This document shows, one piece after another, positions 1-64,000 of a stretch of DNA of 64,000 nt. Source of the stretch: an uncultured delta proteobacterium (lineage in GTDB: Bacteria > Myxococcota_A > Polyangia > Fen-1088). The notes beneath the pieces were generated by a model that was not told the DNA's origin, did no database searches, and saw only the letters and a list, made by a program, of their open reading frames with translations. The first letter of the stretch is position 1. Each line of letters opens with the position of its first letter. Position numbers and translations under genes: made by a program. The stretch spans positions 736,001 through 800,000 of the forward strand of contig CAVYGB010000008.1 of NCBI GenBank assembly GCA_963767925.1, written 5' to 3'.

Positions 1-1809
1 GAGATCGCCCCCACCGCCGACTCCTCCCGGGTCTCGGAGTTCATGAAGAGCATCTACGGCGAGACCATCGCCGAGGAGCGGGCCGAGCGGGAGCGCTTCC
101 TCAAGGAAGTGATCCCCGAGTTCCGGTCGGGACCGGGGCGCGGGCCGGGCCGGCCCACCCCACCCGAGATAGAGGCCCATCCGCGCCCCTCCGAGGTGGT
201 CTTCGATCCGACCCATTCGAGCGAACGCATCTTCGGGCCCCCGCTGGACGATCCCGCCGTCGACGAAGGTGTCACCGCCGGTCCGGAGCTGATCCCCGCC
301 GGCGCCGCCTCGGACGACGGCGGAGAGGAAGCCGCCGACAAGACGCCGCCGCCGGGCACCGCCCCCGCTCCCCAGGAGCGGACGGGCGGGGAAAGTGGCA
401 CGACCGGCGGCTCGTCCCCCCTGTTTGCCCGGCGCTACAAGGTCGGGGCCCTCGTCCTCGAGACGCCGGTGGAGACGCTCTACGCGGCCACCGACCTGCG
501 CTCGCGGGCGGCGGTGACCCTCCACGTGTTGCGCGCCTTGCCCGAGCCCTCCGCCATCCCGGCCTGGCAGGAGGCGGTACGGACCATGGGCGGCGTCCGC
601 CACCCCCACGTCGCCCCGGTCCTCGATGTCGGCGCCAACGAGGAGGGCCGCCCTTACGTGGCCTACGAGACGCTGACCGGCCACGACCTCGGCGCCCTGC
701 TCGCCCGCGAGCCCCGCCGGCCGGCCACCGCCGCCCTGCGGATCGCGCTGCAGCTCACCCGGGCCCTGTCGGCCAGCCACGGCGCGGGGGTGATGCACGG
801 CTGGCTGCGGCCCGTGGCGGTGTTCGTGGCTCCCGCGACCCACGCCCTGAAGCTCTTCGGCTTCGCCACCGCCCGGCTGTACGGCTGGGACGACCGCAGC
901 GAGGGGGCGGGCTCCCGCTACCCGGCCGGCGTGGTCGAGTACCTGGCGCCCGAGCAGCTCCGGGGGGCGCCGCCCGACGTCCGCACCGACCTCTACAGCG
1001 TGGGGGCCGTCCTATACGAGCTCCTCACCGGCGTTCCCGCCCACACCGGCAAGCGGGAGGTGCTCGAGCGCAAGAAGCAGAGCCCCCCCCAGTCGCCGCG
1101 CCTGTTCCGCCCGGATCTGCCGGTGGAGATCGAGCAGCTCCTGTTCCGGCTGCTCGACCCCGATCCCCACCGCCGCCCCGGCAGCGCCGAGGAGCTCGAG
1201 GATCTGCTGGCCAACCTGGTTCGCAGCGTCGGCGGTCAGGAGCCGGAGGGCCCCCAGCAGACCGACGACCAGCGCCGCCGCCACCGGCGCGACGCCGCCT
1301 TCCGGGTCATCGGAGAGATGGTCACTTCCAGCAACAAGGAGGCGGCCACTCCGCCGCGTCCCACGCCGCCGCCGCTGCCGCCCAAGGCCCGAACGCTCGG
1401 CCAGCGCTCCGGCGAGCGACCGCTGGGGCTGGCCGGCGGCGACGGATCGCCAGCCAGCGGCCCGCTGCGGGCGCGCAGCCAGCCGCCGCCCCCCCCGCTC
1501 GAGGCCCTCGCCCCGGGCAAGCCCAGCCTCCCGCAGCCGAGCCGGGCCACGCCTCGCCCCCGGCTGCCCGGCCGCGCCCAGGGCGTGGTGGTCCCCCCGC
1601 TGCCCGCGGTCCCCCTGCTGTTCACCTCGGCGCTGGGGCCGACCGCCACCGCCCCCTCGCTCGACGGCGGCCTGATGAGCAGCTACGGCAGCGGCGGCTC
1701 CGACCCGGCGACCGGCGGACGGCGGCGGCGCTGGATCCTGGTGCTGGCGGTGGTCCTGGCCGGGGCGGCCGCCCTGGTCAGCGTCTTCCGGCTGCTCAAC
1801 GTCGGGTGA
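1..1809 (+). CDS. Membrane-anchored Ser/Thr protein kinase-like protein (pseudokinase domain); 5' end probably upstream of the window
   Basis: Frame is open from base 1 through ATG 43. Kinase-fold motifs HPHVAPVLD, YLAPEQ and DLYSVGAVLYELLTG are present, but the catalytic loop reads HGWLRPVA and DFG reads GFA. Pro-rich linker and C-terminal TM helix (WILVLAVVLAGAAALVSVF). Confidence 0.8.
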   Translation, partial: EIAPTADSSRVSEFMKSIYGETIAEERAERERFLKEVIPEFRSGPGRGPGRPTPPEIEAHPRPSEVVFDPTHSSERIFGPPLDDPAVDEGVTAGPELIPAGAASDDGGEEAADKTPPPGTAPAPQERTGGESGTTGGSSPLFARRYKVGALVLETPVETLYAATDLRSRAAVTLHVLRALPEPSAIPAWQEAVRTMGGVRHPHVAPVLDVGANEEGRPYVAYETLTGHDLGALLAREPRRPATAALRIALQLTRALSASHGAGVMHGWLRPVAVFVAPATHALKLFGFATARLYGWDDRSEGAGSRYPAGVVEYLAPEQLRGAPPDVRTDLYSVGAVLYELLTGVPAHTGKREVLERKKQSPPQSPRLFRPDLPVEIEQLLFRLLDPDPHRRPGSAEELEDLLANLVRSVGGQEPEGPQQTDDQRRRHRRDAAFRVIGEMVTSSNKEAATPPRPTPPPLPPKARTLGQRSGERPLGLAGGDGSPASGPLRARSQPPPPPLEALAPGKPSLPQPSRATPRPRLPGRAQGVVVPPLPAVPLLFTSALGPTATAPSLDGGLMSSYGSGGSDPATGGRRRRWILVLAVVLAGAAALVSVFRLLNVG

Positions 1810-2434
1810 GGCGGGCGGCCAGCAGCACCATGGCCTGCATGGCCAGGGCGCGGTCGCCCTCGACCGCCAGCTTGCGCTCGAGCAGCGCCTGCAGGGGCGG
1901 CAGCTTGCCCTCGCGCAAGCCGTCGTAGGTGGCGGCCTCCACCCGCACGGTGGCCCGGGCGCGCCCCGCCGACAGCCCGGCCTTTCCGACCGCCAGATCG
2001 AGGGCCCAGCGGCGGCGCCGCCGGCCCATCACCTCGACCAGCAGCCGGCCGTCGATCTGACGGAGCAGATCCCGGTCGCGGGGATCGAGGAAGAGCAGCT
2101 CGAGCGGCCCCATGTTCGCGGGCAGCAGCTCGGGCAAGTCGGGATCTCCGACGAGGGTGGCGAGGAAGTCGGGGGCCGATTGCCGCAGCCACAGCTGGCC
2201 CCGGGGCGCCGGCGGGCGGGGCCCGCGGGGATCGGCGGCGGGGACGGGCCGGACCAGGAGCTGGCTCTCGCTCGGCTCGAGCTCCCACTGGCCGCCGCCC
2301 TCGCCCGTGAGGGTCACGGCGACCGTCCAGGCCTCGGCCGGCGCCCGGCAGCCGGCGGCGACGTAGGCCGCTGGCAGCCAGCCCTCGAAGAATCCGGCCG
2401 GCGTGACGTCCGGGGGGGGACGGCGCTCAGCCAC
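1796..2434 (-). CDS. SCP2 (sterol carrier/lipid-binding) domain protein, probably two SCP2-like units
   Basis: LTGEGGGQW near the N-terminus; C-terminal ATVRVEAATYDGLREGKLPPLQALLERKLAVEGDRALAMQ is typical of SCP2. Confidence 0.65.
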   Translation of the reverse strand: MAERRPPPDVTPAGFFEGWLPAAYVAAGCRAPAEAWTVAVTLTGEGGGQWELEPSESQLLVRPVPAADPRGPRPPAPRGQLWLRQSAPDFLATLVGDPDLPELLPANMGPLELLFLDPRDRDLLRQIDGRLLVEVMGRRRRRWALDLAVGKAGLSAGRARATVRVEAATYDGLREGKLPPLQALLERKLAVEGDRALAMQAMVLLAARLTRR

Positions 2435-4577
2435 GGGGCCGGCGACTCCCCTTGCTGCCCCGGCGCACGGTCGGCCGGGACCGATCCCGGGCGCCGGCGG
2501 CGGGCTTGCGTTTGCCGCCGGCGCGGGCGCCCTTGTCCCGCGCCGATCGGGCGCCGTCCGTGCCGCGGTCGCGCTTCTTGCCGGGGACGGTCTGGGTCTT
2601 GTGCCCGTGGAGGCGGAGGTCGATCTTGCGCCGGGCCACGCTGACCGAGAGCACCTCGACCGACACGGTGTCCCCGAGGGCGAAGGAGCGGCCCGAGCGC
2701 CGGCCCACCAAACGCAGGGTCTGCTCGTCGTAGCTGAAGATGTCGTCGCCCAGCTCCTCGACCCGCACCAGCCCCTCGACGTAGGGCTCGTCGGCCGCCA
2801 CGAAGATGCCGAACGAGGTCACCGCCGAGATGGTCCCCGTCAGGACGTCGCCGACCCGATCCCGCATGAAGAAGGCCCGGTAGAGGTCGGTGACCTCGCG
2901 CTCGATCTCCATGGCCTTGCGCTCGGAGAAAGAGGACTCCGCCGCGATGGTGACCAGGAGGGTCGTCTCGTCCTCGCCGGTAGGAGGGCCGAAGCCCCCG
3001 GCCGGCCGGCCGATCAGCGCCAGCCGCTGCTTCAGGCGGCGGTGGGCCACGATGTCCGGGTAGCGCCGGATGGGGGAGGTGAAGTGCACGTAGGCCTGGG
3101 AGGCCAGCCCGAAGTGGCCCACGTTGACCACGTCGTAGCTGGCCTGCTTGAGCGAGCGGAGGAGCTGGAAGGACAGGGGCTTCTCCGCGGGGTGCCCCTT
3201 GAGCTTGCCCAGCAGGCGGGACAGCCCCTTGGGCGTGCGCGCCTCGTCCAGATCGAAGGGGAGGCCGTAGCTCTGGGCGATGGCGGCGAAGGTCTCCAGC
3301 TTGACCGCGTCGGGCGCGTCGTGGATCCGCCAGAGTACCGCCTCGTTGCGGGCCTGGAAGCTCTCGCCGACCGCCTCGTTTGCCGCCAGCATGAACTCCT
3401 CGATCATGGCGTAGGCCTGGCGTTCGCCTGGATCCCGCCGGGAGCGGCGCACGTCGCGCACCAGCCGGGGATCGTCGTTGTCCAGCTCGACCACCGGTTC
3501 GGGCAGGTCCAGCTCGAGGGCGCCCCGCGCGAACCGGCGGACCCGCAGCTTGCGGGCCAGGGCGTCCATGGTCTGCAGGCTGGGCACGAACGGCTCGTAC
3601 CGCTTGCGGCGACCGCGGGTCTCGCCCTCGAGGGCCGCGCCCACCCCGGCGTAGTCCAGCCGGGCCCGCGAGTGGATCACCGCCGCCATGAAGTCGGTGT
3701 CGCGGGGAACCCCCTCGCGATCGAAGTCGATCCGCACCACCATGGCCAGCCGGTCCGCCTCCGGGACCAGCGAGCAGATGTTGGCCGAGAGCCCCTCGGG
3801 CAACATGGGGATGGCCCGGTTGGGCAGGTACACGCTGCAGGCCCGCCGGCGGGCCTCGAGGTCGAGCGCGCTGTCCAGGCGGACGTAGTGGGAGACGTCG
3901 GCCACCGCCACCCAGAGCCGGCTGACGCCGTCGGGCAGGGACTCGACCGTGACGGCGTCGTCGAAGTCGCGCGCCGTCTCGGGGTCGATGGTCAAGAAGG
4001 GGACGTGGCGCAGGTCGACCCGGTCCTTGCGGTCGTTGGGACGGACCTCCTCGGGCACGTGGCTGCCCGCCCGGGCCACCGGCGCCGGGAACTCCTCGGT
4101 GACGTCGGCGCAGGCCAGGATCTTCTCGACCTCGGTGCGCGGATCGTCGGGATCGCCGAGCACCTTGCGGACCTCGACCTCCATGGCGTCCTGGGGGTGT
4201 TCGGGGTAGCGGGCGATGTCCGCCACCACCGACTGGCCGGCTTTCGCCCCGTGCGGTCCCCCCCGCAGCAGCACGGGCCCGCTGATGCGCGGGTCGTCGG
4301 GGACCAGGTGGATGTTCTTGCCGGCGCCCTCGATCTGTCCGGTGATCTTGCCCCGTCCCCGCTCGAGCACCTTGCGGACGCGCCCCTCCAGGCCGCGCCC
4401 GCCCACCCACCACTCGACCTCGACCCGGTCGGCGTCCATGGCGGCGCCCCGCGAGCGGGCGTTCACGTGAATGTCTTCGGTGTGGTCCTCGGGGACCACG
4501 AAGGCATAACCGTCCGGGTGGACCTTGATCCGCCCCGTCACCACCCGCGCCGGGCCGTCGCCCTCATCCAGGCTCAT
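2427..4577 (-). CDS. rnr: Ribonuclease R (RNB family exoribonuclease)
   Basis: GRIKVHPDGYAF cold-shock domain; TIDPETARDFDDAV, IEEFMLAANEAV and HFTSPIRRYPD RNB motifs; S1 domain; basic C-terminal tail. Start placed at ATG 4577 (MSLDEG). Confidence 0.93.
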   Translation of the reverse strand: MSLDEGDGPARVVTGRIKVHPDGYAFVVPEDHTEDIHVNARSRGAAMDADRVEVEWWVGGRGLEGRVRKVLERGRGKITGQIEGAGKNIHLVPDDPRISGPVLLRGGPHGAKAGQSVVADIARYPEHPQDAMEVEVRKVLGDPDDPRTEVEKILACADVTEEFPAPVARAGSHVPEEVRPNDRKDRVDLRHVPFLTIDPETARDFDDAVTVESLPDGVSRLWVAVADVSHYVRLDSALDLEARRRACSVYLPNRAIPMLPEGLSANICSLVPEADRLAMVVRIDFDREGVPRDTDFMAAVIHSRARLDYAGVGAALEGETRGRRKRYEPFVPSLQTMDALARKLRVRRFARGALELDLPEPVVELDNDDPRLVRDVRRSRRDPGERQAYAMIEEFMLAANEAVGESFQARNEAVLWRIHDAPDAVKLETFAAIAQSYGLPFDLDEARTPKGLSRLLGKLKGHPAEKPLSFQLLRSLKQASYDVVNVGHFGLASQAYVHFTSPIRRYPDIVAHRRLKQRLALIGRPAGGFGPPTGEDETTLLVTIAAESSFSERKAMEIEREVTDLYRAFFMRDRVGDVLTGTISAVTSFGIFVAADEPYVEGLVRVEELGDDIFSYDEQTLRLVGRRSGRSFALGDTVSVEVLSVSVARRKIDLRLHGHKTQTVPGKKRDRGTDGARSARDKGARAGGKRKPAAGARDRSRPTVRRGSKGSRRPRG

Positions 4578-4605
4578 CTTGTTCTCGTTTCGTTCGTGTC
4601 GTGAT

Positions 4606-5955
4606 TCATCGAAATGCGTAGAGCTTGCGGTCGTCGGCGCCGACGTAGATCGTTCCATCGGCGCCCAGCACCGGCGAGCTGTCGACGTCGCCGCCCAGGT
4701 CGAGCGACCAGCGGGTGTGGCCGTTGGACTCCAGGGCGTACACCCGGTCGTCCTGCGACCCGAACAGCACCGCGCCTCCGGCGTCGACCAGCGCGGAGGA
4801 GACGATGCGATCCCCGGCCCGAAAGGTCCAGCGCAAGGTCCCGTCGGGCTGGACCGCGTAGAGCAGCCCGTCGAACCCGCCCACGTAGATGGTCCCGTCC
4901 AGGCCGATGGCGGGGGAGGCCCGGATGTCGCCCCCGGCGTTGAAGGCCCAGTGCAGGGCCCCATCGGGAGAGAGCGCGTACAGCTTCTGATCGTCGGAGC
5001 CGATGTAGATCGTCCCGTCCTCGGCGATGGCGGCCGTCGACTCGACGTCGTCACCGGCCCGGAAGTCCCAGCGCTTGGCGCCGCTCGGCGTGATGCCGTA
5101 GATGAGGTTGTCCTGGCAGCCCACCACCACCGTGCCGTTGGGCAGGAGGCTGGGGGCGCTCCCCACGTGGCCGCCGGTGGCGAAGCGCCACTTCAACGAG
5201 CCGTCCGGGTTGAGGGCGAACACCCCGTCGCCGCCCAGATAGATGGTGCCATCGGGTCCGATGGTGGGACCGCCATCGACGTCGCAGCGGCTGTTGTCGG
5301 GGCCGGGTGGGCCTGCCCGGCAAGCGCCGACCCGGAAGCGCCAGAGCTCCCGCCGGGCGACCGGATCGAGGGCGTAAAGATGATCGTCGTCGGACCCGAT
5401 GTAGACCACACCGGTCGCCGAGATGGCGGGGGAGCCGAACACCATGTCCTGGGTGAGGAACACCCAGTTGAGCCGACCCTCCGGGCTGATGAAGTGGGCC
5501 CGGCCGTCCTGGCTGCCCACCACCAGCCAGCCCTGGCTGCTGACCGCCGCCGACGAGCTGACCGGGCCCCGGGTCTCGTAGGCCCAGCGCAGCTCGGGAC
5601 GCCGGGGCGGCAGCCGGTAACGAGAACGGCCGCGGTGCTGGGCATCGAAGCGAAACATCGCCTGGGGGATCGCGGCCGGCGGGGCGGCCACCGGCTCGGC
5701 AGCCGTCACCTCGGGCGCGGCCGGGGTGTCCTCGGGAACCTCGGGGGGCGGGACCCCCAGCACCCGGGGGGCCGCGTTGGCCCCTGGCTGGACGGGCCAC
5801 ACACAGCGGCCCTCGTCGCAGACCCGGTCGAGCTTGCAGTCGAAGTCGGATCGACAGGGCGGCGGCGCCGCCAGGTGGGCGCAGGCCGGGACGAGCAGGA
5901 GCAGTCCGAGCCTGACGATGGATGCGTGGATGGAGGTGCGGCTGGTCTCGGTCAT
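4606..5955 (-). CDS. PQQ-like beta-propeller repeat lipoprotein (BamB-like)
   Basis: Lipobox LLLLVPAC; Cys-rich motif CRSDFDCKLDRVCDEGRC; about 8 repeats of SSPAIxxDGTIYVGSxDxxLYALxxDGxLRW. Confidence 0.85.
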   Translation of the reverse strand: MTETSRTSIHASIVRLGLLLLVPACAHLAAPPPCRSDFDCKLDRVCDEGRCVWPVQPGANAAPRVLGVPPPEVPEDTPAAPEVTAAEPVAAPPAAIPQAMFRFDAQHRGRSRYRLPPRRPELRWAYETRGPVSSSAAVSSQGWLVVGSQDGRAHFISPEGRLNWVFLTQDMVFGSPAISATGVVYIGSDDDHLYALDPVARRELWRFRVGACRAGPPGPDNSRCDVDGGPTIGPDGTIYLGGDGVFALNPDGSLKWRFATGGHVGSAPSLLPNGTVVVGCQDNLIYGITPSGAKRWDFRAGDDVESTAAIAEDGTIYIGSDDQKLYALSPDGALHWAFNAGGDIRASPAIGLDGTIYVGGFDGLLYAVQPDGTLRWTFRAGDRIVSSALVDAGGAVLFGSQDDRVYALESNGHTRWSLDLGGDVDSSPVLGADGTIYVGADDRKLYAFR

Positions 5956-6012
5956 GGGAAGGCCAACGCCGGTCGGCTGGAAGTTTTATCCCTCATCACG
6001 CCGGCAATGGCG

Positions 6013-6783
6013 CTAGTAAAACACGAGGGTGAGACCGAGGCCGTTCTGGAAGTAGCTGCCACCTGGAAAGCGAGCTATGCCGCTCGACCATTCCACGCCG
6101 AGGGCCACGCTCTCGCCCTGGACGATCTCGACTCCCAGGCCAGCGACGAAGGCCTGTCCGGCCGAGCCGTCGTAGGTCTCGTAGCTGGTCTCCTCGTTGA
6201 CGGTAGCCAGGCCGATGCCGGCGCGGGCGTAGAACCGGCGCGCGAAGAAGAACTGCGCGCCGAGTAGATAGTTGGTCTGGGTCAGCTCGGGCGCGCCGAT
6301 GGTGGCGCCGTCGAGGCCCAGAAAGACGATCCAGTTCCGGCTCACCCCGAAGCCCACCCGGGCCAGGTAGGTCAGACCGCCCTCGTGCTCGCGCGGCCGC
6401 GGCAGCGACAGCCAGCCCGACCCCAGGCCGAGCGCGATGGTGAAAGATCGATAGATTCCGCGCGCGGCGGCCGGCGCCGCTGGGTAGTAGTAGGGCAGGG
6501 GTGGCGCCTGCGGATAGCCCGGCGGCGGTCCGTAGGGATACGGGTAAGGGTAGGGCGCCGGGTAAGGCACCGGCGTGGGGCCCGGTGAAGGGACGGGCGC
6601 GGGGGCCGGCGGAGGCGCGTCGGGCGTGGGAGGAGGCGGAGACGGTGGCGGCAGCGGCGCGCTGGGGTCTGGCTCCGGCGGTGGCGACGCCGGCGCCTGC
6701 GCGCCTTGTTGCGCGAAGGCAGCGGCGTGAATCAGCGCCACGCCGACGGCGGCGCGGAGACCGGTCTTGAGAACGCCCAACAT
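6013..6783 (-). CDS. Outer-membrane beta-barrel protein with Pro/Tyr-rich N-terminal linker
   Basis: Signal peptide (AAAFA-Q), Pro-rich stretch, alternating amphipathic strands, C-terminal aromatic beta-signal (GLGLTLVFY). Confidence 0.65.
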   Translation of the reverse strand: MLGVLKTGLRAAVGVALIHAAAFAQQGAQAPASPPPEPDPSAPLPPPSPPPPTPDAPPPAPAPVPSPGPTPVPYPAPYPYPYPYGPPPGYPQAPPLPYYYPAAPAAARGIYRSFTIALGLGSGWLSLPRPREHEGGLTYLARVGFGVSRNWIVFLGLDGATIGAPELTQTNYLLGAQFFFARRFYARAGIGLATVNEETSYETYDGSAGQAFVAGLGVEIVQGESVALGVEWSSGIARFPGGSYFQNGLGLTLVFY

Positions 6784-6951
6784 CTAGAAACACCGAAGGG
6801 TATCAAAACCTGTGCCGATCATGTAGGCAGATGTCGTCCGGAGACGCCGATCACCGTCCGAAGGCCCGGCCGGGTCCGCCGGGGGGACGCCTGTGACGCT
6901 GGTCGTTCCCCTTCGCGTCGGCGGAGGTCTCCGCAATATACTCTCCGGTCC

Positions 6952-8721
6952 ATGGCGGAATCTCGCTCGGCAGCCGTCCTGGCTGCCCTCCGCGCGGCGG
7001 CTCAACCGGAGCAAGAACGTCACCTGGTGGGTCTGCGCGAGCCCCGGGAGCAGGTCCGGATCGCCGACGCCCTGGCCCCCGAGGGCCGGGTCGTCCGGGA
7101 GGGCTCGACCCGAATCGCCCTCGAGCGGCTGGCCGGCGAGCCGTTCGAGCTGTCGGTGCTCGATCTGGAGGAACGGGAAGGCTTCAATCCCCTGGCCGCG
7201 GGCAAGGAGCTGCGCCCCTTCACCGATTTGCTGTTCCTGATCGAGCCCGACCCGGTCCGCTGCGGGGAGGCCTTCGCCGCCGAGGTCGCCGCGGTCATCC
7301 CGCGGCCGCTGCCCGAGGACGATGCCCTCCTGCGCGCGCACCTGCGCTGGCTGGCCTCCTGCCGCCGCTCTCGGACCCGGGGCGCCCTGCTGCGCAATGC
7401 GCTCTCCCGGCACGGACAGGAGCTGACCGACCGCGAGCCGGCGCTGGCCCAGGCGCTCGCCGAGGTGATCGCAGCCGCCGCCCACGAGCCGACCGTCCTC
7501 GTCATGGGGGACGCCGAGCTGGTCCGGGCCTCGGGCGGGCAGGCGGTCGAATCGGCCCCCGACGTGGCGGTCGTCGCCCTGGCGGCGGTCGACGTCACGG
7601 TCAACCGGCTGCGCGAGGCCCGGAACCGGGCCCCGGGCGCCGCCCTGGTGGTCGTCGACGCCAGCCCCACGCCCGAACGGCTGGCCGGCGCCCTTTACGG
7701 GGGCGCGCGCGCCTACCTCACCAGGGGGCAGATCGCGAGCCTGGGGCGGGTGGTGGCCAGCATCGCCGTGCGACGCAGCGCCGAGCTGTGCGGGCGGCGG
7801 CTCGTCGAGACCCTGGCCCGCTTCGGCGCCCTCGAGCGGGCCGCCGATCGGGAGCCGCCGACCCAGGCCGCCCGTGACCTGCACGCCCGCCTCATCGCCG
7901 ACGCGACCTCCAGCTCGCCGCCTTTCGTCCCCTCCGGTCACGAGGTCCTGCTTGTCGACGACGAGGCCGTCGTGCTCACCGTCTTGCGCGAGGCCTTGCG
8001 TCGCGGTGGCTACCGGGTCACCACGGCCGCCTCGGGAGAGGAGGCGATCGAGCTGATGCAGCGGCGCACCTTCGACCTGGTCCTCACCGACAAGAACCTG
8101 CCCGGCACCTCGGGCCTCGAGGTGGCCCGCATCGCTCGGGCCTTGCCGTCTCCCCCCGCCGTCATCCTGATGACCGGGTATTCCTCCTACGAGTCGGCGG
8201 TCGAGGCGCTCGACATGGGCGCCTACGACTATATCGAGAAGCCGATCGGCGATCTCGACAACCTGCGCTTCCGCGTGCGGCGGGCGCTGTCCCGCCACGA
8301 CGAGCAGCAGTCGCGCGCGCCGGCCGCCACCGACGAGAGCGCGGGCCGGGTCCTGCTGGTGGAGGTGGAGGGGGGCCGGCGGCAGCTCATGGCCGAGTTC
8401 CTGGGCCGTTCTTACCGGGTGGTGGCCGTCTCGGACGGGATCGAAGCGCAGCGCCGGCTCCAGGAAGAACGGTTCGACGTCGTGGTCGCCGATCGCAACC
8501 TGCCGGGCCTCTCGGGCCTGCGCGTGATCGAGCAGGCCCAGCGCCTGCTTCCGCACTGCGCGTGCGTTCTATACACCGCCTATCCGGCCTATGAGACGGT
8601 CAAGGAGGCCTTCGAGCTCGGGGTGGACGCTTTTTGCGTGCGTCCGAGCGAGGACCTCAAGAGCCTGGGCCAAAAAGTTGCCGAAGCTTTGCGCAGCCGC
8701 GGCGGGATCCTCCTCGGTTGA
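6952..8721 (+). CDS. Multi-receiver response regulator with no output domain
   Basis: Canonical REC (VLLVDDE...LVLTDKNLPG...LMTG...YIEKP), a second C-terminal REC (VVVADRNLPG...LYTA...CVRP) and degenerate REC-like segments N-terminally. Start ATG 6952 (MAESRS). Confidence 0.85.
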   Translation: MAESRSAAVLAALRAAAQPEQERHLVGLREPREQVRIADALAPEGRVVREGSTRIALERLAGEPFELSVLDLEEREGFNPLAAGKELRPFTDLLFLIEPDPVRCGEAFAAEVAAVIPRPLPEDDALLRAHLRWLASCRRSRTRGALLRNALSRHGQELTDREPALAQALAEVIAAAAHEPTVLVMGDAELVRASGGQAVESAPDVAVVALAAVDVTVNRLREARNRAPGAALVVVDASPTPERLAGALYGGARAYLTRGQIASLGRVVASIAVRRSAELCGRRLVETLARFGALERAADREPPTQAARDLHARLIADATSSSPPFVPSGHEVLLVDDEAVVLTVLREALRRGGYRVTTAASGEEAIELMQRRTFDLVLTDKNLPGTSGLEVARIARALPSPPAVILMTGYSSYESAVEALDMGAYDYIEKPIGDLDNLRFRVRRALSRHDEQQSRAPAATDESAGRVLLVEVEGGRRQLMAEFLGRSYRVVAVSDGIEAQRRLQEERFDVVVADRNLPGLSGLRVIEQAQRLLPHCACVLYTAYPAYETVKEAFELGVDAFCVRPSEDLKSLGQKVAEALRSRGGILLG

Positions 8722-8761
8722 ACTTTCCGCCATTGACGATGGCGGTCGCAGTTTGATTGAG

Positions 8762-8789
8762 TAAGGTTCTGTTGCTGGTCGGTCGATGA
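8762..8789 (+). promoter_or_regulatory. Candidate sigma28-type promoter (TAAG-N16-GTCGATGA) upstream of the ATP-grasp operon
   Basis: Same -10 octamer and 16-nt spacer as the promoter before flgM; intergenic, 16 nt before ATG 8806. Confidence 0.4.
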
Positions 8790-8805
8790 CTCGACCAGCG
8801 TTGTC

Positions 8806-11000
8806 ATGAAGATCGCATTCACGCACAACCTCCGGCTCACCGACAGCGAGGATGAGGCGGAGTTCGACACCGCCGAGACCGTCGACGCCATCGCCAACGG
8901 CCTGCGCGCGGGCGGTCACGAGGTCGAGAAGATCGAGGTGACGGGCCCCGCCTCGCACCTGGCCGCCCGCATCGAGTCCTTCGCGCCCCGATCTCATCTT
9001 CAACACCGCCGAGGGCCGGCGCGGGCGCACCCGCGAGGCCTTTTACCCCGCCCTGTTCGAGGAGCTGGGCTTCCCCTACACCGGCTCGGACGCCTACGTG
9101 ATGACGGTGACCCTCGACAAGTGGCTCACCAAGCTGGTCCTCGCCGCCCAGGGCATCGACACCCCCCGCGGCCGCCTCGTCGTGCCGGACGACCTGCGCC
9201 GCATGCGCGAGGCCGGCATCGGTGGGCCTCGCCTTCCCCGTCATCGTCAAGCCGAACTACGAGGGCTCGTCCAAGGGGATCGGGGACGATGCGGTGGCCC
9301 GCGACGCCCGCAGCCCTGGCCGAGATGCTGCCCCGCGCCCTGCGCAAGTTCCCCAGCGGCGTGATCGTCGAGGAGTTCATCGCCGGCACCGACGTGACCG
9401 TGCCCTTCGTCGAGGGCCTGGGCGACGACGGCGTGCTGCTGCCGGTCGACTACCTCGTCGATCCGAGCGCCCGCAGCCGCTTCAACCTCTACGACTACCG
9501 GCTGAAGTCCAGCGAATCGAGCCGGGTGCAGGTGCGCTGCCCGCCCGATCTGCCCCGCGACGTCACCGCCCGGGTGCGGGCCACCTCGCGCCTGGCGGTG
9601 CGGGCCCTCGACGTGCGCGACCTCGGGCGCGTCGACTTCCGCATCGGCGAGGACGGGCGCATCTACCTGCTCGAGGTCAACGCTCTGCCCTCGCTCGAGC
9701 GCGGGGCCAGCCTGTTCGCCGCCGCCGTCCGCGAGGGGCTGGACTACGAGGCCACCCTGGGCGCGATCGTGGCCAGCGCAGCCCGCCGGCAGGGTCTGAT
9801 GGCGCCGCCCGGCGCAAACGCCGGCGCAAGCCGGCCGACCCGCTGCGCATCGGCTTCACCTTCAACGTGAAGCGGGTCGACTCCAAGGGGGGCAACGACG
9901 CCGAGGCGGAGTACGACGCGCCCGAGACCATCGACTCGATCCGCGACGCGCTCGAGAGCTACGGCCACGTCGTGATCCCGCTCGAGGCGACCGCCGAGCT
10001 GCCCCGGCAGCTGATGGAGTCCCCGGTCGACCTGGTCTTCAACATCGCCGAGGGGGTCTCGGGGCGGAACCGCGAGGCGGTCGTGCCCGGCGCTGTGCGA
10101 GCTGATGGGCATCCCCTACACCGGCTCGGACGCCGCCACGCTGTCGATCGCCCTCGACAAGGCGCTGTCCAAGCGGGTCCTGCGCCAGCACGGCATCCTC
10201 ACGCCCGAGTTCCAGGTCATGGAGACCGGGCGCGAGCGGCTGTCGCCCAAGCTGAAGTTTCCCGCTCATCGTCAAGCCCAACCAGGAGGGCTCGTCCAAG
10301 GGGGTCAGCGCCCAGGTCTCGGTGGTCGACAACGAAGATGTCCTGCGCCAGGTGGTGCGCGATCTGCATCGAGACGCTACCGGCAGCCGGCCCTCGTCGA
10401 GGACTACATCGCGGGGCGCGAGTTCACGGTCGGGCTGCTCGGCGACAAGCGCCCGCGGGTCCTGCCGCCGATGGAGATCGTCTTCCGCGACAAGAACAAC
10501 TCGCGCCCGGTCTACGACTACCAGATCAAGCAGGAGTGGGAAAAACACGTCTACTACGAGTGCCCGGCCCAGCTGACCCCGGCCGAGCTCAAGAGCATCG
10601 AGCGGGTCTGCGCGCGAGACCTTCGCCGCCCTCGACTGCCGCGACGTCGCCCGGGTCGACCTGCGCATGAACGCCAAGGGCGAGATCTACGTCCTCGAGG
10701 TCAACCCGCTGCCCGGGCTGACCCCCGGGTACTCCGATCTCTGCCTGATTGCGCAAGGCAGCCAACATCGACTACCGCTCGCTCATCGGCGAGATCCTGG
10801 CCGGCGGCCTCAAGCGGCTGCGCGAGAAGCGCCGGGCGGAGGCCGCCAAGTCCGGCCCCACCACCACCGCCGGGACCGCGGCGAGCGCCCCCTCGGCGGC
10901 GGCGGCCGGGGCAGAGGGGAGCAACGGCTCCAAGGACGAGGGTCGCGGGCTGGCCGACGAGGAGAAGACCCCCACCCCGCCCGACGTCATGTTGCCCTGA
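8806..11000 (+). CDS. Tandem double D-Ala-D-Ala ligase-family ATP-grasp protein (several frameshifts, likely sequencing indels)
   Basis: Joining ORF pieces gives two full domains, each with FN[T/I]AEG, PYTGSDA...LDK, KPNxEGSSKG, RVD[F/L]R and LEVNxLP. No stop/start is seen in the KRRRKPADP linker near 9815. Confidence 0.85.
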
Positions 11001-11082
11001 GGGCCCTGGCGAGCGCGCTCGCCGGGGGTCCAGCGCAACCAGAAACTGGGCGTGGCCTCCCGGTTGGGGGTAAAACTGCTAC

Positions 11083-12197
11083 GTGCGACGACGGTTACGC
11101 GACATGGGCTTCACGCTCGGGCGCCTGCCGCCCGGCCCATGGAACGCGATCACCGACGTGAAGGGCGTCCGGGTCGGCCACACCACGCTCATCGAGGGTG
11201 AAGGGCCGCTCATGGTGGGCAAGGGGCCCGTGCGCACCGGGGTGACCGCGGTGCTGGCCGGCTCGTCGACATCTTCGAGCGGCGGGCGATGGCCGGCTCC
11301 TTCGTGCTCAACGGGGCCGGCGAGGTCTCGGGGCTGACCCAGGTGCAGGAGTGGGGCCTGCTCGAGACGCCCATCCTCCTCACCAACACCATGTCGGTGG
11401 GCAAGGTGTCCGACGCCGCGGTCAAGTGGATGACCCGGCACTTCCCGGGCATCGGCAGCGAATACGACGTCGTCATCCCGCTGGTGGGTGAATGCGACGA
11501 CTCCTGGCTCAACGACGCGGTCGGACGGCACGTCCGCTCCGAACACGTGTACCGGGCCATCGAGCAGGCCACCTCGGGCCCGGTGGCCGAGGGCTCGGTG
11601 GGCGCCGGGACGGGGATGGTCACCTGCGACTTCAAGGGGGGCATCGGCACCAGCTCGCGCCGGGTGCCGGCCGAGATTGGTTTTTACACCCTGGGGGTGC
11701 TGGTCCAGACCAACTTCGGGGTCATGCGCTCGCTGGTGATCGACGGCGCCCCGGTCGGCGAGATCCTCGAGCCCACCTTCGGCTCGAGCGAGCGGCGGCT
11801 GCACAACGCCGGCTCGATCATCTGCGTGGTGGCGACCGACGCCCCCCTGTTGCCCTCGCAGATCACCCGGCTCTGCAAGCGGGCGGCGCTGGGCATCGGC
11901 CGGGTCGGATCCTTCGCCGCCCACGGCTCCGGCGAGATCATCGTCGGATTTTCGACCGCCAACCAGGTGCCGCGCCACACCTCGGGCATGACCACCCGTC
12001 TCGAGGTGCTGCTGGACCCCGCCTGCGACGGCCTCTACGAGGCCGTCGTCGAGTGCACCGAGGAGGCCATCGTCAACGCGCTGTGCGTCTCCGACAGCAT
12101 GCGGGGGCAGTCCGACCACTTCGCGCCCGCCTTGCCCCTGGCGGATCTCGAGCAGATCTTGCGCCGGTACCGCTCGGCGCGCACCCGTCCCGCCTAG
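11083..12197 (+). CDS. dmpA: P1/S58 family aminopeptidase (DmpA-like), frameshift near 11265
   Basis: NAITDVKGVRVGHTT, RTGVTA, NGAGEVSG, VGECDDSWLND, EGSVGAGTGM, KGGIGTSSR and the autocleavage motif G-SII. Confidence 0.88.
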
Positions 12198-12209
12198 GCG
12201 GAGCAACCG

Positions 12210-13267
12210 ATGCACATCTGTGTTCTGGTCGGGGACGTCAAGGCGCTCAAGCCGCGTTTCGGCAGCGTCCACCTGGCCTGGGCGGCCCACCGCCGCGGCC
12301 ACGACGTGCACTTCGTCTCGGTCGACGACCTCTCTTACCTGAACGACAACAGCATCCTGGGCACCACAACCCGGGCCCGGGCCGGCGACTACGCCCGCGC
12401 CGGCCGACTACCTGGAGGCCCTCCGCTCCGTCGGAGGCGGTCCGGGACGAGGAGGCGCTGTCGCGGCTTCGACGTGGTCTTCCTGCGCTACAACCCCCTC
12501 ACCGAGAGCGCGGCCCACGCCGGATCGCCGGTCATCGATCTCTGCTGGCGGCTGCGCCTGGGCGGCACCCTCGTGATCAACGATCCGGAGGGCGTCCGGC
12601 GCGCCGGCAGCGGCATGTACCTGGCCGACCTGCCGGCCGAGATCCGGGTGCGGACGCTGGTCTCGCGCTCGCGGGCCCGCCTGCGCGAGTTCCTGCGCGA
12701 GCTGGACAGCCCGGCCGTGCTGCGCGCCCTCTCCCCCTCGGGCGGGGAGAAGGTCTTTTACGTTCGCCGCCGCCAGAAGGCCAACGTCAACCAGATGATC
12801 AGCGCCCTCACGAAGGAGGGTTACGCGGTGGCGCAGGAGTACCCGCCCGAGGCCGAACACGGCGAGAAGCGGATCCTGCTGCTGGGCGGCGAGCCGATCC
12901 GGATCGGGACGGACGTGGCCATCTACCGCCGGGTCCCCTTGCTGAAGGGGGGCCTCACCGACACCCTGGTCGAGACCCCGGGCGGGCGGGGCCGGCGAAA
13001 GCGCTGCGAGTTCGGGCCGGTCGAAGCGCGCCTGTGCGAGATCTTGCGCCCCAAGCTGCTGGCCGATGGCCTCTACTTCGTCTCGTCGACCTGGTCGGCG
13101 ACAAAATACTTGGACTCAACGTGTTCACCCCGAGTGGACTGCGGTCGCTCTCGGAGATATACGGCGTCGAGGTGGGCGAGATCGTCGTTCGTGACCTGGA
13201 GCGGCGGGTCCGGTTACGCGCCGCCTATCGGACCACGTTCGATCCGGAGGCCGCTGACATCGTGTGA
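12210..13267 (+). CDS. Glutathione synthetase-like ATP-grasp protein with degenerate active site (frameshifts near 12405-12465 and 13080)
   Basis: GshB-like architecture: FDVVFLRYNP, LVINDPEG, AQEY, GEKRILLLGGEP, GLYFVxxDLVGDK. The conserved E-x-N reads G-L-N and LKP reads LRA. Confidence 0.72.
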
Positions 13268-13321
13268 GGTGGGTCCCTGCTGGAAAAGCCAACGACATCC
13301 GGCTACGCTGATGCCGCAGTC

Positions 13322-14586
13322 TTGCGAGAATCGGCGCAGCACGGCTTCTCGGCGGAGACCGAGGATGACACGACGGTCGCCGCCCAGGCTGGCGCGCCGG
13401 TGGGGCCCCTTGCCCCCACGCCGCTGACCGTCTCGAACGCCGACACCGGCGAGATCATCTCGATCGCGCCCGGACCCATCCTGACGGTCTCGGCCGAGGA
13501 GATCGCGCGCTTCTTCGTCCGGGTGAGGCGGGACCAGGACGCCGAGCGCTGGGACGTCCGTCTCGACGGCGCCCTCCGGGAGATCCTCGAGCGGGCCAAC
13601 GACTTCGTCCCCTCCGAGTCGGGCGGCATCCTGCTCGACGATCCCCGGGCCAAGCTGGCCGGCGTGCGGACGCCCCGCCTCACCTTCATCGCGGTGTACG
13701 GGCCAAACTCGGCCCAGCTGCTCGGCAAGCGGGTGCCCACCGAGCGGGGGTTCGTCGGGGAGATCTACCGGGGCGGCCGGGCGGTGCACACCGATCGGCT
13801 GACGGTCGACGATCCCCTGCTGGCCACCTTGCCCCCGCGATCCTCGGGCCCCCCGGTCCAGTCGATCATCGGCGTGCCCGTCATCGTCGGCGAGTCGATC
13901 TGCGGGGTGCTGCTTGCTGACCAACCGGCGGGCCGGCGGCGCCTACAGCACCCGGGAGAGCGAGCTGCTGCAGATCTTCGCCGCGTACATGTCCTCGTCG
14001 ATCCAGAACGCGCTCGACGCCATCCGGGCCCGGGCCCTCGCCCGGCTCGATCACCTCACCGGCCTGTTCAACAGCCGCTACTTTCACGTGCGGCTGCAGG
14101 ACGAGATCGCCCGGGCGGATCGCGAGGGGACGGAGCTGTCGATGCTGTTCGTCGACCTCGACAACTTCAAGCTGGTCAACGACCGCTTCGGCCACATGGC
14201 GGGGAGCTGGACCCTGCGCGAGGTGGCCCGGCTGCTCACCGAAAACGCGCCCCCCGCCACCGTGCTGGCCCGCTACGGCGGCGACGAGTTCGCCGCCATC
14301 CTGCCCAACACCGGCCTGGCCCGGGCGGTCCAGATCGGCCGAGCACCTCCGGCGCGTCATCGCCGACGCCACCCTCTTCGACATGGAGTCCGAGCCGGGG
14401 CAGCCGGCGCAGATGTTGCCCGGGGTGCGGGCCTCGGTCGGGGTGGCCTCCTACCGCGACCACCTGGCCCCGGGGGGCAACCAGCGCCGTCGGGGCAACG
14501 TGTTCCTGCGGCTGAGCGACTCGGCCATGTACCGCGCCAAGGCCAACGGCCGGAACCGGGTCGAGGTCGCCGAAGCCGAAGAATGA
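13322..14586 (+). CDS. GAF-sensor diguanylate cyclase (frameshifts near 13915 and 14340; start uncertain)
   Basis: GAF segment (GFVGEIY...SIIGVPV), then DHLTGLFNSRYF, DLDNFKLVNDRFGH, ARYGGDEF and SDSAMYRAKANGRNRV. Confidence 0.88.
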
Positions 14587-15176
14587 CCGCCGCCGTCCGG
14601 GCGGTCCTGCTGGTCGCCGCCGCGGGAGCGGCCTGCAACCGGGTGGGGGGAGAGGAGGGGCTCGAGGCCCGGACTCCCCTCGTCGAGCTGCGCGACGAGA
14701 CGGGCCAGCGGCGCCTGGCGGTCTGGAAGGTCGACGACGGGTTTCGCTGGCTCGACCGCCAGGAGGGCTCCGGCCGCATCCAGGTGGGGCCCGCCGAGCG
14801 GCTGCTGGCCCACGATCCCGAGCGCGGCCCGGTCGAGGTCTCGCCGCCCGGACCGGGTGGCCGGCAGCTCCGGCGGGCCGACGGCACGGCGCTCCGCCTC
14901 AGCCGGGAGGGCACCTTGCTGCGGCTGGGGGACGGGGCCGGCATTCCGCTGGCGCGCGCCCGGGTGGAGGCGGAGGAGGCCCTGGTTCACGACGCGGGTG
15001 GCGTCGTGGTCCTGCGGGCGCGCCGCGCGGGCGGACGCATCGTGGTGACGGATCGGGAGGGGCGCGCAGCGGCTTTCGTCGTGGGGCAGGCGTCGCCTGA
15101 ATACGCGGCGCTGGCCGCCCTGCCCGGGATGCGCGCGGTGGAGCGGGCTCTGTTGCTCGTCGTGCGGGGACCGTGA
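14583..15176 (+). CDS. Hypothetical lipoprotein
   Basis: ATGA overlap with the cyclase stop; signal/lipobox MTAAVRAVLLVAAAGAAC; beta-rich body. Confidence 0.6.
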   Translation: MTAAVRAVLLVAAAGAACNRVGGEEGLEARTPLVELRDETGQRRLAVWKVDDGFRWLDRQEGSGRIQVGPAERLLAHDPERGPVEVSPPGPGGRQLRRADGTALRLSREGTLLRLGDGAGIPLARARVEAEEALVHDAGGVVVLRARRAGGRIVVTDREGRAAAFVVGQASPEYAALAALPGMRAVERALLLVVRGP

Positions 15177-15190
15177 GGGAGAAGCGGCGG

Positions 15191-15388
15191 TTACTCTTCA
15201 GCCAGCGCCCGCGCCAGGATCCGGACCGCGAGCTTGTACGGCTCGACGCGATACCGACCAGCAGCCACCAGCCTCCGCAACTCCTCCACCCGTGCCGCCC
15301 GCGCGATCTGCTCGCCGCTGCGCGAAGCCGCCACGGAGGCGCGCTTGCCGGAGAGCTTTCGCGAGGTGTGCCGACCTGTGAACGTCAT
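15191..15388 (-). CDS. flgM: FlgM-like anti-sigma28 factor (65 aa)
   Basis: RAARVEELRRLVAAGRYRVEPYKLAVRIL matches the FlgM C-terminal sigma-binding helices; lies directly downstream of a sigma28 gene. Confidence 0.8.
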   Translation of the reverse strand: MTFTGRHTSRKLSGKRASVAASRSGEQIARAARVEELRRLVAAGRYRVEPYKLAVRILARALAEE

Positions 15389-15395
15389 ACCCACT

Positions 15396-15423
15396 TCATC
15401 GACCGGAATCCGGAGACTCTTTA
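15396..15423 (-). promoter_or_regulatory. Sigma28 promoter (TAAA-N16-GTCGATGA) for flgM
   Basis: Minus strand reads cTAAAgagtctccggattccgGTCGATGAagtgggtATG, versus consensus TAAA-N15/16-GCCGATAA. Confidence 0.65.
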
Positions 15424-15502
15424 GAGCCGAACCCCGAAAAAAGCGCGCGAAGTAGGAAAGTCCAGGGATTTCGGTGGTTTTACGCTCAGGCCAGACCCCC
15501 GG

Positions 15503-16272
15503 TCAGGCCGCGACGGTCTCTTCCAGCTCGCTCAGCGACTCACGAAGTCGGCGGGTGGCCTCTCCGTGGATCTGGCAGACCCGAGACTCGGTGACGCCCA
15601 GAACCTCGCCGATCTCCTTGAGATTCAGGTTCTCGCAGTAATAAAGGGAGAGGACCTGCTGCATCTTCTCGGGCAGATCGTCGATGCCGTCCACCAGCCG
15701 GGCCAGGGTCTCCCGGTGGGCCGTCACCTCGAAGGGGTCGGGGAGCTCTCGTCGCTGGTGCGCTCCAGGAAGTCGGGCCCCGCGTCGTCGATGCCGACCA
15801 CCGACGACCCCGACAGCTTCTGCTGGCGGGCGTACAGCTCGTCGACCGCCACCCCGAGGGTCTCGGCCAGCTCCTCCTGGTCGGGCGAACGACCGAGCTG
15901 CGACTCCAGCCGACGGGTCGCCTCGCGCAGCTCGTTGGACAGCCGCCGCATGTCGCGCGACAGGGTGTCGCGGGCGCGCAGGTCGTCCAGCATGGCGCCG
16001 CGGATCCGGTATTCGGCGAAGGCCTCGAACCGATCGACCCGCTTGGGGTCGTAGCGCTCGGCCGCTTCCATCAGGCCGATCACGCCCGAGGAGATCAGGT
16101 CGTCGATCTCGACGTGGGCGGGCAGTCGGCGCGCCAGCCGGCGGGCGACCTTCTCGATGTATGGAAAGAACTTAGCGGCGTACTCTCGCCGCCGATCCGC
16201 CAGAGCCTTGCGAGACAGCTTCGGTGCCCGTTTGGGTCGCTTCCGCTTGGGCGCAACAGCTTTGGTCGGCAT
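15503..16272 (-). CDS. fliA: FliA/WhiG family RNA polymerase sigma28 factor (frameshift near 15735-15750)
   Basis: RLPAHVEIDDLISSGVIGL, FAEYRIRGAMLDDLR, region 4 LSLYYCENLNLKEIGEVLGVTESRVCQIH. Confidence 0.92.
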
Positions 16273-16285
16273 GCTGGCGCAGACG

Positions 16286-16301
16286 AGCAGAGTTCGTGCC
16301 A
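16286..16301 (-). promoter_or_regulatory. Sigma54 (-24/-12) promoter for fliA
   Basis: Minus strand TGGCACGAACTCTGCT has exact GG-N10-GC spacing (consensus TGGCAC-N5-TTGCW). Confidence 0.72.
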
Positions 16302-16469
16302 GCGAAGGCTCTGCAGAAAGCTCGCGATCCCATTGGTGTAGGACGTGTGGGACGGCCCAAGAGCGTCAGAGGGATGACGATCTTGGGCTCTTGACGGCGT
16401 CAGCCCGGTGACGATGTTTTTCTGTCTTCGCTCCTGCTCTGACACCCTCACTCCCGGCTCGTCGGAACG

Positions 16470-17816
16470 TCAGGCGACGTTGCGACGTCGTAGCTTCTCC
16501 ACCAATGTCGTACGGTTCATGCCGAGCAGCTCGGCGGCGCGATTCTTGTTGCCTCCCGTGCGGGCCAGTGCCTGCTTGATGAATCGATCTTCGAGCTGCG
16601 ACAGCAACATTCGCAAGTCAACCCCCGAAGGAGGAAGATCCAGCCGGCCGGCGTTGACGTCGACGACGTCGTCTCGCAGGTTGGGCGGCAGATCGTCCAG
16701 CGTGACGGTGCGATTGCCCGCCAGCAGCACGAGCCGCTCGATGGCGTTCTCGAGCTGGCGCACGTTGCCCGGCCAGTCGTGGGTCTGCAGCCGGGCCAGC
16801 ACCTCGGAGGTGAAGCCGGGCACCAGGCGGGCGTCGCGGGCGTTGAACTCCTTGCGGAAGTGCTCGGCCAGCAGGGTGATGTCCTCCCGGCGCTCGCGCA
16901 GGGGGGGCAGCTCGATGGGGATGACGTCGAGCCGGTAGTAGAGGTCCTCCCGGAAGTACCCGTCCTTGACCAGTTGCTCGAGGTTGCGGTGGGTGGCGGC
17001 GATGACCCGCACGTCGAAGGCCACGCTCTCGCCACCGCCCACCGGCTGCACCGTCCGCTCCTGCAGGGCGCGCAGCAGCTTGGCCTGCAGGCCCTTGGGC
17101 ATGTCCCCGATCTCGTCGAGGAAGAGCGAGCCGTGGTCGGCTGACTGGAACTTCCCCATGCGGGTGCGCTCGGCCCCCGTGAAGGCGCCCCGCACGTGCC
17201 CGAACAGCTCGGACTCCGCCAGGTTCTCGGGGATGGCGGCCATGTTCATCGCCACGAAGGGCGCCGCCCGCCGCGAGCTGGAGGTGTGGATGAGCCGGGC
17301 CACCACCTCCTTGCCGGTCCCGGTCTCGCCCCGGATGAGGACGTTGGCGTCGGTGTCGGCGACCTGGTCGATGCGCTCGAGCACGAGCCGCATGGCCGGA
17401 TGGTCCCCGATGAGGGCGGCCCGCTGCGCCCGATGGGTGCGGCTGTTCCCGCTGCGCTCGTCGAGGACCCGCAGCAGGCTCTCTTCCAGGGCGGTGTGGT
17501 GGAAGGGCTTGGCCAGGAAGTCGGCCGCCCCCAGGCGGAGGGCGGTGATGGCGTCGCCCACCGTTCCGTTGCCCGTCAGGACGATGACGGGGATCGGGGG
17601 CCGCCGGCGGCGCGCCGCTTCGAGGACCTGGAAGCCGTTCCGCTTGGGTAGCTGCAGGTCGGTCACGCACAGATCGACGTCGTCCTGCTCGAGGCGGTGG
17701 ATGGCCAGCTCGCCATCGGCCGCATACACGACCTCGCCGCTGCTTACGCGCAGACTACGTTGGAGCGCGGCGAGAACCGCCGGATCCTCGTCGACGAGGA
17801 GGACGCGCGTCCGCAT
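16470..17816 (-). CDS. Sigma54-dependent response regulator (REC-AAA+-Fis HTH), FleQ/FgrM-like
   Basis: REC with Asp (CVTDLQLP), Walker A GETGTGKE, GAFTGA, LFLDEIG; C-terminus LPPSGVDL...NRTTLVEKLRR resembles FleQ-type regulators. Confidence 0.9.
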   Translation of the reverse strand: MRTRVLLVDEDPAVLAALQRSLRVSSGEVVYAADGELAIHRLEQDDVDLCVTDLQLPKRNGFQVLEAARRRRPPIPVIVLTGNGTVGDAITALRLGAADFLAKPFHHTALEESLLRVLDERSGNSRTHRAQRAALIGDHPAMRLVLERIDQVADTDANVLIRGETGTGKEVVARLIHTSSSRRAAPFVAMNMAAIPENLAESELFGHVRGAFTGAERTRMGKFQSADHGSLFLDEIGDMPKGLQAKLLRALQERTVQPVGGGESVAFDVRVIAATHRNLEQLVKDGYFREDLYYRLDVIPIELPPLRERREDITLLAEHFRKEFNARDARLVPGFTSEVLARLQTHDWPGNVRQLENAIERLVLLAGNRTVTLDDLPPNLRDDVVDVNAGRLDLPPSGVDLRMLLSQLEDRFIKQALARTGGNKNRAAELLGMNRTTLVEKLRRRNVA

Positions 17817-17918
17817 GTGCGAAGAGATTCATCGGCTGAAAGAGGGGTGCCTTGACGACGCCACCGTCGGTCCGGCGGCTGTTGCGTCCGGCCAAGCGGC
17901 CCGCGCCCTGCGGCAGCT

Positions 17919-19556
17919 CTACTTCTCTTCGCTCCAGGGTCCGCGCATACCGAGCTTGGTCAAGATCAGGCCGAACTCCTTCTTGTGAGGCGCCCGGGCG
18001 TAGGCCTCCTCGGGTTCGACCAGCTGGTTCTTGACGAGCTCGACGAGGGTATCGTTCAGCGTTTGCATGCCGAGCGACTTTCCGGTCTGCATGAGCGAAG
18101 GGATCTGGAAGGTCTTCCCCTCGCGGATCAGGTTGGCCACCGCCGGCGTCACCACGAGGATCTCGAGCGCCGCCACCCGCCCGCCGCCCTTCTTGCGCAG
18201 CAGGGTCTGGGCGACCACGCCCTTGAGGGACTCGGAGAGCATCACCCGCACCTGGGGCTGGCGGTCGGTGGGAAACTGATCGATGAGCCGATCGACCGTG
18301 GAGGGCGCGGTGTTGGTGTGGAGCGTTCCGAACACGAGGTGGCCCGTCTCGGCCGTCTCGATGGCGATGGCCACCGTCTCGAGGTCGCGCATCTCGCCCA
18401 CCAGCACGATGTCGGGGTCCTCGCGCAGGGCGGCCCGCAAGGCGGCCTTGAAGCCCTTCGTGTGGGTCCCCACCTCGCGCTGGTTGATGAGGCACTTCTT
18501 GTCCTTGTGGACGAACTCGACCGGGTCCTCGATGGTGATGATGTGATCGTCCCGGTTGGCGTTGATCCAGTCCACCATCGCGGCGAGGGTCGTCGACTTG
18601 CCGCTGCCGGTCGGCCCCGTCACCACCACCAGCCCCTTGTCGAACTGGCAGAAGTCGATGCAGGCCTTCGGCAGACCCAGCGTCTCGACGCTGAGGATCT
18701 TCGAGGGGATCTGGCGGAAGACGGCGCCCACGCCGGCGATGTCCCGGAAGACGTTGCAGCGCATGCGGGCCCGGCCGGGCAGGGCGTAGGCGAAGTCGGT
18801 GTCGCTGGTCTCGCGGAACTCGATCTGGTTACGCTCGGGCATCATCGGCTCGAACATCCTCTCGAGCTCGGTCGAGCTGAGCGGGCCCCGTCCGGGCACG
18901 GTGGCGATCGACCCGTCGACCCGCACCATGGGGACGTTGCCCGACTTGAGGTGCAGGTCGGAGGCCTTCATGTCGAGCATCTGATGGAAGAGCTGGTCCA
19001 TCGTCACTGGCTCGAGGTTGATCGAGGAGGTCGGAGGGGACCGCCCGAAGAGCGCGGCAGAGGAGGGGCCCGAGACCAGCACGGGGGCCGGTGTGTGCAG
19101 CGAGGGCAGGCTGGCCTGGGGGGCGCTGGTCGCCGGTGGCTCTGGCCCGAGGGCGGCCGAGACCGAGGAGATGGACACGCCCTGCCGCCCGTCCGCGTGC
19201 CCCGGACCCGGCGAGGGTCCCGGCCCGGCGTTGGTGTGGCCGCTGGGCATGGGCGCCGGCGTCCCCGACAGCAGGATCCGAACCTGCAGCCCCATCTGGC
19301 TGTCGTCGACCTGCAGGATGGCCGCGCCCAGCGGGGACTGATACGGATAGCTCCGCTTGCCCGAGACCCCCGGCGCGTAGGCCGGACCGAGTGCCTCGCT
19401 CAGCAAGGCAGAGATCTGCTCCTCGGAGACCGGCTTGCTCGTCGCAGGTCGGGGCACTCCCGACATGATGAGCTCGATGGGAGCGCCGGGTCGAAGCACG
19501 AGCGCTTCCGCTCTGTGCTTGACCAGGCCTTCGAGGTACTTGTCGACGACCGCCAC
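17919..19556 (-). CDS. pilT: Type IV pilus retraction ATPase PilT with an extra N-terminal domain
   Basis: ASDLHL, GPTGSGKSTT, TIEDPVE, LREDPDIVLVGEMRD, GHLVFGTLHT, AVANLIRE. Start placed at GTG 19556. Confidence 0.9.
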   Translation of the reverse strand: MAVVDKYLEGLVKHRAEALVLRPGAPIELIMSGVPRPATSKPVSEEQISALLSEALGPAYAPGVSGKRSYPYQSPLGAAILQVDDSQMGLQVRILLSGTPAPMPSGHTNAGPGPSPGPGHADGRQGVSISSVSAALGPEPPATSAPQASLPSLHTPAPVLVSGPSSAALFGRSPPTSSINLEPVTMDQLFHQMLDMKASDLHLKSGNVPMVRVDGSIATVPGRGPLSSTELERMFEPMMPERNQIEFRETSDTDFAYALPGRARMRCNVFRDIAGVGAVFRQIPSKILSVETLGLPKACIDFCQFDKGLVVVTGPTGSGKSTTLAAMVDWINANRDDHIITIEDPVEFVHKDKKCLINQREVGTHTKGFKAALRAALREDPDIVLVGEMRDLETVAIAIETAETGHLVFGTLHTNTAPSTVDRLIDQFPTDRQPQVRVMLSESLKGVVAQTLLRKKGGGRVAALEILVVTPAVANLIREGKTFQIPSLMQTGKSLGMQTLNDTLVELVKNQLVEPEEAYARAPHKKEFGLILTKLGMRGPWSEEK

Positions 19557-19651
19557 GGCCACGACAACACTCGTCTTTTGAAGCCCTGAACTTGAGCGCC
19601 TGCATTGACACTGTCGTTGCTTTCCCCTAGGGTTCCCGCGGCTCGACGACC

Positions 19652-20198
19652 ATGGCACTCGAGTTTTCTGCCCAAGCTAAGCAACAGATCGAGCGAATGC
19701 GCATGCGCTACCCCACGAGGCAGGCGGCGCTCCTTGCCGGTGCTTCACATCGCACAGGACGAGTTTGGTCATCTCTCCGACGAGGCGATCGAGCTCGTCT
19801 CCAGCACGTTGGCGCTCCCCCCGGCTCACGTCTTCGGGGTCGTCACGTTTTACACGATGTTCCACCGCGAGCCGCGGGGGAGCAACGAGCTCATGGTCTG
19901 CACCAACGTTTCCTGCATGTTGCGAGGGGCCTACGACATCCTCGCGCACCTGCAGAAGCGGCTGGGTGTCGGACCCGGGGAGACGACCGCCGACGGCGCC
20001 TTCACCCTCATCGAAGAGGAGTGTCTGGCGGCCTGCGCGAACGCCCCGATGATGATCTGCGGACCGGAGTACTACCTCGATCTCACCCCGGAGAAGGTCG
20101 ACCGCATCCTCGACGACCTCAAGAAGCGGCACTCGGAGCGCAAGAAGGCGACCCCCGCTGATCGCGCGCCCCAGGCGACGCAAGCAGCCAAGCCGTAG
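19652..20198 (+). CDS. nuoE: NADH-quinone oxidoreductase subunit E (frameshift near 19735)
   Basis: YPTRQAALLPVLHIAQ, VVTFYTMF, [2Fe-2S] ligands CTNVSC...CLAAC. Confidence 0.92.
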
Positions 20199-20208
20199 GA
20201 CGACTCAG

Positions 20209-21547
20209 ATGGGCTCGCAGGACGCCACAAACACCAAGATCGTCACCAAGAACTTCGGTGTGCCGAATTCGCACCGTCTGGCCACCTATCTGCAAAGAGG
20301 GGGCTGGGACGGGTTCCGCCGGGCACTCACCTTCACCCCGACCAGCCTCACCGACGAGGTGAAGAAGTCCAACCTGCGCGGCCGCGGCGGCGCCGGCTTC
20401 TCCACCGGGATGAAGTGGTCCTTCGTGCCCAAGGAGGCCAAGCGGGTCTACCTGGTGTGCAACGCCGACGAGTCGGAGCCCGGCACCTGCAAGGATCGGG
20501 AGCTGATGGCGCTCGATCCCCACCTGCTCATCGAGGGCATGGCCATCGCGTCGTACGCCCTGGGCTGCAAACACGCCTACATCTATATCCGGGGTGAGAT
20601 GATCCGCGAGGCGCAGCATCCTCCAGGCCGCCATCGACGAAGCCTACGAGGCGGGCTGGCTGGCCAAGGATCACCTGGCGGCCAATGGAGTCTTCCGTCT
20701 CGACCTGACCCTGCACCGGGGCGCGGGCGCCTACATCTGCGGTGAGGAGACCGGCCTGCTCAACTCGCTCGAGGGCAAGCGCGGCTGGCCCCGCCTCAAG
20801 CCTCCCTTCCCCGCGGTGCGCGGCCTCTTCCAGGAGGCCACCATCGTCAACAATGTCGAGACGTTGATGAACATCCCCGACATCATCCTCAAGGGGGGCG
20901 AATGGTTCGCCCGCCTGGGGGTGGGCAAGTCGGGCGGAACCCGGATCGTCTGCGTCTCGGGCCACGTCAAGCGGCCCGGCGTCTTCGAGCTGCCGATGGG
21001 CATGCCCTTCCGGGAGCTGATCTACGACGTCTGCGGCGGCATGAGCGGGTCGGCTCCCCTCAAGGGGCTGATTCCGGGCGGCAGCTCGATGCCCCCTCTG
21101 GACGCCAGCGAGATCGACGTCCCCATCGAGTTCGACGCCCTCATGACCGACCCCCGGATCAAGGACGTCGAGGTCCGCCCGGGCGTCCCCTTCGATCTGG
21201 GCGGCGGGCGGCGCCTCAAGACCATGGCCGGCTCGGGCGGCATCGTGGTGTTCGACGAGGCGACCGACGTGGTGGCGCTCTGCGCCCGCATCATGAAGTT
21301 CTACGCGCACGAGTCTTGCGGCCAGTGCACGCCCTGCCGGGAAGGCACCGGCTGGCTGGCCCGGGTCTGCCAGCGGCTCGTCGAAGGGGACGGACGTCCC
21401 GGTGACGTCGACCTGCTGGCCAACATCGCCGTTGGCATCGCCGGCAACACCATCTGCGCGCTCGGCGAGGCTGCGGCCTGGCCGATGCTCGGGTTCCTCA
21501 CCAAGTTTCGCTCCGACTTCGAAGCCCGCCTGAGGAAGGCGGCCTGA
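20209..21547 (+). CDS. nuoF: NADH-quinone oxidoreductase subunit F (frameshift near 20615)
   Basis: LRGRGGAGF, NADESEPGT, GAGAYICGEETGL, ESCGQCTPCREG, TICALG. Confidence 0.94.
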
Positions 21548-21569
21548 ACCACTAATCCGAGGAGGAGCC

Positions 21570-22244
21570 GTGCAGCTGCTAGGGCTCGAGAAAGCCAGCC
21601 TCGCCGAGCTCATCGTGTTCGCGATCTTCGGTGGGGCCACTCTCGTTGGAGCGCTCTTCACCGTTACCCGCCGCAACCCGGTGACCGCAGTGATGTCGCT
21701 GGTCGGCACGTTCTTCGCGCTCGCCGGGATCTACGCGACCCTGTCCGCCCACTTCCTGGCGGTCTTGCAGGTGATGGTCTACGCCGGCGCCATCATGGTG
21801 CTCTTCATCTTCGTCGTGATGATCCTCAACCGCGAGGAGGTCGAGCTGATCTCCTGGCGGGGCATCGTCACCCGGGCCCTGGGCGTGGTGGCCATGGGGG
21901 GTGGGGTGCTGATGGCCGTGCGCCTGGTCTATCTGACCCGGGACACGCCGGTCCTCGCCGGGCCCACCGCCCCGCTGCCGGAAGGGTACGCCACCGTGGC
22001 CGCGACCGGCCTGGCCCTGTTCAGCGACTTCGTCTACCCCTTCGAGGCCATCTCCCTGCTGCTGCTGGTGGCCGTCGTCGGGGGGGTCATCGTCTCCCGC
22101 TCTCACCAGCAGGAGGAGCGGGCCGAAGACGCCGCCGAGCACATCAAGACGGTGCGCGCGGCCAGCTACCCAGAGCGGCGGCTCGAGCCCCTCCCGCCCG
22201 GCACCTCTCCCGAGGACGGGCACGCCCCCGAGGCCCATCACTGA
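21570..22244 (+). CDS. nuoJ: NADH-quinone oxidoreductase subunit J
   Basis: [37 protein letters not shown]. Confidence 0.92.
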
Positions 22245-22251
22245 GGCCCCC

Positions 22252-22551
22252 ATGCCCACCCATATCTACATCGCCCTGTCGCTGATCCTCTTCCTGATCG
22301 GGGCCGCCGGTGTCCTGCTCCGGCGCAACGCCATCATCGTCCTCATGGCGATCGAGCTCATGCTCAACGCGGGCAACCTGGCCTTCCTGGCCTTCGCCCG
22401 CTCGCTGGGAGACCTCAAGGGGCAGGTCTTCGCCTTCTTCGTCATCGCCCTGGCGGCCGCCGAGGCGGCGGTTGGCCTGGCCATCCTGGTCGGGCTCTAC
22501 CGGACGCGGCAGACCGTGAACCTGGACGAAGCGTCCCTCATGAGGCGCTGA
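22252..22551 (+). CDS. nuoK: NADH-quinone oxidoreductase subunit K
   Basis: [38 protein letters not shown]. Confidence 0.95.
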
Positions 22552-22575
22552 CCGCGCAGCCAACGGACCATCGCC

Positions 22576-24789
<2,214 letters not shown>

Positions 24790-24791
24790 CC

Positions 24792-26458
<1,667 letters not shown>

Positions 26459-26462
<4 letters not shown>

Positions 26463-27953
26463 GCTTCGACCTGAACCAGATCGTCCCCCTGCTCCCGATG
26501 CTGATCCTGATCGGGATGGGGTGCCTCGTGCTGCTGGCCGAGACCTTCAGCACCAGCGACTCCCGGCAGGGGTTGATGTGGCTGTCCGCCGCCGGCTGCC
26601 TGGCCTCGGGCCTCGTGCTGGCCGGCCAGTGGGAAGCGGCGTCCTCGCCCGCCACCGTCCTGCAGGGCATGTGGATCACCGACCGGATGGCCCTCTTCGG
26701 TGACATCGCCTTCCTGATGACGGCGTTCCTCACCGTGCTGCTGGCCGGCCCCTTCATGCGGGAGCACGGCTTCGAGTTCGGCGAGTTCTACGCCCTGGTC
26801 CTGTTCGGGGTCGCGGGCATGATGATGGTGGCCCACGCCGACCACCTGCTGGCGCTGCTGATCGGGATCGAGACCCTCTCGGTGGCGGCCTACGTCCTGA
26901 CCGGGAGCTGGCGGCGCAGCCCGCGCAGCTCGGAGGGGGCCCTCAAGTACTTCCTCATGGGCGCCTTCGCCACCGGCTTTCTCGTCTACGGCATGGCCCT
27001 GGTCTACGGCCTCACCGGGGGAGAGCTCAGCTACGCCGGCATCGCCGCGAAGGCGCAAGGAGGGCGCCGGCAACCCCCTCTTCCTGGTCGGGTTCTACTT
27101 CATCCTGGCCACCCTCATCTTCAAGGTCGCCGCGGTCCCCTTTCACTTCTGGGCGCCCGATGCTTACGAGGGGGCGCCCACGCCGGCCAGCGGCTTCATG
27201 GCCGCCGGGGTGAAGGCGGCCGCCTTCGTCGGTATCGTGCGGTTCCTGGGCAACGTCTTCGGCGGCACCGGCTTGCCGCCGGCCGAGACGAGCTGGATCG
27301 GCGTGCTGTCGGTTGTCGCGGTCGTGACCATGACCTTCGGCAACCTGGCCGCCCTCCGGCAGGACAACATCAAACGGATGCTGGCCTACTCCTCGGTGGC
27401 CCACGCCGGGTATGTCCTGGTGGGCGTGGCCGCCGTGGGGCTGGGCGTCCCCGATGCCCAGCCCTCGGTCCTGTTTTACCTGCTCGCCTACACCTTCACG
27501 ACCCTCGGCGCGTTCGGGGTCGTGGCCTGGGTGGGCCGCCGCGCGAACGAGCGGCTGCTCGTCGACGACTGGGCCGGCCTGGCCACGGCTCGACCGGCGC
27601 TGGCCCTGGCGATGACGTTTTTCATGCTGTCGCTGGGAGGCGTCCCCCCGACGGGCGGCTTCTTCGGGAAGTTCTACCTCTTCCGCTCGGCGATGGCCGA
27701 GCCGGCCCTGTACCCGCTGGTCATCGCCGGCGTGCTCAACAGCGCCGTCAGCATGTACTACTACCTGCGGGTGGTGGTCGCGATGTACTTCAAGGATCCG
27801 GTCCAGCCCCACGAGCCCTTCCAGGCGCCCAGCATGCGGCTGGCGCTCGTGCTCACCGTCATCGCCGTGCTGGCGATGGGCGTGATGCCGGGGACGGTGG
27901 TCGAGTGGGCCAGCGGCGGGGCCGCGGCCCCGGTCGCGCTCGGCGCCCGCTGA
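26459..27953 (+). CDS. nuoN: NADH-quinone oxidoreductase subunit N (frameshift near 27060)
   Basis: ATGA overlap with nuoM; SSEGALKYF, FKVAAVPFHFWAPDAYEGAPTP, KRMLAYSSVAHAGY, GGFFGKF. Confidence 0.93.
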
Positions 27954-27975
27954 GCGCGGCGCCGACCGGGCCGCA

Positions 27976-29406
27976 CTAGTTCGGCGGCGGCTCTTCTTCG
28001 ATCTCGACCAGGCGCTGCAGCCGGTTGGACCAGACCAGCCCCCGGCGGGCGCGAGGCGTGCGCGAAGGGTCGGAGGGCTGGGCTGTCACCCTCGGCTTGC
28101 CGGCGGTCGCGTTGGGCTCGGTCCGGGCGCGCGCCCGGGAGCGCTCCCGCGGCGTGTTCTCCGGGGGGTCGAAGCTGGGCTCCACGACGTTCAGCACAGA
28201 GGGGGAGCGGGCCGGTGCCGGCCGCGCCGGGGCCGGAAGCGGTCGAGCTGGCGGGGGCTCGCCCGGCGCCGGGCGCGCGGCCACAGCGGGTGGGCTGGCC
28301 GGTGGCGGGGGCGGCGGGGTAGCCCGGGGCGCGACGGGAGGGGAGGGCGCCAGAGCAGCCGGCGGGGAGGGTGCGGGAGCAGCCGGTGGGGCGGCCGGAG
28401 GCGCGACGACCACCGGCGGCGAGAAATTGCCGATCCGGGCCGGGCGGGCCAGCACCTCGGGCGCGGTCGGTCTGGCCTGCGTGCGAGAGCCTTCGCCGCC
28501 GAAGTCGGGGTCGGCGAGCGCCCCCACCACGACGACCGTGGTGACGGTGGCCAGGGTGGCTACCCCCACCCGCGCCACCACCCGGGCCAGCCGCCCCGAG
28601 CGCGGCTCTTCCGCCTCGGGAGCCGGGGAAGCGTCTCCGGCCGGCTGGAAGGCCGGCTCGGCGTTGTCGGGCAAGTGGGCCCGCACCGACAGGGCCAGGG
28701 CCTCCGACAGCTCGATCGCCGAGGCGAACAGGCGGCCGCTGCCCGAACCGCGCGCCCGCTCGAGGAGCGTGCCCGGCGCGGGGATGGTCTTGCGCCCCAG
28801 GGTGGCGTGGCTCGCCTTGAGCTCCACCGAGGACAGGAGGCGCTCGGCGATCTCGGCCAGCCCGGCCAGATCCGCGGAGATCTCGGCGCGCGCACCCGCC
28901 GCCGCCGTCGCCGTGGGGCCGTTCGCGGAGAACCAGCGGAGGCCGAAGCCACCCAGCTTGACCGCCGCCATGCCCCCCTCGGCGCCGTCGGGCAGAAAGA
29001 CGTTGTCCGCGGCGACGTTTTCGTGGGCGATGCCCCGGCTGTGGGCGTCCTCGAGGGCGCGGGCGATCCCGGCCACCAGGTCGAGGGCCGCGTCGGCCGA
29101 GGCGGCCCCGCCGTTGTGGAAATACTGGGCCAGGGTCCCGCCCGGCAGCTCCCAGATGGCGGCCGTCCGCCCGTCGGGCAACTGCCCGAGCCCCACCACC
29201 GGCAGGATGTTGGGGTTGCCCGCCTCGGACAGAGCGGCGAGCTCCCGCTCGAAGCCATCGAGGAGATCGGGGCGAGCGGGCGGCGGGGTCACCACCTCGA
29301 CGAGGAAGCGCCCCGGCCGGGCCGGATGAACCGCCTCGTGGGTCTCCGAGATCTCGGTCGTCCGAAGACAACGAACAAGCTGATACGAATCCGCTTGGTT
29401 GGACAT
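27976..29406 (-). CDS. Ser/Thr pseudokinase with TM helix and Pro-rich C-terminus
   Basis: NPNILPV, ALEDAHSRGIAHENVAADNVFL and VKLGGFG (HRD and DFG degenerate); activation segment largely missing. Confidence 0.7.
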   Translation of the reverse strand: MSNQADSYQLVRCLRTTEISETHEAVHPARPGRFLVEVVTPPPARPDLLDGFERELAALSEAGNPNILPVVGLGQLPDGRTAAIWELPGGTLAQYFHNGGAASADAALDLVAGIARALEDAHSRGIAHENVAADNVFLPDGAEGGMAAVKLGGFGLRWFSANGPTATAAAGARAEISADLAGLAEIAERLLSSVELKASHATLGRKTIPAPGTLLERARGSGSGRLFASAIELSEALALSVRAHLPDNAEPAFQPAGDASPAPEAEEPRSGRLARVVARVGVATLATVTTVVVVGALADPDFGGEGSRTQARPTAPEVLARPARIGNFSPPVVVAPPAAPPAAPAPSPPAALAPSPPVAPRATPPPPPPASPPAVAARPAPGEPPPARPLPAPARPAPARSPSVLNVVEPSFDPPENTPRERSRARARTEPNATAGKPRVTAQPSDPSRTPRARRGLVWSNRLQRLVEIEEEPPPN

Positions 29407-29572
29407 GGCCGGCTTACAGGCCTGCGGGATCCTGTTTTCTTCCCTCAATCTTCCCTACCACCCAAACAGCCCTCCCGTAAAAGATAATCCCGGGCGACCC
29501 CGGGTGCGGCCCCGCTCACACGCGCACCGACCCGGACAGCCACCGACCGGTGGGGCGGGGGGGGCGGGGGGC

Positions 29573-30003
29573 CTACCGGCTTGGGGCGCTCTCGGGCGCC
29601 GGGCCTTCTCCCCGGGCGCGCTTTTCTCGGATCCCAAGCAGGGCAACAGCCGCACGTTTCCCCCGAGCATCGGCCTGTGCCCCCCATCCCCTGAGCACGC
29701 GCGCGCAGACCTCCCGAACCTCGGGGTTGGCGTCGTATACCGCGAAATGTCGGAGCACCGGGATCGCCTCCTCGTCTCCGATTCGCTCGAGGGTGGCGAA
29801 CAGCCGCAGACGCCCGCGGTCGGGCGCCGTGTGCAAGGCGATCTCGATCTGCGGGATGGCCCTGCTCCCGTGGGCGCTCAGACGGGCCAGGACCGGTTCC
29901 TCGGCGAGGCGCTGGTCCTGGGTCAGCAGCCGGATGTCCGACCCGATGGCCCGGTACGAGTCGTCCTCGCAGGCGGCCGCGAGCAGCCAGAGGACCGTTG
30001 TCG

Positions 30004-30016
<13 letters not shown>
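29573..30016 (-). CDS. Small HEAT-repeat lipoprotein
   Basis: GTG start overlapping the dus stop; lipobox LWLLAAAC; HEAT-like ATLERIGDEEAIPVL...DANPEVREVCARVL. Confidence 0.6.
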
Positions 30017-31110
<1,094 letters not shown>

Positions 31111-31159
31111 GAAGGGGCGAAGATAGCAGAACGCCCGGGAAGACGGGCGGCCGGAAGGC

Positions 31160-32458
31160 TCACCGCATCTTGATGGTGTACGTCTCCTGGCCCGAGACGC
31201 CGCCGAAGGTGGCCCCGATGACAACGCTGCCCGGCGCCCGGGGAACCAGGAGGCCGCCCCCGTCCACGCTGGCGACAGCCGGATCCGAGCTCGACCAGCG
31301 CACCTGGTTGTTCATCAGCTCGCGGGGCGGGCTGCCATCGGTGAAGAAGGCCTGGACCGACAGCCGGTAGGTGAGCCCCACGAAGAAGTCGGAGTTCGCG
31401 CTGGTGAGCCGCAGCTCCTGGATCTGCATCGGCCCCGCGCCGCACTCGAGCGTGGCGCTGGAGGTCGCTCCGAAGTAGCTGGCGCTGACCGTCGCCGCGC
31501 CCGCGGCCAGGCAGCGGAACCGGCCGCCCCCGAGCGAACTGGCGGTGGCGGGCGCCGACGAGGTCCAGGTCGTCTGCATCGACACGTCGATGGCGGCGCC
31601 TTCACCCCGGCGGGCGAAGCCCTGGAAGGTCACGGTCGATCCGACCATCCCCCGCCCGCTGGTGGGAGACACCGCCAGGGTCGGCGACTCGCCGCCCGAC
31701 ACGAGCACCGCTACCTGGGTGCGGGTGCCGGCGAAGTCGGCGCTGATCACGGTCTCGCCGGCGCGGACGCCGGTGACCCGGCCAATCGGCTCGAGCCCGG
31801 TTCCCACCCGGACGATGCGCTGGTCCCCCGACAGCCAGCGCGCGGCCGCGGTCACCTCCGCCTCGGTCCCGTCGCTGTAGCTGGCGCGGGCCTCGAGCGG
31901 CTCGCTCTGGCCCACGGCGAGCTGCACCTGGGTCGGCTGTACCCGCAGCTCTCGCAGCCCGGCCGCCGTGACGGTCACGGCGGCGCTGCCCGCCCCCAGG
32001 CCGGGGTGGCTGGCGTGAACCCGGGTGGTCCCGGGGGTGAGCGCGGTCAGGCGGCCGCTGCGCTCTGCCACCTGGGCGATGGTCGGATCTTCGATCCGCC
32101 AGGTCAGCTCGGAGTCCTGGGTGACGTCGCGCAGCCCACCCAGCTCGACGAGGGCCCGGAGCTGCAGGCTCTGGCCCACGGGCAGGGGGGGGCCGATGCC
32201 CGGGACCACGACGATGGCCACCTCGCCCGGGCGGAAGTCGGGGGCGCTCGCTTCGGCGCCTCCGTCGTTCGGCAGGCCGCTGGGGCCGCCGTCGCGCCCG
32301 GCCGCTCCGCCGGCCTCCGTGGTGCCGCCGGCCGTGCCGCCGGTGCCGCCGCCGCGTCCGGCGAGGACCCCTGCTCCATCGAGCAAGGGGTCGCGACCGC
32401 AGCCTAGCCAGGTGAGGGTGATGAGAGCCGGGACCAGGTTACGACGCAAGGCGTTCAT
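31160..32458 (-). CDS. Lipoprotein with four Big_2 (intimin-like Ig) domains
   Basis: Lipobox TWLGC, Gly-rich linker, repeated W-x-S-S-D/A-P-x-V/I-A...G...G-x-x-x-I/V-x-A units. Confidence 0.8.
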   Translation of the reverse strand: MNALRRNLVPALITLTWLGCGRDPLLDGAGVLAGRGGGTGGTAGGTTEAGGAAGRDGGPSGLPNDGGAEASAPDFRPGEVAIVVVPGIGPPLPVGQSLQLRALVELGGLRDVTQDSELTWRIEDPTIAQVAERSGRLTALTPGTTRVHASHPGLGAGSAAVTVTAAGLRELRVQPTQVQLAVGQSEPLEARASYSDGTEAEVTAAARWLSGDQRIVRVGTGLEPIGRVTGVRAGETVISADFAGTRTQVAVLVSGGESPTLAVSPTSGRGMVGSTVTFQGFARRGEGAAIDVSMQTTWTSSAPATASSLGGGRFRCLAAGAATVSASYFGATSSATLECGAGPMQIQELRLTSANSDFFVGLTYRLSVQAFFTDGSPPRELMNNQVRWSSSDPAVASVDGGGLLVPRAPGSVVIGATFGGVSGQETYTIKMR

Positions 32459-32627
32459 GGGTGTCTCCGTCCGGGGACGGGGGCCGGCCACATGTTAGAC
32501 CCCTCGAACCGGGACGGAAGAGGCTCGCGCCGATATTTTTGCGATCGCGACGGAATTCGCCGCGGCAAGGGCCGCCCGGACGACGCGGATGGGCCCCGGT
32601 CCATCGTCCGCGTTATGATCTGTCGAG

Positions 32628-32921
32628 ATGGCCAGCCCAGGACGCGCAGCTCCGAGCCGGGGAAGGCCGGTCGACCCGACCCGACCGCCGTTCACCTCGT
32701 TCCTCGAGCGGGGGGACCTGCGCGAGAAGCGGCAACGCGGCCGGCGCTGGACGCTGATCGTCTCGGTGGGCGTGCACGTCATCGCCGTGCTGGCCCTCGC
32801 CGCCTACGCCGTCTTCGACGTGGACGAGCTCTACGGCCCGTCGGTCGAGGTCAAGATGTTCGCCCCCGGTCAGGCGCCGATCACCAGCACCACCCGCACC
32901 GGTCCCTCGGGGACCCCGTAG
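32628..32921 (+). CDS. Small single-pass membrane protein resembling a TonB N-terminal anchor
   Basis: Basic stretch, then TM helix WTLIVSVGVHVIAVLALAAYAVF with S-x3-H; GC-rich codon usage; no TonB C-terminal domain. Confidence 0.55.
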   Translation: MASPGRAAPSRGRPVDPTRPPFTSFLERGDLREKRQRGRRWTLIVSVGVHVIAVLALAAYAVFDVDELYGPSVEVKMFAPGQAPITSTTRTGPSGTP

Positions 32922-34237
32922 CCCAGGTCCACGCCGACCAGCGGGACGGCCACCGATCGCAGGAAGAAGCGCAGCCCGATCCCCACCGAGGTGTGGGCGT
33001 CGCGCTTGGCGCTGAAGCCCGCCGTGAGATGGCTGGGCGGCAGGAACCGCCGGCCGTCGGCCCGCTCGTAATAGGCCAGCCCGCTGGGATCTACCTCGGG
33101 CAACTCGCGGTACCAGATGGCGGTGGCGTCGTTGAAGATCAGGCCCCGAAAGTCGAGCTTCCGGATGCTGAAGAGCGGGAAGTGGTACTCGAGCTGGGTG
33201 CGCAGGTGGGTATCGCCGGCAAACTGCCGGTGCACGAAGCCGCGCAGGTTCCCCCCGCCCGCCGAGTTCTCGCTCCAGAAGGGCATGTTGCGTCCGACGT
33301 AGGCCCCGCCTCGCAGGATGAAGTTGTGCCGCCGCAGGAAGCGGATGCCGTGCTCGTAAGACGCGCGCGCCTTCCAGTACTTGAACTTGGCGTCCCCCCC
33401 CCAGCGCGGGTCGCCGTGGTCGAGGCTGAAGCTGAGGGCGTTGCCCCACATGACCGCGTGCTCGCGGGCACGAAAGTCGAAGGTCAGCTCGGCCTCGGCG
33501 TAGGCCCGCACACCCCCCTCGGCCGGCGCCGGCAGATCTCCGGTGCCGGGAAACTGCTCCTCGTTGCCCCGCACCCAGCGCACCTGCGGCCGATCGATGC
33601 CCCAGCCGACGCTGGTCTTGACCCGCCGGAACCAGGCCACCCCGAACTTGGCGTTGAAGCCGAAGGAGCGCAGGTTGGTCTCCCGCACCGGCGCCAGCAC
33701 CGACAGATCCATGTTCGAATATTCGGGGATGGTCTGGTCCTGAACGTTCCCGGCGAACTGATAGAACATCCAGGTACCGAACAGCGCCGGGTCCTGGTAG
33801 GCGACGATGGCCCCCGAGTCGGCGGTGGAGAGGCGGCCGCCGATGATGCCGCGTTTGCCCCGGCCGAACAGGTTGCCGTGGGCCACCACCAGCCCGGCCG
33901 ACAGGTTGCCCGGCGCGTACGAGAGGGTCGGCACCGGGGCCCAGGGGAACTTGTCGCGGATGACGATGTTGACCCGCACCCCATCGCGGTAGGGCACCCA
34001 GTACACGTTGACCTCGGAGAACAGGCCGCTCGTGTTGAGCCGCTCGCGCACCTCCTCCAGGGTGTGGACCTCCATGACGTCGCCGATGGCGATCCCCGCG
34101 ATCGATCGGACAGTCTCTTCTTCGGTGCGGGCGTTGTCCTCGACGCGGATGTCCCGGATCACCTCGCCGATGGCGAAGGCTGCCCGCGGGAGCGCCAGGG
34201 CGAGCGCGATCCCGAGCAGGCAAGCGAGTCTATGCAT
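32870..34237 (-). CDS. Omp85 (BamA/TamA-like) outer-membrane protein with one POTRA domain
   Basis: Signal peptide; POTRA (IRVEDNARTEEETV...LNTSGLFSEV); HGNLFGRG; loop-6 motif GGGNLRGF; GIGLRF...GVDLGYG. Confidence 0.8.
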   Translation of the reverse strand: MHRLACLLGIALALALPRAAFAIGEVIRDIRVEDNARTEEETVRSIAGIAIGDVMEVHTLEEVRERLNTSGLFSEVNVYWVPYRDGVRVNIVIRDKFPWAPVPTLSYAPGNLSAGLVVAHGNLFGRGKRGIIGGRLSTADSGAIVAYQDPALFGTWMFYQFAGNVQDQTIPEYSNMDLSVLAPVRETNLRSFGFNAKFGVAWFRRVKTSVGWGIDRPQVRWVRGNEEQFPGTGDLPAPAEGGVRAYAEAELTFDFRAREHAVMWGNALSFSLDHGDPRWGGDAKFKYWKARASYEHGIRFLRRHNFILRGGAYVGRNMPFWSENSAGGGNLRGFVHRQFAGDTHLRTQLEYHFPLFSIRKLDFRGLIFNDATAIWYRELPEVDPSGLAYYERADGRRFLPPSHLTAGFSAKRDAHTSVGIGLRFFLRSVAVPLVGVDLGYGVPEGPVRVVLVIGA

Positions 34238-34284
34238 ACACCCCAGTCTATAACGGGGACTTTGCTTGGCGAGGGATCAGGTGT

Positions 34285-35823
34285 GTGACCTCCACCCCCG
34301 GAGTGGGAGCCGGCGCGCATCCACCGCTGGAACGCCCGGACGCCACGCCAGATGCGGAGCGAATCCTGCGTGGAGCTCCCTCGGAGTATCATCACGGAGC
34401 GGCGATGGGGCAAGGCGGGGGGGCGGGCGAGCGGACACTGACGGCGATGCGTTCTTCCCTGGCGCGCGCCGAGGAGCCCAGCATCCCGATCCTGTTCCTG
34501 GCCGGCGGCGGGCCGGCCGGACCCTCGGCGACCCGGGCGCGCTTCCGGCTGGTGGGTGAGGAGCTGCTCCTCGGCCGCAGCGCCGAGGGGGAGGCGCTCC
34601 CCGAGACGGGCGTGCTGCGCCTGGTTGACCCCCTGATCTCGGGCCGCCACGCCCGCCTCCTGCGCACGGCCGCGGGCCTGGACCTCGAGGATCTCGAGAG
34701 CAAGAACGGGACCCTCCTGCAGGGGCGGCGGCTCACGGGGCGGATCGCGCTGGCCTCCGGGCAGCCCTTCTTCATCGGGGGCCACGCGCTGCTGTGGCGG
34801 ATGGTCTCGGCGATCGAGCTCGAGGCGCTCGAGGCCGAGGCGACCAGCCCCCTGGGTCCGGTCGCAACGGTTTCACCGAGCCTGGCGCTCATCGCCAGCA
34901 AGCTCCGTCGCTGGGCCGAGAGCGGCGACGAGATCCTCCTGCTCGGCGAGAGCGGGGTGGGCAAGGAGGTCTACGCGCGCGCGGTGCACGCCGCCAGCCG
35001 TCTCGCCGGACCGTTCGTCGCGGTCAACTGCGCCGCCCTCCCGCGCGATCTGGTCGAGAGCGAGCTGTTCGGTTACCGCCCGGGGGCCCACTCCACCGCC
35101 CGGGCGGCCAAGCCCGGGCTGATCGAGCGGGCCGAGGGGGGCACCCTCTTTCTCGACGAGATCGGAGAGATGCCCCAGGACGCCCAGGCCAAGCTCCTCC
35201 GCTTTCTCCAGGACCGGGAGCTGCTCCCCCTGGGCGCCACCCAGCCCCGGCGCCTGGACGTGCGGGTGCTGGCCGCCACCAACCGCCCGGTGGCGCCCGA
35301 TCAGCCCGGCTCGCTGCGGGCCGACCTGCTGGGGCGGCTGGGCGCGGCCCCCGTTCACCTGCCGCCGCTGCGCGAGCGGGTCGAGGACCTCGGCGCCCTG
35401 GTCGGTCACATGCTGGAGCGGCTCAGCCGCGTGCGGGCGGCGGGCCCTCCCGAGCTCGAGCCGGCGGCCTTCCGCGCGCTGTTTGCCTACCGCTGGCCGC
35501 TCAACGTGCGCGAGCTCGAGAAGGTCCTGGCCGCCGGGGCGGCGCTCACCCTCGGGACCCGCCCGATCGGGCTGCGGGACCTGCCTCCCGCGCTGGCCGC
35601 GGGGGTCACGGGCACGACCTCACCGGCGCTGCCGGCCGCGGTCGTCGTCCCGGGACGCAAGGCGCCCGCGCCCGGCCCCTCCCCCCAGGAGCTGGCTGCC
35701 TTGCTCGAGCGCCACCAGGGGAACGTGGCCGACGTGTCGCGCGCGCTGGGGCGACAACGCGCAGCGGTCTGGCGCTGGATCAAACGTTTCGGCCTCCCGG
35801 TGGAGCGCTCGAAGAATAAGTAG
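34285..35823 (+). CDS. FHA-domain sigma54-interacting transcriptional regulator (start uncertain)
   Basis: FHA (LLGR...DPLISGRHA...DLESKNGT), GESGVGKE, ESELFGY-GAHSTA, LFLDEIG, WPLNVREL, C-terminal HTH. Confidence 0.87.
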   Translation: MTSTPGVGAGAHPPLERPDATPDAERILRGAPSEYHHGAAMGQGGGAGERTLTAMRSSLARAEEPSIPILFLAGGGPAGPSATRARFRLVGEELLLGRSAEGEALPETGVLRLVDPLISGRHARLLRTAAGLDLEDLESKNGTLLQGRRLTGRIALASGQPFFIGGHALLWRMVSAIELEALEAEATSPLGPVATVSPSLALIASKLRRWAESGDEILLLGESGVGKEVYARAVHAASRLAGPFVAVNCAALPRDLVESELFGYRPGAHSTARAAKPGLIERAEGGTLFLDEIGEMPQDAQAKLLRFLQDRELLPLGATQPRRLDVRVLAATNRPVAPDQPGSLRADLLGRLGAAPVHLPPLRERVEDLGALVGHMLERLSRVRAAGPPELEPAAFRALFAYRWPLNVRELEKVLAAGAALTLGTRPIGLRDLPPALAAGVTGTTSPALPAAVVVPGRKAPAPGPSPQELAALLERHQGNVADVSRALGRQRAAVWRWIKRFGLPVERSKNK

Positions 35824-35846
35824 TAGCCTCCTGGCGGGAGGCGCAC

Positions 35847-37949
35847 ATGCGGTACCTTGCGCTCGCGTTGCTCATCGTTCCGTCCTTTGCCCACGCCGAC
35901 GAGGGCATGTGGACGTTCAACAACTTCCCGAAGGCCAAGCTCGCGCAGAAGCACGGCGTCTCCATCGACGACCGCTGGCTCGACCAGGTGCGGCTCTCCT
36001 CGGTGCGGCTGGCCCAGGGCTGCTCGGGCAGCTTCGTCTCGTCCGAGGGGCTGGTGATGACCAACCACCACTGCGCCGCCGCCTGCATCAGCGAGCTGTC
36101 GACCAGGGATCGCGACCTGATGAAGACCGGGTTCTACGCCCGGGAGGGCAAGGACGAGCTGCGCTGCCCGGCGCTCGAGGTGAACCAGCTCGCCGCCATC
36201 ACCGATGTCACCGAACGGGTCCGCAAGGCCACCGCCGGGCTGGTCGGTCAGACCTACAACGACGCCGAGAAGGCGGAGCAGTCCCGCATCGAGAAGGAGT
36301 GCGCCACCAGCCCCGACCTGCGCTGCGACGTGGTGACGCTCTACCGGGGCGGTGTCTACAACCTCTACAAGTATCAGCGCTTCCAGGATGTCCGCCTCGT
36401 GTTCGCGCCCGAGCTGTCGATCGCCTTTTTCGGGGGGGATCCCGACAACTTCAACTTCCCCCGCTACGCTCTCGACGCCTCCTTCTTGCGGGTCTACCGG
36501 GACGGCAAGCCGGCCCCCGTGGCCAATCACCTGGCCTGGTCGGCCAGCGGCGCCGCCGAAGGCGACGTCACCTTCGTGGCCGGTCATCCCGGCAGCACCA
36601 GCCGCCAGCTCACGGTGGCCCAGCTCGAATTCCTCCGCGACGTCAGCTTGCCCGAGCGCCTGTTGCGGCTGGCCGAGCTGCGCGGCTTGCTGACCGAATA
36701 CCAGCAGCGGGGGCCGGAGCAGCAGCGAACCGCCAGCCACCACCTGTTCTCCGTGGAGAACGCCTTCAAGGCCCTGCGCGGCCGCCACGGCGCCCTGCTC
36801 GACAAGGCGTTCTTCGGGACGCTCGTCGCCGCCGAAGAGAAGCTCGAGGCCCAGGTGGCGGCCAATCCCACCTGGCAGAAGTCGAGCGGGGGGGCCTGGA
36901 CGAAGATCGCCGAGGCTCAGAAGAAGCTGCGCGACCTGCGCAAGCCGTACGGTCTCATCGAGGCGGGCTCGGGCTTCACCAGCGACCTCTTCCAGCACGC
37001 CCGCACGCTGGTCCGCGCGGCCGACGAGCGGAGCAAGCCGCTCGAGACCCGCTTTCGCGAGTTCCGGGACTCGGCCCTGCCCGCGGTCACCCAGAAGCTG
37101 TTCAGCGCCGCCCCGATCTACGACGAGCTGGAGGTGGCCCTGCTGACCTTCTCTCTGACCAAGCTGCGCGAAGATCTCACCGCCGACGATCCCTTCGTGC
37201 GCAAGGTGCTGGGGAAGGAGGCGCCCGCCGAGCTGGCCGAACGGGTCATCCGTCAGAGCAAGCTGAAGGACGTGGCCGTCCGCAAGGCCCTCTGGGCGGG
37301 CGGGCGCAAGGCCATCGACGCCTCCCGCGACCCGCTGATCCTCCTCGCCAAGCTGGTCGACCCCGACGCCCGGGCCGTCCGCAAGCGCTACGAGGAGACC
37401 GTCGAGGCCCCGGTCAAGCAAAACGGGGAGCTGCTGGCCCGGGCTCGCTTCGCCATGGAAGGCACCTCCACCTATCCCGACGCGACCTTCACCTTGCGCC
37501 TCAGCTTCGGCAAGGTGAAGGGCTGGGAGGAGAACGGCCGCCCGGTCCGGCCCGTCACGACCATGGTCGGCTCCTTCGACCGGGCCACCGGCCGGCCGCC
37601 CTTCGATCTGCCGCCGAGCTGGCTGGCCGCCCGGTCCAGGCTCGGCGCCCGCACGCCCTTCAACTTCGTCACCACGAACGACATCATCGGCGGCAACTCG
37701 GGCTCACCGGTCATCAACAAGGAAGGGGAGGTGGTCGGGCTGGTGTTCGACGGAAACATCCACTCGCTGGGCGGGGACTACGGCTTCGACGAGAGCAAGA
37801 ACCGCTCGGTCGCGGTCCACAGCGCGGCCATCCTCGAGGCGCTCGCCAAGATCTACGGGGCCGATCGGCTGGTCAAGGAGCTCCGCCCCCGGGGGACCAA
37901 GCTGGGGTCCGATCAGCCCCGTGATGGGCGGCCGCCGGGCGGTGCCTGA
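35847..37949 (+). CDS. S46 family dipeptidyl peptidase (secreted)
   Basis: Signal peptide then ADEGMW; TNHHC, FFGGDPDNF, YPDATFTLR, DIIGGNSGSPV, FDGN; RBS GGAGG. Confidence 0.92.
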   Translation: MRYLALALLIVPSFAHADEGMWTFNNFPKAKLAQKHGVSIDDRWLDQVRLSSVRLAQGCSGSFVSSEGLVMTNHHCAAACISELSTRDRDLMKTGFYAREGKDELRCPALEVNQLAAITDVTERVRKATAGLVGQTYNDAEKAEQSRIEKECATSPDLRCDVVTLYRGGVYNLYKYQRFQDVRLVFAPELSIAFFGGDPDNFNFPRYALDASFLRVYRDGKPAPVANHLAWSASGAAEGDVTFVAGHPGSTSRQLTVAQLEFLRDVSLPERLLRLAELRGLLTEYQQRGPEQQRTASHHLFSVENAFKALRGRHGALLDKAFFGTLVAAEEKLEAQVAANPTWQKSSGGAWTKIAEAQKKLRDLRKPYGLIEAGSGFTSDLFQHARTLVRAADERSKPLETRFREFRDSALPAVTQKLFSAAPIYDELEVALLTFSLTKLREDLTADDPFVRKVLGKEAPAELAERVIRQSKLKDVAVRKALWAGGRKAIDASRDPLILLAKLVDPDARAVRKRYEETVEAPVKQNGELLARARFAMEGTSTYPDATFTLRLSFGKVKGWEENGRPVRPVTTMVGSFDRATGRPPFDLPPSWLAARSRLGARTPFNFVTTNDIIGGNSGSPVINKEGEVVGLVFDGNIHSLGGDYGFDESKNRSVAVHSAAILEALAKIYGADRLVKELRPRGTKLGSDQPRDGRPPGGA

Positions 37950-37964
37950 GTTGATCGTCCCGGC

Positions 37965-38930
37965 ATGAGCGCCCCCGGGGTGCCGGAGCACCCACGTGAG
38001 GTGCTCGACCGACTCAAGCAGCTCGAGCACGCCCACCTGGCGCGCGCCGGCCGGGACCGCCTGCGGCCCGGCTGGCGGCTGGCGCTCTCCCTCCGTTTCC
38101 TGCGCACGGCGCTCCGGCATCTGTTTCACCGGCCGCGCCTGCGGGCCCCCACGCCGGTCGCCGCCCCGCCCGCGGGCGCGCTGGCCGCCACCTTCGTGGG
38201 CCACGCCACCGTCATGTTGACCACCGCCGAGACGCGGGTGCTGATCGACCCCTGCCTGGGCAACTTCCTGTGGGGGCTTCGCCGCGCCGAAGCCGCTTGC
38301 CTCGACGCGCGCGACGCGGGCGCGACGAACCTCGTGCTGATCTCCCATGCCCACGCGGATCACCTGCACCTGCCCAGCCTGCGCCGGCTGCCCCGCTCGG
38401 CCACCCTCGTCGTGCCCCCGGGCTGCGGGGAGCTCGTCGAGCGGCTGGGCTTCAGCCAGGCGGTCGTGCTCGAGCCGGGGGGCGAGTTCCGCTTTCGCGA
38501 CCTCGTGATCACGGCGGTGGCCGCCCGCCACGGTGGGCGGCGGTCCCTCACCGACTTTCGCTGGCGGGGAGCCTGCGGCTACGTCGTGCGCGGCCAGGGG
38601 GTCACCGTCTACTTCGCCGGGGACACCGGCTACTTCTCCGGGTTCCGGGACCTGGGTCGCCGCATGAAGCCCGACCTGGCCCTGTTGCCGATCTCGGGCT
38701 ACGAGCCCCTCGCGCTCCGCGAAACCCACATGTCCCCCCTCGACGCAGTGGCCGCCTTCGAGGACCTGGAGGCGCGCATCTTCATCCCCATCGCCCACGG
38801 CGCTTTTCCCCTGGGTTACGAGGCCCTCGAGGCCCCCCTGGCCTGGCTACGCCAGCTCTGTGACGAGCGGGGCTACTCCGGGCGCCTGGCCGTGCTGGCC
38901 CCCGGCGAGACCTGCCTCCTGCAGCGATGA
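37965..38930 (+). CDS. MBL-fold metallo-hydrolase (NAPE-PLD/UlaG-like)
   Basis: FVGHAT, SHAHADHL, YFAGDTGY, HMSP. Confidence 0.85.
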   Translation: MSAPGVPEHPREVLDRLKQLEHAHLARAGRDRLRPGWRLALSLRFLRTALRHLFHRPRLRAPTPVAAPPAGALAATFVGHATVMLTTAETRVLIDPCLGNFLWGLRRAEAACLDARDAGATNLVLISHAHADHLHLPSLRRLPRSATLVVPPGCGELVERLGFSQAVVLEPGGEFRFRDLVITAVAARHGGRRSLTDFRWRGACGYVVRGQGVTVYFAGDTGYFSGFRDLGRRMKPDLALLPISGYEPLALRETHMSPLDAVAAFEDLEARIFIPIAHGAFPLGYEALEAPLAWLRQLCDERGYSGRLAVLAPGETCLLQR

Positions 38931-39002
38931 GGGCTTGGGTGGACGGGCCGGCAGCCCCTGGTTAGAGTGCGCCAACCTCGGCGATACGCCGAGCGCCATA
39001 CC

Positions 39003-41360
39003 ATGAGCCTCCACGAAAAACTGCGGCGTGTCCCGTCTGTCGCCTGGGCCGCGCTGTTCGCCCTCTTGCTGGTCTTCCCCTTCCTGGGGTCCTTCGGGTT
39101 CTGGGATCCCTGGGAGCTCAACCTCGCCGAGAAGGCGCGCGACATGATGCGCGCGGGACAGCTCGCCGACCCCACCGCCGGCCGCGGCTACCAGGCCGAG
39201 CCGCCCCTGGATCTGTTCCTGGCCGCCCTGGGGATGAAGCTGTTCGGCGCCCAGGAGCTGGGCGCGCGCCTCGGCAACGCGCTCTTCGCCGTGGGGGCGC
39301 TGCTCTCGGTGTACTGGGCGGGGCTGGGCCTGTTCCGGCGGCGGGCCGCCCTGCTGGCCACCCTGGCCCTCGGCACGATGCCGCTGTTTTTCCTGCAGGC
39401 CCGCCAGCTCACCTCCGACATCCCGCTCATCGCCGGACTGGCCCTCGCCCTCGGCGGGCTGGGGCGTTACACCTGGCCCGCGGCTGGACGGCGCCGGCTA
39501 CAGGACCTCCTCGTCGGCGCGACGGGCATGGCGATCGGCACCCTCTCCGGTGGCGCCATGCTGGGGGTGGCGCTGCCTGCGCTCGCGGTGGCCGGCACGG
39601 TGCTGGTCGTCTGGGGCCTGACCCCGGCCGAGCTGGTGCCGGGAGCCGATCCCGGGTTGACCGCGCCGGGGCTGGGCGCCGACGTGCCCGCCGGCCGCCC
39701 CTTCGGACGCAGCCTGCTGGCCAACCCGCGCGGCATCGCCGTGCTCGTCATCGGGGCGGTGGGGCTCGCGGTGCTGCTGCTGACCCTCACCCGGGCCAAC
39801 CTGGCCGGAGAATATTCGCTCCTGCTCGGCGGGACGCCCAAGGGCGGGACCCCGCCCCACAAGTTCGAGTACCTGATCCGTCAGATCGGCTTCGGCATCT
39901 TCCCCTGGAGCGCGCTGGTGGTCTTCGCCCTGGGGCGGGCCCTGGTGCGCCTCGGTGAAGACGACGCCGGCAAGGGCGCGCGCCTGACCTTCTCCCAGCT
40001 CTACCTGCTGGTGTTCGCCGCCTTCGGGTACGCCCTGGTGACCGTGTTCGTCCTCATGACGGGCGAGGCGCGCTTCGCGCCGCTGGCCGCCCTGGCCCTC
40101 GCGGTTGGCGCCTTCCTGGACGAGGCCCTCGAGGGCGAGCGGGTCGAGCCGGTGCTCGGGCTCGTGGTGGGCACCGGCACGATGGTCGTGGCGCGCGATC
40201 TGTTCCTGGCGCCCGAGGAGCTGGCCTCGCTCCACGTCCTCAACAAGGTCAAGTGGCCGCCCCAGCTTCGGCTCGGCCCGATCTTCCTGGTGGCCGGTCT
40301 CGTTGTCGCGCTCGGCATCTACCTGGGCCTGGCTACCCGCGGCCGAGCGCTGGCCAAGGTGGGCCCCCGGGAAGGGGGGACAGCGGGGTCCTGGCGCGGC
40401 CGGCTCGAGGGCCTCCTCGTCCAGGTCGGGCGCTGGGGCATCCACGGCGCGGTCGCCGGGGCAGTGATCTTCGCCCTCGGGATCGCCCACCTGCTCGTCC
40501 CCACCCTGTCCCGGCACTACTCGTTCAAGCCGGTCCTCGAGTCCTTCTCGCGCTACGCCCAGGGCGACGAGCCGATCGCCAAGTTCCGGGTGGAGGGGCA
40601 CGGCACCGGGTTTTACAGCGCGCGAGAGATGACCGACCTGCCGAGCCAGGATCGGGTGGTCGCCTTCCTCCGCCCGGAGAAGCGCGCGTTCGTCCTGGTG
40701 GCCTCGGAGGAGCTGGGCTCGCTGGACGCCGCGCTCCGGCTCGCCCGCGTCGACTACGTCGTGGTGGACGCCTCCTCTTCCCGTTTCCTCCTGCTGTCGA
40801 ACCGCCTGGGCAGCGGGGAGGAGGATCAGAACCCGCTGAAGAAATACGTGTGGATGGCGCCGCGCGTGCCCACGCCTGCCCCGGCGGGTGACAACACCGG
40901 CGGCATGCGCCACGACTGGCCCCAGGAGAAACCACCCTGGCCGCCGCCCCGGGTCGTTGCCGGCGCCGAGTTCGGCAACTCCATCGAGCTGCTGGGGGCG
41001 GAGTATCCGGCGGTGATCCGGCGGCCGGCCAAGATCCCGCTGACCCTGCACTTCCGTGTCAATCAGCGCCCGCCCGGGGGGTACAAGGTGTTCGTCCACT
41101 TCGACTCCACGGGCAACCCGCGGGTGCTGGGCGACCACGCACCGCTCGACGGTGTTTTTCCCACGTCGTACTGGCTTCCAGGGGAGTACATTAAGGACTT
41201 CGTGGAGGTGGACGTCCCTCTCATGACCACGCCCGCCGGGGTGTACACGCTCTACATCGGCTTCTGGCCGGGTGGAGAGCAGAAGCGACTTCGCGTAACC
41301 GGCGGCACCCTGGGAGATGGATTCGATCGTGTTCGGGTGGGAACCATTGACATCCGCTAG
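39003..41360 (+). CDS. GT-C fold membrane glycosyltransferase (ArnT/PMT, GT39/83-like) with periplasmic C-terminal domain
   Basis: GFWDPWE acidic first-loop motif, EPPL, many TM helices, C-terminal YKVFVHFD...DHAP...YWLPGEYI beta domain. Confidence 0.75.
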   Translation: MSLHEKLRRVPSVAWAALFALLLVFPFLGSFGFWDPWELNLAEKARDMMRAGQLADPTAGRGYQAEPPLDLFLAALGMKLFGAQELGARLGNALFAVGALLSVYWAGLGLFRRRAALLATLALGTMPLFFLQARQLTSDIPLIAGLALALGGLGRYTWPAAGRRRLQDLLVGATGMAIGTLSGGAMLGVALPALAVAGTVLVVWGLTPAELVPGADPGLTAPGLGADVPAGRPFGRSLLANPRGIAVLVIGAVGLAVLLLTLTRANLAGEYSLLLGGTPKGGTPPHKFEYLIRQIGFGIFPWSALVVFALGRALVRLGEDDAGKGARLTFSQLYLLVFAAFGYALVTVFVLMTGEARFAPLAALALAVGAFLDEALEGERVEPVLGLVVGTGTMVVARDLFLAPEELASLHVLNKVKWPPQLRLGPIFLVAGLVVALGIYLGLATRGRALAKVGPREGGTAGSWRGRLEGLLVQVGRWGIHGAVAGAVIFALGIAHLLVPTLSRHYSFKPVLESFSRYAQGDEPIAKFRVEGHGTGFYSAREMTDLPSQDRVVAFLRPEKRAFVLVASEELGSLDAALRLARVDYVVVDASSSRFLLLSNRLGSGEEDQNPLKKYVWMAPRVPTPAPAGDNTGGMRHDWPQEKPPWPPPRVVAGAEFGNSIELLGAEYPAVIRRPAKIPLTLHFRVNQRPPGGYKVFVHFDSTGNPRVLGDHAPLDGVFPTSYWLPGEYIKDFVEVDVPLMTTPAGVYTLYIGFWPGGEQKRLRVTGGTLGDGFDRVRVGTIDIR

Positions 41361-41367
41361 GGGGGGA

Positions 41368-41796
41368 ATGCGGGCCAAGGATCGCCGCCGCCGTGCGCTG
41401 CCGGTGGAGGAAGACCGTCGCAGCGCCCGCGATCGGCGGGGTCATGAGCGGGTTCTGGTTCACATCGAGGTGGACTACCGCTGCGACGACACCTTCCTGT
41501 TCGCCTACATCACCGACCTGTCGGCGATGGGCATCTTCATCCGGACCGCGCTGCCCAATCCGCCGGGAACCCGGCTGAACCTGCATTTCGCCCCGCCCGG
41601 CAGCGCGCCCATCGACGTCGAGGGGGAGGTCATGTGGACCAACCCCAACCGACCCGGGCGCGCCGAGAACCTGAATCCCGGCATGGGTGTGCAGTTCGTC
41701 GACCTGACGCCGCAGCAGCGGGATCGGGTCATGAGCCTGGTGCGTACGTTCGCCTATCTCAGCGACGACGACGGCGACCCCAAGGGGAACTCCTAG
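41368..41796 (+). CDS. PilZ-domain protein (myxobacterial TIGR02266-like)
   Basis: RRGHER (RxxxR), DLSAMGIFIRT (DxSxxG), GEVMWT, PGMGVQF. Confidence 0.85.
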   Translation: MRAKDRRRRALPVEEDRRSARDRRGHERVLVHIEVDYRCDDTFLFAYITDLSAMGIFIRTALPNPPGTRLNLHFAPPGSAPIDVEGEVMWTNPNRPGRAENLNPGMGVQFVDLTPQQRDRVMSLVRTFAYLSDDDGDPKGNS

Positions 41797-41956
41797 TGCA
41801 CCGTTCTCGAAATATCGTCAAGGCTGCGCCGACGATCCTGCGCCCCCGCTTCGTTGCTCCTCCTCGGAATATGCCGGATATTCGTCGTCGTCGCGCCTCG
41901 CGGGGCCGCAGGCTTGTCGGCGGATCCTTGACGCTATTTCGAGAGCGGTGCACTAG
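41793..41956. repeat. 164-bp imperfect palindrome bounded by CTAG (MITE/REP-like element)
   Basis: Terminal 31-bp inverted repeats with 2 mismatches (ctagtgcaccgttctcgaaatatcgtcaagg ... ccttgacgctatttcgagagcggtgcactag); pairing continues inward. Confidence 0.8.
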
Positions 41957-41965
41957 CAGGCTGCC

Positions 41966-42541
41966 GTGACCGGACGGATTCGCCAGTCCGTGTCCAGGCC
42001 GGAGGAGGGCGAGGCCGTTCGGGTCGGCTGGGTCGAGCGCGTGTCGCTGCCCGACCTCGGGCTGTGGGGGCTGGCGGCGAAGGTCGACACGGGGGCCCGC
42101 ACCTCGGCGCTGCACGTCCGTTCCATCGAGCCGATCCTCAAGGGGCTGGGGGAGGGGACCTCGGACCGCTCGCTGTTCATCGTCTTGCCCCCCTTGGGCC
42201 GCGCCGGCGAGCGTCGCCTCATGCGGGTGGTGGTCAAGGACTGGGTCGAGGTGCGAGACACCTCGGGTCGCTGCGAGCGGCGACCGGTGGTGGAGACCTC
42301 GTTCGAGCTCGGGCCCATTCGCCAGACGATCCGGCTGACCCTGACCGACCGGGGTGACATGCGCTACCAGATGCTCGTCGGACGCACGGCGATCCCGCCC
42401 GGCGTGCTCGTCGATCCGGGGGCGCGGTTCCTGCTCAGCCCCCAGGAGGTGCCCGCCGCCCGGTCGCTGGCTGCTGCGCGCTCGTCGGTCGGGGGCCGTC
42501 CCGTCCGGCGTTCGCTCAAGCGCAGCCAGGCGAAAATTTGA
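41966..42541 (+). CDS. Retropepsin-like 'ATP-dependent Zn protease' family protein (RimK-associated/RimB-like)
   Basis: VGWVE...LPDLG, AKVDTGARTSALH, ERRPVV, LTDRGDMRYQMLVGR. Confidence 0.85.
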   Translation: MTGRIRQSVSRPEEGEAVRVGWVERVSLPDLGLWGLAAKVDTGARTSALHVRSIEPILKGLGEGTSDRSLFIVLPPLGRAGERRLMRVVVKDWVEVRDTSGRCERRPVVETSFELGPIRQTIRLTLTDRGDMRYQMLVGRTAIPPGVLVDPGARFLLSPQEVPAARSLAAARSSVGGRPVRRSLKRSQAKI

Positions 42542-42571
42542 CAGCCAGCGCGGCTCGCCGAAGATGCTCGT

Positions 42572-42808
42572 ATGCGAGCGGATTCGAGCCTGGCGGTCGG
42601 CAGCGTCATGGGCGCTCTGCGTCGCAGTCGGGAGGCCGTCGAGGAGATCGACGGTGATCTGGACACCGTCCTGGACTGGCTCCACGACCCGAGCGCCCCG
42701 CTCGATTCGGACGTCCCGGATCGGCTCGCCCGGCGCGCGCGCGACGCGGGCGAGGCCATCGACGCGCTCACCCCCCTGCGTGAGATCGCCTCGCACCCCA
42801 TCTTCTGA
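42572..42808 (+). CDS. Small helical hypothetical protein
   Basis: 78-aa ORF with host codon bias between two same-strand genes. Confidence 0.5.
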   Translation: MRADSSLAVGSVMGALRRSREAVEEIDGDLDTVLDWLHDPSAPLDSDVPDRLARRARDAGEAIDALTPLREIASHPIF

Positions 42809-42843
42809 GCGGCCGCTCCCCGGGGCCAGGTAGGCTCCCCCGC

Positions 42844-43614
42844 GTGGCCGATTCGACGTCCGGAGAGCAGCCCGCCGGTCTGACCGAGCCGCTGCTGACC
42901 TTCTTCGCCGCCACCGCCATCGCCTCGGCGCTGTTCTGGGCCGGGCGGGGAGTGACCTTAATCCGGGACAACCTGCACGGCGCGATCGCCCTCGTCTTCC
43001 TGGTGGCGCCGCGGCTGGCCTCGTCCCTCAGCGGGCGGCCCTTCGACTACGACACCGCAGGGCTGCGGCTCGCGCCCGTGCGGCTCAACCTGCGGGTGCT
43101 GGCGGTTGCGCTGGCCATCACCTGGCCGCTCTTCCTGCTGGCCTTCCTGCTCTTCTACGGCTCGGCCTGCTCGCTGAACACGGCGCCCTTCTGGGGCTAT
43201 CTCGTCGACTGGATCGCCCCCACCTGCGCGCGCTGGACAGGGCTGGCCGGGGCGGAGCTCCGGGTGCCGGCGGGGCTGGCCCTGGCGGCGCTGACCCAGA
43301 TCGTCGTCGTGGCGATCCCCGAGGAGCTGTTCTTCCGGGGTTATCTGCAAGGACGCCTGGAGGAACGCTGGCCGCCCCGGCGCTTGCTGCTGGGAGCGCC
43401 CGTCGGCTGGGCGACCGTCGCGGGGAGCGCGCTGTTCGCCCTGGGGCACGTCCTCGTCGACTTCGATCCCCAGCGCCTGGCGGTCTTCATCCCTGGCCTC
43501 GTCTTCGGCTGGATGCGGGCCCGGACCGGATCCATCGCCGCTGGCGCCACGTTCCACGCCCTGTGCAACGTCTACTCCGACGTCCTCCACACCAGCTTCT
43601 TCTGGCGGGTCTAG
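42844..43614 (+). CDS. CPBP (Rce1/Abi) family intramembrane glutamic protease, myxosortase-like
   Basis: PEELFFRG (EExxxR), LFALGH (FxxxH), FHALCN (HxxxN), multiple TM helices. Confidence 0.8.
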   Translation: MADSTSGEQPAGLTEPLLTFFAATAIASALFWAGRGVTLIRDNLHGAIALVFLVAPRLASSLSGRPFDYDTAGLRLAPVRLNLRVLAVALAITWPLFLLAFLLFYGSACSLNTAPFWGYLVDWIAPTCARWTGLAGAELRVPAGLALAALTQIVVVAIPEELFFRGYLQGRLEERWPPRRLLLGAPVGWATVAGSALFALGHVLVDFDPQRLAVFIPGLVFGWMRARTGSIAAGATFHALCNVYSDVLHTSFFWRV

Positions 43615-43672
43615 GCCTCCTGCGGGGAACCGGGAGGGACGGGGCCCCGGCACCTCCGCGCTCGGGGCGCGG

Positions 43673-44080
43673 TCAATCGAGGCCGAGGAGCAGGTCGGTG
43701 GTGGCCTGGTCGGCGGCGGGGAAGGGGTACTTGTCGAAGTCGCCCGAAACCACCCAGCGGAAGTCGGCGACCCTCAGGGCGGCGGGCTTCTCGCCGGGCT
43801 CGAGCTCGGCCTGGTACAGGTTCAGGTCGACCGAGTACCCCTCGTAGTCGTGCCGGCGCGAGGCGATGCGGGCCTTCACCACGACCTTCACCCCGAGCCG
43901 CTCCAGCACCTCCCGGCGGAGGGCGGCCTCGTCGTTTTCACCGGCCTCCACCCGACCGCCGGGGAACTCCCACAGACCAGGGAGCACGGCGGTCTTCCGC
44001 CGCTGGGTGATGAGGTACTTGCCATCGCGTTCGATGACCGCGGCGACGACCCGGATCGGCGTTGCGAGTTTGCGAGACAC
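43673..44080 (-). CDS. MutT/NudG-like NUDIX hydrolase
   Basis: IRVVAAVI, WEFPGGRVEAGENDEAALRREVLERLG Nudix box, FPAAD. Start placed at GTG 44080. Confidence 0.88.
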   Translation of the reverse strand: MSRKLATPIRVVAAVIERDGKYLITQRRKTAVLPGLWEFPGGRVEAGENDEAALRREVLERLGVKVVVKARIASRRHDYEGYSVDLNLYQAELEPGEKPAALRVADFRWVVSGDFDKYPFPAADQATTDLLLGLD

Positions 44081-44148
44081 GGGGATGGCGATGATACATC
44101 GGTCGACAGGTCGGTGGCGGGCGATCTGTGCTAGATAACAGCCGTCCC

Positions 44149-44574
44149 ATGGCGAAGCAGGTGACCCCATCCGAGGCCGCAGAGCTCATCTCGAAGGGCT
44201 GGAAGTACCTCGACGTCCGTTCTATCCCCGAGTTCGAGCAAGGGCACCCCGAAGGGGCGGCCAACGTCCCCCTTCTGCATTCCCAGGGTGGCCGCATGAT
44301 CCCCAACCCGGAGTTCCAGCAGGTCATCGAGGCCAACTTCGGCAAGGGCGACATGCTGGTGGTCGGCTGCAAGATGAGCGGCCGCTCGGCGCAGGCCGTC
44401 GCCGTGCTGGAGGCAGCGGGCTACACCAGCATCGCCCACATGCGCGGTGGCTTCTCCGGTGAGCGCGATATGTACGGCAAGGTGAGCGCGCCAGGATGGG
44501 CCGAGTCCGGCTTGCCGGTCGCGACCCAGCCCGCCTCGGGCGCCAGCTACGCCGAGCTGGTCAAGAAGAAGTAG
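44149..44574 (+). CDS. Single-domain rhodanese
   Basis: YLDVRSIPEFEQGHPEGAANVP; active-site loop CKMSGRS. Confidence 0.88.
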   Translation: MAKQVTPSEAAELISKGWKYLDVRSIPEFEQGHPEGAANVPLLHSQGGRMIPNPEFQQVIEANFGKGDMLVVGCKMSGRSAQAVAVLEAAGYTSIAHMRGGFSGERDMYGKVSAPGWAESGLPVATQPASGASYAELVKKK

Positions 44575-44655
44575 CCCCGCGGCCGGTCGACCGGCCGCCA
44601 GGGCCCTTCGGGCACGTCCGCTCCGGACGCGACTCGCCTCTGCTCCGGGCTGCCT

Positions 44656-47232
44656 TCACTTCTGATCGGCGAGCTGGATGCCGGCCTTCTGGCACCAGGC
44701 CTTGACCAGGTCCTTGAGCTTGACGTCGTCGATGCGCTGGTAGGCCTTGGTGGCGTCGCCGACGTTGCGCAGGGAACAGGAGCACGAGGCGACGATCTGA
44801 TACGCCTTGGTCAGCGACGGCCGGATCTTCAGCGCCCGCCGGGCGCTGTCGATCGCCAGCATGTACTGTCCGCGCAGCCAGGCCTGCTGGGCATCCTGCA
44901 CCAGCGCCTCGGGGTCCCCGGTCGGCTCGGGAGCGGCGGGGGGCGTGGGGCGGGTGGCCGGCGGGGTTCGGGGGGTCGCGGCGGCGAGCTGCCGCTGGGC
45001 GGCCGGCGCCGACGTTCGGGTCGTGGCAGACGCTACCGGGCGCGGCTCCGTGGGCTCGGGCGGCGGGGTGCGCGCGGCCTGCTCCCGGGCGGCGGCCTCG
45101 CGGGCCGCGGTCCGGGCGGCGGCCTCCCGGGCGGCCTGCTCCTTGGCAGTGGCGTCGCGGGCAGCCTGCTCCCGGGCGGCGGTACGCGCGGCGGCTTCCC
45201 GTGCGGCCTGTTCCTTTGCCACCTGGGCGGCTTGCTCCTTGGCGAGGCGGTTGGCCTCGTCGCGGGCGGCCTTCTCCTTGGCGGTCCGCTCGCGGGCGGC
45301 GACACGCTCCACCTCGTCGCGGGCGGCCTTCTCCTTGGCGGCCTGCTCCCTGACGAGGCGGTTGGCCTCGTCGCGGGCAGCCTTCTCCTGGGCGGCTTGC
45401 TCCTTGGCGAGGCGGTTGGCCTCGTCGCGAACGGCCTTCTCCTTGGCGGCCTGCTCGCGGGCAGCGGCACGCTCGGCGGCGTCCTTGGCGGCTTGCTCCT
45501 TGGCCACCAGCTCCTTGGCGGCCCGCTCGCGGTCGGCGATCTCCTTGGCGGCCTTGGCCTCCTTGGCGGCGATCTCCTTGGCCTCCCGGGCCTCCTTGGC
45601 CGCCAGCTCGCGCGCCTCGCGCGCCACCTTGGCGGCCGCTTCCTTGGCCGCGGCGTCCTTGGCAGCCTGCTCCTTGGCCACCAGCTCGCGCGCTTCGCGC
45701 TCGCGCTTTTCGACCTGGCGGGCCATCACCCGTTCGCACTTCTCGATCGCGGAGCGGGCCCCTTCGTGCTCGGGCTCGAGGGCCAGCACCCGATCGGTCT
45801 CCGCCCGGGCCTGGTCGCATTCACCGCGGGCGGCAAACTTCTGGGCCTCGGCCAGCCGCACCGTGATCACCCGGGTCTGGGCGGTCCGCCGCAGGGAGAG
45901 GGCCCGGGGCCGGTAGATGCTGCTCTCGGCGATGCCGCCGAAGAGGGTGAGGACCTCTTCGTGGTTGTTCGCCTTGGCCGCTTCCTTGATCTTGGAGAAG
46001 CGGGCCGAGGCCTCCTGCTCGCTCTCGATGACCTCTCTCAGCGTGACCGCTTCCTGGGAGAGGGGGGCCAGGTCCAGCGCCCCCTTGACGGCCTCGAGGG
46101 CCACGTCCCAGCTCTCCTTGGCCTTGGCCGCCTTGGCCTGGGCGATCAGGCTCTCGGGGGATCCCGAGGGACCGGAGGGCAGGGCGGCCATCGGCGGCAT
46201 CGGCGCCGGGCTGGGATCGGGGGAGCCGGCCGCCACGGGAGCGGAGGCAACCGGGGCCTGCGTCGGCTCGCTCGAGCCGAGATCGCCCCCCCGCATGGCA
46301 AAGGCCAGGGCGAAGCCGGCCACCACGACCGCCCCGCCGGCACCGGCGAACACCAGGCGCCGCTTGCTCCGGCCCGCCTCACCGATGTCGAAGTCGACGT
46401 AGTCGGCCCCGGAGGTGAAGCGCAGGCGGACGTGACCGAGCTCCAGGGTGTCGCCGCTCTTGAGCTCGACCCGCTCGAACTCGCTGCCGTTGACCCGCAC
46501 GCCATTGGCACTCTCCAGATCGACGACGATGTACTTGTCGCCGTCGCGGATGACCTTGGCGTGGTGCCGGGAGATCGACTTGTGGTTGAGGACGATGTCG
46601 TTTTCGGGGGTCCGCCCGATGACCAGCGACGGCCGATCGAGGACGAACTCGGTCCCCGCCAGGTTGGTGGTGATGACCACCAGGCGCGCGGGCGCCACCC
46701 CGGGCGCCTGTCCGGGCGCCAGCGACTGCTCGGCCAGCGTCCGCACCGGGATGGTGGGCGCCGCATCCAGCGTCGCCTCGGGTGGGGGCGCGGTGGACGG
46801 AACCGCCGGAGAAGGGCGCGTCTGGACCCCGAGCGCGCCCGCCGGCAAGGCCGTCGTGCTGGGCAGCGGCGGCGCGGGGACGGTCGACGGGCCAGGTGGG
46901 GTCGTGAAGGGGGCCGCGCCGTACAGCCTGGTGGCGACGGGGCGATCGGCCCGCACGGTCAGCTTGTAGTCGCCGATGATGACGAGGTCGCCGTCCTTGA
47001 GAGAGGTCGGGGCGACCACCCGTCCACCGTTGACCTTGATCCCGTTGAAGCTGCCGAGGTCCTCGACGAACAGCGTGCTGTTCTGCCGGAAGAATCGGGC
47101 ATGCCGGCGCGAGATGTTTCGCTCCGTCAGCCGGATGCTATTGCCCTCCTGACGGCCAACGGTGATCTCGTCACGAATGAGGGGTACGACGACAGTCTTT
47201 CCCTCATCGTCCTCTATAGTCAGCTTATGCAT
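44656..47232 (-). CDS. Double-FHA membrane protein with TPR-like and long Ala/Lys/Glu coiled-coil periplasmic region
   Basis: FHA1 (GRQEGN...ISRRHA...GSFNG), FHA2 (GRTPEN...ISRHHA...SANG), TM helix, TPR-like helices, AKEQAA repeats, Cys-containing C-terminal TPR. Confidence 0.85.
45080..45700 (-). repeat. Coding tandem repeats (AKEQAA; 54-bp [18 protein letters not shown] units)
   Basis: Near-identical ggcggcttgctccttggcgaggcggttggcctcgtcgcg units at about 45226, 45338 and 45391, plus shorter degenerate copies. Confidence 0.8.
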
Positions 47233-47388
47233 ATGGCGAGGCCGCCGCCCCCTGGGCGGTAAAGCCCGACTTTAGCCGCGCGTTTTTCCACGGTCAAGCC
47301 AAGCGGGCCGTAACGACGCATAAACGTTCGCGATTTCTACGGCCCTGCGCGACGCCGACGGCCCGCCGACGCAGGGTCGAAAAGCGGC

Positions 47389-48345
47389 TCACAGGCCCTT
47401 CACGTGCGGATAGGTGAGCAGCAGGTCGTTCTCTGTCAAGGCGTCGTCGGGATCGGCCGGCGTCCAGACGACCTCCAGGCCCATCAGCCCTCGAGGGGGA
47501 ACGCTCCCCAGCTCGGCCAGGACGGTGTCGAGCTCCTCCCGGTCGGTCAGGCTCTTTAGGCTGGCGAGCTGCACCCGCGTCGCGACCAGGACCGTCACCA
47601 TCAAGTATTCCAGCACCTCGTCGCTGGCCGCGGGCGCCGCGCTGGAGCGGCGAACCGAGCCGTCGGCGCCGCGTATGCGCTCTACCTGAAAGCGCGAGCG
47701 TTCGGCCAGGGACAGCGCGCTGAGCTTGCTCTCGCCGTTGGCCAGGTTGAACGGCCCCGTGGCCTCCGCGCTCCCGTAGCGGATCGAGTGCTTCTCCCGG
47801 AGGAGCTCGAGGGCGGTCTGCTGCAGGAGCTGGGCGAGCCCGGCCTCGCTGCCGGTGTCGCCCTCGTCGGCAAACCGGGCGAGTCGCTCCTGGATGCCGC
47901 GGGCCGAGCGTCCCAGTCCGAGCTGCACCTTGTAGACGAACACACGGCTGGGCGCGACGTCCTCGTCCTCGTAGTCGTCGCCATCTCCGTAGAGAGATGA
48001 GCCGCCCTGTCGCCGGGCCTGCGCTTGGCGCACCGCTCGGACGACCATGACCGTTCCGAGCCCGACCAGGGCCAGCATCATCAGGGAGCCGCCAAAGCCA
48101 CAACCACCGGCGCCGAAGGGGGAGAGGCCCCAGCCGAAGCTGGGAAAGATGATGAAGCTGGGACCGGGGCTGGTGCGCGGCACCTGCGCGGCGGTCCGGC
48201 TCCGTGAAAACGATCCGCCGCCCGAGCGGAATCCGCCCCGCCCGCTGAAGCTGCCGCCCGAACGCGGTCCGGCCAGGGCCAGCGCCGGCTCCAGCACCAG
48301 AGCGAGGAGGGAGCCGATCAGGACGAAGCGACGGAGCCGAGCCAT
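47389..48345 (-). CDS. DUF1517 family protein (FLAP1-like)
   Basis: RSGGSFSGRGGFR after the signal/TM; VYKVQLGL...IQERL, GLAQLLQQTALELLR, ERSRF, LEVVWTP...DALTENDLLLTYP. Confidence 0.8.
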   Translation of the reverse strand: MARLRRFVLIGSLLALVLEPALALAGPRSGGSFSGRGGFRSGGGSFSRSRTAAQVPRTSPGPSFIIFPSFGWGLSPFGAGGCGFGGSLMMLALVGLGTVMVVRAVRQAQARRQGGSSLYGDGDDYEDEDVAPSRVFVYKVQLGLGRSARGIQERLARFADEGDTGSEAGLAQLLQQTALELLREKHSIRYGSAEATGPFNLANGESKLSALSLAERSRFQVERIRGADGSVRRSSAAPAASDEVLEYLMVTVLVATRVQLASLKSLTDREELDTVLAELGSVPPRGLMGLEVVWTPADPDDALTENDLLLTYPHVKGL

Positions 48346-48398
48346 GAGCGAAGGTTAACGACCGTGCCGGGGGGAATCAAACCGAAACGGCGCGCTCC

Positions 48399-49745
48399 TC
48401 ACAGCAGGAGGATGTCGTTGCTGTCTAGCTCCATCGGTTCCCAGGGCAGAGCGGCTCCCAGGCGCAGATCGTTGTCGCGCGCCCGCCGCTCGGCGACGCC
48501 GGCGAAGTAGTCGCGAACCTCGGGGAAGGCCGCGCTGAGCCGGTCGACGTAGACCCGGGCCAGGTAGAGCAAGGTGCAACGGGTCAGCGCGCAGACGGTG
48601 GCGGAGGTGGGCAGATTCGTGATGAGCGACATCTCCCCGAAGATCTCCCCGGTGGTGAGCCGGGCCAGCGGCACCGAGGCGTCGGCCAGCGGATCGCGCG
48701 CGACGACCTCCAGCTCGCCCACCAGCACCACATAGAGGCCCCGGCCCTCCTCGCCCTCCCGGATGATTGTGTCCCCCGCCTCGACTTCGAGGCCCTCGAA
48801 GCGGCGGAGCAGGTCGGCCTGCTGCTCCCTGGTGAAGGGGGTGAACAGCGGGGAGCTCGACAGGAGGTTCTTGATGAGGCGCTCGCGGGCGAACCGATCC
48901 AGCGAGGTGCGAAGGGCCGGGAGCTGGTCTGCGGCTGCCTGCAGGGCCTCCCGAGTGAGCTCGATGACCTCCGCCTCGCGGACCACCGCGACGGTCGCCG
49001 CCCGGGGCTGGCTGGTCAGGAGCGCCATCTCTCCCACGAGGCTGTTCTCGTGGACCCGGGCCAGCTCGCGGGTGTCCCCGTCCGGGGCCTGCAGGAGCAC
49101 GCGCAGCTCGCCGCTGGCGACCAGGTAGAGCGAGCTGCCCGGCTCGCCCTGGCGCAGGACCAGCTCACCCGGCGCCAGGCGGTGCACCTGCGCCGAATCG
49201 AGCACCGCGCGTAGAGGTTCCTCGGCCAGGTCCGAGAGAAACGGGATCCGATGGAGCTGGGGACGGTACGGGCCGTAGGCCGTCAGATCGAGGGCCCGCC
49301 GGTGGGCGGCCAGGGCCAGCTCGTCGAAGGGCAGGGCCTCCCGAGCCTCCTCGTCGGCGATCGGGGTGTGAGGGTCGGGCGGGGCCGGGCGGGAGGCGAA
49401 CGGCGCGAGCCGGACCGAGCCGTCGGCGTAGGTGCGGGCGACCTCCTCGAGGATCTCCGGCGCGGGTCGGCCCAGCCGCACCAGCGCCTGGGCCGCGGCG
49501 ATTGCCCGCAGCGGCTGCCCGATGTGGATGAAGTGATTGGCCAGCACGCGCCAGAGCTCGTGAGCCTCGTCGCGCAGACCGCTGCGCGCCAGGATCTCGG
49601 CCACCTCGAGCCGGAGCTGATCGTCGAGCGGAAAGGTGGCGAGCAGCCGGTGATTGAGGGCCAGGGCGCCGGGATAGTCGCCTTCCTTGAACAGGGCGCG
49701 GATGCGGTGCTTGGCCTCTACCAGGGTCGGGGGCTGGTCCGGCAT
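48399..49745 (-). CDS. TPR plus two cyclic-nucleotide-binding domains
   Basis: QGEPGSSLYLVASGEL...GEMALL...PRAATV and EGEEGRGLYVVLVGEL...FGEMSL...PTSATV. Start ATG 49745. Confidence 0.85.
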   Translation of the reverse strand: MPDQPPTLVEAKHRIRALFKEGDYPGALALNHRLLATFPLDDQLRLEVAEILARSGLRDEAHELWRVLANHFIHIGQPLRAIAAAQALVRLGRPAPEILEEVARTYADGSVRLAPFASRPAPPDPHTPIADEEAREALPFDELALAAHRRALDLTAYGPYRPQLHRIPFLSDLAEEPLRAVLDSAQVHRLAPGELVLRQGEPGSSLYLVASGELRVLLQAPDGDTRELARVHENSLVGEMALLTSQPRAATVAVVREAEVIELTREALQAAADQLPALRTSLDRFARERLIKNLLSSSPLFTPFTREQQADLLRRFEGLEVEAGDTIIREGEEGRGLYVVLVGELEVVARDPLADASVPLARLTTGEIFGEMSLITNLPTSATVCALTRCTLLYLARVYVDRLSAAFPEVRDYFAGVAERRARDNDLRLGAALPWEPMELDSNDILLL

Positions 49746-49782
49746 GTGAAAATCTCCCCTCGCGCGCATAGACTCGAATGCA

Positions 49783-50490
49783 ATGGCAAGCGAGTCAACC
49801 GCGCCGCAGCTCCTGCTCGAACGGATCGAGCGGCTGGGCTGGCCGGAGATCGCCCGGACGACCCTGGGCCACCCCATCCGGGCAGCGGCGATGCCGTCGG
49901 GCAGGGAGGGGGCGCCGCTGATCCTCGTGGGGGGCGTCCACGGCGACGAGCCGTCATCGGTCGAGGTGGTGCTCGATCTGGTGGAGCGCTGGCCGGAGGG
50001 GGCTGCTCCCACCTGGGTCGTGCCCGCGCTCAATCCGGATGGGATCGCAACGGGACGCAAGAATTCCGCCCGTGACGTCGATCTGAACCGCAACTTTCCT
50101 GCCCGGAACTTCAGCAGCGCCCACCGGCCTGGGTACGCGCCGGGGGAGGGGCCGGCCTCCGAGCCGGAGACGCAGGCCCTGGTGGAGCTGGTAGACAGGT
50201 GTTCCCCCTGGGGGGTGGTGGCGGTGCACGCGCCGTTCGCGTGCATCAACTATGACGGCCCAGCGGCGAGCTGGGCGGAGGCGGTGGCCGGAGCCTGTGG
50301 CTGGCCGGCGCGCGCCGATATCGGCTACCCGACGCCCGGCTCGCTGGGGAGCTGGCTGGGCGTCGATCTCGGCCTGCCGGTGCTGACGATCGAGCTGCCG
50401 GCGGGGCCCCTCGCGGCATTCCGCGACCCCGCGCTCCGCGCCGTGGGCGCCGCGGTGGCGTGGCGGTTCACCGCGGGCTCCGTCCGGTAA
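49783..50490 (+). CDS. M14 zinc carboxypeptidase, murein peptide amidase MpaA-like
   Basis: GGVHGDE, NPDG, VDLNRNFP, SEPET, IGYPTPGSLGSW, TIELP. Confidence 0.85.
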   Translation: MASESTAPQLLLERIERLGWPEIARTTLGHPIRAAAMPSGREGAPLILVGGVHGDEPSSVEVVLDLVERWPEGAAPTWVVPALNPDGIATGRKNSARDVDLNRNFPARNFSSAHRPGYAPGEGPASEPETQALVELVDRCSPWGVVAVHAPFACINYDGPAASWAEAVAGACGWPARADIGYPTPGSLGSWLGVDLGLPVLTIELPAGPLAAFRDPALRAVGAAVAWRFTAGSVR

Positions 50491-50628
50491 CCGGCGCCAC
50501 CGAGTGCAGGTGGGGTGATCCTCGCCGGGCGAATATCTGCGGTAACATCTGGAATCATGTAGTATGCGTCAAGTCTGGTCGCCGATAGTCCGACCGAACG
50601 CCTATCAACTTACCGTTTCAGTCTGTCC

Positions 50629-51219
50629 ATGGATAAGGATGTAGAGAGAGGGTTTCTCGAGGTTTACTCGAAGGCGCTGGTGTCTCTGCCGTTCGATGTG
50701 AAGGTGCTCCTCGAAGCGGTCAGCGATGCGGATCTCGAACATGGCGTTCGAGAGCTGGCAGCGGCAGCGGTGGTGCACGTCATCACGGCCAAGGACGGCA
50801 ACGTCGAGCCGTTCATTCGCCACGCCGAGGACGTCCTGCTGCTCCGGCTCGCTCTGCGCAAGATCCTCGCCGAAGGCGGGGAAGGGGCGGAGGCTTTCAA
50901 GACCCGGTTCGACGAGAACTACGGCCGGCTGGAGAGCGAGATCACCGTCTTCGAGGGTGCCTTCGGGGGAGACGTCATCAGCTGGCTCGACAACAAGTGG
51001 CCAGCCTTGCTGAAGGCGGTCTACGCCCGCAAGAAGGTCATCCAGTTCGTCGATGACGAAGAGGTCGGCACGTTCCTCTACGACGAGGGACTGCGCTTCG
51101 GCACCGAGTACCCGATCACGGAGAGATCGCTCGCCGGACGGGTCAAGCAGGGTCAGCCGATCGTCGATCACCTCGTGCGGAAACGCGAACAGGATCGAAA
51201 GAGGATCTCGCACCCGTAG
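50629..51219 (+). CDS. Conserved hypothetical protein (DUF1232/YkvA-like N-terminus)
   Basis: 196-aa ORF; LPFDVKVLL...AAAAVVHVIT...EDVLLLRLAL pattern. Confidence 0.6.
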   Translation: MDKDVERGFLEVYSKALVSLPFDVKVLLEAVSDADLEHGVRELAAAAVVHVITAKDGNVEPFIRHAEDVLLLRLALRKILAEGGEGAEAFKTRFDENYGRLESEITVFEGAFGGDVISWLDNKWPALLKAVYARKKVIQFVDDEEVGTFLYDEGLRFGTEYPITERSLAGRVKQGQPIVDHLVRKREQDRKRISHP

Positions 51220-51258
51220 CAACCGCGCGGGTTCGAGGTCGTCGCGGCAGAGCAGTTC

Positions 51259-52193
51259 ATGGCCGGTCCGATATCGTCGGCGGCGCCTTTCGGCGCCGGG
51301 CCCGAAGCAATCCTCGATGTGGCTTGCCGGGTGGCGCGCGAGCCCCTCGTGTTGCCCGACGAGATCACGGAGGCCGCCCGCGAGGTGGCCCCCTCGGTCT
51401 CGGAGCTGCCGGTGGCCAAGCTGCGGAGCGCCGTCGAGAACATCATCATGGCGCCCCACCTGGGCGCCGGGCTGCAGTGGCTGCACGACGCCGGGGTGCT
51501 GGGCATCGTGCTGCCCGAGCTGGACGCCACCGTTGATTTTTCCCAGGAGGCCGGCCGCCGGCACAAGGACGTCTGGGAGCACACGAAGCAGGTCGTCCTG
51601 CAGTCGCCGCCCAAGGCGATCGTGCGCTGGTCGGCCTTGCTCCACGACATCGGCAAGGTGCCGACGCGGGTGCTTGCTGCCAGACGGGCGGGTGACCTTT
51701 CACCGCCACGCCGAGGTCGGTGCTCGCATGTTCGACGGGATCGCCCGGCGGCTGCAGTTCGACCGCGAGTCGCGGCAGCGGATCAAGTTCCTCATCTATC
51801 ACCACCTGCGGGCCAACGCCTATCAGGCCTCCTGGACCGACTCGGCGGTGCGCCGGTTCGATCACGAGATGGGGCGCTACCTCGACGAGCTGGTCGAGCT
51901 CTCCCTGGCCGACGTGACCTCGCGGCGGCCGGGGCGGCGGCAGGAGGCTGCCCGCAACGTCGAGGCGCTGGTGCACCGGATCCACGACGTGCGGGAGCTG
52001 GACGCCAAGGTGCCGCCCCTGCCGCCGGGGCTGGGCAACGCCTTCATGACCAGACTTCCAGATCGCCCCCGGCCGACGGATCGGGGAGCTGCGCAAGATG
52101 TGCGAAGACGCCATCGAGCGGGGCGAGCTGGAGGAGCGGCGCGAGGCGGACTACTACGTCGCCTTCCTGCGCGGCCGCGGGGTCAGCGGTTGA
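51259..52193 (+). CDS. HD-domain protein resembling the body/tail of a CCA-adding enzyme, lacking the nucleotidyltransferase head (frameshifts near 51675 and 52050)
   Basis: GLQWLHDAGVLGIVLPEL, HKDVWEHT, ALLHDIGK, FHRHAEVGA, HHLR, LAD, tail PGRRIGEL. Confidence 0.75.
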
Positions 52194-52725
52194 CCGCGGC
52201 GCCCCCGCGCCGCTGACCAGCTCCGCGCCGGGATCGTTCGCACGCGACGCCGAACCGCCCGTCTGGCCGTGATCGCCGACAGCGCCGAGGCGAGCGGGCT
52301 CATGGACCGCGCCCGCGTCGATCGGCGATCGATCCCGGCGGGATGGAACGAACATCAGCGCGGCGTATTGAAGCGCGCGGCAGCAACGGCAAACGCCCGC
52401 GCGCAGCTCCGTTTCTTGATTGGGTTCAGAGGGCGGCGTTTCTCAGCAAATGACGAGGGCCGCATCGTGGCAGGAGAATCTATCCAACGATGGGCCCCTG
52501 CGCCGCGCGCGTGACGGCTGTGTTTCGGCCGGTCGCCGGAAGGTTGAGGCGTTGGAGTGTCTCGAATGGTGACGCGAGCGGGCGCCCTGCCATCCGTACT
52601 GCGACATGGGATCACGAGTGGTATTGGCACGTCCAAAGACTAGAAAAACGTCCCTCGAAGCGAATAGCATTGCCCCTCGACGGGACTGCAGGTGGGACGC
52701 AGAGGTCCCGCGTAAAGGAGAGACT

Positions 52726-54540
52726 ATGACTCTTGTTCGCCGGCCAACCGTGGTGGTTCTTTCGCTCGCACTGGCGAGCACCCTCGCTTGCTCCAACGAA
52801 GGCGGCGGCACGCCGCCAGGACCTCCCGGCACCGGCGGCTCCGGTGGATCGGGCGGTCGACCAGGCGTGGCCGGCTCCGGTGGCAGCGGTGGCGCAGGTG
52901 GTGGCGCTCCCGCCTCCGTCGACGCCCGCTCCCCCGACACCAGCTCCCCCTCCGTGGACGCGGCCCCGGCCGCGGTGCCGGCGCCCGAGGACTTCGCCTG
53001 GCTCGCCAAGCCGTTGCCGGTGCTCTGGATTACCCTCAACGGCGCGGCCATCGTCGCTCCGGGCCAGCCGAAGGCGATGCGCACGCTCGGCAGCGTCAAG
53101 GTGATCCAGGATCACGACGGCTCGGCCTTGACCAGCGTCGATGGCAAGACCATCGCGCTCGATGCCCCGATCCTGATCGAGGGCCGCGGCTCGAGCTCCT
53201 TCACCGCCGGCGCCAAGTTCATGGGCGCGCAGGGCTACAACATGGAGTTCCACGACGGCAACCGCGACGGCGTTGGCCGTCAGCTCTTCGGCTTGCCGCA
53301 GAACGCGGACTGGGCGCTCGTCACTTGCGTCTCCGACAAGACTTGCATGCGGAACGCTTTGACCTACGCCATAGGCCAGGAGCTGGCCGGCCCCATGGGC
53401 CGCTGGGCGCCGCGCTTCCGCTGGGCCGAGGTGTACATCGACGGCGTCTACAACGGCGTCTACACGGTGGCGGAGAAGCCGAAGGACGACAAGTTCCGGG
53501 TCAACCTCCCCAACGTCGCCGACAACGCCGCCCCCAACGAGACGCCTTACCTCATCAACGCCGACGGAGACTGCCGGGCGGCGTACGCCTTCGATCCCCT
53601 CGATCCGAAGAGCGAGTTCCTCGACGAGCGGGGCCGGATGTCAGCGCCGCCGGCCGGCATGATGGGCTGTGCGACCACCCGCGTGCCGGGCAATCGCCGC
53701 TGGAAGGTCCGTTCTCCCAACCCCGACACCAAGCTGACCGACGCCCAGCGGATGTACCTCCCGCAGGCCTTCGATCAGATGACGAAGGCGCTCGACGCCG
53801 GCACCGGTGACTGGAAGGCGAAGGTCGATCTCCCGAGCTTCCTCGATTACTTCGTGATCTCGGAGTTCACCAACAACGTCGATGCCTTCTTCAAGAGCTG
53901 GTACATGTACAAGCTGCCCGACAGCATGGGCGGCAAGTGGTACATGGGCCCGATCTGGGACTACGACCTGGCCTATGGCAACGCGAACTACTACTTCCGC
54001 CAGTGCGCCACCAACACGCAGATCGGGCCGCTCGCGAAGGAAACCCCGATGGCCAGCGCCAAGGACGACGCGGCTCCGCCCTGGGCGCTCGCGCCGCTCA
54101 AGGACACCGCGGTGGCCAACGACCTGCGCTGCCGCTGGAACACGCTGCGCACCGACGGGCCGCTCGCGCTGGCCAAGCTGGAGGCCCGCATCGACGCCTT
54201 CGTCGCCCACCTGCGCACCGCCAAGGCCCGGGACACAGCCAAGTGGATGAACTATCCGAAGTACGTCTGGCCGAACAACCACGTCGCGATGAGCTGGGAC
54301 GACGACGTCCGCTACCTCAAGTTCTGGATCCGGACCCGACTGGCCTGGGTTGATCGCACCCTGGCCGGCACCTGCGCGGCCACCCCCAATCCTCCGATGG
54401 TCCCGCAGATGCAGCCGCCGCCGAGCGCACCGGTCAGCCGGGCCATCGAGATGTGGGGCGGCGAGTCGCTCGATCGCTTCAGCGACTATGTCCCGATCCT
54501 CGGCAACACGCCCGCCGAGTGGTCCTGCCCCGGTCGCTGA
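52726..54540 (+). CDS. CotH kinase-family lipoprotein
   Basis: RBS AAGGAG; lipobox STLAC; Gly linker; GRGSSS, DKTCMRN, YNGVY...EK, NNVDAF, GPIWDYDLAYGN. Confidence 0.85.
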   Translation: MTLVRRPTVVVLSLALASTLACSNEGGGTPPGPPGTGGSGGSGGRPGVAGSGGSGGAGGGAPASVDARSPDTSSPSVDAAPAAVPAPEDFAWLAKPLPVLWITLNGAAIVAPGQPKAMRTLGSVKVIQDHDGSALTSVDGKTIALDAPILIEGRGSSSFTAGAKFMGAQGYNMEFHDGNRDGVGRQLFGLPQNADWALVTCVSDKTCMRNALTYAIGQELAGPMGRWAPRFRWAEVYIDGVYNGVYTVAEKPKDDKFRVNLPNVADNAAPNETPYLINADGDCRAAYAFDPLDPKSEFLDERGRMSAPPAGMMGCATTRVPGNRRWKVRSPNPDTKLTDAQRMYLPQAFDQMTKALDAGTGDWKAKVDLPSFLDYFVISEFTNNVDAFFKSWYMYKLPDSMGGKWYMGPIWDYDLAYGNANYYFRQCATNTQIGPLAKETPMASAKDDAAPPWALAPLKDTAVANDLRCRWNTLRTDGPLALAKLEARIDAFVAHLRTAKARDTAKWMNYPKYVWPNNHVAMSWDDDVRYLKFWIRTRLAWVDRTLAGTCAATPNPPMVPQMQPPPSAPVSRAIEMWGGESLDRFSDYVPILGNTPAEWSCPGR

Positions 54541-54829
54541 CAGGTCCCCCCGGTCCAGCGGCTCGGGCACGCGCGTTGCCGGAGCCGTTGCACAGCCGTC
54601 ACATTTACTTCCTCTGAGTTTAATGTTCATAGAATCGAGCGGAATTAAAACGACCGGTGGGGGCACGGTGGGTGCCAATGTCCCCCGCAGGGATCGTGGG
54701 AAGTTTGGATTCAATCGATTTCATGGCGCCAATCCAGGGCTCTCGCCTAGCGTCCCGAAAAGGGATATTCCTTGTGCGGGGAGCTTAGGCCCCTAGGGGT
54801 TCATCTCGTGGACCGAAAGGACTAAGGCG

Positions 54830-57601
54830 ATGTCGCGGTTAGCCAGTCGAGTATTTGTTCTAGGTGCGGCTGCCCTCATGCTGTTGCCCTCGGTGGCCTG
54901 GGCCCAGGGCGGCGCGAGCGGAAGCTTGGTCGGTATGGTCGTCGATCAGACGGGCCAGCCGATGAGCGGGGTGAAGATCAGCGCCCGCTCGGACACGCAG
55001 ATCGGCGGGGCCAAGGTGACGTACACCAACGACACCGGTGAGTTCCGGGTCGTCGGGCTCATCCCCGGCACCTTCGAGGTGACGGCCACCGTGCCGAAGA
55101 TGAGGACGGTCCATCAGAAGGGGGTCAACGTCGGCGTCAATGCGGCGGCCGAGGTGACCATGATGATGGAGGTCGAGACGGCGACCGAAGAGGTCAAGGT
55201 CATCGAGCGCGCCCCGGTGGTCAGCACCAAGAGCGCGGTGGTCAAGGAGGTCTTCGACTCCGAGTTCGTCGACCAGATCCCCTCCGACTTCAAGGCGGGG
55301 GCGGAGAGCGTGGTGGCCACCAGCGTGCCCGGCTCGGTCGTCGTCGGTTTCCGTGGCGCCCGCATCCGCGGCGGCGCCCAGAACCAGACCGGCTTCCTGG
55401 TCGAAGGTTTCCACATGAACGGCCAGCGCAGCACCCTCAAGGGCATGGCCGCGCTCGAGGTCCAGGGAGCGGGCTACGGCGCCGAATACGCGCCTTACGC
55501 CGGCGGGGTCGTCAACATGGTGACCAAGTCCGGATCGAACCGGCACGAGATCGACCTCAACGGCTACATCGAGGACAACCGGCTGAGCTTCTTCCTCGAC
55601 AACCAGGACTCGCGCGAGCGCTCCTACTTCTACGTCTTCAACCCCAACGTCTCGGGGCCCATCATCAAGGACAAGGTCTGGTACTTCGTCAACTTCGAGG
55701 CCCGGCCCGAGCTTGTCGTCGATCCCCCGGATCCCCTCGGCCTGGCCCCCAAGACGCCCGACTACCGCTACTTCAGCTTGCGCGGATCGGGGAAGATCAC
55801 CTGGCAGATCAGCCCCCGCAACAAGCTGGTCAACTTCACCAACTTCAACCTGCGGAGCAACTACAACAACGTCCGCGGCTACAACACCTACGCCGAGCCC
55901 GAGGCGCAGACCCGCCAGGACGACCGGGACATCTTCACCGGCTTCATCTGGGAGTCGCTCCTCACCGACAACACCTTCCTCAAGAGCCAGGTCGGCGTGC
56001 AGCGCTTCCAGCAGCAGGTGGGCCCGCAGCTCTGCCAGGCCGACCCCGATGCCTGTCTGCACACCCCCTCGGTGATCCAGACCTTCCCCCGGACGGTCGT
56101 CTCGGGCAACGCCCGGACCCACACCCAGACGATCACCCAGAAGCTCCAGTTCATCAACACGCTGCAGTTCTTTCCGGCCAGCCGGCGCTTCGGGGAGCAC
56201 GACATCCGGCTGAAGAACGACTACTACATCGAGGGCGCCGAGCGCGCCGCCTCGACCCCGGGGAACATGGAGACCTTCCTGGCGGGCCCCACGCCCGACC
56301 GACAGGTCGAATATTTCGCCAATGATCCGCGACTGGAGGACGCCCGCGCCGGCTGGTTCATCCGGAGCAGCGGGAGCTGGCGGAACGTGCTCTCGCTGTC
56401 GGACTCGATGCGGATCGCCCGCTACCTGACGCTCACCCCCGGTGTCGCCCTCACCACCGCCCGGGCCTTCAACAGCCTCGGCGAAACGCCCCTCAGCGTG
56501 AACGCCTTCACGCCGCATTTCGCGGCGGCCTGGGACGCCACCCAGGACGGTAGGACCGTGCTTCGAGGCAGTTTCAACCACTACGTCGACGTCGATGCGG
56601 CAGGAATCGCCAACTTCACCGTTGGGGACCGTGTCTCGCGCACGTGTTTGTGGGATGCACCTTCCCAGACCTACAGTGGGAGCTGCACCTTTGCCGGAGG
56701 CTTGTCTGGCCGGACTATTGGCTTGCCCTGCGGGGCGACGGGTTTCGACGCCAGCGGGCAGCCCTGTAGACAGAAGTTAAAGGCTCCCCGGACCTGGGAG
56801 TACACCGTTGGTGCGGAGCGAGAGGTGGTTGCCGGCGTCGCTCTTTCGGCGGACGTGATCTACCGGAAGTACACCAACCAGTACGAGATCTTCGAGACCA
56901 ACCGGATCTGGAACCGTTCGGGTTCTTCTCTCGAACCTAGCGGCTCTTTCCGGAACGGCCGCAGCCAGGTCATCCAGGACATCCAGACCCCCGAGAGCGC
57001 GCAGCGTTCTTACCTCGGCAATACCATCGGCATTCACAAGCGGGAGGGTGCCCTCAAGGTCAACGTCGGCTACACGTTGAGTTTCCTCAAGGGCACCGTC
57101 CTCGATGGCATGGGGAATCCCTACGGCGACATCACGGGGCGGGACTTGTTCCTCAACGGATACCTTGTCGACGACTCGCGCCACAATATCCGGATGACCA
57201 GCACGTACCAGTGGAGTCGTTGGCTGAGCACGGGCGTGCTCTACGACTACAAGTCGGGCCGCCCATACCAGCGCCTCTACCGGAACACCGTTACCGGGGG
57301 GTTCGAGGACTACCGCGCCCGGGTGGGCATCAACCCCGGGAACAACCTCAATGACCCTCTCGACGACCGCGAGTTGCGCCTCCCCGACATTCAGGAACTG
57401 GGCGTGCAGTTCCGGGCCAACCTGGCTTCGATCCTCGGTGTTCAACTGGAAACCTACGCCGACGTCATGAACGTGCTCGGGTTGCGTACCACCCTTGCAG
57501 TGGTCCAGCAGGACGGTCCAACTTGGGGGACCCCGGTGGGCGGTCCGGAGGGGCGGATGAAGCCGTTCCGCCTCCGCCTCGGCGCCCGCTTCAAGTGGTA
57601 G
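54830..57601 (+). CDS. Oar-like TonB-dependent receptor with carboxypeptidase-regulatory-like N-terminal domain
   Basis: Signal peptide; GSLVGMVVDQTGQPMSGV; plug GYGAEY...GGVVNMVTKSGSN; SGPIIKDKVWYF; C-terminal RLGARFKW. Confidence 0.88.
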   Translation: MSRLASRVFVLGAAALMLLPSVAWAQGGASGSLVGMVVDQTGQPMSGVKISARSDTQIGGAKVTYTNDTGEFRVVGLIPGTFEVTATVPKMRTVHQKGVNVGVNAAAEVTMMMEVETATEEVKVIERAPVVSTKSAVVKEVFDSEFVDQIPSDFKAGAESVVATSVPGSVVVGFRGARIRGGAQNQTGFLVEGFHMNGQRSTLKGMAALEVQGAGYGAEYAPYAGGVVNMVTKSGSNRHEIDLNGYIEDNRLSFFLDNQDSRERSYFYVFNPNVSGPIIKDKVWYFVNFEARPELVVDPPDPLGLAPKTPDYRYFSLRGSGKITWQISPRNKLVNFTNFNLRSNYNNVRGYNTYAEPEAQTRQDDRDIFTGFIWESLLTDNTFLKSQVGVQRFQQQVGPQLCQADPDACLHTPSVIQTFPRTVVSGNARTHTQTITQKLQFINTLQFFPASRRFGEHDIRLKNDYYIEGAERAASTPGNMETFLAGPTPDRQVEYFANDPRLEDARAGWFIRSSGSWRNVLSLSDSMRIARYLTLTPGVALTTARAFNSLGETPLSVNAFTPHFAAAWDATQDGRTVLRGSFNHYVDVDAAGIANFTVGDRVSRTCLWDAPSQTYSGSCTFAGGLSGRTIGLPCGATGFDASGQPCRQKLKAPRTWEYTVGAEREVVAGVALSADVIYRKYTNQYEIFETNRIWNRSGSSLEPSGSFRNGRSQVIQDIQTPESAQRSYLGNTIGIHKREGALKVNVGYTLSFLKGTVLDGMGNPYGDITGRDLFLNGYLVDDSRHNIRMTSTYQWSRWLSTGVLYDYKSGRPYQRLYRNTVTGGFEDYRARVGINPGNNLNDPLDDRELRLPDIQELGVQFRANLASILGVQLETYADVMNVLGLRTTLAVVQQDGPTWGTPVGGPEGRMKPFRLRLGARFKW

Positions 57602-58382
57602 CGGCCGACCGCGCGTGAAGGAAAATTCCCGTCGCGGTGGCGACGTTGAGGGAATCGGCCTTCGCGCGCGCCATCGGGATGGTCACGAGCTCCTGACAGA
57701 CGGCCCTGGCCTCGGCACCGAGGCCGGGGCCTTCTGCGCCGAAGAGCAGGGCCACCCGCTCGGGCCAGGAAAACCGGCCGAGGGGCGTGGCCCCGTCGGC
57801 CAGGACGGCGCCGACCGGGGTGAGTCCCCCGGACCGGCATAACCGGTCGAGGTCCCCCGGCCAGTCCTGGCAGCGCAGGATGGGCAGGAAGAAGACGGTC
57901 CCCATCGAGACCCGGATCGCCTTCCGATAGAAGGGATCCGCCGTGCGGGGGGACAGGATCACGGCGTCGGCGTCGAAGGCGGCGGCGTTCCGGATGGCCG
58001 CCCCGACGTTGTCGACGTCCACCAGGTCTTCCAGGACCACCACGGTGCGGGCTCCGGGCGGGAGGGTCGCCGGCGCGGGGCGCTGTCCCAGCGCCAGGCA
58101 GCCGCGGTGCACATGGAACCCGGCCACGGCGTCGAGCAGGGCCTGGGGGCCCAGGTAGACCGGCACCCGCGGTCGCAGGCGATCCTGCAGGCTCTGGAGA
58201 TGGCCCGCGGTGAGCAGGACCGATCGTACGGCGAGCGGGCTCTCGAGGAGCTTGCGCACCACCGGCTCGCTCTCGGCGATGAAGGTGTCCCCTGCCGCCC
58301 GGAGCGCCCGGTCCTTGAGGTTGCGGTAGGCGTCGAGCCGCGGGTCGGCGGCGTCGCTGACCGCGTGCAGGTCGAGGGTCAC
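57591..58382 (-). CDS. TrmH/SpoU family RNA methyltransferase
   Basis: LEDLVDVDNVGAAIRNAAAF, RVSMG, GAEGPGL, IPM...DSLNVATA. GTG start overlaps the upstream stop. Confidence 0.9.
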   Translation of the reverse strand: MTLDLHAVSDAADPRLDAYRNLKDRALRAAGDTFIAESEPVVRKLLESPLAVRSVLLTAGHLQSLQDRLRPRVPVYLGPQALLDAVAGFHVHRGCLALGQRPAPATLPPGARTVVVLEDLVDVDNVGAAIRNAAAFDADAVILSPRTADPFYRKAIRVSMGTVFFLPILRCQDWPGDLDRLCRSGGLTPVGAVLADGATPLGRFSWPERVALLFGAEGPGLGAEARAVCQELVTIPMARAKADSLNVATATGIFLHARSAATT

Positions 58383-60472
58383 GCCCGCCAGCGCGCCAGG
58401 CCTTCCATGAGGGCCGCGAACTCCGGAAAGTCGAGGCTCTGGTCGGCGTCGGACTGGGCCTTTTCCGGCTCGGGATGCACCTCGATGAGCAACCCGTGGG
58501 CGCCGCAGGCGCGCGCCGCCCAGGCCATCGGGGCGACGTAGGCCCGGCGGCCGGTGCCCTGGCTGGGATCGACGAGCACCGGCAAGTGGGTCCGCTCGCG
58601 CACCACCACCACCGCCGACAGATCCAGGGTGTTCGGGGTGGCGCTCTCGAAGGTGCGGATGCCCCGCTCGCACAGGATGACCTGCCCGTTGCCGTGAGAC
58701 AGCAGGTATTCCGCGGCCGCCAGCCACTCGTCGATGGTCGCCGACAGCCCCCGCTTCAGCAGCACGGGGCGGTTGATCTTGGCGACCTCGCCCAGCAGGG
58801 GGAAGTTCTGCATGTTGCGCGCGCCGATCTGGAGGATGTCGGCGCGGTCGGCCACCAGGCGCACGTCCTCGGGCGACATCACCTCGGTCACGACCGGCAT
58901 GCCCACGGAGCGGCCCGCCGCGGCCAGCAGGTCGAGCCCGGGCAGGCCGAGCCCGGCAAAGCCCTCGGGGCTGGTCCGCGAGCGGAACACGCCCCCCCGC
59001 AGCACGTGGGCCCCGCGATCCCGCACGAAGCGGGCGGTCGATCGGATCTGGTCCTCGGACTCCACCGAGGCCGGGCCCGCCATGACGACGAAACCGTTGC
59101 CGCCGATCAGGAGGTTGCCGACCCGGACCAGGGTGTCCTCGCTGCGCGAGCCCCGTCCGACGAGGCGCTGGCGGGTCGGCCGGGGCCGGCTAGCGGGAAT
59201 CTCCGCGGCGACCGGCGGGGGAGGGGGCATCGCGACGGCGCGCTCGGGCGCGAGGGCAGGACCGCCGGGCGCGGGCGACCGGATGCCGGGCAGGTGGGCC
59301 TCGACCGGTGTGGCCTTGGCCGGGTAGCAGCCCAGGACCTTGAGGAACAGCGCCCGGGCCCGCAGCTCGTCGAGCGCAGCGGCGACCCGGGGGTCGGCGG
59401 TGTTCCCCTCGAAGTCGGTGAAGAACATGTATTCCCAGGGCCGGTCGGGGTGGGGCCGCGATTCCAGCTTGGTGAGGCTCAGGCCGTGGTTACCGAGCGT
59501 CTCCACGCAGCGCAGGAGGGCGCCGTGCTCGTGGCGGGTGGAGAGGATCAGGCTGGTCTTGCAGGGGATGCGGGCGTCGAACGTCACCGGGGCCCGGGCC
59601 AGCGCGACATAGCGGTGCAGGATCTCCTCGTGGTTGCCGATCCCCCGCCGCACGACCGTGAGGCCGTGGGCCTCGGCCGCCTCGGGTGAGCCGACCGCGA
59701 GCTGGGTGGGGTCCTGGGCCTCGGCCACCAGGCGCATCGCCTCGGCGGTGTCCACCACCGGCACCGCCCGGGCGTTGGGCAGGGCATCGAGAAAGACCGA
59801 GCACTGCTCGAGGGCCAGCGGGTGAGAGAGGACCCGCTGCACCGCCGACAGCGGCACGTCGGACAGGCCACACAGGCAGAGGTCGACCTTGATGGTCTCC
59901 TCCCCCACGATGTGCAGGTCCTTCTCCCGCAACACGTCGTAGACCTGGTTGATCGATCCGGCGGCGGTGCTCTCGATGTTGAGGAAGGCCAGGTGCACCG
60001 CGGCCGCCTCCAGCGCCCCCACCACCTCCTTGATCGAGGGCTGCCCCACGAACTCGGCCGGCTCGTCGAGCTCGCTGGTGAACTTCTGGGCGGCCAGGTG
60101 GTTGAAGGTGAAGGGCGTTCCGACGTAGGCCACCCGCAGCAGCCCCGCCTCCGGACCGAGTCCGGTGAGGGTGCTGGCCTGCCGGCTGACCGAGTGGGCG
60201 ATGAGCTCGGAGAAGATCTTCCGCGCCAGCGGCACCGAGATGCCCGCCGCCCGGGCCAGCGACTCGACCCGGGTCAGGATCTCGTGCTCGCGGCGCGAGT
60301 CCCGGATGCCCGAGGTGCGTCCCTGCTTCTCGGCGATGATGAGCCCGATGGTCTCCATCCGGGAGGCGATCAGGCGGACCAGCTCCTCGTCGATGCCGTC
60401 GAGCTTCTGGCGCAGCTCGCGCAGCGCGGGGGTTGACGCGGGGGGTGGGGGGCGACCTTGGTTCTCGCTCAT
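58379..60472 (-). CDS. Fusion of chorismate mutase (AroQ), prephenate dehydratase-ACT and DAHP synthase Ibeta-like domains; latter two degenerate
   Basis: [19 protein letters not shown]...RDSRRE...[45 protein letters not shown]. Start ATG 60472. Confidence 0.88.
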
Positions 60473-61368
60473 GACGATCGGTCCTGTCCGGGCATCTCTG
60501 CCCGCGGATAGGTGCCCAGGACGCGCACGCTCTCGGAGGAGACCGTCAGCTTCTCGAGGGCCCGGGCGATGGCCGGGTCGGCCGGATCGCCCATGAAGTC
60601 GAGGTAGAAGGAATACTCCCAGGGGCGGCCCGGGATGGGGCGCGATTCGATCTTGGTGAGGTTCACGCCCCGCTCGGCGAAGGCGGCCAGCGCCTGGTGC
60701 AGCCCCCCCGGCTGATGGGCGGTGCGAAACACGATGCTGGTCTTTGGCTCCCCCGCGGCCGGAGCGGCGCTGCGGCCGCCGGCGGTCCGATCCGGGCGGG
60801 TGATCACAACGAAACGGGTGAAGTTCTGGGGGTCGCTCTCGACGCCGGCCACCAGGATCTGGGCCTGCCAGGCCCGGGCCGCGTTTTCGCTGGCGATGGC
60901 CGCCTCGTCCCGGCGGCCCGCCTCCACCACGAGCTTCACGCTGCCCGCGGTGTCGTAGGCCGCGACAGCCTCCAGGGCGGAGTGCTCGCGCAGAAACCGT
61001 TCGCACTGGGCCAGGGCCACCGGGTGCGAGTAGACCCGGCGGATGTCGCCGAGGGCCGCGCCCGGCAGGCCGATGAGGTTGTGCACGACCCGGATCACCA
61101 CCTCGCCCGTCATGGTGACGTCGTGCTCGAGCAGCAGGTCGTAGCTCTTGATGACCGAGCCGGCCAGCGTGTTCTCGATGGGCACCACGCCGGCGTCGGC
61201 TGCTCCCGCCACCACGGCCTCGAAGAGCTGCTCGAAGTCCCGGCAGGGCACCGCCCGGACGGCGGGGCCGAAATATTGACGGGCAGCTTCCTCGGAGAAG
61301 GCGCCACGTTCGCCCTGGAAAGCCGCCACCGTCTGCTTGCTGGGGGGCGTGCTTCCCGGGGCGTTCAT
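60469..61368 (-). CDS. pheA: Prephenate dehydratase (PDT-ACT)
   Basis: AFQGERGAFSE, PIENTLAGSV, SHPVALAQC, NFTRF, LTKIESRP, WEYSFYLD. Confidence 0.92.
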   Translation of the reverse strand: MNAPGSTPPSKQTVAAFQGERGAFSEEAARQYFGPAVRAVPCRDFEQLFEAVVAGAADAGVVPIENTLAGSVIKSYDLLLEHDVTMTGEVVIRVVHNLIGLPGAALGDIRRVYSHPVALAQCERFLREHSALEAVAAYDTAGSVKLVVEAGRRDEAAIASENAARAWQAQILVAGVESDPQNFTRFVVITRPDRTAGGRSAAPAAGEPKTSIVFRTAHQPGGLHQALAAFAERGVNLTKIESRPIPGRPWEYSFYLDFMGDPADPAIARALEKLTVSSESVRVLGTYPRAEMPGQDRSS

Positions 61369-61373
61369 CGTCG

Positions 61374-62063
61374 CTACTGTCCTGGAGAACGCATCTTATA
61401 CCCCACGTGCCGCACAGTCTCGATGACATCGCCGCCCGTTCCCAGCTTGGCGCGTAGCCGCCGCACGTGGATGTCCACTGTGCGGGTGTTGCCGGTGTAC
61501 CGGTAGCCCCAGACCCGCGACAGGAGCTGCTCGCGGGTGAACACGCGCCCGGCGCCTGCGGCCAGGAACTTCAGGAGCTGGAACTCCTGACGCGGCAGCT
61601 TGAGGGCCCGGCCCCGGTGGGTGACCTCGACGGCCACGGTGTCGATGACGAGGTCGCCGAGCTTGATCCGGCCGGCCGCCCGGAAAGACGACAGCCGCCA
61701 GTCGAGCTGCCGGACCCGGGCATAGAGCTCGGGGCCCACGATGGGGGAGAGGATGAAGTCGTCGACGCCTAGCTCGGGGTCGAGGTTGGGCAGACGCGAC
61801 ACCTCCACGCAGAGGAGCACGGGGATGTCGGTCAGCGAGCTCACCTGACGCACCCGCTTGACGGCCGCCCGGCCGACCTCGAGGTAACCGCCGGCGTCGA
61901 TCACCACCACCGACGGGCGGGGATGTTCGATGTCGTCGGGCAGATCGTCGAGGTCGTATCCGACCGCGGTCACCGTGCACCCCAGCTCGTGCAGGCATGC
62001 GGCAGGCGTATCGGGCTCGTTGACCGCAGAGCCAGGTTTCGATGTGACAACTAGAGCGCGCAT
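61374..62063 (-). CDS. Orphan OmpR-family regulator with atypical receiver, GlnR-like
   Basis: wHTH EFQLLKFL...REQLLSRVWGY...TRTVDIHVRRLRAKLG; receiver lacks the acidic pair and the conserved Lys (VDDFILSP). Confidence 0.8.
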   Translation of the reverse strand: MRALVVTSKPGSAVNEPDTPAACLHELGCTVTAVGYDLDDLPDDIEHPRPSVVVIDAGGYLEVGRAAVKRVRQVSSLTDIPVLLCVEVSRLPNLDPELGVDDFILSPIVGPELYARVRQLDWRLSSFRAAGRIKLGDLVIDTVAVEVTHRGRALKLPRQEFQLLKFLAAGAGRVFTREQLLSRVWGYRYTGNTRTVDIHVRRLRAKLGTGGDVIETVRHVGYKMRSPGQ

Positions 62064-62155
62064 TACTTAGAAACATACGATGTGGGTGCGAATAGCAAGC
62101 CGGGTTTCACGGCGAATACCTGCAATGAGCACCGTCGCATGTATCCGGAGGCCTC

Positions 62156-62191
62156 TGAAACAATCAGGTTTCAATGTTTCCGAATCATTTC
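62156..62191. promoter_or_regulatory. Candidate operator: TGAAAC-N6-GTTTCA palindrome plus GTTTC/ATTTC direct repeat 11 bp apart
   Basis: Seen in the AT-rich spacer between the divergent regulator and gltB. Confidence 0.4.
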
Positions 62192-62394
62192 GGCTCCAAA
62201 ACCACGGGCCAGGGTGGGCAAAGGTGATTTACAGGCGTCGAAAGTGGGTGCTAGGTTTTCGAATTCAGTAAGGACCTGCTGGCTGATCTGGGGGGCGTCA
62301 CTGCATGACCTGCGCGGGTTTCCGCTCGGGCCGCACCCAGCGCGGAACGCCGCGCGGAAAGGCTGCGGCAGGCGCAGGGAGGCCGAAAGCAGTC

Positions 62395-64000
62395 ATGCGG
62401 GTTCCGAAAGCACAAGGACTTTACGACCCCCGACACGAGCACGATGCCTGTGGCGTGGGCTTCCTGTGCGACGTCCAGGGGCGCAAGTCGGCGGCGTTGG
62501 TGCAGGGGGCTCTCGAGGTGCTCCGGAATCTCGGCCACCGCGGCGCGTGCGGCTGCGAGGACAACACCGGCGACGGGGCCGGCATTCTTCTGCAGACGCC
62601 CGACGCCTTCCTGAGGAAGGTGAGCGCCCGCCCTCGGCTTCGAGCTGCCCGGCTCCCGGTGGCTACGCGGTCGGCGTGGTGTTCTTGCCCACCGCGGCCG
62701 ACGCGGCCGCGACCTGCCAGGCCCTCGTGGAGAAGGCCGTGCGGGAGGCCGGGCAAGACGTGCTGGGCTGGCGAACCGTACCGACCGACAACAGCGGCCT
62801 GGGGGCCAGCGCGGTCCGCTCGCAGCCGCTCATGCGGCAGGTGTTCGTGGGCCGCGCGGCGGGGGTCGCCGACGAGGCCACCTTCGAGCGCCGGCTGTAC
62901 GTCGCCCGGCGGATGGCCGAGCGGTTCGTGGCGAGCTCGGAGCTGTCACCCGACGACCAGGAGACGTTCTACATCTGCAGCCTCTCCTGGAAGACCCTCG
63001 TCTACAAGGGGATGCTCACCTCGCCCCAGCTCGAGACCTTCTTCCCGGATCTGCGTGACCCCTCGGTCGAATCGGCGCTGGCCGTCGTGCACTCGCGCTT
63101 CTCGACCAACACCTTCCCGAGCTGGGCCCGGGCCCATCCTTACCGGACCATCGCCCACAACGGCGAGATCAACACCCTGCGCGGCAACGTCAACTGGATG
63201 AGCGCCCGCGAGAGCCAGCTCTCGTCGCCGGTGTTCGGCGCGGACATAGACCGCATCCGGCCGGTCATCGACCAGTCGGGCAGCGACTCGGCCATGCTCG
63301 ACAACGTGCTCGAGCTGCTGGTGATGGGCGGGCGGGAGCTGCCCCACGCCGTCATGATGATGGTGCCCGAGCCCTGGCACAAACACGAGTCGATGAGCGC
63401 CGAGAAGAAGGCGTTCTACGAGTACCACTCCTGTCTGATGGAGCCCTGGGACGGCCCGGCCGCGATCTGTTTCACCGACGGCGTCAGATCGGCACCGTGC
63501 TCGACCGCAACGGGCTGCGCCCCCTGCGCTACTACGTCACCAAGGACGACCTGGTGGTCATGGCCTCCGAGGCGGGCGTGCTTGCCCGAGATCCCCGCCG
63601 ACAAGCGTGGCGATGAAAGGGCCGCATCCAGCCCGGGCGGATGTTCCTGGTCGACACCGCCAGCAAGCGCATCGTCTCCGACGAGGAGATCAAGGCCCGC
63701 TACGCCCGCCAGCACCCCTACGCCGACTGGGTGAGCGACAACCTGGTCCGCCTGGCAGACCTGCCCGCGGGGGCCGCCGCCATCGAGCCGGACCACGAGA
63801 CCCTGGAGATCCGGCAGGAGGCCTTCGGCTACACCTCCGAGGATCTGCACAAGCTGGTGCAGGCCATGGCCGAGACGGCGGCCGAGCCCATCGGCTCGAT
63901 GGGGACCGACACGCCGCTGGCGGTGCTGTCGAACCGAGCCCAGCCGCTCTTCAACTACTTCAAGCAGCTGTTCGCCCAGGTGACCAATCCGCCGGTCGAC
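62395..64000 (+). CDS. gltB: Glutamate synthase large subunit, 5' part (several frameshifts; continues beyond the window)
   Basis: [20 protein letters not shown]...[61 protein letters not shown]. Confidence 0.95.

Follow-up and report, generated by a model that had tools for sequence, protein, structure and literature searches.

A three-gene regulatory locus and its putative control elements

Three co-oriented genes in the window, the 64-kb stretch of DNA analysed here, encode an activator of sigma-54-dependent transcription, a sigma-28-type factor (FliA1) and a short anti-sigma factor (FlgM1). The features of this trio and its two neighbours are listed in Table 1. An earlier note, made from the sequence alone, had described the three genes, the promoters before fliA1 and flgM1, pilT and a diguanylate cyclase as neighbours, and the lack of flagellar or export genes in the 64 kb. 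The genes and promoters were found as placed, the flgM1 promoter being given here from 15397 rather than 15396; both neighbours are present, and scanning 47 ORFs of the window (7 + 40) turned up no flagellar or type III export family.

Table 1. Coordinates of the trio, its predicted control elements and its neighbours in the window.
Feature	Position	Strand	Basis or remark
Activator gene, NtrC-type response-regulator sigma-54 activator, 448 aa	16470..17816	-	Pfam domains
fliA1, FliA/WhiG-family sigma-28 gene, in two ORFs	15503..16272	-	Pfam
flgM1, short FlgM-like anti-sigma gene, 65 aa	15191..15388	-	Pfam FlgM
Sigma-54 (-24/-12) promoter of fliA1, TGGCACGAACTCTGCT	16286..16301	-	Conservation, motif match
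Distal enhancer palindrome, CGTCA-N6-TGACG	16398..16413	no strand	-113 from sigma-54 motif
Proximal enhancer palindrome, CGTCA-N6-TGACG	16364..16379	no strand	-79 from sigma-54 motif
Sigma-28-type promoter of flgM1, TAAAG-N16-TCGATG	15397..15423	-	ATG 8 nt downstream
Sigma-28-type promoter of activator gene, TCAAG-N15-CCGATG	17830..17855	-	ATG 13 nt downstream
pilT	17919-19658		Neighbour of trio
GAF-GGDEF gene, spread over three reading frames	13322-14586		Neighbour of trio

The activator combines Response_reg, Sigma54_activat, AAA_lid_14 and HTH_8 domains (Pfam) with a GAFTGA motif in its translation, that is, the REC domain, the AAA+ domain with GAFTGA and the Fis-type HTH of an NtrC-type protein. 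It passed no NCBIfam equivalog cut-off. The best score was to the generic NtrC model (425.8, with 558.6 needed), the FlbD and FlgR models gave 322.3 and 320.6 (cut-off 750 for each), and the FleQ model was absent from the 25 models listed for this protein. The FleQ-like label of the earlier note was not retained, since no FleQ, FlbD or FlgR model scored above its cut-off.

The fliA1 product contains sigma-70 regions 2, 3 and 4, without region 1.1 or 1.2. Sigma70_r2 and Sigma70_r3 were detected in ORF 15724-16272 and Sigma70_r4 in ORF 15503-15727 (Pfam), and the two pieces, scored separately on the FliA/WhiG model(s), reached 142.2 and 80.5. FliA1 orthologs are 252-288 aa long, and the intact ortholog of locus L029 passes both NF005413 (235.6, cut-off 201) and TIGR02479 (233.7, cut-off 189.6).

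FlgM1 (ORF 15191-15394) scored 28.2 bits on the Pfam FlgM model PF04316 (cut-off 25) and 28 bits on TIGR03824, below the equivalog cut-off of 40.75, with model positions 48-95 of 98 matched. Comparison of related loci places its conserved start at ATG 15388 rather than GTG 15394. The orthologs are 62-79 aa long, and a variable N-terminal region of about 30 residues precedes the binding core. In the predicted complex, residues 30-62 of FlgM1 meet the sigma factor at its residues 186-243 (region 4). The complex score was 0.72 and the best control 0.00; of 157 solved complexes, 116 attain this score mark, as do 2 of 215 mismatched pairs. Three runs shared at least 52% of the contacts, with a partner pLDDT of at least 62. 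FlgM1 is therefore predicted to bind sigma region 4, with a score that may echo solved FliA-FlgM structures already known to the model.

In essentially all of 80 related loci the activator gene adjoins the sigma gene, and the control elements of the trio are conserved as well. The fliA1 promoter is the sole window match to TGGCAYN6TGCW, for which 0.36 matches were expected and at least one was found in 30 of 100 shuffles. These chance figures alone give weak support for the putative sigma-54 site, and its conservation is far stronger: the motif is kept in 77/81 sequences. In 68 of 73 loci the -12 C sits 14-16 nt ahead of the fliA1 ATG, a spacing that would leave a leader of about 2-4 nt. The paired palindromes, 34 bp apart, are fixed at -113/-79 in 77 of 81 sequences. 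Such a tandem pair occurs at two places in the source genome (control 0), the second lying 80 nt upstream of the sigma-54 promoter that serves the fliL operon. The pair was found in all 61 genomes of a sample of 61 species of one uncultured Polyangia family, in most of them as a single copy next to fliA1; almost all controls were 0. Class-wide, it was present in 46/46 genomes of the family vs 15/254 elsewhere in the class.

Conserved promoters of the TAAA-N15-GCCGATAA type are predicted before flgM1 and the activator gene. TAAAG-N16-GTCGATG matched twice in the window (0.04 expected). Of 78 intergenic regions, 77 contain the flgM1 motif, and in 76 of these 77 the ATG lies 7-8 nt past the -10 octamer. 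At a distance of up to 80 nt from the activator gene's start codon, the relaxed motif was found in 66/66 loci and the strict one in 40/66, compared with 0 of 65 intragenic stretches and 0.15 matches per shuffled set. A scan of 15000-18100 for sigma-70 promoters found none. The locus had been called self-contained in the earlier note, and this description is reinforced by the essentially genome-unique tandem enhancer and the activator gene's own sigma-28-type promoter.

The interrupted reading frame of fliA1

The fliA1 reading frame is broken in the assembly near 15740-15743, where the window is one base shorter than L029 and L030; the earlier note had not remarked on this break. Among 77 related loci, 76 have an uninterrupted sigma gene. 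Since the assembly splits rpoN and nuoF in the same manner, the frameshift is most likely an assembly error; the neighbouring GGDEF gene and an FHIPEP gene (four pieces) are interrupted as well, and the assembly is 83.8% complete in 13 contigs. The DNA alignment with L029 (83-86% identity) is noisy, and its usable isolated indels lie at 15742, 14335, 13915 and 20617.

Short contigs from four soil read runs are identical to the window at 15231-15433 and 17512-17781; none of them spans position ~15740. Among the read runs listed, none contained a fraction of the sampled words above 0.12, and there was no RNA run. A real frameshift would make the module a decaying remnant in this genome, its function having been taken over by the second sigma/anti-sigma pair described below (FliA2/FlgM2). 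The two frames, the base missing relative to close relatives and the lack of a read or contig across the site are what this reading draws on. We regard it as most improbable: besides the other genes split alike in an incomplete assembly, the two FliA1 pieces are 99% and 100% identical in protein to L029, genome G303 carries an intact gene at 99% identity, and in the window every promoter, like the enhancer, is undamaged.

Flagellar genes in the source genome and across the family

A flagellar gene set lies on the same contig (C8, 500-580 kb), 156-236 kb from the window. It comprises flgB/C, fliE-H, flgD/E, motAB, fliL-R, flhA/B/F, flgF/G/K/L, fliC and fliD, and the region also encodes FliA2, FlgM2 and a second sigma-54 activator (the flagellar activator). 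This is the only flagellar set found in the genome, in which rpoN (split) and a third FliA/WhiG-like sigma gene at C8:3090388 are also present. fliC is preceded by a sigma-28-like promoter. The earlier note had proposed a repurposed developmental or surface-behaviour switch, and had stated that a complete flagellar set with sigma-28 promoters before fliC would make the locus part of an ordinary dispersed flagellar regulon. Since the full set and the fliC promoter are both there, this is largely what the source genome contains, and the reading of it as free of flagella had to be given up.

The pattern CTTAAC-N15-17-YCGAARR was considered as a separate FliA2-type promoter. It has two sites in the source genome, before fliC and flgM2 (control 0). 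Family-wide it was no commoner than in the control and preceded flagellin only in G304, so that it was rejected as a general motif and gives only a hint of a distinct FliA2 promoter.

A scan of the source genome with the FliA1-type motif returned 95 sites vs 25 in the control, the site before the activator gene of the trio being one of them. The predicted regulon is defined by pattern matching, with about a quarter of its sites expected by chance. Among its putative targets are GGDEF and HD-GYP proteins and the flagellar activator gene. Among the flagellar-activator genes of relatives, the motif precedes 20 of 29 (one doubtful) and is absent from nine, which suggests that the module acts upstream of flagella; where flagella exist, its place is probably at the head of their regulatory hierarchy. 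Taken by itself, the source genome could also be read as holding an ordinary dispersed flagellar regulon, with the trio as its class I/II regulators. The complete flagellar set on the same contig, the FliA1-type promoter before the flagellar activator gene here and in those relatives, and the like enhancer before the fliL operon all fit such a regulon, and in Vibrio cholerae fliA is activated by a sigma-54 activator. Genomes of the family that appear non-flagellated would then be incomplete bins or cases of very recent loss.

The distribution of the genes across the family argues against this reading, which we consider unlikely. The 61 genomes sampled are metagenome bins, so that flagellar absence is to be read as "not found". 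FliA1 was detected in all 61 species with at least 78% identity, and flagellin in 39. The 22 flagellin-negative genomes had no FliG match above 27 bits, and the same 22 also lacked FliA2, the flagellar activator and any FlhA of the high-scoring class. Their completeness ranges from 63 to 100%, and the absences take in whole genera, covering 7/7 genomes of g7 and 7/8 of g6, and include near-complete or few-contig genomes (G109, 100%; G009, 97% in 20 contigs; G178, 10 contigs; G215, 9 contigs). All 22 retain FliA1 (79-99% identity) and the tandem enhancer, and in G178, which has no flagellar markers, the trio is intact with both sigma-28-type promoters. FliA2 and flagellar-activator orthologs are confined to flagellated genomes and track the flagellar genes, whereas FliA1 is not co-inherited with them (61/61 vs 39/61 for flagellin); the flagellar cluster has a FliA2/FlgM2 pair of its own. 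The presence of FliA1 in all 61 genomes, including the 22 without flagellin or strong FliG, indicates that the module is kept independently of flagella. At the family level the essence of the earlier note's reading holds, although the reading fails for the genome in which it was proposed.

A strict leaderless version of the FliA1-type pattern gave six and four sites in two non-flagellated genomes (controls 1 and 0). Two of these sites belong to the trio itself, in G178. When the translations of the downstream ORFs in these two genomes were read, no predicted target of the source genome was recognised.

To our knowledge, cultured members of the Polyangia are non-flagellated. In the family sampled here, part of the Polyangia carries full flagellar sets, distributed patchily among genera and even inside one genus. 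Flagellar assembly genes are also noted in Zodletone Myxococcota bins in one preprint.

The trio is likely to be a conserved regulatory loop, kept with or without flagella, rather than a detached fragment of flagellar operon. In this loop, the response-regulator activator would bind the two CGTCA-N6-TGACG sites and fire the sigma-54 promoter of fliA1. FliA1 would then read CT(A/C/T)AAG-N15/16-(C/T)CGATG before flgM1, giving a negative arm, and a promoter of like form ahead of the activator gene, giving a positive arm that would close the feedback loop. All three messages are predicted to begin on their ATGs or only a few bases away. Phosphorylation of the activator would gate the loop and FlgM1, acting on sigma region 4, would damp it, so that switch-like behaviour may be expected. 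The genes and motifs, with their conservation and their spread over the genomes, are observed directly. We infer that the sigma-28-type promoters belong to FliA1 and not to FliA2 or the sigma factor at C8:3090388, and that the palindromes are read by the adjacent activator rather than by another of the many activators of the genome. In flagellated members the loop would drive the flagellar activator and through it the FliA2/FlgM2 pair and flagellin, its remaining outputs being mostly signalling proteins. The predicted order, from sigma-54 activator to sigma-28, second sigma-54 activator, second sigma-28 and flagellin, is an unusual hierarchy.

Release of FlgM1 and comparison with known systems

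The earlier note had pointed out that the anti-sigma factor would need a release route other than flagellar export. This applies to the 22 of 61 genomes without flagellar markers found, in which export of FlgM1 via the hook-basal body would be impossible. By analogy with the proposal for Legionella oakridgensis, FlgM1 is most likely removed by degradation. Export in place of degradation, through the flagellar gate in flagellated members and a second, non-flagellar gate in all species, appears quite unlikely. A second fliP-fliQ-fliR-flhB-like operon does lie just after rpoA in the source genome, a second FliP was found in 57/61 family genomes, non-flagellated ones included, FHIPEP paralogs occur in 61/61, and FlgM1 keeps its variable N-terminal region of about 30 residues. 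The orphan FHIPEP genes, however, were rejected as markers of secretion clusters, being flanked by unrelated genes, and the surroundings of the second gate yielded no ATPase, ring or needle genes. Motif scans of the source genome showed no FliA1-type promoter, sigma-54 promoter or enhancer near that gate, and the FlgM1 match leaves the N-terminal half of the FlgM model uncovered. Moreover, in the only studied flagellum-free case FlgM is thought to be degraded (PMC5655016).

In a more far-reaching version, which we hold to be highly unlikely, FliA1/FlgM1 would be the checkpoint of a family-wide, flagellum-independent type III gate (fliPQR-flhB beside rpoA plus orphan FlhA). FlgM1 would be secreted via that gate, and the loop would form a secretion-coupled bistable switch that sets a motile or dispersal state and was later recruited to the flagellum in some lineages. 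With this family, the manner of FlgM release in the absence of a hook-basal body becomes testable in a new lineage.

In the four-tier polar flagellar hierarchies of Vibrio and Pseudomonas (FlrA/FleQ, FlrBC/FleSR, FliA, FlgM), sigma-54 activators stand above sigma-28, and FlgM is sigma-28-controlled. The Polyangia locus is likewise predicted to have a sigma-54 activator upstream of sigma-28 and an flgM gene under a sigma-28-type promoter. Unlike those hierarchies, its predicted order is partly inverted, with sigma-28 ahead of a sigma-54 activator gene; there are two FliA/FlgM pairs, the activator falls below FleQ/FlbD/FlgR-type cut-offs, and the module persists without flagella. Sigma-28 factors of Chlamydia and Bdellovibrio serve differentiation or life-cycle genes rather than, or besides, flagella. 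In Streptomyces, WhiG is described in PMC12871210 as a sigma-28 family member controlling differentiation genes. The Polyangia anti-sigma factor differs from that of the WhiG/RsiG pair in being FlgM-like.

The closest parallel concerns L. oakridgensis and other clade III Legionella, which according to PMC5655016 (citing Tlapak et al. 2017) have no flagellar genes and keep sigma-28 and FlgM; the same source gives flgM expression as sigma-28-dependent in Legionella without flagella and FlgM as degraded, it is thought, rather than exported. The FliA1/FlgM1 pair is similarly kept in species without flagellar genes found. In contrast to Legionella, it is a paralog that in flagellated relatives exists beside another FliA/FlgM pair linked to the flagellum, it is tied to a dedicated sigma-54 activator, a putative closed loop and a genome-unique enhancer, and it is present in each of the 61 species sampled from one uncultured family. 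The family offers a second, independent, non-Legionella case of a sigma-28/FlgM pair under strong selection without a flagellum (at least 78% identity over 61 species). Its predicted circuit is much clearer than that of Legionella: it has a dedicated sigma-54 activator and an enhancer unique within the genome, and its three conserved promoters would provide positive and negative feedback. Literature searches on myxobacterial FliA, on flagella in Polyangia or Myxococcota and on FliA with FlgM without flagella returned no description of the trio as a module.

Two sigma-28 paralogs per genome are mentioned in PMC11242183 for dual flagellar systems, namely FliA/FliAL of Plesiomonas and the polar and lateral systems of Vibrio parahaemolyticus. 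The source genome resembles these in carrying two such paralogs; unlike them, it has a single flagellar set found, and it is the extra paralog, FliA1, that every sampled species of the family has.

Three regulatory genes and a break in the sigma reading frame

The three co-oriented regulator genes of the earlier note, namely an activator, the sigma gene fliA1 and the anti-sigma gene flgM1 (together the trio), were borne out by Pfam domains, all on the minus strand. No flagellar or type III export protein was found by Pfam among 47 window ORFs, and the claim that the 64 kb lack such genes holds for the ORFs scanned. The activator translation contains GAFTGA and reached no equivalog model cut-off in the profile scan, FlbD and FlgR included; the label "FleQ/FgrM-like" is thus unsupported, and judged from its sequence the activator is a generic NtrC-type response regulator.

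An intact FliA1 ortholog passed the cut-offs of both the FliA (235.6 against 201) and FliA/WhiG (233.7 against 189.6) models, scoring higher than FliA2, the flagellar sigma factor of the own genome. FlgM1 scored below the NCBIfam FlgM equivalog cut-off; its orthologs are merely 62-79 aa long, with a common C-terminal core (RVE-LR-LVAAGQY-V-P-LA-KI) and the rest variable. In a complex model, region 4 of the sigma factor is contacted by FlgM1 residues 30-62 (score 0.72; best control 0.00), a mark attained by 116 of 157 solved complexes versus 2 of the 215 mismatched pairs. Contact agreement between runs was at least 52%, and the partner pLDDT was at least 62. Since like complexes are already solved, the predicted pairing shows likeness to known complexes and not binding. 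The gene of a third FliA/WhiG-like sigma factor, which scores under the TIGR02479 cut-off, adjoins one for a YscJ/FliF-family protein of 286 aa, and PspA is encoded nearby.

The window fliA1 has one base fewer at ~15740-15743 than two close relatives. Of the 77 related loci holding both halves, 76 have the gene in a single frame, and the sole split copy (locus L104) likewise comes from a long-contig bin. Because rpoN, nuoF, the GAF-GGDEF gene beside the trio and an FHIPEP gene are also split in this assembly, each across two to four frames, and completeness is just 83.8% although there are 13 contigs, the break in fliA1 is very probably an assembly error. Single-base indel errors seem to abound in this assembly, which calls for caution over its other apparent pseudogenes.

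The window PilT/PilU-family ATPase carries a ~215-residue N-terminal extension without family match, and only about 12 of the 80 related loci have pilT next to the trio. A second sigma-54 activator and a PilZ-domain protein are also encoded in the window.

Positions of the trio, its neighbours and related features (window coordinates unless a genome is named; G000, own genome; G077, G144, G178 and G306, other sampled genomes)
Feature	Position	Strand	Description
Activator gene	16470-17816	minus	448 aa; receiver, sigma-54-interaction, AAA-lid and Fis-type HTH domains (Pfam)
Activator promoter	17830-17855	minus	sigma-28 type
fliA1	15503-16272	minus	two ORFs in this assembly
Sigma ORF 1	15724-16272	minus	regions 2 and 3 (Pfam)
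Sigma ORF 2	15503-15727	minus	region 4 (Pfam)
flgM1	15191-15394 (as ORF)	minus	Pfam FlgM, 28.2 bits (cut-off 25)
PilT/PilU-family ATPase	17919-19658		upstream neighbour of trio; TIGR01420, 462.9 bits
GAF-GGDEF gene	13322-14586		downstream neighbour of trio; spread over three frames
nuoF	20209-21547		split
Second sigma-54 activator	34078-35820		FHA-AAA+-HTH type
PilZ-domain protein	41299-41793
rpoN	G000:C8:278763-279240		broken
Flagellar cluster 1	G000:C8 500-514 kb		receiver-less sigma-54 activator, flgC, fliE, fliF, fliG, fliH, flgD, flgE, flbD, motA, motB
Flagellar cluster 2	G000:C8 559-580 kb		fliD, fliC, second flagellin-like gene, flgK, FlgM2, flgG, flgF, FliA2, flhF, flhA, flhB, fliR, fliP, fliO, fliN, fliM, fliL
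CTTAAC-type sites	G000:C8:561385-561413 and 564546-564574		before fliC and flgM2
Second export-gate operon	G000:C8:2004205-2007242 (L187:14205-17242)	minus	FliP, FliQ, FliR, FlhB homologs
Third FliA/WhiG-like sigma	G000:C8:3090388-3092409 (L027:10211-12613)		148 bits on TIGR02479
Orphan FHIPEP genes (examples)	G000:C2:1269278-1271284; G178:C2:1613440-1615500		first in four pieces
Second FliA1-like paralogs (examples)	G306:C41:101539-102210; G144:C7:126628-127298; G077:C72:37596-38271
Rieske-domain paralogs	G000:C2:1666552-1667034; C7:2331-2795; C10:703392-703859		~155-160 aa each

The trio and flagellar genes across the family

The organism had been taken to be without flagella. This view fails, as the contig on which the window starts at 736 kb carries two flagellar clusters, which include a canonical FlgM2 of 101 aa. 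The flagellar gene set that would make the trio part of an ordinary dispersed regulon is thus largely present in the own genome, as listed gene by gene in the table.

The other half of the earlier interpretation, a module independent of flagella, stood across the family. Among 61 sampled genomes of this uncultured Polyangia family, FliA1 was found in all 61 (at least 78% identity) versus flagellin in 39. A strong FliG match (at least 120 bits) was found in 36, FliA2 orthologs beside flhA (52-75% identity) in 33 and flagellar-activator orthologs (at least 61% identity) in about 35. In the 22 flagellin-negative genomes, neither FliA2 nor the flagellar activator was found, and no FliG match exceeded 27 bits. 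These genomes take in all seven sampled species of genus g7, seven of the eight of g6, and G109 (100% complete), G009 (97%, 20 contigs), G178 (10 contigs), G215 (9 contigs) and G303 (86% complete), the other species of the own genome's genus. Since FliA1 occurs in all 61 genomes, the flagellin-negative ones included, and G178 retains an intact trio with both sigma-28-type promoters, the module is inherited independently of flagella. The trio is probably a family-wide switch, unlike the FliA2, FlgM2 and flagellar-activator set, which tracks flagella. Flagellar genes are patchy down to the genus, being present in the own genome and absent from G303, a pattern that points to flagellar clusters having been lost or transferred repeatedly.

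The module has its nearest precedents in non-flagellated Legionella, where a FliA/FlgM pair is retained, and in the sigma-54/sigma-28 flagellar hierarchies. No published description of the module was found in literature searches on FliA/FlgM and on flagella of myxobacteria and Myxococcota.

Conserved promoters and enhancer of the trio

The N-terminal sigma piece matched 80 loci in uncultured Polyangia/Myxococcales bins (76-99% identity), with the sigma gene flanked upstream by the activator and downstream by the FlgM-like gene in essentially every locus. Both promoters reported before were located exactly, the -24/-12 site before fliA1 at 16286-16301 and the sigma-28-type site before flgM1 at 15396-15423; the observation of a trio with two promoters is confirmed and strengthened by this conservation.

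The -24/-12 motif GG(C/T)A-N-N5-N-TGC precedes the sigma gene in 77 of 81 sequences. In 68 of 73 loci its -12 C precedes the ATG by 14-16 nt, which with the usual sigma-54 spacing would give fliA1 a leader of 2-4 nt. Two CGTCA-N6-TGACG palindromes, 34 bp apart, stand at -113 and -79 from the sigma-54 motif (77 of 81 sequences). The 9.3 Mb of the own genome hold just two such tandem sites (control, 0); each of the 61 sampled family genomes has the tandem site, mostly exactly once and adjoining the sigma gene. Class-wide, it was present in 46/46 genomes of the family versus 15/254 elsewhere, most of the latter matches being unrelated repeats.

Upstream of flgM, CT(A/C/T)AAG-N15/16-(G)CCGATG was found in 77 of 78 intergenic regions, and in 76 of the 77 the ATG lies 7-8 nt past the -10 octamer, indicating that the true flgM1 start is the ATG at 15388 and that the message would be leaderless. 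If the -35 is relaxed, all 66 loci show a promoter of this type no more than 80 nt from the activator ATG, and 40 do so under strict matching; the controls yielded 0 of 65 intragenic stretches and 0.15 matches per shuffled set. From these conserved non-coding elements before the three genes, the activator would drive fliA1 through sigma-54, and FliA1 would in turn drive flgM1 and the activator, giving positive feedback that FlgM1 would hold in check.

A further palindrome, TGTTGC-N7-GCAACA, lies ~35 nt upstream of the activator -35 in most relatives (L056-L106 and others), which suggests an additional regulator input; the window keeps only a half-site because pilT is immediately upstream. Besides FliA1, genera g9, g13 and g139 encode another FliA1-like paralog (56-63% identity) that comes with a separate tandem CGTCA-N6-TGACG enhancer, indicating that the module was duplicated in some lineages.

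Release of FlgM1 and predicted targets of FliA1

In the 22 of 61 family species in which no flagellar markers were found, there would be no flagellum through which FlgM1 could be exported. In the studied precedent, Legionella oakridgensis, FliA and FlgM alone are retained, flgM is expressed from a sigma-28 promoter, and FlgM is apparently degraded (PMC5655016). By this analogy, degradation of FlgM1 rather than export is favoured. Alternatively, FlgM1 may leave through a second, non-flagellar export gate: the own genome has a fliP-fliQ-fliR-flhB-like second operon beside rpoA, 57 of the 61 family genomes, among them those without flagellar markers, encode the second FliP, and FHIPEP paralogs occur in all 61. 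However, the FHIPEP genes are orphans, and no regulatory link between the gate and the module was seen. The operon directly follows the ribosomal-protein/rpoA cluster, precedes priA and is unlinked to the flagellar clusters. The FHIPEP (FlhA-like) paralogs fall into at least two score classes, and their flanks hold an M16 peptidase and an MFS transporter or glycosyl- and mannosyl-transferases, with no secretion genes.

FliA1 may also act on flagellar genes where these exist. In the own genome a FliA1-type motif stands before the activator gene of the flagellar cluster (C8:499952; ATG 8 nt downstream), as it does in 20 of 29 flagellated relatives, one doubtful. The own genome has just one other tandem enhancer, of the type CG(C/T)CA-N6-TG(A/G)CG; it lies 80 nt ahead of the fliL-operon sigma-54 promoter, and this operon extends to flhA and FliA2. 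A separate motif, CTTAAC-N16-(C/T)CGAA(A/G)(A/G), occurs in the 9.3 Mb only before fliC and flgM2 (control, 0); across the family it showed no enrichment. Based on these three elements, we infer a cascade in which the trio would act on the flagellar activator as well as on the fliL operon, followed by FliA2, which would then activate fliC and flgM2. In G304, another sampled genome, the CTTAAC-type motif lies ahead of both flagellin genes.

The own genome contains 95 FliA1-type sites versus 25 in the reversed-sequence control. By pattern matching in this genome alone, a Pfam scan of 32 chosen downstream ORFs starting within 30 nt of such a site predicted many signalling proteins as targets, including STAS, RsbW-like kinase, REC-SpoIIE, REC-HD-GYP, REC-GGDEF and CheW proteins, histidine kinases and Ser/Thr kinases. 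Three small Rieske-domain paralogs each follow a FliA1-type motif and may represent a repeated unit.
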